Under the pieces are notes generated by a model. It saw nothing but the letters and a program-made list of their open reading frames with translations. It searched no databases and was not told where the DNA came from. A stretch of DNA of 64,000 bases from Hydrolagus affinis (lineage: Eukaryota). How positions within the stretch are numbered: the stretch's first letter is position 1; each line of letters opens with the position of its first letter. The DNA is taken from positions 1 to 64,000 of the forward strand of contig JAAILG010000627.1 of the NCBI GenBank assembly GCA_012026655.1. Direction: 5' to 3'. Positions 1-64,000 of the stretch are shown here, piece after piece. The position numbers and the translations under genes are program-made.

Positions 1-26
1 GAAAATTTCCATATCGACGGACCCTA
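1..26 (-). mobile_element. Terminus of a hAT-type MITE, running off the window start
   Basis: The reverse complement of 1-26 (TAGGGTCCGTCGATATGGAAATTTTC) is identical to the left end of the MITE at 35613-35638. Confidence 0.85.
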
Positions 27-49
27 GTTTATCACAGAGCCTAAAAGGC

Positions 50-180
50 AATGTAAAAGGTTATCAGGAAGGTTGGTTGAGGCCAGGATGCCGAGTCTAA
101 TTTAAAACAGCTTGATGGCTATTCTGGAGGGATGAGATCAAATAGCTGAAGGGTTCTCTTGATCGCAAACGATCTCGTGA
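50..180 (+). mobile_element. Possible degraded CR1 LINE 3' end
   Basis: Loose resemblance to CR1 3' ends (tttaaaacagcttgat...gctgaagggttctctt); boundaries approximate. Confidence 0.3.
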
Positions 181-1007
181 GTGAGATTTTCAACATGATA
201 CATTAAACCCCATGGAAACAAATGCAAGCAGCCACTTAACAAAACACTTCTTGTGTTAATAAATTTAATAATGTGTTAAAAAGAAGATTGAGTTTTCCTT
301 GATATTAATTCTACAAATGTTAAAGCGAGTGCGCTTTTTGACAAGTTATTGGAAAGAGATTTTATTTTGACTCTCAATTGCAGTTCCACTGCTGATATAA
401 GCTACATTCTTCCCCCTTAGTCAGGGCATAAGCTTCAACCTTCAGGACACAAGCCATATCCCATACCCTTCATGTAACTACCAAAGTGCACAGTTTCTTA
501 CATTGCTTGTTTAGAGTCTGACAATGTGATATAATAACCGTTACTTTTGATATAATGCCTCATCGCTTCATCTGAGAGGCTTCATAGGATTCACTGTAAA
601 GTGTAGTGTTTGTGTATATGCAGGTGACTACAGTAGCCAATTTGCAGATAGCCATGTCCCACATAGAGTATGAAGTAGACGATCAGTTTTATGTTAGGAT
701 TGTTGGCTTGGACACCAGGAGAAGCTCCCTTCACTTGTAAATGTTTGTGAAAAAACGTCACCACATATAAAAGAATCAATACCTGTCTCTTGTTTTAGAG
801 CAATCTGTCTCTTATTTCACTCATGAGAAAGGCTTAAGAAAACATACTTGTGAAATAAAAGGCATCTTATCCACTTGATTCCTGTTATCCTCCATGAAAT
901 ATATCCTCTTTCAATCTGTGATTTGTCACCCCTTTACACAATATATTTTAATCACTTGTAAAAGTTATGTGGGTTCTCCTCAAAACATTGCTTTCATCAC
1001 CACTTTA

Positions 1008-1090
1008 TAGTAATAAGCCTTGCATTTGATATAGTGCCTTATCACATCATTGAGACATCTCAAAATGCTTCACAGGAATTATAGTAAATC
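1008..1090 (-). mobile_element. SINE 3' tail (L2-derived)
   Basis: ccttgcatttgatatagtgccttatcacatcattgagacatctcaaaatgcttcacag matches the tail repeated throughout the window. Confidence 0.8.
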
Positions 1091-1339
1091 CAACATTTAT
1101 ATCCTTAAATTGAAGCCTCCCAGACAAATACTTGAATCATTCTTTCCTCATTCAATCTTAATTTGGATGCTGGTTTTCCATAGATCTTAAAAAGAACTGG
1201 CTTCTAGATTGAGACTGAATTGAGGAATTTACTAGATTTTTGCACAATCTTAAATTATTTTTTTAAAAAAAAGTAATGTTCTTGCAAGCTAAAATGCGGT
1301 AGAATTTGAATACAGTTTTCATCAGACCTTATCTCCTGT

Positions 1340-1657
1340 TCTGCGGTATTTTGGAAGAACTATTCTTCAGATGAGACATTGTAGCAAAGTACCGTCTATC
1401 TAAGAGACAGGTATTCAGGTGAACGATAAAGATCCCATAACACGATTTGAAAAGAGGAGTTTATCCTGGTGTTCTGACCAATAATCCCCCAAAATAATTG
1501 GTGACTCATTCCACGGCTATTCGTGGGATATTGCTGTGCTCAATTAGCTGCTGCATTTGCCTACAAATACAGAGTCACTCCATTTCACAGTAAATCCTCT
1601 CTTTGAGATGTCCTTCTGATATGATGCCGCGCTATACCAAATGCGGCAATTATTATC
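1340..1657 (+). mobile_element. Deu-domain SINE, 5'-truncated
   Basis: ttcagatgagacatt...taaagatccca...gtgggatattgctgtgc...ctttgagatgtcc...gcgctatacc; collinear with the copies at 17085 and 57405. Confidence 0.75.
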
Positions 1658-1803
1658 TTGGGCTATTCATGTTTTCTATGGTGCTTGCATGGGGAATGAC
1701 CTCTTGTCAGGACCTCTTTGGGCTTTGAAAACGATCAGCAGACCCCTGTTATTGAAGACGGTTTCTTCCTTTCCAGTAAGGCCTTGCCAGCACATGTAAC
1801 AGC

Positions 1804-1870
1804 TACAACAACAACAAAATTACATTTGTATAGCGCCTTTCACATAGGAAGGACGTCCCAAGGTGCTGGG
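1804..1870 (-). mobile_element. L2-type 3' tail with (TTG)n end
   Basis: (CAA)n followed by ttacatttgtatagcgcctttcac...ggacgtcccaagg. Confidence 0.7.
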
Positions 1871-2799
1871 ACACACGTGGAGCCAAACTTCCTTCCTTTA
1901 CACTCTGTAGGTTCTTGGATTAATTCCTGGCCGGTGCCTTAGTTAGTTGATCACATGCAGGGCAAAGTTGTGCTTCATAATAAAATGATCAAATATCACT
2001 GTTGCTCACGAATAGTAATAGCATTAATGTAGAGCTTGACATTTTGGAAAAAAAAGCCTAAAGGTATTTCCAGCTACACCTGAAAAAAGGTAAAGGAAGA
2101 AAGTGAGTGGGCTTGTTGCAAAATAATGGACTGTACCTCTGCCTTAAGGTGGGTAAATTATAGCAGACATTTTTGCAAAGTGCTATACAACGCCTTTGGG
2201 TTACAATAAAGAGCAAAGGTTTATATATTTTTTGAATCCTTAAATATTTTCCTCCCTGTTCTTCACATCAACATGCAGGGCAGCTGCCTGGTGGCTTTCC
2301 CAGTTGGAGAGAAAGCAGTTTTTAAGTTTTGTAAGTAGGCCATGGACCATCGAAGGATATCCCCCAGGCTAACCAGTGTTGGAAAAAAAAAGGGCTATCC
2401 ATCTTTTTCATTCCTGCTGAAATCAAAGACTTTTGATGGTTTGCTGTGCAGTGCTTCGAAAATAAAGATAGAGGACAGAACAACGAAACCTTTAGCAATG
2501 ATTGCAAGTATGACCCAGAGGCATAAACATATCTGACTGCTCTCAAAATGTTAAAATACGTCAATAATCCATGACTTACTGTACCTTTTGCACCCCTCAA
2601 TTGAATTATTTGCCAACATAGCTGTCTGTTTCTCTCTTGAATGGTTGTTTAAAGCAATATGAAAACTGATTTAATTTCTCTCTAGACTTCTGTGATCTGT
2701 GTAAGTGCAGCTGCAAAATATGACTTTCCTGCACTAAAATACCAGATTGTTGTTACACGTAAAGGCATTGACAATTCCGGTGTCAATGGCATTTCTGGC

Positions 2800-2906
2800 G
2801 TACGAAGTACACAATCACTATACTTTAAAGTAAATCCTGTGAAGCATTTTGAGGCATATTCCCCATGTGAAAGGGGCTACAACTGATGAAAAGATTATTA
2901 TTATTA
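2800..2906 (+). mobile_element. SINE 3' tail
   Basis: cctgtgaagcattttgagg...gtgaaagg, ending in (TTA)n. Confidence 0.7.
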
Positions 2907-4239
2907 AAATTTCTCCTTGACAAATGTGCCGTGCATAATGCTAATCTGAAATTCAACCGATCAATAGTTGATAACATTTCACTGCATCCAGCAAGCCAGA
3001 ATTATTTTGCCAGTATGCATGTAAATCCTGTGACTAACCCCCCATAAACTCTGCGACTGCAGAATAGGTGTAATGCTGGGCACTAAGAAGGGTAATGTAG
3101 GTTCTTTAATTCTGGCTCCACTTTGTCCATTTCGATTGAATTACATTTCCTGTTCCCACCGCAACTGAGATTTCTGCGAGGCTGAATCACACCTTTGACA
3201 GCTCCTGATTACCAACAAGACTGGCAGAGTGGTGAAACGCTGTGAGCCTTCTGAGCACTGAACCCACCTGTGCCCCTGAGTCAGGTGTGAAAATTTAGAA
3301 TTGTGAGCTTACGTCCATTTCATGGACAAACAAAGAAAAAGTCAATTGTCCAAATGGAAAGGAAAAAAAAACACAGGTAAAAAGTGTGATTGATAAAGCT
3401 CCAAACATAAGGTGACATTGTAATGATTTGCTACGTAGCTTCCATTTAGGTGAGATCAGGACACCCTGAGCAAAGCTAATGGTGCACTGTTTTCTTTCTA
3501 CTTTCCTCCTATTTTACGGGTGGGTTTTGTTCTTCCATGTGCATTCATGCAGTTTGCTCACTGAGTAACCTGTCCAAAAACACTGGAAATACTCATCAGC
3601 TCTGCCGCAGCTGCCGAAAATGGTTCCTGCACATGTTTCTCGTCTTTGCACAGGTTGCTGATGGTAACGCGGTACGGGTGAATTCATTCGGTATAGTTAA
3701 CAGCAATGCTATTTGCTCTAAGTGACTCTGTTGCTAGATCGGATGATGATTTAACAGCTTTTATAGTTGGTATAGTTGGTTCAGTCAAGAATGGCACTGT
3801 CAAAGGCCTTAATATTTTATCAAGTGGATTATTTTGGCGTAATTGTTGCAATTGGCACACGTTGCTTCAGTGACACCTCGGACCAAGTTGGGATAATTAT
3901 AAGACTGGCACAGTGGCACAGCTGGTGCAGTTGGCAGAGTTACAGTCGCACAAATCAAACTGCGGTTGGTAATGTCATGACCGACACAGTTGGAGCACCT
4001 GACATTGCTGATGAAGGCGAAATCCTAAAACGGGCACAGTTGGTAAAGATGGCAGAGTTTGTACAAACATGCACATCTGGCACCAGTGAAATAGGGTGAC
4101 TGGCATTACCGCTATGTCTGGCTTGCTCGACACAAATGCTACATGTTGGCAAAAAGCTTGACTGCAGATAGTCAATCTGGCGTGTTATATCTCACGAGTA
4201 TTGGCAATGATCTATTGTGAAGACTCCTTGCTTTACTAC

Positions 4240-4350
4240 TACTGTGTGACGTTTGCCCACAGACACTTTACAGAGAATCCTGTGAAGTGCTTTGAGATAT
4301 CTCTCCATGGTAAAGACGTTATATCAAATGTAAGGGTTATTATTATTATG
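4240..4350 (+). mobile_element. SINE 3' tail
   Basis: cctgtgaagtgctttgagat...tatatcaaatgtaagg, ending in (TTA)n. Confidence 0.75.
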
Positions 4351-7300
4351 GAGAGGGATTATACTGTGTGAATTATTGTAAATTAACAAACAGATTGTAC
4401 ATTTAACTCACACACTTCAACTTTCAATTTGTATTCATTTCTGCAATGCAACATACAGAATATTGATACCCTGGTACTGGCAATTTGTAGTCCAATCTAA
4501 CATCACAGTAAAATATATAATCATGACATTCCTGATTATTATCTAATAATGTCATCAATAACAAGTTGTGAGCTAAATTATCTTGGACACTTGTTAAGCA
4601 TAGTTTTTTTTAAAAAAAATTAAATGCAACACTTTTTCCGGTCTTTCTGGAGGTCGTTTGAAGGACACCAATTAATGGTGTGTGTGTTGCAATCCATATT
4701 TACTCTGACAATTCTAATTTCAGAGACTGTGATGGGCTTAAATGAGGAGAGAAGCCCGTACAACCATGCTGACCTCAGAGGTGCCACAAAGTCTGCTCCC
4801 AGGGCAGATGGTGTGCCAAATTCTGCGACTGGGACATAGTGACAGAGCATTGCTTGAACTATTCTGGACACCGGACAAAAAGTTATAGGGTTGCTGACAG
4901 AAAGCACCTGCTAATGTCAGGCTTCTTCTGAATTCCTTACATTCATGCCCAGTAAGGGATTATTTTCAGTTGTGTGGAATGATGCCTGTGACATCAGGTG
5001 ACCCTCAGGGTCAGATGTGCTGTCTTTTTTTTCCACAGAAGTTTAAAGGAGCAACCATTTCATTTGAAATCAACAAAAGTGGCCACATTTCAACGATTAT
5101 TGATTCAGGGGGGAGCTTTGGCGCGGCTGCACTAATCTGCGAAAGAAATTGGACACTTGATGCCGTTTTTATGCTTGGTTTCCTAAGCTTGTAAATAGAA
5201 TTAATGAAATCGCGTCACTTTTTAATTTTGATAATGCAAAATAAAGGAATGCTTTTCTTTTCGCAGCTCAAAATACCAGAGATCTAACATTTTAAATTTG
5301 CCAGACGTGAGGTGACTATTTATTTACAAATTACAGCAAAGTTATTTCATTTCTTAAAGTTAACGCTGATGAAGGCAGCTAACAACTCTGATCTTTTTTT
5401 AGGCATAGGTATTTTGGACAAGTAAAAACCCGTGCCAGCAAGAATCTACTTGCAATCAGATATTTTTTGGTGACATTAATTGACACTGCCCCAAACAGGT
5501 CAGACTGTCTTTCTCTCTACACATCAGAGCATGACACAGCAGTCTATTTTGCCCCAAGGGATTTGAAATCAGATTCTAAATTAGGAAGCGGCAAGGCTCC
5601 CTTTGGTTGCTTTATGATAGGTTATCTTATATAAGCTGGATGTCAAACCATATATGAAATATTAGCATATTTATTTCACAGCTCAGCACAGATGGTTAGG
5701 TCCAGAGTATCTCATTTACACATTCGTTCCTCTATACTAACTGCTCACAATTATAACAGAAAAATTACATTATCTAACAGCATATAGTGCATGCCAAAAT
5801 TGGTTAGAATTGATAAAATATGACCTAGTTTGGACCTGCACTGTATGCATGCACTTCAAGTCCTGTAGCTTCTAATTCAAGATATTATGCATCAGTCCTC
5901 TAGGGTACACTTGAACCAAATCAGATACAGTATGTTGCTGCTTGGAATTTGCACATGATGAGATGCTGTAGTTAGCCGAAAAAGCATATTTCTTTTTTCA
6001 AAATGAAGAAAGCCTTGTTCTTTGACAACTGGTTGTTCTCAGCTGATTCCTATGCTGCATTCATCAAGACAGAAACCATGGCTAGAGACACGATTCAATC
6101 ACTTGACACTGATGTAGTAGAATTGAGGTATAATAATAGATGAGCCCGTCATTTTAAAACTTGTTTATGTATCAAACACCCATGTTTACATTTTTAGGTT
6201 TTATCCTGTTCCCCAGTTTGGTTTGGGTACTTGTTACTCTGTGCTGAATCATTCTTTAATTTCACAGTGTTATATTTGGTTCCAGCTTTGCGCAGGTTAT
6301 AAATTCAGCATTGGGTAAAATCATTAATGCTTCACTTAGGTGGTGTCTTTCACACCTCTGCTGCCTGTATCAGTACTGTAGTTGTTTAGCAATTGTTATA
6401 GATTGCATGGCATCTCAGACATGAATATTTGATGGATGACTAAAGACCGAATGGTAACATCCAACTGCAGTGGATCTCCTAGTTTATGGCATCTTCTCAA
6501 TGAGACATCTGTGAACTATGGAGCTCAGCTTAGTGACAAAGGTGATTAGAGGCGCGCGAGGGCATGTATTTTCAAATGAGTTTTTCAATGTTGCAAAGCA
6601 CACGGCTCACCTCATAATTGTCCATGATCCTGGCTTGTTGTGCTTTATTCCCTGATACTGAATCATTTTTGATTCAGTGAGTACATCTAGTAGTATGCAT
6701 GACAGACCTGATTTCCTCTTATTGTTTACTGCACTCTGACACAGGTGAATTAAGGAAAATCATGCAATATGAACGTTCTCTTTTCTGAACGGAGGTTAAT
6801 TTGATCTGAACTGGTTGCACTTTCTTGTGCTTTGTCTCAGGGGGGGATGGGACTTTCATTGCTTACAGTGAATACTTGCTTGCCAATCTTATACTAATTG
6901 GACAGTAATGTATAGCTGTGGTCAGCAAATATCTCCCAATACAGTTTTCTTTGGAGAGTAATCAACGCATTTCAGAAGACACATAGGCCTCAGAGACCTG
7001 AAACAACCTTGGTACAGCTAGCCTTTTAGTGGAAAGTACAGTTAATTTACAACACTCAGTACTTAAGTGCAGCCGTACATTGCTGAAGTCTCCATTTAAA
7101 GATCCCTTAAATCATTAAAACTGTGACTTGAATATTTAAGTGCAGCATTGCCCAGATCATCTCTTAGTCTTTCTTGTGAGATTACTAGCATTCTCTTTGT
7201 CTTTAATTTTTTGCGTTTTTTAAACTGCACAGATGAAGTCCAAAGTTGTGTCAAATGAAAAATCATTCATTTCTGAATATTTTATAATGGAGGGTGGGGG

Positions 7301-9527
7301 GCGGGGTGGGGGTGGTGAGGGAAACTCAGATACACGCGTGTTTGATTTGTATAAATGACTGATTAAAAGTGAGGACATCATGATTGGGTTTTAATGGCTG
7401 TTCCACTGACTGACTGTTAATCAATATATAGCTGCCGCCAACTAACATTTTCATAGATAATTAAAAGAGAGAATAATTGGTGGGGCTTTTTCATATCTAA
7501 TTAATTTCCCTTCCAGTGCTTTTTGTGTCTTGGCTCACCTTTTCGTCCCGAGTCACTTGTGCCCTCAGTGAATGTGAAATCTGCATTAACTGTATCGAAA
7601 GAGTATAAAGTGTGCATGACACAGGCCGGTCAGCGAACTACATCTTAAAATGATCAGTCTTAAAATCCAGGGCAGATATGCAACCTGTTAATCAACATCT
7701 TTATTGCACAACCTGTAATTTGTACTCAAAAGTACTCAAAACTGTTTGTTCATAATAGAATATTCTGTTCATATAGAACAGTTTGCAAAAATATGTGACG
7801 TGTAATGGTGTGCATGTGGAGTGGGGTGTGGGGACCAATGACAATCATCGTCATGTCAGCTTGTGTAGGTTGTTGAGTAAGCTACCGACATGGGGTGCAA
7901 AATCGCTAAATTTAACAAAATGATTACTTTGTTATTTTTAGCGCTTTGAGATGTCCTCCTGCTTTGGAAAGAGTTATACAACTGTCATTACAACTGTCAA
8001 CACCCAATATTAAACTGTACGTTTAGTAGGTGGCCTTTGAATGTCCTTCTCTATGTTGCATTCCTGGTGATGACTAAATATAATTTTCATTGATTTAGTA
8101 TAATAGGCAAGTGGTTAACTCGCTCTGGATTGATTTTAGGTAGTAATTAATATAAAAATTGCATAAAGTACTCATTAATTGTATCTCTCAGAACTGCACA
8201 TGAAACAATTTGAGTTATTTTATGCTGGCAATCCCATTACTATTCTTCAGGCTATAAAAGAAAGTCCATTCAGAGATCACACCTAACACATTTTTCACAT
8301 CAGTGGTATAAATTCCCTGAAAATGTACTGTGCGTAATCAATTTTAAATATAACAGGAAATCTTTACTTAAAAATCTGCTGAAAGCCAGCTGAAAGTTTA
8401 TTTAATTTGCAGTAAAATGTACATTAAAAAGCACTTGGGCAGTTTTAATAACAATATTTCCTAGTTTAGGACTTGTCAAATGCTGGGATACTCTTGCCTT
8501 CTGTTCATTTTGAAATAAAAAACTATAACTGTCAGGAATTTAGTTAAACTCAGGATTTAATGCTTTAAGAACTGTTCAAACATTTGAAACAAATAATCCA
8601 CTGTGCCCTGATTGCTAAAATTAAAAGCATTTCTACAGGAAGCTAGTTTGCGATATTTCTTAATGTGATTTCTTAGAAAAAACATTGAGCTTGTGATAGC
8701 AACTGGTAGGAATGTAGCTCCGACATCAGAGTGCAGTTCCTTTATGGAATTCTGAGGCCCCACTCAGAATGCTTAATTGAGAAACACACATAATTGACCA
8801 CAGTTAACTATAACTACTGGCTGCTATTTTAATCAAGAAATTACATTGGGATTTCAGTGGGTACAAGGATCGTCTACCGTGGTTGTGAAGAATCCATGGA
8901 GATCAGCCACTTGGGCGAGAAACTTAGAAGAAGGGGACAAGTCGAAAACAAAACTACCGAGTTAATGATCCCTCTGAAATCTACTTCATATTGCACATCA
9001 AATCGCTGCTAACTGTGGCTCCAGAAGAAAATGAAAACCTTCGGAGAACCAATTATCACCAATGGCTAAACCAGAAATCTTATTGCAACAATTCACTATT
9101 GGTATTTCTCATTATAAAGATTGGCAACATCCCTCTCCAACTCTTTTTCTGAAGTCAATTAAGATACATTGTGCCATTAATCCACACAGTGAAACTTACC
9201 CTGTGCTGGGTGACTGTATGAACAACCACAAGCTAATTCTCAGTTTTTCCCGGTCAAGCCGAAAAATGCTGAAGGCCAAGAACACAGTATTTAGGCAAAG
9301 AACAGAGAGAGAGAGAGCTGCTGAGCTGAGCAGATGCTCAGATTAGGTTGGGGGTTGGACAAAAGATTGCTATATGAAAAATAGTTGCTGTGTTTGCCTT
9401 TAAATCCACAGTAACTCCACTTGATAGCATTTTTCACTTGAAGCACTTTGGGACTTTGGGGGTTTATAGATGATGTATCAAACCTAAGGAAAGATACCAT
9501 GGTGCAAAGAATCCCTCCAGATAAAAT

Positions 9528-9700
9528 GATTCATTCACTTCATGGCTGTTTGCTAGCATTACTGTAGAAAATTGGCTGCCACATTTGCCTACCAATATGC
9601 AATCTCCACAGTAAATGCTATAAAGAGCTTTGAGACCTTTCAAAGGCATGATAAGATTCTATATAAAATGCAAGGATTGTAATTTAAAAATTATTATTAT
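9528..9700 (+). mobile_element. SINE 3' portion
   Basis: aattggctgccacatttgcctac...ctttgagacc...tatataaaatgcaagg. Confidence 0.7.
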
Positions 9701-11027
9701 TTGTTGAAACAGAAATGCTCAACCCTGTATATGGAGGATTTCTGGACGGCGCTGGGAGGGATGAAGGCGGGTGCCTGTGTACATAATAATTGGAAGGTGG
9801 GAAATAGGTGAGATTTATTAGTTAATTAAAAATATTTCAATTGAAAACTTGAATTTTCAGATGAATCATCACCCACTTCCCATGACACAGAGGTTACCGT
9901 TACATTTCTTCCAGCTCGACATTGCATGTTATGTGTCATTGTGATTCTTATAAATAGGAATGTCTGCAAGGCAGATATAATGAAGGCGACAAACCCACGT
10001 GAGGGCAGCAATGCTAATGGTTACTTTTCATGGCTTAAATAGCAGTAAATCATTTGTGTGGTTATATATATTCATGCAGTTTTACTTTAAACAAGGCCAG
10101 TGCAAAGCTTGCAATCAGGGCTATTCTGCCTCTGAGCTCTGTCTTGCTAATAGTCAGATTTAGCCACCTCTGCTCTTTTACTCCAGAGTAAAAAGCGATG
10201 TAAATGTGATGGGAGATATTCCAATTCAATCTGAAGTTAATCTGCGCTCAGCGGTGTATAAATGCAGATCCAGAATTATTCAGAGGCCAATCGCTCCTTT
10301 GACACTGACTGTAATACCTGCAGTAATTTCTACAGAGAAATCCAACTGATAACCATTGGACTGACAAAGCATGTGCCTGATCAACTCTCACCACACTTTT
10401 TAAAGCATCTTTATCCAAATCCATGCTGAACCTTTGCTTTAATGGTGTCACTTAGTCCATTTATGGCCAGGGATTATGGTCAAAGCACTGCAATAGTATC
10501 TAAATTAATGAATGGCTAGCGACTATTACACTTAGAATAGATTTACCTTTATTGAGCCTCTATCAAGGAAAATCATTTAGATTACTCTGTGTGACTGGAG
10601 ACCCGGTTCCTGGGAAGGATATAAGGTTTAATAATTTGTTTTGTGGTAATTATAGGACTGTCGTGGATGTAAGATATGTTTCCTCAGCTGTCAAATGCAG
10701 AAACTCCTGAAAGTTTGCTGAACCTCTGGTCAGATCCTGTGAGGGTACACAAGTTCTCCCATGTTTTCATTCTAGGGTGTCAGCACTCAATCTCAGTGGG
10801 TGGACAATATTCCTCAGATAGAGATGACTCATCCTTCTACTCCTCCATGAGAGTAAGCATCTAGCCTGTACTGTTCTGTACTGATGATGTTTCATCTCAC
10901 AAGCCAAAAGGAAGAGACTGTACAAGCTGTCAACAACGTGGCACAGTCTGTAGAGCAGAAGTTAGCCAGTTGCAGATTCAATTGTAAGACGAAGACTTAA
11001 AAAAAATGCTTCCTCTTTGGGATGCAA

Positions 11028-11100
11028 AACAACAACAACAACAATTTTGATTTATATAGTGCCCTCCACGCCGGACAGCGTCTCAGAGCGCTTCGCAAAG
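11028..11100 (-). mobile_element. L2 LINE extreme 3' tail
   Basis: The reverse complement closely matches the L2 end at 49835-49900, with a (TTG)n terminus. Confidence 0.8.
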
Positions 11101-12701
11101 CATTGCGGTAACATGTCCACTGACATCCAAAGTGTAGTGCACATTTCTAATGGAATATTGTTTAGTTATTCTACCATTGAAAAGATTCTAATGTAGTGAG
11201 TTCTACCAAATCTCCAGCCCCCCCCTTCCCTATCTTAAAATTACTGTAATATATCAATGTCTACCACTTATGCACTGCATTATAAAATTAGTGCATTGTG
11301 GAAGATGTGAAGTGGGATGAGGGTCAGGTGAAAACAAAGAGCTCCATCACTTTATTAAACAGTGACATTTCTTCATATTGCATCAATGCAGCATTGAGCT
11401 GAGAAAAAAGTATTTTCAAGGCTTCCTTAGAGCCATTGCCTCGGTGTACACAAAAGTCGCTTAAGAAATTGGATTGTTGTAAATTTGTACATGCACTGCC
11501 GAGTGTATTAGAGAATACTAGAATGGAATACAAGGACTAATGCCAGCAATGGTCCTGTGATACACTTTGCCTGGAAAGGCATGCCACTCTGGATGCTCAC
11601 TACTGACTTGCTTGGCTTGTCAATAGTCAATAGCAAGGTTCCAATTCCCAGTGGAAGCCTGTCTTACCATTGATAGTGACTTGTTTCACCTTGGGATGTG
11701 TATCTAGTTCTTGTTAATCTCTTGACAAACGGGCCTGAGTCCCTGAACGAGCATAAAGACTTAGAGCAACTGTGGTGCCTTTAATTCCTTTGACCCATTC
11801 TCCAATCTGAAGCACCACACAGTGTACTTAAACAGCGTAAAGTTTACTATACGCCAAAGGAAAAAAAAATCTGAATGTATTCTCAATATCCGCTTTCATA
11901 CAGTAACAAATCTCTATTACAAACAAACAGATGGTGACATGTTTTCTTTTATGCAGGCAATTTGAACTAGAAACTACTGTTCTGTTAGAGCTGCAGCGAA
12001 CTTTACATGCCTGTTGTCATTAATTAATGAGTTCATTCTCCCAACATTCTGCTCATGGAATCAGTCTGTTACATTATTTGTGGAAGAGCAACATTGACAG
12101 GCATTCTCTAAATGCAACAAGCCCAGCATGCTAAAATATATTCCCCTTTATTCACTTCTACAAGGTAGAATTAAAGCAGTTAACCAAATTTACGGGAGAG
12201 GGAGGATTATATAAATACCATCATGTATATGACTGCCATTGCAGTCTTTAACCCTGAGCTACACACTCTTTACAAGTTGCTGTAATGCCAATTGCAATAA
12301 CCCTTTGCTCTCGTCGTAAGCCTTTTTTCACTCATAAACCACAGTATTAATTTCAACGCAACCCTTTTCTGGCAAGGATAAAGTCTTAAAACAATGCTCC
12401 TTACCCCCTTCTGATACGTTGGAAACTCATACCATACTTACCAAACTAACAATGATAAAATGTTGAAACCTCTCTAAAAAACACAAATGTGATAATGGAA
12501 AATCACTGATAAACCAGTTGAAGTCTTCTCACCATTCCAAAGGATTAAATCTAATTTAACAAGGGAGCAGTAGAGACTAACTGCAATGTGCCATGTTTTG
12601 GCTCAGATTCCATTGCTGCTGAGTTATAATTAATGTTTGTTATTTCTATGAAAATTGGTATATTGGTAACATCAATTAATATTTGGTTGGCTCACTGCTA
12701 G

Positions 12702-12860
12702 TAATAATAATTATAATCCTTTAATTTGATATAGAGCCTTATAACATCGTTGAGACGTTTCAAAGCGCTTCACAGAATATGCCATCAAGTGAATTGACTG
12801 TATCTTTTGTGGCCAAAATGTGGCAGCCAATTGCTCTCGTCAGTGTCCCACCAACAACGA
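12702..12860 (-). mobile_element. SINE 3' portion
   Basis: (TAA)n...gatatagagccttataacatcgttgagacgtttcaaagcgcttcacag...gcagccaattg. Confidence 0.8.
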
Positions 12861-13394
12861 TGTGATCTACACAACGCACAGGATGGCACATTGCAATCTT
12901 TCGAGGGCCACATTCTGCGGGATGCTGTTATTTTCCACAGAGATCATCTGAAAGACAGTAGCACTTTTTCTCCCCAGATTCATCAGACAGATTCTGATAG
13001 TTAGGTAATTTCAAACCTGATAATTGTTTTTTTCTCAGTTTGCTTTGCTCCTGTTGATTTGCAAATAAAACTGGATAAATCTCGGGAGTTTAATCTGCCG
13101 TTTAAAATTCGGAGGTGTATTACTTTTTTTTTTTTTAAAACATGCAAGTTTGTGTGTCCATATGGTCAGTTTCTGTGCACCAACAGTTGCCATGGGCTCT
13201 GGGATACATCACCTGAACCAGCAGATGGTGCTGCAGCAAAACAGAGAGGAAAAAAGTTATGCAGGAAAAAAAGTTCGATAAGATAAACTTTTAGGGAATT
13301 CTCCAGTAGATTTCCAGGAAAGTGTGAATTCATTGACAAGTGAAGAGGAGTTTCTCCCTGTGTCGTGGCCAACAATCTTAACTCCCGTGACAAA

Positions 13395-13552
13395 CTGGTT
13401 CATTTCAAATTCCTCTGCACAAATTAGCTGCCTTATGCACCTAAAATCTAGTTAGACAGTTTGCTGTATAGTAAATCCTGTAAAGTGCTTTGAAGTGTCC
13501 CCCAATGTGAATTGAATTATTTTAAATGCAAGGATTACTATAATTTTATTAT
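13395..13552 (+). mobile_element. SINE 3' portion, diverged
   Basis: gcacaaattagctgcc...cctgtaaagtgctttga...aaatgcaaggatta. Confidence 0.65.
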
Positions 13553-14589
13553 GATATGCAGCCAACAATATTATAAATTGTTTCTGAAACTTAAATAGCT
13601 ACTATGCTCCAGTTATGCTCCAAAATTTTAAAGGAGTTTGCAGATTTTTTTTGGTACTTTCCAATTTTGAAACAACAATTTGTATTTTTAGAGAGCCCTT
13701 CACGTTGAATCATGACAACTTGGAGCAAGTTGGGGGTTGGATGCCAAGTAAGCAGGAAGGTGGTGGGGAGTGGGAGTGGTGGGGTATTTATAGTTGAAGA
13801 AGGAGGTTTTCAATATATTTATATGTTCTTTTCAAGTTTTGATGAGCTGAGGTGTCCCTCTCTTTCGTAGTCAGGTCATCAGTTAAGTTGGTATTATAAA
13901 ATAAAATGTACTGAATGAAAATAACTAAAATGGTTTGAAATTTGGCCATGGAATTTGGAAGTTCCTCTTTGACCTTGCTTATGGTGGGGGTGGCTGAAAC
14001 ATATTTTGTTCATCTGTGGGATCTAATCTTGAATCCAATGAAGGCAGATGACATGAAAGTTTCCTTTTTCTTCTGAGTATAAGAGGGCTTGGAAAGTTTG
14101 GGTGATTGACAGACTTCAGTCAATCTCCGTGGCTTCTCAGGACGGCTTGCTGGGGCAGCTGGGGGCATCGCTGAGCAAAGACTCAAGGTTTGAGTCTCAC
14201 GACACAGTTTTAAATGGACAAAAATGTTAATGAATTAGATGTGCAGCTGAATTGCATACTACTCTCTGTAATCAGCGAAGTAGACTAAACCCCAGCCTGT
14301 TTGCAGTTAAAGCAATTTTTTTCAGGACCATTTACGTCAGCAGGAAACAATCAACAAAAAATACACCCAAAAAATATCTTGGATGAAATGAGTTCATTAG
14401 CCAGAAGACGATCCATTTGGAAACTATTGCAACTAATATTCCAGTAATTATGGTAACAGTTTAAGCAGGAACATTTGGCTTTTTTTGGGAGGGAAAGAGA
14501 TACTCATAGCAATATGTGATATTTTGGTGAATATTAATGTGATTTTTCTTGGGCTGTGCTTTGTTAGATATGGGTGTGTCCTCAGACTG

Positions 14590-14830
14590 ATGTCCCGATG
14601 TGCTTTTCCAGCGAGCATCCCACGTATAGGGTGTGTGGCCAAGCTGGACTGGGGAAGCTGAAGAGGGTGTAGGGGTGGCAAGGTGACCAAAAGCGTGGTT
14701 GAAGGATAGGTGTTAAGGTAGGGAGGTAGGTGGAGGAATGGTATTCCAGAGAATGGGGGCAGATTGGCTGAATGCTTGCCATCTTGTGTTGGCCAACAGC
14801 AGGCTGGGGATGTGCAGCAGGCCGGGGTAG
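14590..14830 (-). mobile_element. L2 LINE 3' fragment
   Basis: The minus strand reads ccggcctgctgcacatcccc...gcattcagcc...ctctggaatacc (GLLHIP...AFS.SAP.LWN.I), similar to the L2 copies at 41845 and 49362. Confidence 0.65.
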
Positions 14831-16319
14831 GCTGATTGGAGGCGTGGCTCCTGAAGCTGTGGTGCCATTGGTACAGACCTGGTGTTGCACTTCAGCCTTT
14901 CTGGGTACACTCACATCAACAGGAAATGAATCCACGGAATCACTGGGCAGCTTTGTTCCATTTATTTGTACATTTGTGTGTGAGGATTCTCTGTCTCAGA
15001 AGGAAAAGCATCTTCCTTAATGCTCTGCCAATATGGCATCTGATTGTTCTGCTGGAATGCCCTGGGAAGGGATAGTATTGGGAAGCTTTGTTGAAAAGGC
15101 AATATGCTGTATCTGATTTATTTGGACTAAAACCTTGTAGGATCTGCTATTTGTTTAACTTACTCAGAAATAGAATTAAAGTTGTGCTTCATATCTAATA
15201 GATATTATCCATCGAACTGGAGAGCTGAACTATGGCGCAAACCATATTAATCATTGTCTTACATAGGTTATGCAACCATATCCCATGATTTGTAACATCT
15301 CACTAAATGTCTCCTTTACACTGGAGCTGTTGCTGAATCACCTTTATATTGTGTGGCATTTTAATGCAATTGGGTATAATTTACAGTGCAAATGTGTAGA
15401 CGGCGTATAAGGGTTTGCTCAGTGGAAAGAGGATGACGGAGTACTGATCATACTTCATTACAGACCTAAGAATATATTTCATTCACGATTCTATCGTCAC
15501 TGCTCATAAATCAGCACGCTGGCGGATTCCAGGTTTTCACATTGGAGAATTATTGCATAACTTGGGGGGTGGGTAGAATGTGACTTGTTAAGTATCTCAC
15601 TGATTATTGTCATGTCACACGTTTCATTTTTCGAACCCCTATTAACACAAGCATTTGTCGATGTAGGTGTTTGCAAAAAAATGCAATTATTGCACTTGAC
15701 AGTAAATTCTGTGAAATGCTGCTCATTCTCTTCCTCTCCTATCTCTCTGCAACTGCAGAACAATGGATGTGATCCAAATTAGCACATCTAAAATGGAAAT
15801 GGTTAGAAATATATCTCGCTACCTGTCCACCTAGGACCAAGCTTCCTATTAAGAGGTTTGGCTTGTTGGGTTTAACAGGAACCAAGTGGGAAGAAAATGT
15901 ATTTGAAACTAACCACTTTACCACCACAAAAAAGACATCAGAAAGGGAATAGAGAAATGTAAGAACTGTGGTTACTTGTGCTGGGTATGGGGAAACAATA
16001 CAGGATATAAACTGGAGAGCACACTCTCTGACAGCTGAATGCTGCTCTAACAATAATAGATCATGCGTGCTCCATATGTCTATCTTTGTTTACATAATTT
16101 AGTCAGCTGCTATGAAAAGTTACTTCCGAGAAAACACGCCTCAGAGCGGAACATCTTTCACAGCCCCAGCAAATGCTCCAAAAAAATCAACGTTGACCTC
16201 CAACCTTATGACCCACAAATCAAATCAGTAATTTACTCTTGTTCATATCCTTTTCCTGTGTGCAAGGGTAGGGGAAACACAGATAGCCCTTCACAGATAA
16301 TTCAACGCACAGGCACACG

Positions 16320-16450
16320 TGGAAGTAAGGAATCGTTTAAACAAAGGCTGCAGTTTGAGTTAGTTAAATTCAGCCGGTGGGGGGAGTGGCAGTGGATGGA
16401 GGAGGGAGGAAGGAGTTCCTCGCAGGAAGTGGCAAAGTTGCTGAAGACTG
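16320..16450 (-). mobile_element. Degraded L2 fragment
   Basis: Purine-rich segment (...ggagttcc...gttgctgaag) resembling the minus-strand L2 copies at 20045 and 41845. Confidence 0.35.
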
Positions 16451-17084
16451 AAATATTGGGTTTGTCATTGGAATCCGAGGACCAGCTGCTCATGTTGTGA
16501 GCTCAGGGACTTAATCCCAGGTCATATATATAGATCAGTCCAAGCCAAGTGCTGATGTCAATAATCTGCTACAAATCTGTTTTATTGTCTGTATGAAGGG
16601 CCGTACCCAGATCTCCAACATTCCCTGCAGGAAGCATTGGGTATTTTCAGGATGAACCGCCTAACTGGAACATCAGAGACTGAGCTAGAATAATATTCCA
16701 ACAATGTATCCAAAATGTTTAGTAAAGCAAAGAAAAGATGAATGGTTAATCAGAGTTTCAGTGTGCTCCACTTAGATACTTTGTCAGGATCCAACATGAA
16801 TCTTCATAAAGGACATGAGTATTTAGGAAGAGTGGTTATATAAGACGATGACTTGCTAAAATATATGTACTATGTATTAAAACACCATGAGAAAATATGG
16901 GTAAAGTTGTATGGGGGATGTTTGCTTGTTGATATTTAACTTGACATGGATTAGCTGTACTTGATCAAATACAATATAATGATAACCGGATTCAATTTCT
17001 TAATACAGGCAACAAATGATGCAAAGTAAAAAATGCTGGGTTTCTGCAGACGAAAAGCTGATCTTTCAATATTATTAAGTAGGG

Positions 17085-17477
17085 GTCACAGCCTGGCTCA
17101 GTCAGTAGCCTCCTGCCACTGAGTTGGATAGTTGTGGGTTCAAATCCTGTGTCTGGATGTGCTACATTGTCAGAGATGCAGTCCTTCAGATGAGACATTA
17201 AACCAGGTGCTTTCTGCTTATTAACATGGACTTTAAAGAACGTCTTTCATTATTTCTCCCGGTGTCCTGATGATCAACCCCCCTGAGTAAATTGCTCATT
17301 CACATAATGACTCTTTGTGGGTCGACTCTGTGTGCAAATTGGCAGTGATTTTCATCAACAAAACACAGTCACTATACAACATATCCTTGTGAAGCTCTTT
17401 GAGACATTTTGCCCCCTCCCCACTGCCCCCCACCCCGACGTGAAAGGCTGTATATCACATGTAAGGATTATTATTAA
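17085..17477 (+). mobile_element. Near full-length tRNA-headed Deu-domain SINE
   Basis: A-box-like ctggctcagtcagta, B-box-like gtgggttcaaatcc, Deu-like core (ttcagatgagacattaaacc), L2-type tail ending (TTA)n. Confidence 0.8.
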
Positions 17478-17529
17478 AGTTCAATGCAGGGCCTCTTGTA
17501 ATAAGAGTCTGGTTGATGGAGTAAAATTA

Positions 17530-17670
17530 GTAATAATAAATAATAATAATGTATAACAATCCTTGCATTTGATATAGCGTTTTTCACATCTTCCAGACAT
17601 CTCATCGCGCTTCACAGAATGTACTGTAAAGTGAATCGACTGTATTATTGTGGGCAGAACATTGACAACC
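17530..17670 (-). mobile_element. SINE 3' tail
   Basis: (TAA)n...ccttgcatttgatatagcg...cgcttcacagaatgtactgtaaagtgaat. Confidence 0.85.
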
Positions 17671-20044
17671 ATACCAAGCTTAGACTTTAAATGCTTGCTA
17701 CAAAGAGTTTGAACTTCCATTGTATAGTTATCAAAACTTATAGAAAAAAAAGACTGAAGGAAATATAAAAAATATGTATTTTAATTGATTGCTGCAAACT
17801 GCTTTCACAAGCCTTTTTTTTGATCTGAGGGAGAAAAAAGACTAAAGTATGGAAGATTGGCAGGGTCGCCTCACAGCTGTGAGCAGGTCAAATCCCCGAA
17901 ACAAGTTTCACGTTTAAACCAGGAAATGGGAGCCGCAAATGGGTAACCTTGACAATCATATATAACACTTCATAACTGAGCAACTCCAACATTTCTACAC
18001 CGTGACTGACTGGCGTTCCAAATATTCGCTAAATCCAATGAGTCACCAGCGTGAACCATCAGTGACACAGGCTTTAAACCCCCCAATTCCAACAGTTCAC
18101 AGACCTTCCTGTGTGAGACCAGTTTCCTTTTCACCACTTTTTCTTTCCCCTTTTACTTCTATTCCGAAACACGTTTGAAGTTTTAACAACTAAAATCTCT
18201 TGGGTTGGTCATTTTGTGAGCAGGACATATGGGTTCTGGAATGACGAAACTTTTCAAACAACTTGTGGAGCCAAGCTGAATGAGGCACATGTACATGTTA
18301 TAGGGTTTTACCCGTTTTATCTGTTCGGTCAATATAGAATCAGAATAGACTTCATGTGATCCGCTCAGTGAACAATATACACTAATAGCAAGAATGAAGG
18401 GTACTTTTATGAAGATAGAGGAATTTTGACAGCTCTTTTTTGACTAAGAAGTACTGTATCTGACAATTCAATACTGGAATGGAAGAACAAATACAAAATA
18501 TAACTGACAGTGAGATACTGTATCTTATTTATTCTTTGGCAGTGACTTTTGGTACAATGCAGCACCATTAAATCAATTATTGATCATCAAACACTGCTAC
18601 TAATTCCATAGTATTAGTTTACATGTGGGAATTGTTATTTTCAGGTGACAGATGATAAAGTAACAATCTTTGTGTAGAGATCTTAGCATATTTTTGCAAT
18701 ATTATGGACTTTATTGGGGTCTCTGTTGTCATACAGTTCTAGTGAAGTACAATAGTTTGATGGGAGGCTGAGGGGTGGTCTCATTGGAATTTAAAATGCA
18801 ACATTTCTTAAAAAGTAATCCTTTGGTTTAATTTGCAATATTTCTGACAGGAAGGGCAAAATTCTAACTAGTGTTAGCCTAAAAGGCCATTTTGAATTCC
18901 GTGTAATTTCACATAATCTTGAATTCTCTTTTGTAGGTAAAATGATGCTAGGTGAAATTTTCAGGCCGCCTGTCAGAAATGCCACATTTTGCACAAGTCA
19001 AATCGAGTCTGTAAAGCCGAACAACAAGTTTTTAATAAAAATGTCAGAGACCAAATAACCATCACTTAGAAAATGTATTCCAATGTAATGGGCCACCATT
19101 AACATTACAGAAAATCAACCTTGATATTATGTCCTAATCTTTCCTCCTAATGCAGCAAGTCAGGAAAAAGACCTGAAAATGGAGTGATGGGGTTTGATAT
19201 GTGAATGTAAATGACAGGGCCAACTGCATGCAGGTCAAGTAGCTTTTTCTTAGTCACCAGTGGGTTTTTTTGTTCTGTGAATTATGAACAAAATAACAGC
19301 TCTTAATAAAAAAAAATGAGTCGCTGAGGAACTCTGTTGAGTCCATTCTTATTCAGCCCATTCAGGGTTAAGAAGTGCATGTGTTTGGGTTTTTAATGTT
19401 TCACTACATAAGCCGATGAGCGCTGGATAGAAACTCTGAGGTTAAAAAGTCCAGATGGTATTTAAAATGTATTCTCACTCTAAACATGCCTGATTTATGT
19501 GAAGCACTAATGGTATCTCTGTTAAAATCTGGCCAGCGCTAGTCTTTCTGATCTCCAGCACTGAATTCATTGGATTCTTTTGTTGCAGTCATTAATCTGT
19601 CACAACAAAGACTTGCTTCAATCAGGAATTCGTGAGGTTTTTGAAAAAAGAAGCTTTTGATAAATGGTAACTAGTATAATCTGCCTGAATTACCATCCAG
19701 TTCTCTATTTATATTACTTAACAGTTGCTCTTATTGAAGAGCATTTGATAATAATTCTAAAAGACATTTTGTGCATTAATCTTCGGTATACATTCTGAGT
19801 ATTTGCTTGCATAGTACAGCGCCATTTATCACCAATGGTCAGAGCTCTCTTTGTGGGGATAGTGAAAGGCTTAGCCTTTGGGATAAAAGCTCCAGCATTT
19901 GACAGTTTTGAAATCAAATATCTGTCAAGGATTTCTGCCAGCCAGCATTGTATTTATGACGTTGACTGTGTTTGTGCACGTGACGCCCACTAATGGCATT
20001 TTGATGAGAGAATTATGAGCATATTGTTCCAAAGAAAAATACAA

Positions 20045-20440
20045 TACACTTTACATTTATTTAGCGCCTTTCACTTTGGAAGCATGTCTGTAAGAGCTTC
20101 ACACTGCCAGCCGGGCACTCCAGTTGGAGGGGGCTGAAGAGTGTGGAGGTGGAAATGATGTCTGAAAATGCAGTTGGAAAAGTAAGTCTTGATGCAAGGT
20201 TTGAATCAAGAGAGGGAGAGAGTCAGAGAGACTATGGGATGGAGTTCCAGAGATCAAGGGCAGAAAGACTGAAAGGCCACATGATAATGTTGGGCGGATG
20301 GGCAGGGGATACGAAGCAGGCCAATGTTCGTTGAATGTAGGAAACAGCCACTTTGGGAGGAATGTAGGAGGTCGCAGAGATAGGGTGGGGCGAGGCCGTG
20401 GAGCGATTTACAACATAATGTAATACCATTTAAAATTGTC
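20045..20440 (-). mobile_element. L2 LINE 3' fragment
   Basis: The minus strand encodes KSLHGLAPPYLCDLL and LWNSIP, typical L2 ORF2 C-terminal motifs, followed by the tail. Confidence 0.85.
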
Positions 20441-21045
20441 CATTGTATCATTTCTATTGAAGTTGAAGTTTTATTTTGGTATTCCTCTCAATCCCAACTG
20501 ACATTCGCTAATAGGGGCAAAATGTCGCTGTACTTAAAGGCTTGAGGGATCTCATGCCCTAGATTTCTCTCCCGTTTGTAAGAACACAAACTATTTATTA
20601 TGTCTATGTCAACATTGTCCCAAAATGATTAATCACTTTTAATTTTTATAGCTTGACTACATTACATCGGAAAATAAACAAGATTTATTTGGAGATTATT
20701 TCATAGGTGCTTTTGGACGTGTAGACAACAACGTGGACACAGCAAAAAAATAATCGATAAGGAATAATCAGAACAAACCGTTTGAGGAAACGAGCGGTCT
20801 TAAATACGAACAACATGCTGCTTAACAGAAGAAATAAGACAATTTGTGTTTTTAGTTGTACTGTAATCTTGGATTAACCCATCCCTCGACTTGAATTCTG
20901 ATATATCTGAAAGAAAGTCTAGTTCAGGGAGTAAACACCACTGACCTATGGATTATGACGCATGATGCTAGAATGCTGTGTAAAATGCTATGTAAAATGG
21001 ATGTCAGATGAGGTGCAGAGGTGTTGAGGGAAACAGACACCTACC

Positions 21046-21106
21046 TCAGACAGACACGCAGAGCAACTAGACATCAGACAGACACGCAGAGCAACTGGAC
21101 CTCAGA
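21046..21106. repeat. 28-bp tandem duplication (about 2.2 copies)
   Basis: tcagacagacacgcagagcaact(a/g)gac(a/c) twice, then tcaga. Confidence 0.9.
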
Positions 21107-21554
21107 AATTTTAATGCCACAAATGCATTGGCCAGGAAATTGACCAAAATGATTTTTAAAAAAAACAACTAGATGATCGGAAAATTGGCTAGTACAAATG
21201 ACTGACAACTAAAGGAAAGTGAAAGAGCACAACAACTCAGTTTTATCCTTTAAGGCTCTTTGGTCTTCAAATTGTGGAAATGTTTTGAATTCAGTCTCAA
21301 TTTGAAAGGTAAATTATCTACAATTCTGCTCAATGTTACATTTGAAGACAAAATGCTTTTAAAATTTCACCCAGTGAACATTTTCTCAGGCCTTGGCTTT
21401 ATAAATCAATTGGACATAAATACAGTTTAACTTTTCCATTGTATACTTGCCGAAAGTAAAACTAGCATGTTTGGTCAGTTGCTAAGATGAAGGAAATCTC
21501 TGGTATGTGAATATAAGCCACACTGATCTCTGCAGCAACCTCCAGGATCAAATT

Positions 21555-21790
21555 CAATAATGAAAATAATCCTCGCATTTGAATACAGTGCCTTTCATGC
21601 CATGAGGTTGTCTCAAAGCACTTCACAGGCAATACTGTATAGTGTAGTGATAGAGTATTTTGTTGGCGAATGCGGCTGCCCTGCAATGGTCCACAAAACA
21701 GGCATGAAAGACAAAGACCAATTTAATCTGGGGAATTATTGGCCCGGACACCGGCAGAGATATTTATCCTCGTTACAATCATTTCTGGCT
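21555..21790 (-). mobile_element. SINE 3' half
   Basis: cctcgcatttgaatacagtgcctttca...ctcaaagcacttcacag...ggacaccgg. Confidence 0.75.
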
Positions 21791-23394
21791 GCATCATGTT
21801 ACAACAGCAGCACTTATTACACAAAGTGAAATAGCTAAACTCACACATATTAGTGGTGCACAATGTTTAAGTTTGTAAACTTCTTGCCCTGCTTGATTCA
21901 GAAAAGCATTTTGCACCTATTTGTATCCCTTATGCCCAATCAATTTCACTGCAGCTTTGTGTGCCACACACTGAAATATGTCAGGAACTGACTTACTGAC
22001 AAGTGGATATTCTATATGTAGTACTGAAATTAATGAGATTCAGCACTTATGTCCTGTATTGAATTGGTCTCTGGAGTAATATCACAGACAATCAAGAGGC
22101 AGAGAATTAGCTTGGTGTCCAAATGAAAGAAAATCTATCTTATCGACTCTGAAATGTACCATTCATACTTATGGCAGGAAACAATTACTAAGAATGTAAA
22201 GCTGAATGTTGCAGTAATTTTTAAATCACAACCATAATTGAATTGTGAGAAGCATCTTAATATCAGTGGGAAGCCTTGATTAAGCATGAGCATGTGAATA
22301 CATTTTAAATTTGGAGTAGTGTTGGCCATAATTCCTCTGTAGATGAATTTGATGCTGAAATCTGTGTTACAGGGCTGTTGTACTGCCAGGAAATCTTTTC
22401 TTCTGGAACCAGGGGATCCAGCTACATATTAGACCACTAGAGAATCAAAACGTCTATTCACATTTATACTTGCCATAACTTATGTTTACATAACACCCTT
22501 TACGTAGGGTTACATCTTGGAGAGGTTTAGAGAGGCTGAATTTGGTTAAAAAGTTTGATCACAATTAATCTACATTAGGGTCCCTCTGGGACTGGGCACT
22601 CAACGCCATGATATTGCACCCAATCTAGGTAAGCGTATCTCCCCTGCTGCTAGGAAACACTGTTTCAGTAATGCACCCAGTAATCAGCCATTGGATCAGT
22701 TTGCATCTAGAAAGGAACAGCTGTAGTCTACTCCAAGCCCTGAGATAGATATCATCTCTGGGCAGGTCAGTAGCTAAAGCAGGTGTGCAATAAACCTGCA
22801 GCCTTCTGTCTGGGAGTTGGGACGAGGTCACCTGCTATGCAGCCTTACTTGACTCTGTTGGCTGGGTGTTATTGGTTCTCGCTGGCGTTCCACACGGATG
22901 CGAGTTGTTTTCCTTCTGGGAGCGGAGGAGAAATCTGTTATTGTCAGATCCATCAGATGAACCCGATGTCTCGGGTTGCTTCTGGCTTGAGAAATCGCAC
23001 CGTTTATGCCAGGGAAGTTTTCCCAGTCGGCAGGTGAGGAACAATGGGCCCTATTAATCTTGACCATCAATAGCCATTTTCCCCCCTACCTGCCTTGGGT
23101 ACTTTGTTGGAACAAGCAGGCTGTAAAAAAACAACTGGAATAGAAAGAAAAGGCAAAAGGTACTACACTTTCACTTCAAGAGGATGTCTTAAAGCGAATC
23201 GGCATGGCTTGTCAGTGAAGGTTGGCACATTTACTGGTGTTCGGTGAACCATCACCAGGGCAACCAAAATTCGGAGACTAACCATTTCAGATATTTTATA
23301 TAGTTAGAACAGTCTTAAATATATATGTATAATTACGCTCATGGAATGCAGATGTGTGGGGGAGAAAATAATGTTTAAAACCTTTATACTGTAT

Positions 23395-23512
23395 AATAAT
23401 ATTAATAATCCTTGCATTTGATTATAGCGCCTTATCACGTCATTGAGATGTCTTAAAGTGTTTCACAGGGTATATTATAAAGTGGATTGACTGTGTATTT
23501 TGTGGGCAAAAT
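23395..23512 (-). mobile_element. SINE 3' tail
   Basis: ccttgcatttgattatagcgccttatcacgtc...gactgtgtattttgtgggc. Confidence 0.85.
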
Positions 23513-24859
23513 TATGTACTTGAATCATCTTTAATGCAATTGTTTCAATTGGAGCAATTTGAAATGAATCAGGTATTTTCTTATATGAAGACTGCACGCA
23601 CATAACAAGTTAAATAAAAAGAAATGAGTACTGCAGCAGGGTACTCTCAGTGCAAATGTTTTCGCATTGTAATACTTGAATTAAGGAAGACAAAATGACT
23701 GTACTCATCCGGGCAAGTTAAATAGCGCGGTCCAAAAGCACACACAGAATCTGAGATGTTGTACTTGGGTAGTAAATAGAGGTCGGGGGGGGAAAAAAAA
23801 GACTTATTAAAGTACTTCTGCAATATTGCACATTAAGTGCGAAGATAAAGTGTATGATGGCACATAGAAGGTTAATTTACAGTATCCTGCAGGGATAGCA
23901 CTGTGTGCTGCCAGGATGTGAGATTAAATTCAATTGTTTATAGAGTCTTAGCGTTCTACTTTTTTTTAACAAATGATGCAGCTGTAACACTTCACCGTCT
24001 CTTGTGTTTCCCTCCTTTCTGATTGCCTGGATGACAACTATTGTAATCTAACTAACAGGAACTGCCTGTCCAGGGAATCCACCCATTTCCACTTTACGTT
24101 TGGCTATCTCAGTCCTTCCAGCTGGACACAAAGGCAGGATAAAAGGCCCTTAATTCGAAATAAGATCTTCAGTAAATCTTCTGAAATACTTCAACCATGG
24201 ATAGGCGGGAACACGTTCCTGCACTGCATGTTGGCACAGAAAATAAAGGGATTCCTTCAGTTCTAAACAGAACCTGTTGACAGCCTTGGTGTAGACCCTT
24301 ACAGCCTCACACTACCTGACACATAAAGCTGCCAACCACAAGTGCATTGTGCTTTCTTAGGTCTTGGTTGAGGCTTTAGATGAACACCTCATGACTTGAA
24401 TGATAACTGGTGTGGACTCTGTCCCTCCACAGCATGTGCCATCTGTTAAACGAGGCAGGAGCTAACCAAGGCCGCTCACCCACACTGTAAACTAAAGGAG
24501 CTGCATGAAAAAGGTATAGGACAGAGGTGTCTCTGGTGAATTACCAATCTATGTTTCTGATCTTGTGAAAGGAAAGGTAGAACAGTCTTTGAGACTAAAA
24601 GAATGACAAGCCTTATGTGAAGAGTAAAGGAAAACTAGCAGAACAGTTACCAATGCTACCTGATTGCCTGGTACATTAAGAATCCTGCACCAAAGTATCT
24701 CCCAAATTTTGAAGAATAAATTTGAAAGTAAAACAATATTGAAATGATTTTAACAACAGCATCTGATTAAAAAAAATACTATCTCAAATATAGATTTGTT
24801 ACTTTGGGCAGATTGTAGAAGAACCTTGAAGTGGTGGTCATTATGCTTGCACTATGCCC

Positions 24860-24959
24860 NNNNNNNNNNNNNNNNNNNNNNNNNNNNNNNNNNNNNNNNN
24901 NNNNNNNNNNNNNNNNNNNNNNNNNNNNNNNNNNNNNNNNNNNNNNNNNNNNNNNNNNN
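24860..24959. other. Assembly gap (100 N)
   Basis: Run of exactly 100 Ns, a usual placeholder for a gap of unknown size. Confidence 0.98.
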
Positions 24960-25130
24960 TCGGGAGGACGTCCCAAGGCGCTGCACAGGGGGAGTGTGAC
25001 CCGAGCTGGGAGGGGAGTGTTTGGGCGGGGCTGAAACACGAAGGGGAGGTTGAAAAATTCGGGGGGGAACAGAAGGCACGGTCGAAGAGGAAAGTCTTCA
25101 AACCGGCCTTGAAAGAGGAAAGGGAAGAAA
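24960..25130 (-). mobile_element. L2 LINE 3' fragment abutting the gap
   Basis: gggaggacgtcccaaggcgctgcac...cggtcgaagaggaaagtcttca (minus strand LKTFLFDRAF); CpG-rich. Confidence 0.8.
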
Positions 25131-25132
25131 AG

Positions 25133-25190
25133 TCCCCAAACTACATCTCAATCCCCAAACTACATCTCAGTCCCCAAACTACATCTCAAT
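25133..25190. repeat. 19-bp tandem repeat, three copies
   Basis: tccccaaactacatctca(a/g) three times. Confidence 0.9.
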
Positions 25191-25934
25191 CTATCTGTCT
25201 AATGCTATAATACTGAATTGATATTCAAACGTTATTTGAATGAAGTGATTTACATTCATGGATCTTAAAATGAAACAACACTTAGCTATTTTATGGTCCA
25301 CATAAGCAGTTGCATTTTCCTTCAATGTTTCCAACATGAGATAAATGCATTTGCCATTTAAAGGCTCCTAATAAAGATGTAACTAATACAAACTATTTAG
25401 TAATATGAGGTTATTTGACATTTTATTACATTTGTAACGGAGCAGTTATCAACTTAGTTGGTTAGACAGACAGGGTTATTTTTGTGCCTTACAGATTTTG
25501 ATTCCCCAAAGTAATATCAGCCATAGTTGCGTGTGTATAAGGTTTGTCAATTTCTTAGCTGCTCATTTGAGGGTAATCTCGAAGGTGTTAGTCTGACAAT
25601 TTGAGGGGAGCCCATGGGATTGGGAGTCTTATCACTGTCATCCACCTGGCAGGTTGTAAGCTGGCTGTCGTGTTTGGAACTCCAGATGTAAGGGTCCCAC
25701 TGCGCAGGTTTACACACCTGTCTCAGCTTCACCATTGGAAAGACGGTCACACCATGCACAATATGGAACAATAATATCCTTCAGGCAAACTGGCAAGATT
25801 TTTTTTATACAACATGAAACTCTAGTTATTCCTGTGCAAACCACTTCAAATGTACTGCATTTTCATTCCATTGCTGGATTTTTACGGTTTATGAATTATT
25901 ACGAATTGCTAATGACCGAGAGTTTGCAGTTGAA

Positions 25935-26230
25935 CTGGAAATATAAAGATATTTGATTGGAGTGAACCTCATTTGCAGTACTCCAATGAAAAGTGATATT
26001 GGTCCATGCAAGATTTCATACAGTTATATTGATGGACATTTCGCTCTTGAATATTTTACTCTGACTTTCGTTCAGCCTGATACTCTTGTGTTTCCACTCT
26101 TGTTCTCCAAAGTAAGTGTTTTGATTGTTCCAAATGACATTGAATCTATTATCTATATCTCTTGCCGAGCAGAATGTGCCACTGATATTGCAACATATAA
26201 CCTTGGAAGCTTTTTCCACCAAACAATCTC
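25935..26230 (-). pseudogene. Candidate decayed Ig-like domain exon
   Basis: One frame reads KVICCNISG...NVIWNN...SEMSINITV*NLAWTNITFHWSTANEVHSNQISLYF. It has Ig-like spacing of B-strand Cys, C-strand Trp and E/F/G strands, one internal TGA (26016-26018) and Trp at the expected second Cys. Recognised by eye only. Confidence 0.4.
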
Positions 26231-26724
26231 TAACTTAAGGTGGGGCTCAATTCTGTGTGGCCGAACTGGGGACTCTGTTGGTGGCATCTGCCTGGAAACT
26301 GGGCAAATTTACTGTTGACTTGTCAGGTAGTAATTTGCCGTCAACGGTAAATTAAGCCATCCAATTGAAAGTTCAATAGAATTATGCAAATGTAGGAGCT
26401 TAACAACCAGAAATGAATCACTTGACCTTTGTTAATGAGTGCAGCTTATTGTGCACTGGCAGTAAAACAAGAAAATGGCTTGCAACCCCCAAATTACCTG
26501 CAAGCCACGCTTCAGGGAAAAGGAACTGTGTGTGTTAGTCAACCAATTTATTAAACAGTGAGATGGTATTCTTAGATCCCTCAATAAATGGCAGGTGAAT
26601 GCATGGGTTTAAATGAGCAAAACATGAACAGTGTCCTTTGTTACCAGAGATGCAGAGGACTGCAAGAAAAGTGTGGTGATTTGAGGCAAAAGGCTGATTT
26701 GTGGCACCCCCACAAAAATAGTCT

Positions 26725-26900
26725 CAGTGTTGGTGTCAGTTGGGTTCAGTTGACAGCAACTCAGCCTCTGAGTCAGAAAGTTGTGGGTTCAAGTCCCAAG
26801 TCAGTACTTTGAACTCACATAGTTATGACTGACACAACAAAGCAATGCTGAGGGTATTCTGCATTTTTGGATGTACCAAACTTTCCCATGATCTGCGTTT
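26725..26900 (+). mobile_element. SINE 5' head (tRNA-derived) and start of Deu domain
   Basis: gggttcagttgacagc...ctctgagtcagaaagttgtgggttcaagtccc. Confidence 0.7.
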
Positions 26901-26968
26901 TGGTTGAACACTGAGAATTAACAGTTATTTTAATTCATATTAAGATTGGAATCTACCTGCTCTATGGT

Positions 26969-27130
26969 TATAATAATAATACTCCTTACATTTATATAGC
27001 GCTTTCCACGTCTTATTGACGTCTCAAAGTGCATCACAGAATACAACAACATCCCAAGGTTGGGACCAGAGCACTGGGGGAGGGAGAAGACAAGAGGGAA
27101 GAAATGGGGGAAAAGAGGTAGGGACCAGAG
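26969..27130 (-). mobile_element. L2/SINE 3' tail
   Basis: (TAA)n, ccttacatttatatagcgctttccacgtc...ctcaaagtgcatcac, then purine-rich L2 3' UTR. Confidence 0.7.
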
Positions 27131-27918
27131 CAGGGGAGGAGGGGTCTTGGTTAGGGGAAGGAAAGTAGGAAATTTGATTGTATATTTGTGGGAGATGTTC
27201 TGCACTTTCCGAAGTGCTCTGACAGAACGTTACTCTTCTAAACTCTGGGAACCTCTCAGTGTATGCATTCAGAGAGTGATTAACATTATATCAATTAGTT
27301 GATACCTATGCAACCAATTGTAGGGTTTACACTCTCAATCAGTTTAACATTTGGTCATGTCCCTTTAAATCAGGTTAAAGCAATCCCACTTTGCTCTCAG
27401 ATTTCCTAAAATACGTTTGTGATTGTGTCATTGTGCATGTTAACGACTCCCTACAATTGTATAAATCACAGTAGATTTGTATTTAGTAGAAAATGTATGG
27501 GATCTGTCTGATAAAGTATTAGTGTAAGTGAGTGGGAGCTTTCAACCTCTGCATTAGTGTGACTTATAGCGCACACACATCGTGTACAGAAATGCAAAAA
27601 GTGGCAATCTGGTTAATTTAATCAGATCCATTCCTTTAGTAATTGGTATTTTAGTCACCACAAACTGATCCATGGTGACTTGGAATAACTCAATGTGGTA
27701 TCACATGGAAGTGCAGTAATGGGACTAGGATCAGTGGAAAATTACTGCTGTAAACAATAATATGAAAAAAAAACATTATTGCATATGGGAAGATTGAAAC
27801 ACATCCAATGTTCTGAATTAAAAAAAAATCACATCTTCTTTTGCTCTTATCTTATAACTAGGTTCCACTTAATTTCCTGTTCGGGAAACAATGTAGGACG
27901 TGGCATTTTCTAATATAT

Positions 27919-27980
27919 AACAACAACCATTTTACATTTACATAGCGCCTTTTATGTCAGGAGGACATTCTCAAAGCAGG
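27919..27980 (-). mobile_element. L2-type tail
   Basis: caacaacc...ttacatttacatagcgccttttatgtcaggaggac. Confidence 0.65.
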
Positions 27981-28463
27981 TCGAAAAGAAAAGTCTTAAA
28001 AACCTTACAAATGGGCACTGTATAGGCCTGTGATAGACCTTCAACTATTCAGGCTTACTCTTAAACTGTTGAACCAGTGGTCAACCAACCTGTGTTGATT
28101 GCACTGTGGTTAAATCGTAGCAAAGTGGACTTTGCGAATGTCGATGAAAATAGGGGAAGTGGCCATGAAAAGACACGGGGCGGGGAAAAAACATGAAACG
28201 TAAAACCGTGACTGGAGATTCAGTGCTATGTTCTCTTTACATCTCTCTCTTGCAAATTAAGGTAAAGGAATATTACGAGAATCTTCATTGCAACTCTGTT
28301 AGCTGCAACAAAGGAAAGGAAAGGGCATAATTGTATGTAGAAGTACTGTATTTGATTGAGTAATTGGCCACATAATTTTTTTTCTCCCTCCATGGTGACT
28401 TGTCTGCCCTCCAAAGGGTAATTGATCATAGTGAAGTGACTGACATAAGTAGCTCAACAATAA

Positions 28464-28526
28464 ATTATAATAATAATAATGATAGCAATACCTTTGATAT
28501 AGTGTCTTGCATGTTGGGAGGATGTT
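28464..28526 (-). mobile_element. Short diverged SINE tail
   Basis: (TAA)n...tttgatatagtgtcttgcatgttgggaggatgt. Confidence 0.6.
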
Positions 28527-28530
28527 AAGT

Positions 28531-28727
28531 GGTGTCCTGTAGCTCAGTGGTTAGAGCAATCCGATTACAAGCGAGAGACCTGGGTTCGATTCCAGGCAGA
28601 GCGAAACCTCGGGCAAGTTTCCTTATTCCACATGCTTGATAATTGTCCCTCAAGAAGAAATACAATAATAAATTGGGCACTTCAATCCACGACTATTTGT
28701 GGGACACTGTTGTGCGCAATTGTTGCC
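28531..28727 (+). mobile_element. tRNA-derived SINE head and body, lacking its 3' tail
   Basis: A box tagctcagtgg, B box gggttcgattcc; collinear with the full-length copy at 50747-51052. Confidence 0.85.
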
Positions 28728-29929
28728 AGGTAGCAAAGGGTGTGTTTCAAAGTGTGGCTAGCTTCATTTTTTAAGCTCAAGAATTCATATTACAGGTACT
28801 AAGGCATCTATAAGCAATGCATCTTTCATGTCGGGAGGGATGTAATGTAATTTTTTTTTTGTTGTTGTTGATTTGTGTCAGAGATCCTGCTATTTCAGAG
28901 GCCATATACCACAAGAATATTGCAAATATAAAATATCTTGAGAATAACTTGGTTGAATCCAAGAATGGAATGATATGCATAATTATTTTGGGATCTGTGA
29001 CTGAAGCTTAATGCAAGTTATATAATACATCACCTTCATTTAATAGAAAGATGCATAATAGGAGGGCATGAGTGAGATATGTCGCTTAGTAACCTTTATT
29101 CCTGGAAAGGCATTTAGGAAAGTACTGATGTGTAAAGATTTCAAACCCATTAAATTCTAAAACTTTAAATAATTTAGCATATGAGTGTAATTGTTTTCAA
29201 AATGATTAACGCTGACGCTAAAATAATGCAATAAAGAGATGCAGCATCTGAACATTTAATGTTACCAATAATATAAGACAGTCAGCAGGTCAATTGCTGA
29301 ATTTTTAATGGTTGTTTAAATCATATGGACCGAATTATTCACCTATTTTAGATGTTAGGAGCTGTAATACCTACTGATTACTTGTAAAGTTATATTATTT
29401 CTAAGGATGGGTTTTGAGTTTTTATTGGAGGTAGTGAACATAAATAAAGGTATTTGCAAAAACTTAACTCAAATGGTGTCAGGCTCTCCACTTTCTACAA
29501 TGCTTGAAATATGGGCATTGTGTGCCAACTGTAAACTTTCCGTAAATTGTAGATGTATTATGCGCCATGTGCAAATGCAAGCATGTGGAATTAATTCTGC
29601 AATTCACAGCTGAAGAAAAGGATTGTCTCCTCCAGTGTGGCACATTAGATATTGAATGGATCATTTCAAAATGTTTAGCACTGCACTGGTAGATTGATTA
29701 TGGGCAGGAAGGCATCATGGAATTAAAGCGATCTGATTAACACAACATAATAACACGTTCATTTCCAGTGCAGAAAATGGGGCACTTATGAATTTCTTCT
29801 GGCAGAATTCCCTCTGGTGCAGTTTACAGAGCTGATGATGTACTTGTTATGCCAATGCCGTCATGAACAATCATGACGTGATGATGCCTCTGTTAGGTAA
29901 TATGGATGTTATGCAGAGCAAAGACCAAC

Positions 29930-30060
29930 ATTTCTTAATGTAAGTTGATCACATGATCACAAGGTTAGTTTGGATTAAAAAGGCTCTTTGTACCATCCAA
30001 TCTCATCCCTACGATCTTCCAATCGATCAAGCTGTTCTTTTTAAATGAGTCCAGGGTCCT
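29930..30060 (-). mobile_element. Possible degraded CR1 3' end
   Basis: ccatccaatctcatccct...atcaagctgttctttttaaatgagtccagg resembles an antisense CR1 tail and the remnant at 50-180. Confidence 0.3.
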
Positions 30061-30114
30061 ACGCTTGTATTACAGAGTTCTGCAGCACCCACTGAACTGT
30101 CTGTAATGAAAATA

Positions 30115-30230
30115 TATTAGTGATAATAGTTCCTGCATTTGAGATAGTGTCTTAGCATGTCTTCGAGACATCTTGATGCTCTTCACAGAATATACTGTAA
30201 AGTGAATTGACTGTTTATTTTGTGGGAGAT
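30115..30230 (-). mobile_element. SINE 3' tail
   Basis: cctgcatttgagatag...cttcacagaatatactgtaaagtgaattgactg. Confidence 0.8.
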
Positions 30231-33200
30231 GGAACATCATATATACTGCAAGTGTACCTCCAAAACTTCATCTGACGCTATCTGCTGAATGACTTTTACC
30301 ACTGATCTGCTCTGCTTTTTTTTCCACACTAGATTTCAACCAAAGCAAAGCTTTGACTCTGGTTGATGTGACTCCATACCATTGAACTAAGATACGGCGG
30401 TAGCTTGGTGTGCTGACTTGTAGGAACATTTACCGACTTGTTTACTGAGGTCCATCCACTCACTGTCTTCAACCGTAGCATCTTATTATATCATATACAC
30501 TACAATTATGAATGTATCATGTCAACAACCTGCTGCATTCATAAAAACCTTACTAACCACCAGTGGGAGGTAGACTTCATTGAATATTCCTGGATGCTTC
30601 TAGATTCAGATTTTGATAGATTAACTACGGTGTGCTTCACTGAGCTTTATTTTAATGCTAAAATAAAATTCTAGACTGGGCACAGATTTACCCTTTTTAT
30701 TTATTATAACCACCAGTTATTAATTTTAATTGGGGAGATAATATGTGGCCTGGCATTTACATCTGTTCACATTTTCTGTATGCCAGGACACCAAATAGTG
30801 AGTTCAGTGCTGCTCTCTCATAGATGACACAGCGCTCTAAGAACACATTCTTATTCTCATGTATTCTGGGTCGTGTTTTTCCTCAAAGGAATAATTTCTA
30901 TGATTTTTAATACAGTTAAATTTTTAAAAGCATGCTTATCATGTAACAGATTGACAGTTACACAAATACATCACATAATTATTGAGCCAGCACAACAGAT
31001 ACCATCTGCTAGCAGAATTGATCTAAGTACTCTAAGAATCAATTCAAATTGGCAGATTATCATTGTTCTGCAAACTAATCTTTGTCCATTACCATACATT
31101 GTACAGAAACATCAAGTTCTCTGGTGTTATAAATGGCAATCTGCCAAAGCTCTGTGTGAAAGAGGCCGCAGAGAGTGTCATTAATAATGTAGAGTATGCC
31201 AGGTACTCTTTTGAACAGTGAACGCTGAAGGAACAATTGAACCCAAGGACGCTTTGACTTTTTGCCTACACATCACAAGGACACTTTTTTGACAGTGCCA
31301 TGGTTTTAACAGTTGCAAGCTCATTGGCTTTTAAGCTTAGCAGCACAGATCAACACTGTCATATACTGTCTTCATTTGCCTGCGGAGAAGGCTGTTGAAT
31401 TGAAGTGGAATCGAAAGGCAGATACAATCATATTCTAGCAAGTCAATAATTCTGGAATACATTTTAAAAGACTAGAAAAATATTGCATTTAACATTTGAT
31501 GTGATCAAAAATAACTAGCATTGAATTGAAAATCAGATGCAATCAGATTTTGGCATCAGAAAAGTTTCAGGTCCACATCTTGCTTTAACTGGAAAATGTT
31601 AACTTTTCAAAAGATTGCAGTTGAAAAACTATTCACTAAAATTTAATATTAGCACTGAAGGAACATTTCTGATGCTTGCAAAATCTCAATTCACAAAAAC
31701 TTCCACCGAAAGCTTTTACACCTCCACCAGCACAATCGCAGAAATCAAGGAAACAGGTTGCTAATGATTGACTTGTGGGGATTTCAGGCTAAGTGAGGAA
31801 CTCATTCACTTTGTTGCTGCTGGGTTTTTGAGTGACTGGAATGTAGACTATTTAAACTGTTACCCGAATTTTTTTTTAACTTGCCCGATTTCCAATTTGT
31901 AGTTTTCAATAAATTGAGTATTTATAAATGGTACACATACATTACATACATGGCAGCGTGTAGAGAGAAAGATTGATCAGCAATACATTCTGCCGTTAGC
32001 TTTTTTTTAAACAAATCAATAAATTAACAAATTTTAATATTGTTTTTTAATTTTACTGTGATTTGTACACAACAATTCATAGCATCTCAAAGTATTGCAT
32101 ACAGCTGTTTTATCTAAAATGTAGTTTTTGGTGCAGGTTGGCAGGATATAAGGCTTGGGAACCCCATTGTGTGCGTTGAAATATTGCTGGAGTTCAACCA
32201 GCTAAAACCATATTATGAGCTATGTCCATCAAGCTTCCTGCTGATTGTCTTGCTAGGACTACACAACCGATTAGGGCTTTGGCTCACAGGGTTCACAGGA
32301 ACTGAATAGGAAGAATACCACAGCCCAAGGTGTCCTCATTTACTTCTGCCCAACTCCTAGGAGGAATGCAGAAATCTAAGATGGCCACACTCAGGGGTTT
32401 GCTGTTGTCTTTGGTTGCTACCATTACTCAGGAGTCAGGGGTATCTCAAAACATGTACTTACCATGTTCCTTAACCAAGGAATAAAATGCATTTAGAAAT
32501 TCTGCAGTTTCGAGCTCCCTTAGCATTTTATTGCATTTACAGTGCTATGGATGGTTAGACACCCCCCTTTAAAATGATAAACTGTGATTGCTTGTAATTT
32601 CAGTCAATTGATCACTCTTGCCCTTTCCGAAAGCAAAGCTTAATGTCACAGATCTGGAACCGATTAAGCGGGTCTCATCGTTTGCGAGCTTCCATGCACT
32701 ATTTCCTCACAGAAGGTAAAACCAGAAGGAATGGCCTCCACAAGCACTGAGCCTGCCTGTGCTTTTAAATACTACCCTGGGAGCCTTCCCTCAAAAACAA
32801 AAATTTTAAGAAGCACAGAGACGTTTGGCTGACCACAAAATAAGCTTTAAAATAAACTCGTTCTTCAAAGGGTAAAACCGAGCAATTGTCACTTTTTTCC
32901 GTGATATTTGCCTACTGACATTGCACTTTTGCGCAACAAACAAATGATGATCAAAGCAGTTCTAATGCCCCTTAGGGCAGATGAAAATTGCCTTTTTCAG
33001 TACAAATGTTTGTTTGGCGCATTAAGTGGCCAACGTGTTTGCTTCGTATAATTGATCAAATGAAATGGCTACATTTACTTTAGCAACCTACATTTTTTCT
33101 CCTTCCCTATTCAATAGAGCAGATAAAATGTCACGCATCATCACCAGGGATTGATTGAAACCAATTTTGTATGAAATAAACAAAATATATGGCAAAAAGT

Positions 33201-33329
33201 TGGTTCTGCACTCAAGCAAGAAGAGCATTCATAGATACTGAAGAAAGATTAAGGGAATGGTAATGAAGATGTTAGCACATGCAACAAATCTGTATAAGGG
33301 TATTATTTGCGTTGAATGAGCTGTGGAGG

Positions 33330-34000
33330 TGCAAAAAGCCATTATCTTCAAACTTGTGTGCAACTTAGGCATTAGGTTGGTTCCCAAGTTATCCTTCCTC
33401 CCCCACATCCGGTCCCTCACCAGCATCTTCCATCTCTGCAACATTGCCTGTCCCTGCCAATACCTTACCCCAAAAGCTGCTGAAACTCTGGTCCACTTTT
33501 GTCAACTCTTGGCTGGACTATTCCAGTGCCCTCCTTGCCAGTCTCCCCTCCTCCACAAAAAAACATCTCATACAAAACTCTGCCACCTGCATTCTCACCC
33601 ACACCAAACTTCGTACCCCGATTACCCCAGTCCTTGCTAAACTGCACTGGCTCCCTGTCACACACCAGATTAACTTGTGTTTAAATCCCTCCACTTCTCT
33701 GCAACTCCCTATCTCTCTACCCTCTCTCCTGGATCCGGTCCTGAATTCTTCGCTCCACCATCGGCGGCCGTACTTTCAGCCATTAGGTCACAAAACTTTC
33801 GAACTCCCTCCCTCAACCCCTTTGCCTCACCCCCTCCTTTCCCTCCTGCAGGTTGCACCTGAAGGCCTTTCTCTTCAACCGTGCTTACGGTCACCTTCCC
33901 CCTCCCTTTAGCTCGGCCTTGGGCTCCACCATTGTGAAGCACTCTGAGACGCCACCCAGCGCAGAAGGCTCTATATAAAAGCAAGTTGTTGATGTTGTTA
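33330..34000 (+). mobile_element. L2 LINE 3' fragment (ORF2 C-terminus, frameshifted)
   Basis: NSWLDYSSALLASLP...IQNSATCILTHT...ITPVLAKLHWLPV is the L2-clade C-terminal motif; ends tgtgaagcactctgagacgcc...ctatataaaagcaagttgttg. Confidence 0.9.
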
Positions 34001-34412
34001 TTGTGGTGATGGCCTCAAAGTCATGAAATAGATATGTACATACACGAGTGCCACTACTATCCTTCATATGACTTGAGTCCATGCCTTTCCTTGGAAACTC
34101 TGTTGGGCTAGAATCACTGTCTTGGCTTGAGTGATAACATCACTCACCTTGCCAACTGTGGGAAAGAGGAGATGTGTAAAAAAAAATGTAAATCAATAAC
34201 AGCACATTGTGATGTGTAAACTGGCACTGGGTCAATAACAGGAGTCTGAAGTCCTTGCAGTTCGATGTTCCAAAAAGTATCATTTTACAGATCAGTAAAG
34301 TTCAGTGAGTACCCGCTAATGATAATTAACTGCTCCCTACCTACATTTGAATTGGTTTGGAGTAGATTTCTCATTTTGAATGCGTATATTGATTATGCAT
34401 ATTTAGCAAAGA

Positions 34413-34528
34413 TTAATAATAATACTAATAATCATAATAATAATCCTTACATTCAATATAGCATCTCAGGAGGATGACTCATAAAGCTTTATGGTACATA
34501 CTGTAAAGTGTAACGACTGTATATTTGC
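34413..34528 (-). mobile_element. SINE 3' tail
   Basis: (TAA)n, ccttacattcaatatagc...actgtaaagtgtaacgactg. Confidence 0.7.
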
Positions 34529-34704
34529 TACATACTATTAATCTGTGCCTTGATTTCCATGCAGAATATTAACATGAAGTAAAATGGCAGGAACATAATG
34601 CCACACTGCAAATATCCTTCAAATACCTAGTGTCCATCAGATAATGTGTTACAGGCACTTAACATTTGGGTACGTTTGGCCAGCAAGTGCAGTGAACTTT
34701 CAAT

Positions 34705-34828
34705 TAATAATACTAATATTCCTAACGTTTGATATAACATCTTGTCACATTGTCGAGATGTCTCAAAACACTTCACAGGATTTATTGTAAAGTTGTGTGA
34801 CTGTGTATTTTGTGTGTGAAACATAGCA
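34705..34828 (-). mobile_element. SINE 3' tail
   Basis: tttgatataacatcttgtcac...gagatgtctcaaaacacttcacagg...gactgtgtattttgtg. Confidence 0.8.
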
Positions 34829-35612
34829 TTATTATTATTATTATTATTTCATTATTACTTTAAGGGAGATTATTAGATCTGTAAACTGATTCTACATTAT
34901 CATGTAATAAAAAGCTTTGGTTTAATGACTTTAATTGCCCCCCTTGACTGATACCAGTGCTAATTTGAGGATGTTTCTTTCATGGTTCAAAGTTATGATT
35001 TTCTCCTCAACTTTGACATGGATAATATTGGCTGTATTGGGGTGGGAATTGTAAATCTTAAGGAAATGCAAATGAATGATGAATGAAAGCACAAACCCTT
35101 GACTGATGCTCCAAGGCTGCTTTAATGAAGGGGAACATGATCAAAATGGTAAAACTGGATCAAATGGTGGATAGCAAGGGTAGAATTAGGATGCTTTAGC
35201 TGACAAAAGATATCTTGTGCAAATGAAATTTTTTTTGGGACTATTCATCCCTTATCTAAACTATGTAGAGAGCCAACACACCTGGGTGGAAATTATCAGT
35301 GTGATAAATTCAATCATTGAGACAGTGGGAGAGCTCACACTAGTAATGAAAATATTAATCAGGATTCCTGTTCCTGAATGCCACAGAGTGTCCTCTGCTT
35401 AGAGGCGTGAGTGCAAATAGATGACAGGATCAGATGTGGCTGTAATGTCAACTGTGGTTCCATAGCCTGGAGACACTGACTATCTCAGGTCAAAGATAAA
35501 CAATAACCACTTGAGCAAGATATTGAAGAGCGTATTAGGTAAGCAAGCCAGCAAGAGGAGGACATGCACGGACTTTTAGCAGGAACTTTATTTGACTAAA
35601 CTATATCTTTAG

Positions 35613-35991
35613 TAGGGTCCGTCGATATGGAAATTTTCCGATATCGATATATCGGTGGGCTCATATCGATATATACCGATATATCGATATTGCCAGGTTT
35701 CTTTATCCTGTGTATGCGCGCGCATTCGGATGTGTGCGTGCATTCCGATATGCACGCGCATTCCGTGCTCTAGGCCCAGGAGGTTTGCAATGCCGGTGAC
35801 AAGGTAAGTTGAAAAAGTTTGCATTATACCGATATAACCAATATATTGATATATTGCCGGACACGATATACCGATATTTGCGATATACCGACATTTTTTT
35901 TAATACCAAATTTTTCGACATACCGATACATTCAAATTTCCAATATTGGCGTATCGATCTGAAAAATTAACCGATATATCGCCGGACATTA
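35613..35991. mobile_element. Non-autonomous hAT-type DNA transposon (MITE)
   Basis: Imperfect TIRs TAGGGTCCGTCGATAT and (rc) TAATGTCCGGCGATAT; perfect 8-bp TSD ATCTTTAG at 35605-35612 and 35992-35999; many subterminal CCGATAT/ATATCG motifs. Confidence 0.9.
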
Positions 35992-36563
35992 ATCTTTAGT
36001 TAACTTAATACTAATGCAGAAAAATAAGGGAATAAATAGAGATAGATCAGTTAAAAAGCTTACATCCTCTTAAAAGTTCCGATGACCTGATTTGTTTCAG
36101 TGGATTTTATTGAAGTATTGTACATAATGAAAGGTTTTAGGTAAGCTCAGAAAAAAGTTTTTTTCACCTAACATTAGCCATTTACTGAAGTGAGTGATAC
36201 AATGTTTCTCAGATAGGCAGGATGTGACTAGTGGAGTGCCACAAGGATCAGTGCTTGTGCCTCAACTTACAGTATTGACAATCTATATCAATGATCTAGA
36301 CAGGACATAGAACCTAAAATATCTAAATTTACGGATGATACAAAACTAGATGAGGGATTAAGCTCCAAGGATGACACAAAAAGAATGAAACGGGATACAG
36401 ATAAACTAGGTGAGTGAACAAGAAGGTGGCAGATGGAATATAATGTGGGGAAGTGTGAAGTTATACAGAAAAACAGAAAAGCAGATTATTTTCTAGAAGG
36501 GGAGAGAATAGATAGTGTTAAAAGGATTTGGATATCCTTGTACACCAGTCGCAAAACTGTAGC

Positions 36564-36600
36564 AGTTCTGACGAAGGGTTGTAGACCCGAAATGTTGACT
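36564..36600 (+). ncRNA. Minimal type-I hammerhead ribozyme motif in the Penelope pLTR
   Basis: AGTT-CTGACGA-A-GGGT-tgtag-ACCC-GAAA-TGTT-GACT: CUGANGA core at 36568-36574, 4-bp stem II, GAAA at 36589-36592, GUU cleavage triplet, stem I AGUU/GACU. Confidence 0.7.
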
Positions 36601-37117
36601 CCTTTTCCTTTCTCCATGGATGCTGCCGGACCTGCTGAGTTTCCCCAGCAACTTCTGTTTTTGTTTCAGATTCCCAGCATTTGTAGTGTTTTGTGTTTTG
36701 TTTTTTGTTGAGGCAGTGAATGAGGCGATGGACGAAGTAGAGTTGAGGACGAGGGCAGTCTTGAGATAAACTGGATCGGTGTTGCTGAAGGGAGAGGTCG
36801 ATTGTATGCATATGAAGTCGCATACTGGAGAGAGTGGATCTGATGAGGCGACGAGACCAGTGATCGGAGGAGAGTTGAGTTTCACGGAGGTATCTGTGAC
36901 CCTGGTGGATTGAAAGCTGGAGGGGTGGAATTTAAGGCGGAAGCCATGTGGGATCAGTTACAGTTGCTGAGGAAAAGGATGTGGCTGTGGAAACGGGTTT
37001 TAGTGAACACACAATCAAACACAAGGAGGGTTGTAGATCCGAAACATTGACTCCTTTTCCTTTCTCCATGGATGCTGCCTGACCTGCTGAGTTTCCCCAG
37101 CAACTTCTGTTTTTGTT
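36564..37117 (+). mobile_element. Penelope-like retroelement fragment: pLTR, inverted ORF 5' piece, partial pLTR
   Basis: About 90-bp direct repeat (36575-36666 vs 37027-37117); 13-bp TSD gcaaaa(c/a)tgtagc at 36551-36563 and 37118-37130; the middle encodes on the minus strand VFDCVFTKTRFHSHILFLS and LSLQQHRSSLSQDCP, which resemble chondrichthyan Penelope ORF N-termini (from recall). Confidence 0.8.
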
Positions 37118-40100
37118 GCAAAAATGTAGCATGCAGGTACAACAAGCAACTAGGAAGGCTAATGGCATGTTGGCGTTCATTACAAAAAAAATTAGAATAT
37201 AAGGGAAGGGAAGTCTTGCTGCAACTGTATGGAGCCTTGGTGAGACTGCATCCAGAATATTGTGGGCAGTTTTGGTCTCCTTATTTAAGAAAGGATATAC
37301 TGGTACTTGCCTTAGAGGGGGTGCAGCATAGGTTCACTAGGTTTGTTCCTGGGATGAGGGGGTTGAGCTATGAGGATAGTTTGAGTAAACTAGGCCTATA
37401 TTGTCTAGAATATAGAAGAATTAGACGTGATCTTATAGAAACCTATAAGATTATTAAGAGGCATGACAGAGTAGAGATTGGGAGACTGTTTTCCCTGGTT
37501 GGAGAAACTACAACTAGGGATCACCGTTTTAAGATTAGGGGTCAGCCTTTTTGCACAGATTTGAGGAAACGCTTCTTCACTCCGAGAGTAGTGAATTTAT
37601 GCAATTCTCTACCCCAGAAGGCTGTAGATGCTCAGTCCTTGTACATATTCAAGACTGAGATTAATAGATTTCTTAGGGATAAAATAATTAAGAGATATGG
37701 GGATAAGATGGGCAGGTGGAGTTAGATTAGGAGATCAGCCATGATCTTGTTGAATGGCGGGGCAGGCTTGAGGGGCCGAATGGCTAACTGATGCTCCTTA
37801 TTCTTAAGTTCTTATGTTTTTCCTCTTGCCTATTATTAAAAGTCCCAGGCCAGGAATGGAGAAAAGCTGCAGAGCACCTCTCTGTAGCTTAGCTATAGCT
37901 TGCGTTATCTTTATTATTTACTTCAGGCAACTAAATTGGATTGGAAGCAACATGTGGGTGAATGATAAATTCGCTCACCCACATAAAAGCTCAAAAGCAA
38001 CAAAGGAACCTGATTGTGTTATTCAGGTTTCTATGATGTATGTTATCTTTTTGCTTGTTGCAGTAATAGTCAAGGGCAAGGTGACTGACTATATGATTCA
38101 AGATACAATCAGTAATAAGAACAATGGATATCTGACACCAAAAGTGTAAAATTACAGAATCCTTTTCCTGTTCTGCCAGGTTATCTTCTAACCCTAAAGC
38201 ATGCAGAAGAATTCAATATTTGGTTTATGAGTTAGAAACATGTTACTGCTGTGGAATACTCCAAAAGAGCCATATCTTTCAGTCTAAATTTGAAAGCAAT
38301 TCAGATTCCTTGTGAACGCCCACCCAGATATCGGAGAGCAAAGTAATGTAGCTCAGAGCAAAGAAAGGGAAAAGAGTCAACTTAGAAAGAAACCAGAAAA
38401 TAATAACTTCTGGAGCTCTCAGATGGAAAGACAGAGGTGAATAAACATCAGCAATGAGATGTTATAGCAGTATTCCGAACCATGTAAAGAGCACAGGGAT
38501 GCGAGCAGAACCAGTGTAGCTGAAGCCCTTTATTTAAGTACAACTAGTAAGTGTTTTTCAAGAGTGCAGTCAGCCTTATTGCGTTCCATCTCTATGTCCT
38601 CAGCCCACGTCTGATAGCAATTGAAAACAATTGCAGCTCATCTTGCCTTTCATTACAGTTACAGTGGGAGCACAACTGGTTTGGATTTATGATAGCCTGC
38701 TTGAATTTGCAGTAAATAGATAATTGCAGAATTCATGTACGAAACTGGATTTTTGTCGAACGACATATTTAACCTAGGCATGATGCATAGATGATTGAGT
38801 TTGGTAATTGCAACTGATTCAGGAAACATCGAGTAGTGCCTGCTGTATTTTAGGTTATGTGCACGGTATAAAAGCTCTATTCTATTCAGAAAATAATCAC
38901 CAGCCAAAAAACATCACACACATTGTTACCTAAACGTCCACACAAGGAATATTTGGAGCAAGTATTGTCAATGTTGAAACACTACCCTGCTTGAAGGGTG
39001 CTATATGTATGCAAGTTGTTGTTAAGTGTACAATACCTCTTTACACTTTTGTAACATTGAGCTTCTCTATGTCGTACCATACTGGATTTATTCAGGCTTT
39101 TAGCATTCATGCTTCTCTGATCTACTTCGCCACTATCCCATCATGGCTTCTTCACAGTTGAAGGGATGAAGCTTTGTACGAATGAGGCAGCGAAATAGTT
39201 ACATGCGTGCCAGTCAGCTGTGTAATGAATGATTTAATGGTGAAAGCAGATTGTGTGTGAGGAGCTGGCATGCAACCACTTTAGACCTTCCCAAGGTCCA
39301 ACAAAGCTGCTTTCTTCCCAACTTTATATCAGCTCGCATTCATGAACATGTGCTTTCAGACCCAGAGCTATGTAATACAACCTTGATATGTTTCCACCAC
39401 TGCTTGCAAACATCCCGTGTAAGTGAACTCCTAAAGCCCTAGGAGACTACTTGGTAAAATACCTCCCACATTGTGACCTTAGCAAAAATGGATATTACAC
39501 AGTGTAATTTTATATTAATAGCCAATGTAGTGGCATTCAGAAGCTGCGTTGCAGCCCATTGAAGCACACTGGAAAACACATTATGTGAGTACTGGTTCTG
39601 TGGATTGGATTCCTTTCTCCCCAGAAGAGCCTCAATGAGTTCAGTAACCAAACACTTGTGTCAAAGCAAAGGGGAAACAGGAAATTAGATATCTGTGGAG
39701 TGTAGTTGAGGATTTAACCCACACAGATAAGCTGTTCACAACAAAATATACAATATAGGGGGCTGCCTTAAAGGGAGCGTCCCCAAAAAACTATGTGCAC
39801 AACCTGTGTGCTGTGAACCTATTCACACTCCCCACTAAGAAGGGAGGGATAGGGAAGTGGGGGTACATGACCTCATTTGTAAGTGTGTCCTGCAAAGGAT
39901 GGCAGAACCCCGAAGCCTGTGGTCCGTTCAGCAAACCAGGTTGCTGGTCGCAGTATCACTGTCTGAGACAATTCTAAATATATATCAACAAATAGATATA
40001 TATTTTAAACAAAGATAAAAGCAGGGGTATAACAATTGCACGTTAAAAATTTATTTTAAAAATAATCAATTAATTATTTATTAATTAATTAATTCAGATA

Positions 40101-41672
40101 TTAGTTAGCATGACCTTTTTTTTCGTTAGTAAAGACAGAAAGGAGGAAAGGTTGTTTACTCTCTTTAGGGAATAATTTATTCTCCTTCCCTACTTTGTTA
40201 AAGGAGGCTTCAAGAATTTGTTCCTGGGATTCCACTCGGCTAATCTTGTACATTTCAGCGCAAATGTAAAACAAGGAAAGAAGAGTGTAATGTACCAATG
40301 AATGACATCTTATACATCAGACATCAAATCAATGTGAGAAGCTACCTGATCATTGTTTTACAGATTCAAAGTACAGTACTGTACTTGGTTATTTTCTTGT
40401 TCCCAAAACTTTACAACATATTTATCTGGAAAATTAACTTTCAGAGTGAGAGAATTTATCGAGCAAGCCACTATTGTGCAAACTTTCACTCAATCCGATA
40501 AAAAGCATGACAGACAGCATCTTAGTGCAATTCTGAGGAGTGAACGCAGGCATATTCATGATAAATATTAAAAGCTGCAGACACTCTGGAAATGGGGGGA
40601 AAGTTAGACTTAATTTGCATTGAGTTTCTTCTATTGAATGCCTGTAATATGATCAAAGATGTACAGTATATTCAATATACACTCTCAGTATAATAGTGAT
40701 TTTTTTTAAACCCAAGAGTGCACTCTCCTATAATGTATTGAAGAACATTTAAACACAGCCTTACCAATTCAACCATCTATTGTGATCTCATGCATTTTGC
40801 AAATAACAGCAGGGATTAAACTCGCCTGCAGAGAATCCTAGCAGTTTAGCTATAATGCTTAAAAAGGGATTGGATAAATTACACTGTCTGGGCCAAATGC
40901 CACCAATGCAGATTCCTGCACTGATTCTTCAGTTAAGTTATGAATTTGCCTGAAAAGAAACAAACCCAGCATAACAGAGCGATGCTGCGGGATTGTACTT
41001 CATTGTTGAAGCTTACATCCCCACTCTGTACAAAAGTAGACTTGATCCCGAGCTAAGCCAGTGTTATATTCAACTAAACTATTTTGAACCTTAGGTATGG
41101 CAAGACACTGACTTCATCTTCCTGTATTTAAATGGCTATCGCCTCACCACTACGATTATTAGCAGGTTGCATATATAAGGATAGGGACATCTATAAAGAT
41201 ACACATATTTGAAGCACATTTCTGTCTGTAGATACTGTATCAATTTCTGAAATTGACTTGGTTTATTGCTTAATTGGTTGAGTCATACCTTTATATCAAC
41301 TGTGTCTTCCTGCATAGCAACTTTGTCATTCTCATGACTGTGATATTGGGTGGATTGCAGTGAAATCCTACCAGTCATTTAAACGATAGACTGATATTGA
41401 TCTGAATAGTTGTTATTAACTGGGAAGATGGTTGATAAGTTGACAAAAGAATATTAATGCAGATGTATTTTTGATGCAGAAGAGACAGACAGAAATGTCA
41501 GTTGTGTCAGAGAGTAGCTGAAATTGCACAAGATGTTTGTGAGATGGAGAATACTCATCAATGTAAGAGATAGAGATAGGGGGAAATGCATATTGAGCTA
41601 AGTAGATAATGTGGGAGTGAACATGTAGCGAGTGGGGTGTAAGTGAATGTGAGGTGTGATGGTAGATAGATG

Positions 41673-41772
41673 AATATTAATCCTTGCATTTAATGTGAAA
41701 TCTAAAATGTTGAAATGCTTCTAAGCATTTCACAGAGAACTGCTATCAAGTGTAGTGACTGTATATTTGTGC
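41673..41772 (-). mobile_element. SINE 3' tail, diverged
   Basis: atccttgcattt...gcatttcacag...gtgtagtgactgtatatttg. Confidence 0.65.
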
Positions 41773-41844
41773 TTCACATACGTAATTGCGGTGTGGGTGA
41801 ACATCAGCAAGAGACAACAATAGGTAGAAATGAATGAGAACGTC

Positions 41845-42130
41845 CTAAGGCTTGGAACAATCAGTGTTTCAGACCCGAGCTGGGGATTGTTTTCAGGGAG
41901 AATGGAGGGCTAGGGGTGGGGTATGGGGGGAAGGGGTGTGTCCGAAGGCACAGTCTAAGCAGAGGATCTTGAAATTGGTCTTGAAGGAGGCAAGGAAGGG
42001 TGCGAGGTGGAGGGACTGCGGGTTGGAGTTCCAGAGGGTGGGTGCTGAGTAGCTGAAGGCTCGCTCGCCAATGGTGGGGCGGGCGAGGTAGGGTACATGA
42101 AGCAGGCCAGAGCCTGCTGAGAGAGGGAGC
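41845..42130 (-). mobile_element. L2 LINE 3' fragment
   Basis: The minus strand encodes SGLLHVP...TIGERAFSYSAPTLWNS...LASFKTNFK. Confidence 0.85.
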
Positions 42131-42280
42131 GGGCAAGTTACACAAGTGGGAGAAGTTAAATAGGAGTAATAAAACCAATGACAAGAAAACCTAGAGATTG
42201 AAAACGATTTCACACCATTCTCAAAGATCTCAGAAACTGAAGGGATACCTGTGGTGCTTTGAGTTACAGTATGTATCTTT

Positions 42281-42305
42281 CACACACACACACAGACACA
42301 CACAC
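42281..42305. repeat. (CA)n microsatellite
   Basis: cacacacacacacagacacacacac. Confidence 0.9.
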
Positions 42306-43221
42306 TAAACAGATGCATATGTAACATTCAGCGCCACAGTCCTGCCTTTACTGGAAAGGTATGGCATCGACAGAAGTGACCATTTGCAAACGTTACACAA
42401 ACTATTGTTGTGTTGAAAATGAAAGGGGGGCTGTTACTCTTTCCCTGCTTCAAGATAGCGTAATCCCCCGACTGTCCAGCCTTCCAAAACTGTCTTTAGA
42501 CTGCATTCTTTAACTGCACTATACAAGCACAAAGACTATAGCTAAATTATACGGGGAAGCTGGAATCATTTTATTTTTGCAGAAAAAATGATACAACCTG
42601 TTTTAGCTGAACTGTTTTGTTGGAATCCTCATTAATCTTCAGTTCCAACATCTGTGTTTGCTTCCTTTCGCTCCCTTCTCTTTTCTTTTTTGTTCTCTCT
42701 CGGCCCGTTTTCCTTCCTTTCCCCTGCCTTCTCTCTCTCTTAAATGACACAGTATAAATGCATTGAATAAACTAGGTGTAACGTGAGGGGTGGGGGAATG
42801 TATGTGCATAGCCAATATGTTCAATAAGTTTGAAAAAAAAGCTGCATATTGTACTGTGCACATCCTAAGGTTTATATGACTTTTATGGAGTGAGCTGAAC
42901 AAGCACAGGCAAGCTGGAACTATTTTATTTTGGGCTATAAATCATACATGACCGGGTAAATGCAAAGGCAATCAGAACTGACGAAACATTTGCGCTGTCT
43001 CTCTCTGAAGTGTACTTATTGTAACATCTTACGATCATCACCCACCTTTGCTGCAATGTGTAAAATTCACAGTCACTTAATTTTCCCTCTTGCTTCCATT
43101 CCTTCTCTTTTCTTTCTATAAAAATCTTTTAAATGCCTGCCTGGTTTCTTCCTGTTGCCATTTCACCATTCTGTTCCCCGTGGTGTTACTTTTCCCTCAC
43201 GCTGTCCCTGTGTTTGATGTC

Positions 43222-43352
43222 AATAATAATAAATAATAATCCTTGCATTTGATGTAGCGCCTTATCACGCCTTCGAGATGTCTCAGAGCGCTTCACAGAA
43301 TATACTGTAAAGTGAATTGACTGCATATTTTGCAGGTGAAACGCAGCAGCTT
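43222..43352 (-). mobile_element. SINE 3' tail, well preserved
   Basis: ccttgcatttgatgtagcgccttatcacgccttcgagatgtctcagagcgcttcacag. Confidence 0.9.
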
Positions 43353-44679
43353 TGCGTTCTATACTAAGAATGCTTGGGTGAAACAAATTAGATACATTTG
43401 AGATGTGCAATGCTAATAACAAAGCGACATTAACATTATGAGACTTACATGAGTTTTGTGGATTGACCCTAGCAAGATTTGAAATAGTTCTATTTCCTGC
43501 ACAGCAGCAAGTGTCAGAGTTAATTTACTTTAATAAAATCATATTGGAAATGACTGTTCAATGTATCTTTTGTTGCTATTGCATTAGGAATTTCAACCTT
43601 GACAGACTTTTGGCTTTGCATAATTTTCTTATACCACAGACTTCAAATACAATATCTTTACACAATGCTCCGTAAAAGTTTTATTTAGCACCTGTGAAAT
43701 ATTTTAAACATGCTCAGATCTAGGAAGAAAGAAATTGCATTTTGTGGCAAGCATGGACTTTAACCAAGCACTATGCTATTTTGAAGAGAAACTACATATT
43801 AAATAGTCAAACTCAGAACCGTCGTTACCTGAACACTTAAAGGGAACAGTCACGTTGGAGGCTATCTCAAATTTTATCCAATTAAAGCAAGTTTGGAAGT
43901 TAATGAGATTTTGATAAAACACAACACTCTACAAAATGAGTTGATGAGATTTATTGAATGCTTTCAAAGTTATTTGTCAAAGTCATCACAAAAGTTCTGA
44001 TGTACAGTCAATGGTGGCTGTCTTGAGATTCAGCTTGGAAAAATAGTGAGACATTGATGGTAGTGTCTAAACAATGCGATTGTGTAGAGCGTAGTGTGCC
44101 TGTATTATTCATAATAATTGGTGTGAGTGCAAACCCTATCCTTGTTGAACTGAAAACAAAAGTAAATAGATGACCAGCTCGTATAAACTGCTGAGTAGTT
44201 GGATGCAACTCTTTTCTGAATCAGTCAGTACAACGAATTACTGGCTGTCAGGTATCTTGGATATTACACAGAGAACCAATAAGCTAATAATAGGAAGTTA
44301 CTTGTGAAGTTTGATGATAAGCAAGTGCCATGAACTGACACTTTTTTCTCTCTCGTTGAAAGAAAATAAGCTTTCGTCAGGCGAGTTATGATGTTCATGA
44401 GAAGTTGTTATTATTGCTGGCAGCTATCCTGTTCCAATTGTAAGTGACTTATGAAGGTTCTTCAGGTAGTTATGTGTGAAATGTAAGGAGAATGAACTGA
44501 AGAATTTGCTCAGAGATACCCAGTGTGTGTGGCCACCCCATGATCAAAGCAAACGCTGTCATCAGTAGCATCCTTTTCAGTAGAATGGGTATTAATCTTC
44601 TGTCAATGTAATCAAAGCAAACTTGCATTTTCTGGTTAGTTAATAATAACTTTTCCATTTCATAATACGCCACATCAGG

Positions 44680-44900
44680 ATTTTATGTAAACTGTAGTAA
44701 CTGTGTGTTTTGTAGGCAAACACAGCGACCAATTCTCAAACAGTAATATCAGACAATCAGCCATGAAGTGAATGACAAATTGTATTCAGGGGATTGTTGA
44801 CCAGGATACCAGGAGAATCTTCCTTCTCTTTTTGACTTTTGTCAAAGCATCTTTGTCGTCCACTTAAACAGACAGAGAGCATCTCGGTTTAATGTGCTTC
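44680..44900 (-). mobile_element. Deu-domain SINE fragment
   Basis: tttgtaggcaaacacagcgacc...gaccaggataccaggag...tctcggtttaatg. Confidence 0.7.
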
Positions 44901-44982
44901 TCTGTGACCTGTCATGGGACCTTTGGATCAGATGAAATTATGTGCACTTTTTCTCATAGTTAGCATTTGAAATTTGTCAGAA

Positions 44983-45545
44983 CAATAACAAAATTACACT
45001 TGTATAGCACCTTTCACGTCAGGAGGATGTTCCAAGGTATTGGGCAGTCATTGTTTCAGATCCCAGTTGGGGGGGCAGGGGGGTAGAGGGAAAGCGGGGG
45101 ATTTGAGTTGACCGATGGGACTGTCGAAGAGAAGGGTCTTGAGGCGGGACTTGAAGGACACTAGGGAGGGGGCAAGGCGGATGGATTGCGGCATGGAGTT
45201 CCAAAGGTTCGGGGCAGAGTGAATGATGGTTCTCCCTCCAATGTGGGGCGGATGGGTTGGGCGACATGGAGCAGGCTGGAGCCTACTGAGTGGAGGGGGC
45301 AGGCAAGTTGGTAGGGGGTTAGGAGGTTGCAGAGATAGGGTGGGGAGAGACCATGGAGTACTTTGAATGTGAGGACCAGGACCTTGAATTGAATCCTTTG
45401 GGTGATGGGGAGCTAATAGAGTCGTGCGAGGAGGGGGAGATGGGGTCACAAAGCTTGGAATGATAGAGCACATGGCCCACAGATTATCTGGATTATCTGA
45501 AGCCTGTAGAGGGAGGAATTGGGAAGGCCGACAAGCAGGAACATT
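44983..45545 (-). mobile_element. L2 LINE 3' fragment
   Basis: The minus strand encodes IGGRTIIHSAPNLWNSMPQSIRLAPSLVSFKSRLKTLLF and LVGLPNSSLYRLQIIQ; tail at about 44985-45040. Confidence 0.9.
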
Positions 45546-45709
45546 TTGAAGGGTAAAGTGCAGGGCACTGGGTTACAGCTCTGCCTTTTTCCCTTTTTAA
45601 AAAAAAATCTGTAGATTTCAAATGCTAAACTAAGTTTCAGTAGCAAGGGGAAGAGGTACTAGATGCAGATTCTGACAACATTCAATTTTTCATGAAACAA
45701 ATCTACCGG

Positions 45710-46470
45710 TTAGGAATAGCAGAAAGAAAGGCGAGTTAATAAAGGCAAAATAAACCCCTCTCTCAAAATACTGTTTGAAGTTGAACTTTGGAGTGAAACA
45801 TCGTAACACAGATTAGCCTCTGAAAAGAATGTCATGTCTGTCACAGAGCCATTTGAGGTCGTTTCAACAATTCTGTTACTCTGGCTGTCAGAAGACTCCA
45901 AGGAGGTTTGACTGGTGACATCCCTGAGCTGCAAGGAAGAGGTTGGCAGGTGTCAGTTGAGTGCACTTAGCAAGTTGATGAAAGAGCAAGCAAGGCTGCC
46001 TGGCTAACCATCCTTAGTTATTTTGCATGTTCAGAGCCAGGGATGGTTCTTCTACCAGTTGATGGAAGACAACCCTCACAGAGCAGTGTTGGTGTCTTGT
46101 TTTCAGGACACATCCTGCCTACGATTTCCAAGGTAAGACCCAGGGTGATTGACTTCCACGGCTGACATGTCACTTTGTGTTTTACAGGTGATACGGATGA
46201 TGACCTCTTCATTTTCACAAAGACTCCCGCATGCAAGACGATGCCCTCGATTTTCGGGTTTGGCTGTGTGTATCCCCTTGAATGTTGGCTTGCACTTCAC
46301 AGCAGTCATCTTCCTTCTTCCTGTTTCTTCTTTCTTTGACATAGTAGAAGCTTCTAAAGAACTGGTGATTTTTGGCACAATGTTGTGTGGACACGACATA
46401 CAATTCTGATACATAGTCTGATTAGATTTGAAGAGCATAAGCCATTGAAATGCAGGTTTGCTTTCAACCT
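45710..46470 (-). pseudogene. Candidate coding or decayed exon of unknown protein
   Basis: Acceptor ttttttctttacatttcttag (AG at 46472-46471) followed by about 122 open codons to the stop at 46103; the same frame reopens over about 45952-45710. No homologue recognised. Confidence 0.3.
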
Positions 46471-47121
46471 CTAAGAAATGTAAAGAAAAAACAATTATGA
46501 AAGCCAGGTGTATCTTGCCATGTAATACTGCTCATGATGTTAAATTAGTGTACATTGGATACCAATGTCCAAATCGCTACAATGCTATCCTGGGTGAAAG
46601 GCACCATTATAAATACAAGTTGTTGATCTTTTAAAATTATTTGTAATGTTAAAAAGTAATGTTAATCTTCTCTGGAGGAACCATAAGGTGATTACTTTCC
46701 TCAGTATCTGACATCTGTTGCTTGGCCTCTTTCTTTCTGGTAACCTTTCTTTTTCAAGGTCAGTAAAGCTGCTCTTTGCTGTCCTCTACGTCCTTCATCA
46801 TTTTGAAGGTTTGATTTTATTTTTAGGCGATTGTAGCTGAGGCTCCTCAGTGAACCATGAAATCAGGAATGTTTCCCCCCCCCCCCCACCCAATATTGTA
46901 TTTGTAATGCTGGATTCGTGCAGCAGATTGAATGTAATCGTGATAATAATGTGTTGTGAATTCCTTGGCAATGTGAAATTTATGACATTACCTACCATTA
47001 CTGCTTCTTAATATATTAAAGGTCTCCCAAACTCTGAGAATAGTTTAAAAATAGTTAAAGTCTGAAAGGGTAAATTCATTCAATGAAAAATACTGCACAT
47101 GACATTTTCTTGTCGTTACAG

Positions 47122-47226
47122 AACAATTTACATTTATATAGCACTTTTCAGGTCAGGGAAACGTTTTAGAGCTTTTTCACAAGATTTATATGAAGTGTAG
47201 TGACTGTGTATTTTGTAGGTGAACAT
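47122..47226 (-). mobile_element. SINE 3' tail
   Basis: ttacatttatatagcacttttcaggtcagg...gtgtagtgactgtgtattttgtagg. Confidence 0.75.
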
Positions 47227-48699
47227 TTGTTGAAGCTTACAACATTCTGAGGAAAACAAAATACTGTGTTATGGTGAGTAACTGGAAGAGATTTTATCCA
47301 CATACCATTTTTCCCCTCCAACTAAACTTCGGAAATCCCTTGCAGTCATTGAATAAATCATATTTTGCTAACATTGTTCTCCCTCACTCTCTTTCTCTGG
47401 CTGTTGAAAGTGTGAAATGGGGCCTATTGGACAGTTTCTGGACATTCATCACAAAACACAATTTGTCCGTACTTTGTGGAGCAAACGCCTTGCAGAATCA
47501 CAAATCACTTTCAGACGTAACCACACAATAAAATGAATCCTTTCACAGGAAGGTCAGAGTTAAAGGGTGTCCAGAAAGAGCAGGAAGTGAAATGGGGTCA
47601 GGTTATTTTTTTTAAAATTTAATTAGGAGGCGATTGCTTTTTTTTGCCTCACTTAAAACACATGAACTGGAGAACTTGTGTTTAAACTCAGAGTCTGTGC
47701 TCTAGATATTGGGAACAGACATGAAAACAATAACATAGGGGACAATTGGTTAAACATTACACACTACAGTGCCGTGTCTTCCTTGATGGTAGTGTCTTCT
47801 TGCAAATTATCCACTTTATTTTTGCTAAAATCATCCAAAAACCTTACTGTGCTTTCGGCAGAACTTTTCCTCCTTTGAATTATTACAACAAAGTGACTCT
47901 GGAGGTCTGAGCATTATAGGCAGAGGAGCAGCATTTAAAAACAAATTATGTGAGCGTTAATATATTAAAAGTTAGCTTTTTTTAAATACAGAGTTTGGAG
48001 ACGGGTTTGGCCTGTAGGGATAGGTGCCTCTCACAGGTCTGACCAGATTTTATACAACACCTCGGTGATAAAAAAAAACAAGGGCGAGGCTGAAAAAAGT
48101 CAGAACATGTCATCTTTTCCTCCGAATGTGGAGTTTATTGCAGCACATACCTGGAGCGAGACCTTTCTCATGCAATAAAAAGGCACAGAACGAAACATGT
48201 GTCTTATGCGACTGAGCGATTCGACAGTGTGCTTGCTTCAGGGCATCGCCCATTCTGGTACCGTAAGAAGAGGAATGTATCACAATCATCCCACGTGTGT
48301 GTAAAACGAAAAGCCACACTAATGAAAAGCAAATGCCCTCACACAATCACAACAAGCAGCATCACGCTGAGAGGAAGGATCCTTATAACGTATTCAGTTC
48401 ATTTTTCAGGACGTGGCTTTTATGCCTCATTTGTACTGCTGGAGTGATTCGTCACTCGGAGTGGGAAACTGGATTTATACATCCCACTCCAACATTGTTG
48501 CCCCCAGGGGCTTGAGCAGAGCTCTAAGTATGTGCAACTAAGCTTAATGTTATTAAGGAGTCAGGAGTGCAACTGGCTCTCCCTGCACATTAGGGAGCTG
48601 AAGGTTGGACGATGGACCGCACAAGAACTTTTAAAACTTTTAAAAATGTTTTCAATTCCTTTGCACAAACATGATTTGTGCCGCAGCTGATGCCCTGGC

Positions 48700-48912
48700 T
48701 TGATAATAAGAATTTTTGCATTTGATAAATCACCTCTCATGTTGGGAGGGCATTGCAAAATGCTTCACAAGAGTAACTGGGAAGCGTAGTGGCTGCGTAT
48801 TTTGTAGGTAAACACAGCAGAGCAATGTCCCAAATTGTTTAGAGCGCAGTCCCACAAATAGCCATGAAGTGAATTACCAATTTTATGCGTAGGAGGATTG
48901 TTGGCCACAGCA
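48700..48912 (-). mobile_element. SINE 3' half
   Basis: ttgcatttgata...atgcttcacaag...tattttgtaggtaaacacagcag...gtcccacaaatagccatgaagtgaat. Confidence 0.75.
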
Positions 48913-49361
48913 GGATTGTTGATTCTGAAACCACCTCCTCAGCTGGTCTGGGGCAGCATGCCTCTGGTTGAGTCAAGTGCTGGTCAGATGCACAAACGGG
49001 GTTCATTGAATACTAATTAAACTGCATAAATTTGCCATTTGCTTTTAATCCCTGGATTATTCAGGAGTGTTTCTGTCACTGGAAAGTGGGAGTGAGATCC
49101 GGTTAATTCTAGAAAGGAGAGGAATTGAAAGATACAAGTGGAAATTGATACACTGAGGTCTATCAGTGACAAATGCTAAAAGGAATGTCACTCTTGTAGG
49201 ACAAAGATCCCAAGCATTAGCAGTCGGTGAGTGATGGACTTCATTATCCCTCTAAACTGTAACCACTTGCTTAATGGTTGACTAGTTACAAAATCATTTA
49301 AAAAATTGTATGAGAGGAGAAATACTACATGTGCCTAAATTTATACTATTTATGTAATATT

Positions 49362-49900
49362 TTCCAATGCCCTTCTCGCCGCTCTCGTCTCCACCACAAT
49401 CCACAAAATCCAACTCATTCAAAACTCTGCCGCCTGCATACTCACCCGTACCAAACTTCGCTCCCCCATTACCCCAGTCCTTGCCAGACTTCACTGGCTC
49501 CCTATCCCCGAGAGGATCGACTTCAAGATCCTCACCCTTGTCTTCAAATCCCTCCACTCCTCTGCACCCCCACTACCTCTCTGACCTCTCTCCTCAAACC
49601 AGCTCCCGTTGCCTTCGCTCCACTGGGTCTGGCCTCCTCCATGTCCCCTGAATCCTCTGCTCCACCCTCGGCGGCCGTGCCTTCAGCCACTATGCCCCAA
49701 GGCTCTGGAATTCCCTTCCTCACTACCTTCGCCTTGCCCCCTCTTTTCTCAGCTTCAGGTCACAGCTGAAGACCTTTCTCTTCGACCGCGCCTTTGGTCA
49801 CCTTTCTACCCCTGGCTTGGTCCTGGGATCCGCTATTGTGAAGCGCTCTGAGATGCCGTCCGGCGTGGAGGGCACTATATAAATCGAAGTTGTTGTTGTT
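49362..49900 (+). mobile_element. L2 LINE 3' fragment, relatively young
   Basis: Encodes IQNSAACILTRTKLRSPITPVLARLHWLPIPERIDFKILTLVFKSLH; CpG-rich; (TTG)n end. Confidence 0.92.
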
Positions 49901-50554
49901 ATTTTAGAACATGCAAGGTTTGGTGAATTCTCTAATTTGCATAATTTGTAATTTTGCAATATCATTTGTTGATTCAATACAGCTTTAATTGTAAAGCCAG
50001 ATTCCTGTAAATTCTTTTAAGACTGAATTCAACAATTTGACAATTTCTGGAGGCTCTAAATGTTATATAAAAAGAGTAAATCTAGCTCCAAGTGGAATTT
50101 CTCCCCAGTAATTCCTTTGCAATCGTATTTCCACATGATGCGCTACTCAGTAAGTCTTATCTGAAATCCAAACTCTAACTTTGGAAAATTGGATTCAACT
50201 TTCAGATCATTCACATTACGCACTGATGGGCCACATATGTAATATTAATTCAATCATGAATAATGCCACAATCAAGTTTTCTGATTAAAAATAATTGCAT
50301 CTTGCACGATGTGATTTTATCCCTGGCATTTCATGATTGAATCAACAGAGTATTTGGAAGGAGAACTGCATCAATTTCCATGTTTCACATACTATGAAGT
50401 ATAGAGGGAACCCTCCATAAACTTACCAATTCAGCACTGGTCAATGTATTGCTTCCATCTTACAATCCCAACTGATGGCTATGGAGGTAGACTTGCACTT
50501 GGCTGGTCGCTGGCTATCTCTGCTCTATGTTATAAAACATGATACTTTGATAAG

Positions 50555-50690
50555 TGTCGGCTACAGGGGTATGGGGAATAGGACGGTATATGGGACTGAA
50601 AGGATTGTTCTTGAGGGTTCCAGCACAGACACAACTGGCCAAATAGCCAATTTTGGTGCCGTAATTTGTTTATGGTTCCCTGGTTCTAAT
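50555..50690 (+). mobile_element. Degraded CR1 3' end
   Basis: acaggggtatggggaatagg...ccagcacagacacaactggccaaatagcc...tatggttc resembles a CR1 3' UTR. Confidence 0.5.
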
Positions 50691-50746
50691 AAATGAGGAC
50701 TGTGGGGCATCCAAAAATGGGTCCACAACTACCTGCAACGTTCATA

Positions 50747-51052
50747 GTTATAATAATAATATTCCTTCCATTTGAGATAGTGCTTTTCACGTCTTCGGGA
50801 TGTCTCAAAGTGCCTCACAGAATGTACTGTAAGGTGAATTGATTGTATATTTTGTGGGTAAAACGCGCAGTCAATTGCACACAGCAGTGTCCTACAAACA
50901 CTCATGAATTGAAGTGACCAATTTTTTTTTGAGGGGTGAATGATTATTATCAGGCATGTAAAGTAAGGAAACTTGCCCAAGCTTTTGCCTTGCCTGGGAT
51001 TGAACCCAGGTCTCTTGCTTGTAAAGCAAGCGCTCAAACCACTGAGCCACAT
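50747..51052 (-). mobile_element. Full-length (about 305 bp) tRNA-derived SINE
   Basis: The minus strand has A box tggctcagtgg, B box gggttcaatccc, body and L2-type tail ending (TTA)n. It resembles the abundant chimaera SINE2 family (from recall). Confidence 0.9.
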
Positions 51053-51194
51053 AAATACAACTTCCCTTAAAATAATTTCAAATCAAATTTTTTTTTCAGA
51101 ACAGTAGGTTTGAAAGCCCACCTAGTTTTATGATACAATATTCCTTAATTCCTCATCATCACAAACTTGAACACAAAATGGCCTTTCAGCTGCA

Positions 51195-51255
51195 GCAACA
51201 ACGACTTGCATTTATATTACGTCCTTCTCCTCGGACAGTGTCTTGGAGCACTTTA
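51195..51255 (-). mobile_element. L2-type tail remnant
   Basis: caacaacgacttgcatttatat...ggacagtgtcttggagcacttta. Confidence 0.55.
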
Positions 51256-52302
51256 CGGGCTCTTTAACACCAGGTGGAATTTCTGGCCTGTAAATATACA
51301 TGCTTCTTGTCCACTCTCGGTAGTTATTTAGTGCTGATGGTTGTTGATAATAAGTCGTAAAAGCTGCAGATACACACTCCTGCTGATGAGAAGCAGGCTG
51401 CACGGGGTCACACATTTCTGCTGAGGCTTAATCATCAGCCTTATTTTAGCACTGGATTCTCAAACCCCTTTCAACAAATCTTCGCTACTATTTCCATCCC
51501 ATATGCAAGCCATACATCATGTAATGTCACGAGATAATCAAATGTAGATTATTGCCACACACCAAATGAAAACGGTCTTTACATGCGGTCTCATTTCCTC
51601 TCCCCTCTCCTCTACGAACTGATATTTTCAAGTAAAACAAAAAGGCATTTGTGTGCGGTTCAGTCAAAATACCAAACACCTATCAAAACAAAGAATGTAA
51701 GGGCTGCACAGCTAATGGGATCTGGGTGGTTAGGGAGAGTTGGTTAGTGCTGGCTTCCCAGCCCAAAGCCCTTCGGGCACACACCTGGTGTCAGGTCATG
51801 TTACAATGGCGCACCCAGGCCTGCAGGTCAAGACCTGGCTGCCAACAGGCTTGAAACCTTCAGCATGTCTCTGAAACCATCCCTGTCAGGCAAGGCTGTC
51901 AAACGCCGATCAGACTTTTATAGTTCCATTCCCGCAGACGTTGAGGAATTTTTAATTATCAAAACGAGAGGAACTTTTTTTTTAAACTCTGTTTATGAGA
52001 CAATAAAAAAAACCTTTTGAGAAATACCCGGATTTGCCTGAATGAATTACCAATAACAAACGTGTCACACAGTCTGCCTCTCTTTCTCTCGCTCTCTCTC
52101 TTCTTTCAGTGACATTTATGGCAAATGTGTCCCGAGAAGTTTAAGGAAGGTTCAGCATTCCTAACTCAATGGTGTCAAACAAGGATTAACTATTGCACTG
52201 CTGAATCTGCTCCAAAGCTTCTACATTCATTTCTTAAATATATATGAGACCAACTGTCCAGCTTTGAGTTAATGAAATTAATCCAGAGCTGGATGCTTTT
52301 AA

Positions 52303-52556
52303 GTAATAATAATAATAATAATGATAATTTGGTCACTCAATCCACAATTGTTTGTGGGACACTGCTGTGTGAAATTGTTTCTCCCACAAAATGTACAGTC
52401 AATTCACTTTACAACGACTACAAAAGATCTTGGATTGATCTATTGCCCTTCTCATGGGACTTTATTTTACAGTATATTCTGTGAAACGCTTTGAGATGTC
52501 TCAATGACAGCATGTCAAATGCAAGGATTGCATTTATTAATTATTATTAATTATTA
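52303..52556 (+). mobile_element. SINE 3' half with a small internal insertion
   Basis: ttggtcactcaatcc...gtgggacactgctgtg...tttacagtatattctgtgaaacgctttgagatgtctc...aaatgcaagg. Confidence 0.8.
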
Positions 52557-53758
52557 AGTATCTCACTGAGTGGATGTTATTGAGTATCAATAGATAATCA
52601 TATCACCTGGTGCCTTTGATTTGTGCATGAAGTGTTTACTTTTAAAATGGCTGTCGTCTAATTCAGCGAACAGAGGCAAATATTAATAAAGATGGATTTT
52701 AACATGGGTGTTATTGCAACCTAGTCTCCTTTCTTAATTAAGTTGTTTACAACCAGTAGAATAATGCCACACAAAATACTTACATTTGGCACAGTATCTG
52801 TGACGTCTTGATGTGTTTTCTGTAAAGTGCAGTGACTGCACATTATGCGGATTAGAAGGGACACTTTCTCCAAAAATTGGGAGTCTCAAGAATCGGTATC
52901 ACTGACCTTGCTTCTTGGTTTAGAAATCCGTTAAGAAATCCTGCAAAATTGACTTAATCGAGTGAATTTCAGGCCCTTTGGACCGCAAGACGGAGGAGAA
53001 AAGCAAAGAGCAAAATAGCTACCTGATACACTGTTACAATCGCTTTGCCCTATTCTCATTGAGGAACATTCTGTATTATGACGGAAACCCAACTCTCATG
53101 TAAAAGACCAGCTCCTGCTTTCTTCAGGGTAACATTTCATGAAAACCGCCTACAATTAGTTTTGAAACAGTAGTACATTATTGAAAGGTCAGACACATAG
53201 CTTTGAGTGTTTATTTTAAACTTTTAACATTTAGATGACATTCTATATGTAAAAAGTGAGTTAGCACATTACAATAATAAGCTATGGAAGCACATGGTTA
53301 ATTACAGGTCACTATTAATGCCTGTGTAGTTCTAAGCCACTCCACTGAAAGGCTTAATGCTCTTAAAATAAAAGCAGAAGTGTTCAGCCAGAGGGCCAAA
53401 ACCGATGTGGAATCTACAACTTTGTTTGCTATTAAGAAATAGTTTGAGAAAATCCTGTCAGAAATCAACATTTAAATCCGATTGTATACATATTAAAAAG
53501 TAATAAAAGGCACATCGAAATAAATAAACACACGGGCGCATAGCTGTAAGATGTGATGGGTTTTGAATGCACCAACTACTCCAAGAAGAAAAAAAAACTT
53601 TGTTTTTTTTTATCACTTTGAATATTTATTTGTGGTTCAAATGTGGGCAGTAAAATTAAGAGCATCGAGATATGGTAAGCTCCCTCTATATGCTGTACTG
53701 TTAAGTCTGAAAGGTTGAAATGAGGTTCCTCAAAGCAAAATTCTCTTTAAGGTCTTTT

Positions 53759-53777
53759 TATCCACCAGGGGGAGCAG
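53759..53777 (+). promoter_or_regulatory. CTCF-binding core motif
   Basis: TATCCACCAGGGGGAGCAG; the core CCACCAGGGGGAGC differs from consensus CCACCAGGGGGCGC at one position and lies in unique sequence. Confidence 0.6.
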
Positions 53778-54452
53778 GTCACAAACACACAACCTGCCCT
53801 CCGTCTTGACTTGGGGTGTTCACTGATCAGTCATTTGTTTATTTCCATTGCGGTCTAACTGGAAGATGCTGCAATGAACCACAGTTTTGTAATGAAATAT
53901 TTGGTGTCTTGTTCCTCATCACGCTGTAAAACCTGAAAGATATATCTGGACAAAACTGTGCAGTGCAATTAAACACGGCAGTGTTTTAAAACAGTAAATA
54001 TACAAAGTCACCCTTTTTTGCTGTTTACCCATAATTATTATAAACACTGACACAGGTTCAGATGCTTTTCTTTTCTCTATTTTTTTTTGGAATTGTTTGT
54101 ATTCACAGTTTGGGGGTAATATAGTTTTGCGGATGTTGAAAATCATTTGTGTTGCTTGAAAGCTGCAAAGGAAATGTAATACTCAATGGGATAAGAGAAG
54201 TGACCGTGCGCAGATTAACTTGTGGGCAAACATAAAAATATGATTTATCAGGCTTTACGAGCCAGAATTCAGAAAACGCTCTCTTCTCATTGTATTCTTA
54301 CACAAAGCATCAAAAAAAGTTTGCAAACTTTTATGTGGAATTTTCACACTGACATTCTGCAGGATAATTTTTAATACCCAAATAAAATAGAAGGAAGGTG
54401 ATGCAACGAAAGGTCATATTTTGTCCAATGTGTCACAGTTACATTTTTTTTA

Positions 54453-54497
54453 TACACACACGCACATACACGCGCACACACACACACACACACACAC
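54453..54497. repeat. Imperfect (CA)n microsatellite
   Basis: tacacacacgcacatacacgcgcacacacacacacacacacacac. Confidence 0.9.
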
Positions 54498-55734
54498 CAT
54501 AGTAAAATCTTTCTAAAGTTTTCCATTAATCTCGCCCTTGACGCAATGTGCCAGCTTTCGCCTGCTATCCTCAGTAAAAGCCCCATTCACATCACAAAGT
54601 GCTTCCCTATATCCTGGGGACAAATTGCTGTTTGACCCCAGAATGTCGGTCAAATAGATATAATGTGAATGGGGCTTTAGATTATTAGCAGAGTGCAGTT
54701 CAGAGCCTGTGCAGCAACATTACCATTTAAGGCTGTGTTTGCATTAGAAATTACTTTTCCCCAGGATGTGGGGAACATTTAAAGGCAGGTTTTAGAAAGT
54801 CATTAAAAAAAAACCTCACCTATTTCCATGTGGGAAAATGTACTGTTTTCTCTATGTCGCTGGGAAATGACGAGCGGGACATGGAGGGCACTGGTGGCAC
54901 ACAGCAATCCTCACCAATTTTCTATTCAAATGCATTTACACAAAATGTGTACCTAGGGTCAAGCTTCTCTATCCGCGTTTAGCAGAGGAAACTTTCCTCC
55001 GCATCATTGCCTGCCTTAGGAACGAAGCAGTGCAAAGGACTGAAGACCGTTGGGATCCAATGTTTTTTTTTGGTCAGCCGAGTGACTGACACATGTGGAA
55101 ACCCATCACCATGCTTAAGAGTATCCAAACTAGATACGCATGCCACCCTACCCATGGAAATGTCCCTCTGCATGGAATGGAATGTATACTCTCTCCTCCC
55201 ACCTCCCCACCCCCGTAGGGACACAGCAAAAGGCCAGTCCGCAATGCACTAACTCTGGAAATTCCCCTCCCCATGATGTTTCAGTCTCCCTTTTGCTCCG
55301 AACCAGACAGTAAAGCACTTCCGTTGCCAATTACCCCATCCTTGAGGAGTTTGCTGTCATGATTAGCACTCCGAACCAGAAAGTTTAATGTGTTGAAATA
55401 AATTCAATCGCTCAGACTGATAAGCATACCAAAGTGAACACAGGCAAATAATACTGGAGTAATCCATCAGAATCTCATTCGCAAAGCTGTATAAATAGGA
55501 CCTATTCAAAATGTAGATGTTGCAGTTCAGAATCAGTGAAAGCTCACTGGTTACAAGCTTTGCTTATTTAACCATTTTAGTGTTGAAACTTGGAGAGTTT
55601 GAGCTTTGATTTAGTATTTGAGATCAACAATTAAGAGCTTGCTATTTCTTTTCCTATCTTGGGCTAAGCAATGACTTTTTTTCCTACACATTTTTACGTG
55701 AAACCTTTCCTTCAATCTCCCGTCTTTCTTGGAA

Positions 55735-56112
55735 GTGTTGGCCTGGCTCAGTTGGTAGCACTCCGATTTCTCAGTCAAAACGTTGGGAGTTCCAGTCCCA
55801 TGTCAGGATTATGAACTCACAATCTGGGCTGCCATTCCAATGTAGTGCTGGGGTGTGTTACATTGTTGAATGTGCTGCTATTTGGGATGAGATTTTAAAT
55901 CAGGTGGAAGTTAAAAATCCCACGAAACTGTTCAAAAAGAGAAAGGAGTTTCACTCCTGCTAGCCAACAATTCCGGTGTGCTAGCCAACAATCTCGCCAA
56001 ACTTGTTCATTCACTTCATTGGCAGTTTCTGTGTGAAATTGTAAAATCCAAACAGTAAAATCCGTGAAGCACTTTGCAGCATCTCGATGTTATATAATTC
56101 AATGATAATAAT
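55735..56112 (+). mobile_element. Near full-length tRNA-headed Deu-domain SINE
   Basis: cctggctcagttggtagcac...gggagttccagtccc...gatgagattttaaatc...ccgtgaagcacttt. Confidence 0.75.
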
Positions 56113-57404
56113 TCCTAAAATCCCTGGCCCTCCACCCCACTCACTTTCCACATGACTGTAGAGGTTAAGTCAGGAGCCACCTAGATTTGAGGCATATGGT
56201 GCAAACCTCTCAGATCTCCTGACCTCATCATTTTTCAATGGGGGCACTTGACAACCAGTTACTCATAGAGATTCTGATCGTGGGGCCCCCCTCTCTGTTC
56301 TTCTGTACAACCAAGAAAAATGAGAACGTCTTCTATACTCTTGCCCGCCTCATGCAGGCAGTTTGAGGAGCTATTTAACAAAATGATTGCATGTTAGCAG
56401 TCTGGTTACCTCATTAATCTTAGTTACTCCTTACAGACCTCTCTTTCACTGTCCCCTTCTCTCTTTCAACCCCAAACCTCACACAAGTTGATAGAGGAAT
56501 TTGGATTCTCGAACAGAGATCTGGTCTCTCTTTATGATTCATTCTTGAGTGATTTCACAGTCGGTCCTATCAGTGAAAATTGTACTCTCTTTCAGTGCCT
56601 CCATCTAAAGCCAAACAGTGACTCATTGTTTCAAGCGGCCGATGGATTAAGTATGCTGACTGTCGGATTGACAGATGCTTTATATTATAAGAGTGAGATA
56701 AAACATTTCAAGTCAGGCAAACATAAGCCAAAAGATGTCATTGTCCCAGTGCCATCAATAGAGGCATTTTAAAGTGATATTTTTCAGATGGTGACTATTT
56801 TTCCACTTAACTTTAATTTTCTCTAATTGTTATTACTCTGTTTTTCCTGAAAGCTGCAGTATCTCCCTTTTAAATATTCTTTATAATAGCACAGAGGTGG
56901 CTGCACCCTACAACTAACGCAGACTATATACATTGCTTTTAACCTAGCACAACCTTCTGACTTTTCCACATATGGATAGTCTCTTACAAAGCTCCATACA
57001 TCAGCTCGACAACAAATCCTCTCTCACACCATTCAGAAATGTTATGATCTCGATGACAAATTGCAAGTCTATTTTCACAGTTTTTGTTTATTTGTAATAT
57101 TACTTTGAAGGACGTGTACAACTTTCACAACACTCCAAATTGAAGCCACAGAAATGTGATAAGGCAAGCCCCTGCAAGCAATGAAGAACAGGCAAAGAAA
57201 CCCTATAGTGCCGGATACCTATTAATCAGGTTAAGAAATTACTGCAAGCTATCGTGTGTCCTCTCAAACCACCACCCACACAATTGGGAGGTGGGTGAGA
57301 GTTAAATGAACAATCAAGATTTAGTGGTAGAAATGTTTAGAAATATTAGGATGCAAAAATGTGATGGGTAATATAACAATTAGCACCTGCGTTAATTATT
57401 GTGA

Positions 57405-57828
57405 TGTGTGTCAGCCTGGTTTACTTGGTATCACTCTGTGAATTCTGAACCAGAAGATTGTGGGTTCAAGCCCCATTTTGGGACTTTGAACTCATATAGT
57501 CTAATCGGACATTCCCATTGATGTGCTGTTATGGTAGAGTATGTTAAGCTGAGGCCCTGCCTGGTTGTTCAGGTGGACAGTAAAGATACCATGTCAAAAA
57601 GGGAAAGGAGCTTATCCCAGCGTCCATGCCAAAAATTCCCCCAAATCAAATCATTAATTTGCATCATGACGGGATGTTTGCGGGACATTGCTATGTGCCA
57701 ATTGGCTGTTGTGTTTGCCCACAAAACATACAGTCACTGCACCTCACAGTATGTCCTGCGAAGCTCTTTAGGATGTCCTCCTGACATGCAAGGTACTGTA
57801 CCAAATGTAAGAATTATTATCATTATTA
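57405..57828 (+). mobile_element. Near full-length tRNA-headed Deu-domain SINE
   Basis: gtcagcctggtttacttggta...gtgggttcaagccc...ttcaggtggacagtaaagat...ccaaatgtaagaattattat. Confidence 0.8.
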
Positions 57829-60800
57829 CGTCAACTCCGTGCGTCAGCACCAGCCTGTTATGTAACTTTCAGGAAAAATATTCAGTTTGCAAATTACACA
57901 TGAAGGACATGACACGGTTATGTCAGTAATAAACATCACCAACTTAGTAGCTGATCAGGCCCCTACAAAGATTGTTAATAAGTGAGATGGCAGACATGTG
58001 CATTGTGAGTTACTCTCACCAGCCTCCAAATTTCTTGTGTTATTGATATGCAAAAATGGGCGAAATTAATTTCCAGATGAAAATTTGAAACTGGATCTTG
58101 TACATTAGCTTTCGCAGTGCAGCTTGTTAACACGCTGAGTTCCTATTTATCTGCTGATGAACGGGATTCTTATTAGGGCTCTTTTTGAATTATAACTTCA
58201 GACCACCTGTGCTTATTGCTATTTTGCATTTGTAATTAATAAATGTGGAGTTTTACTTTTTAATAGCAGTAAAGCAACAAGCACACAACTCAGCTCAATG
58301 AAATACCACAAGTGAAATGTCAGGCTCTAAAAGCAGACCCAGGCAGCTCCCAGTCTTGCCAATGCTGTTGAAGGAAGCCGTTTGCTGATGGAGGATAATA
58401 ACCAGTAAATCTCTGCTGAATTTCCCTCATCTCCTGCAAGTTCTACCTTTAAAACAATAGTAGGATCATCCGTAGGCACTCAGCAACTAGCTCACGTTCA
58501 CTTCCTCACTGATATCTTTCCTATTGCATACCAATACCCTGACTGGAGCTGTCTGCTTTCCGAGTTTCTTCTCCCTTTGAGATTTTCTTGTTCATTATCG
58601 TTTCTCTAATGCTGCTGCCTTTTTTAAAAAAACAAAATCACTTACAAAATGTCAGGAAGAAAACTGTGATTTTTTTTAAAAAAGAGGCATGTCTGACAGC
58701 AAAAGAAAATTATAGGACTTTAACTTTCTATTTGCTAGGTTTGTTTTAAACAAACAAAACCTGCACCACTCACTCTGATACTCTAATCTGATTAGCAATG
58801 TGCTGCCTTGCCTTCAGTTTCTTTTAATATTCAATGATCTAAGTAGCATAAGTGAGAATATGAAATATTTCCCCTCTTGTAGTTTTTCAAGGCATAAAGG
58901 GGTGTTTTAACTCCATTTAAAACATTTTCTAAGATGGGGTGGGGGGGTGGGGTGGGGGGGTGAAATTTGTAAAAATCCATCAAGACTGTCTTTCCTAAAA
59001 CAAAATTAAACAAATTTTCACTTTAGTGTTTAAGATTATATAAAGTATTCCGATTAAAATGTCTTGATTTCACTACTTTTTTAAAAAACACAAACATTGC
59101 TTTTTTCATATTAGCAAAATAATCTTTGGTGTTTTCTTCATGAAAATGGCATTTCAAGAGATAGACCATCTCTCTGTTTCTACATCTACTTGTTTGAGAG
59201 CATAAAAGCTTTGCGCAGACCTTGATGTAACCCAGATGCAGATGCCAGGAGTATCTAGCTTTTTCTTTAAAATTGATCCTCTCTAGGTTTCCTTTTATAA
59301 GTTTCTAAGCATATTTTTAGCTTCACAGACCAGCTCTTGATGAAAAGTAGAAGCCAAATTCAGCAGCCAGACCTCACCTAATTAGCAAAATGGGCTTTTC
59401 CTTTCTTTCTCTGGCTCCTTTTTAAGCATTTAGTCTCAGGAGAGGCATCTAAGCTCTCAGCTGGGCTGTTTTGAAAACATTTCTTTGAATACTTCTCCCT
59501 AATTCACAGCTTTGTCTTTAAGCTTTTGTGTTTGACTGTTTGACCATATAACATTATACATCTGGTCTATAGCATGTTTGTAGCTTCTTCTCCCAGGGAA
59601 CCTATGCATTGCTTCAACTCCTCCTGTGCAAATTCCAACTGATCGTGTAACATAAAGAGGCTAAAGTGGTGCCAAGGAGAAATGAGTGAAACATGAAAAG
59701 AGTTGAAAAGAATTCTTTCACTCCTTTTTTTTCCACATTCTGCACAACGAGGTGTCAACAGCAACAAGTTCAAATCATACAACTGTGGGAAAATGACATG
59801 TACTAGAATGGAGAAACTCATTTGAATTCTCCCTAGTAAACATTTCTTGGCCACTTTGCAACACAGGCGATGAAAACGTCCCCAAGATTTCATCCAATCT
59901 GCAGCCGGAGAGGGCTGTGAAGCATCAGAGAGTGAGAACCCGAATGACCTCCTCCATTGTTTCAAGTTTTTTTTGTTTGTTTAGAAGAAGTTTAGAAATT
60001 AAAACCTACTAAAGAGCTCCTTGTGATAGATTATAGTCTGGTGTGCTGGGGGGAGGGGGCGGAGGGGCAAGGGGCAAGGGAGATGTACAGCTCTACATGT
60101 GTACTCAAGCACTGAAATGAAATGGATAATAGAAGTTAGAACATAGGTACTCCTGTTCGGCTGAAGTTCCTGCCCTAGTCGATTAATGTGTATGAAATCT
60201 TGATGCAACCCTCGCAGAATCGGGTTATCAATTCTTAGAGTATCAGTTTTCAGGACTGTGAAGGCGAATTAATAAATCAAGCCACGTCTACACACTTTCG
60301 GTGCCGTTGCCAGATTTATTCATGAGGCATGTGCCGACGCTTTGATGCATATTTTCCATTCCATCGGCTCTTAGAATAAACCGCGATTTACCAAACCTCT
60401 AATGAACGGATTAATTTTAGCGAGGCTGCTTTGCGCAGGCAAGCGCTGGGTGGAGCAAGCACAGACAACTTTTGCAAGACAGGCCGCTAACTAAGACAGC
60501 TACTGAAGCTGAAGGATTAGGTTGTCAAGCCCAGCTTGTCATCTTCAAAAAGGGCTCCGGCTTGTTACATCTTCACAGGCCCAGGCTTTTGCAGGCAACT
60601 TTAAAGAAGACAACCGCAGCCTGCATTGATCACTGATGTCCTGCTTTTATACATTAGAGGCAGTGGGAGCTGTAAAGCTAATCACATTTGTTGGGTATGA
60701 ATTTATTTAAAGGGGGGATTTCATGTGGAACCTTTAGGGTTAATAGGATGGTCGGCTGCACATTCTAAGAAAGTAAGGAGGCTTCTCTCAATCAGCTGTC

Positions 60801-61779
60801 AGCAGGCATAATAGCACAGGATGGGCCATGTTAAGAAACAATATTCAGCAGTTTGAAGGCTGCCTTCGGCCTTCACAGGGAGGCTGAGATACACATCACT
60901 TAGTCTGATATTGGAAAAAAAACCATTGTATTATTTCCCCCCCCCTCACTTCTTCCTCCTGAGCTTGAATGACTAACCAGCGGAGCTGATCTGCCCACTT
61001 TATCTCATTAGATGCACCAGATAGAACACATTGATGTCAATCTATTGTTCACAGGCCTGATTTGAACAAGGGCTCTGGTCAAGAGGGGAGGTGGCTGCTT
61101 TCATAGCGCGGAGGGTAAAAGAAAGTTGAATGCAGTCGATATCTTACAAGTGTTTACTGCCCAGTCACGCAAAAGAAATACTTGAAACCCTGAGAAAAAT
61201 ATACAAGTAATAATTCAGAATTCTTCAGCGTTCTCCCCTTTTATCCACATTTATATACTCGTGATAAATGAGAGTCGAAGGATAAAGAAAACTTCTGAGT
61301 GTTTCTTTTGCAACACAAGAAATAAACCAGTGAAATCAGAGAAATCCAAACAACACAGATCTGCAGAAATATAAAACGGTCGTTTTTCCTTATTACACTC
61401 CAAGAGAGTGTTGCCAAACTGACGTTCTCTTTTAATCTTTTTGTTTCTTCCCTTCAGTGATAGTTCGATAGGTTTCCTTTTGGTTTTCCCTTTTTAATTA
61501 TTAGTCCTGTGCTGGCCGCTCCCTGCCATGCTTCAATCTCCATCGCGAAGGGTAGGGTCAAGCCTGGCATGGCACTTCTTCATCAACTTTAACAACATAT
61601 TGAAATAATGGGAATGGTGTGGGGTGGGGGAGATGGGGGGAAGGAGAAGAGAGTCACTAATGTAACATTTGCTTAGCTGGTGGCCTAATAGAGCACAGTA
61701 CACATGTGTTTCAGCCACTATTATCTACCTTTTTTTTTAACGTAGCCTTTCGAGGCAGGAATGCTGTAAAATTAGCACT

Positions 61780-61904
61780 CAATAATAATAATCATCCTCG
61801 CACTTCATATAGCGCCTTATCACGCCTTTTAGATGCATTTCAAAGCACATCTCAGAATACACTGTAAAGTGAATTCATTGATTATATATTTTGTGGGACA
61901 AAAC
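61780..61904 (-). mobile_element. SINE 3' tail
   Basis: cctcgcacttcatatagcgccttatcacgcc...actgtaaagtgaatt...ttttgtggg. Confidence 0.85.
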
Positions 61905-61995
61905 CTTTAATACTTATAAAACGTATGATACTTACAGGCTGAAATTCAGGTCAGCATTTCATGGGTTTGGTGATGTTGGAAGCTAAAGGGGAAAG

Positions 61996-62350
61996 ATGTC
62001 AGCCTGGCTCAGTTGGCAGCCCTCTTGCCTCCGACTTAGAAGATTGTGGGTTCAAGTCCTATGTCGGGATGTTGAGCTCACATTCCAATGCAGTGCTGGG
62101 GGGGGGGTTGCTGCGTTGATGGAGGTGCTGTATTTCAAATGAAATATCTGAAAAGAGAAGGGAGTTACTCCTGGTGTCCTGGAAAACAATACCCTAAATA
62201 ATACTGGCCATTCAAATGGTTTCTTGCAGAATATTGATGAGCACAAACCTGTTTGTGTACAAAATAACACAGTCTCTGGGCCTTACAGTAAATGCTGCAA
62301 AGTGCTTTGAGATGTCTTCCTGGTTCTGAAAGGTGCTATGACAAATGGAT
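61996..62350 (+). mobile_element. tRNA-headed Deu-domain SINE with internal deletions
   Basis: gtcagcctggctcagttggcag...gtgggttcaagtcc...ggagttactcctggtgtcctgg...gtgctttgagatgtc. Confidence 0.8.
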
Positions 62351-62829
62351 TTGTTTTTTCTAAAAAAAAGAAACAAAACACACCGCCAACGGCCAAAAAA
62401 ACAGTGAAAAATAAAACAAGGCAACAAAACAATCACGTACTGGTGCAAAGATTAAGAAAGTCAGGCTCACAGTGCCAGGAACAAAAAGAAGCCATCAGTC
62501 ATATCCTCCTACACAGAAGAACTTTCCCAGTGAGTGACCACTAAAGAAAACAGTAGGAAGTGCCTGGAGATAGTAGGGAAATGGAGAAATGTAAACAAGG
62601 AGCACTGGTTCACTGCAGAATAAACCACAGGGTTGACAACAGGAAGTTCATAAACCATGGGTTCAAAAGTCAGAAGGGTCGAAAGGTCTTCCTCGAAATC
62701 TGCTCCAGCCACAGGTGTCTCTTTGCTGGTCCCTTTCCAGCCACCCGCTCACCACCACAAAGAGAGTCAAGTGAGTGTGGTGTGCTTTTCTGAAGTTTGC
62801 TCCATGCATCCTCAGTGCCAGCAGATGGT

Positions 62830-63045
62830 AGTTTGGGTTGATCACCCAATCGTTCATGTTGCACTTCGGTCGCTCAATCCATGACTGTTTGTGCGGACAC
62901 TACTGTGTGCAATTGGTTGCTGTGTTTCGCTCACAAATATACAGTCAATTCACTTTACAGTGTATTCTGTGAAGCGCTTTGAGACGTCTCAAAGATGTGA
63001 TAAGCGCTATATCCAATGCAAGGATGATAATTATTATTATTATAA
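62830..63045 (+). mobile_element. SINE 3' half, well preserved
   Basis: gcggacactactgtgtgcaattgg...ctgtgaagcgctttgagacgtctc...taagcgctatatccaatgcaagg, ending in (TTA)n. Confidence 0.9.
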
Positions 63046-64000
63046 CCCAGCATTTATACTGACATGAGTGGAGTGGTAATATAATGATGTGGAGCGGAAA
63101 GCCAGGGTTTATAAAGCCATGACGCTTTCAATATGTTTCTAAAGGATCGGTCGGTGTCACACGATTCCCTCTTTAAGAACACTTTAGGGGATCTTAGGAA
63201 ATTAGCTCAGGGTAAATTTCATGCATCATATTTATCCTTACGAGGTTCACATTCAAGCATGAGCGCAAACACACGATTAGTAAGACTTGGTGCGTGCGTA
63301 TCGCCTTCATTGCACGTGGCCTTCAGGAGTTCAGCGTGGAATATCATTGCGATATGTTGCTGTTGGATAGAATGAACAGATATTGTGAAGTGAAGGTGAC
63401 GCTGAGGTGAATCAATGCCTGATCCACCTCGTGTATTGCGCACAGGTTGCCAATGAGAAAAAAAAGGCAGATCTGTAGCTGGCAGTATAGCATGATACGT
63501 GAAATATGAACATAAATAAACAATCTGATTAGCCGCCGCTCACGGTCATTAGGCTGAGCAGAAAGAAGTAGCAAAGGTGCTCATTGCCTGCTGTGTGGTT
63601 ACTGGTTCAGGTCCCAGAAGAGTTTCACATGTTGATCAATACGTCTCAATGATTTTCAACCAGAAGGGAAATGTTGACATTTTGAATGGACCTGGAGTGT
63701 TGGTCAATCATCAATGCGAGGAGTTGGATTGCGTTTGAAAAAAAAACAAGTGGAAATCTGAGAGCCACTTACTTCTCTGGCTCTGAGCAGGAAGGAGATA
63801 ACGTCAGAATGAATAGCGGTGAAAAAAAGGGGAAAAGAAAGAGTACACCATTCATCAGAGTGAGTGTTTCTTACAGTTACAGAACACAGGAATCACCCAT
63901 TCTTGCTCTTTTAAAATGAACTCGACTAAATTGTTGCCCATTTCTAAGTGTTAAAGGAATGTTTTCGTATGCTTTATGAGATCTCAGTTATCAATTCTCA

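Follow-up and report, generated by a model that had tools for sequence, protein, structure and literature searches.

The 37-mer at positions 36564-36600 of the window (the whole stretch of DNA analysed, 64,000 nucleotides from Hydrolagus affinis) heads the pseudo-LTR (pLTR) of an abundant Penelope-like retroelement (PLE). Our analyses support its assignment to the minimal type-I hammerheads of the PLE class, with self-cleavage predicted from membership of that class. The motif is of an ordinary, already described kind, the minimal PLE hammerhead of 2014, and represents one further family. Taken together, the data are best explained by a minimal hammerhead at the head of a PLE pLTR, a window copy that is a decayed stub, and family copies made from uncut RNA starting at position 1 of the pLTR, a combined reading that we consider probable. 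The map of family boundaries bears on the open role of PLE hammerheads, in that thousands of fossil insertions point to an uncut template, which usually ended at the first base of the motif. A simple prediction of this map is that the 5' end at position 1 is capped, and it speaks against cut-and-circularised RNA as the main template of these copies. A caution also follows for such maps: junctions at the cut site can stem from the self-complementarity of stem I, and controls at neighbouring positions are needed.

Table 1. Coordinates of the predicted hammerhead, of the insertion carrying it and of the interrupted host repeat
Feature	Position	Strand	Remarks
TSD, left copy (14 bp)	36551..36564	+	13/14 identical to right copy; last A also opens stem I
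Minimal type-I hammerhead motif (predicted)	36564..36600	+	Family positions 1-37; C15.2>U at 36593; predicted cut after 36596
Stem I, 5' strand AGTT	36564-36567	+	
Core CTGACGA	36568-36574	+	
Extra A after CTGACGA	36575	+	
Stem II GGGTT/GACCC	36576-36580/36584-36588	+	5 bp including a U-G pair, 3-nt loop
GAAA	36589-36592	+	
TGTT	36593-36596	+	
Stem I partner GACT	36597-36600	+	
pLTR copy 1	36564..36704	+	Positions 1 to ~140, including ~35-nt tail
ORF fragment of the element (5' part), inverted and frameshifted	36700..37030 (about)	-	92% to L086 over 306 nt
pLTR copy 2	37027..37117	+	Positions 12-102, no tail; G16.2>A at 37046
TSD, right copy	37118..37131	+	13/14 identical to left copy
Older host LINE fragment, split by the insertion	36454..37383	+	Related L091 frame matches both sides

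The hammerhead motif and the family consensus

The letters given for the motif in the initial annotation are present exactly as written. Stem I comprises four base pairs, one of them U-G. The helix proposed as stem II is the same one, but its 4 bp and 5-nt loop were re-read as 5 bp and a 3-nt loop. When the intact-core pattern was searched for exactly across the genome, 2,569 sites were retrieved, compared with none for a reversed control pattern. A looser pattern gave 318 matches, the first 100 of which were decayed copies of the same family, with no second family among them.

A 24-mer anchor downstream of the motif had 3,624 matches genome-wide, the first 100 of which, in contig order, were taken as an unbiased sample. 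The family majority was found to keep CUGANGA, GAAA, the NUH core, the pairing of both stems and the AACGTT palindrome, in agreement with the consensus check on core and stem pairing that the initial annotation had set. Every feature listed for metazoan minimal hammerheads in the text of PMC4209133 is shown by this majority, namely the type I arrangement without a loop 3, a stem I of 4-5 bp, a stem II with G10.1-C11.1, a single extra base following position 9 and a palindromic 15.2-16.2, the last being lost in both window copies. Amongst 90 copies, family positions 30-31 read CG in 60, TG in 9, CA in 14, CT in 5 and AG in 1, with one gap. The two window variants are both decay products of the majority CG, as had been claimed when they were described as reciprocal CpG-decay products. 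All three CpGs decay alike (non-CG in 22/77, 30/89 and 30/90 copies), and core, stems and palindrome were all intact in 14 of the 48 copies covering them. Mean divergence from the family majority was 5.5%.

In 15 distinct alignment rows chosen among the pattern hits, 96% of the stem positions were paired. Subfamily changes, which affect both stems, preserve pairing and are one-sided (C-G versus U-G); C at position 4, for instance, is carried by 204 copies. A U-A pair in stem I was rejected as a subfamily change, being at mutation level with 17 copies genome-wide, two of them an unpaired C-A. No two-sided compensatory change was found in nine pairs, nor did covariation exceed that of shuffles, in copies that, at ~5% divergence, are too similar for covariation to be expected to show. 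As covariation was not found, membership of the hammerhead class rests on the descriptor and on location.

Anatomy of the window insertion

The left boundary lies at the first base of stem I, as initially annotated, and is ambiguous by one base since the last A of the TSD doubles as that base. Both of the pLTR copies previously described are present, although the second is 5'-truncated and lacks CUGANGA, which had gone unmentioned. It starts at family position 12, without the 5' strand of stem I, and reads GAAACATT, with CATT at 37045-37048. The direct repeat headed by the motif is 94 nt long, its copies being 95% identical and the second lying 452 nt downstream, whilst the first pLTR copy differs from the family majority at five of 135 positions. 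Between the two repeats there is an inverted ORF fragment, which holds a GxKF-type N-terminal motif, and no sense ORF. Microhomologies of 4-5 nt are seen at each of the two inner joints. The insertion probably formed from two cDNA-derived stubs and an inverted ORF piece, joined by template switches at microhomologies, the order of events being our reconstruction.

The insertion interrupts a LINE fragment, which is CR1-like judging by its motifs. A frame of L091 matches this host repeat at 36454-36579, 37122-37175 and 37198-37383, and the fragment returned no Pfam match. More broadly, 24 of the 38 window frames of at least 100 aa were without a Pfam match; the other 14 (33320-45572) lie outside that set, three of them having been scanned separately. 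Since predicted proteins of L086 homologues gave no tblastn match in the window, the ORF piece is tied to the reverse transcriptase (RT) by DNA collinearity with L086, L087 and others.

The parent element and its relatives

A genome search with the repeat gave 1,439 candidates, of which 40 were scored. The Penelope origin put forward in the initial annotation was borne out by near-full-length relatives in which GIY-YIG, a CX4CX2C linker and an RT are found. One of them, L086, has the order pLTR, ORF, 3' UTR and pLTR plus tail. Its RT matched PF00078 at E 1.5e-6, with 28.6 bits below the Pfam gathering cut-off of 29.6, and the GIY-YIG-type end of L091 (E 0.0084) likewise fell below the gathering cut-off. 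DKG, YIDD and CX4CX2C motifs were also found, the linker in L086, L090 and L091. A total of 2,356 homologues of L086 were retrieved at E<=1e-10 among 7,985 scored, with RVT_1 annotated in many and GIY-YIG in some, and one homologue (P0013) clears the Pfam GIY-YIG cut-off. The best named homologues include shark and ray proteins with 58-64% identity, which points to a cartilaginous fish as the likely host. A PDB search with the family frames gave no match.

The layout of EN+ PLEs, a single ORF with RT followed by a C-terminal GIY-YIG, was seen in L086, L091 and the homologues, as were two cysteines between GIY and YIG (below cut-off in L086 and L091); the window copy holds a 5' fragment of this ORF only. 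Further EN+ PLE traits of the family are its pLTRs, inverted copies, 30-40-bp tail and variable TSD, a TSD-like match being present in 19 of 26 non-inverted copies. In the relatives the motif is followed by the tail, a short leader and the ORF, all on the same strand, and it lies in a pLTR, sense to the ORF, in L038, L047, L048, L086, L087 and L089. A non-LTR retrozyme, in which tandem non-coding units are bounded by canonical hammerheads, was rejected as an identity for the element, the copies being solitary or inverted stubs or ORF-bearing fragments.

Short tandem-like units were observed at L034, L035, L038, L047, L048, L051 and L052, in which the ORF is broken at differing points and runs straight into a second pLTR at its position 1; microhomology or an A/T run marks some of the joints. 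These resemble template jumps from the RNA 5' end rather than a single deleted subfamily. At L047:1240-1260 and in relatives, a pyrimidine tract and an AG two bases before the likely start codon resemble the acceptor of a 5' UTR intron, for which no donor was identified. Independent insertions at L008, L011, L013, L108, L126, L145 and L171 abut the same short stretch of an abundant repeat (D1/D2), hinting at a preferred target site.

Boundaries of family copies

The placement of the left boundary at the first base of stem I extends to the family: 48 of the 100 sampled copies start at -2..+5, with 16 at 6..13, 16 at 14..65, 13 further up at -183..-3 and seven beyond; of those at 14..65, a single copy starts within 32..36, the region of the cut site. 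According to a script-based classification, the hotspot at -2..+5 was used by 29 of 62 inverted-arm copies and by 19 of the 38 others, a few of these 19 carrying short inverted remnants. Where copies bear an ORF, their upstream pLTR likewise begins at positions 1-5 (L038, L044, L045, L047 and L048). Aligned reads and contigs show the boundary too: depth drops several-fold at L086:1870-1872 in all four runs, and loose ends pile up there in three of them. The 3' ends form two clusters, with 50 at 97-111 and 46 at 132-144, and each of 17 inverted pairs has one arm ending at 100-109 and the other at 135-150. A two-class 3' end tail signature of this kind is tied to two RT start sites in the published description of an anole element (PMC11167929).

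Patterns allowing two base mismatches were used genome-wide to look for starts at the cut site, a design that misses subfamilies differing in the downstream pattern. Junction matches numbered 18 at position 34, the cut site, compared with 9 and 25 at control positions 29 and 37, and no cut-site footprint in excess of the controls was therefore detected by these patterns. By eye, the 18 comprised eight stem-I fold-backs, four mutated or deleted full motifs, four other inverted joints and two plain flanks. Nine of the 25 position-37 matches (L252, L253, L256, L259, L260, L262, L263, L269 and L273) share a recurrent inverted joint, in which position 8-9 of one arm meets position 37 of the other. 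RNA reads (fragmented poly(A), both strands) showed no pile of ends; as their source organism is not shown to be the host, they give no evidence on expression or cleavage.

Comparison with published elements

Minimal hammerheads have been described in the pLTRs of metazoan PLEs, including Xena, Poseidon and Neptune of fish (Cervera and de la Pena 2014, PMC4209133). In addition to the features listed above, the text of that paper reports a 4-bp stem I and thousands of mostly solitary copies, as found here; the present stem II has 5 bp, in contrast to 7-8 bp for Schistosoma. That text mentions neither cartilaginous fish nor a boundary hotspot at the first base.

The description of PAc, the Poseidon of Anolis carolinensis (Frangieh et al. 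2024, PMC11167929), agrees with our family in two 3' end classes ~35 nt apart, and in copies from unprocessed RNA with no reads ending at the cut site. It differs in that the PAc motif overlaps the start codon, whereas in our parent element the likely start codon is ~170 nt downstream of it, in the lack of the linker zinc finger present here, and in AC-rich 3' ends, those of our family being U/G-rich on the sense strand. With Neptune and Nematis EN+ PLEs, as described by Craig et al. (2021, PMC8557442), the family shares a C-terminal GIY-YIG, a CX2-5CxxC linker, the DKG motif, 5' truncation, inverted copies and a 30-40-bp tail. The inverted piece in the window, however, is an ORF fragment between direct pLTR stubs, whereas an inverted pLTR is described for Neptune and Nematis insertions. 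The same source gives the zinc finger of the linker as a mark of Neptune or Nematis, and the element likely belongs to Neptune, judging by this linker motif that Nematis also bears. Penelope of Drosophila virilis (Schostak et al. 2008, PMC2377424) is described as starting inside its pLTR, with initiator and downstream promoter elements, as is proposed here; its intron begins 46 bp after the start and its hammerhead follows the intron, unlike the present motif, which would be at the very start.

A 2026 preprint describes vertebrate retrozymes, one chondrichthyan among them, linked to pLTRs, and a review restates the dimer model of minimal hammerhead cleavage. Our literature search, which covered few subscription papers and had Repbase outside its scope, found no paper on the family or on the boundary hotspot; Lunse, Weinberg and Breaker (2017), or the supplements of papers, may list this or related families.

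Template, start site and activity

As the boundary map is without an accumulation of cut-site starts, copies of the family appear to have been made from uncut RNA, which agrees with the in vitro finding, in the account of PMC11167929, that cleavage is dispensable for insertion. By analogy with published relatives, the motif of the parent element would cut only as a dimer or with the help of protein. Reverse transcription likely begins at two sites ~35 nt apart downstream of the motif; as the copies show, it reads through the uncut cleavage site and usually stops at -2..+13. The simplest cause of the usual stop would be run-off at the RNA 5' end, with transcription starting at an initiator-like CCAGTTC, whose A opens stem I. 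This sequence fits the initiator consensus, although that consensus is short. We lean slightly towards position 1 being the transcription start, and hence the RNA 5' end, because of this initiator fit, the internal pLTR promoter of D. virilis Penelope, and the start of ORF-bearing pLTRs at 1-5. Against this, a copied cap G was not apparent, as the 5' junctions of solo copies lack a regularly occurring extra G. The hotspot was also considered as a splice junction (CAG at positions 0-2), which was rejected because the four copies that start at position 3 share no recurrent upstream exon.

If position 1 is indeed the start, the hammerhead would span +1 to +37 of the mRNA, and cleavage would remove a capped leader of 33 nt. 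It is conceivable, if rather doubtful, that cleavage serves as a decapping switch shedding this leader, such that only uncut RNA is retrotransposed and apparent footprints can be faked by stem I fold-back.

The window copy itself is likely inactive, being a rearranged, CpG-decayed stub. Calculated dimer helix energies were -1.7 kcal/mol for ACGU/ACGU, +0.1 for AUGU with an intact partner and +2.6 for the AUGU homodimer. Because its second repeat is truncated and an inverted ORF fragment intervenes, the insertion cannot form a dimer for cutting after 36596, and cleavage there would need a partner RNA in trans.

Alternative explanations

A chance resemblance to hammerheads might be suggested by the core pattern, which without stems turned up in 15 of 100 window shuffles, and by an Rfam scan of 33000-43000, in which no hammerhead family was found at E<=10. 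The full descriptor with both stems, however, occurred in only two of 300 approximate dinucleotide shuffles, and the motif sits where its class carries it, in the pLTR of an element with RT and GIY-YIG; both observations largely refute this reading, to which we assign a negligible probability. The 37-mer folded as a monomer was no better than shuffles (z -0.89), with CUGA buried in the lowest-energy form, as is expected since the motif is said to work as a dimer. It is rather more conceivable, though still improbable, that the motif is vestigial, namely a promoter or a sequence recognised by RT, in which hammerhead letters were kept and cleavage was lost in this lineage. The lack of both a cut-site footprint in genomic junctions and covariation would accord with this, as would the weak cleavage published for metazoan minimal hammerheads (PMC4209133) and the dispensability of cleavage in the anole element. 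Against it, all subfamilies seen conserve every core letter and the two stems but differ in the loop of stem II, and the anole motif is reported to have cleaved in the presence of its protein (PMC11167929).

The hotspot could instead reflect a structure-induced stop, whereby the cDNA, after copying the entire motif, folds back through the stem I/II complements or RT stalls at an upstream C-run. Fold-back through stem I does occur, the reverse complement of the 5' end of the motif standing just before eight of the 18 position-34 junctions, and inverted-pair arms account for 29 of the 48 hotspot copies; we nonetheless regard this as unlikely, in that half of the copies classed as non-inverted share the hotspot, the upstream pLTRs of ORF-bearing copies do so too, and the helices involved span only 4-5 bp. 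As to activity in the window, the insertion might act as a split hammerhead, in which copy 1 provides the catalytic part and copy 2 serves as the substrate, so that a + strand read-through RNA would be cut after 37048 instead of 36596. Having decayed reciprocally to AUGU and ACAU, the two copies can again form a stem III of four Watson-Crick pairs (-0.3 kcal/mol), and copy 2 retains UU-GACU. Yet when the insertion was folded, stems I and III formed between the copies with a probability of 0.000, chance alone would be expected to yield reciprocal decay at these rates, and there is no sign of + strand transcription at the locus (no Pfam match in 24 long window frames), making this very improbable compared with an inactive stub.

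Other repeats in the window

A region at 35620-35990 is rich in CGATAT/ATCGAT words and nested inverted repeats, is CpG-rich for the genome, and is possibly a small DNA-transposon derivative. A SINE-like repeat is present in three copies, at 30110-30238, 34700-34828 and 43220-43348. Fragments at 33369-33911, 41861-42279 and 45048-45572 resemble what we take to be the ends of L2-type LINEs.
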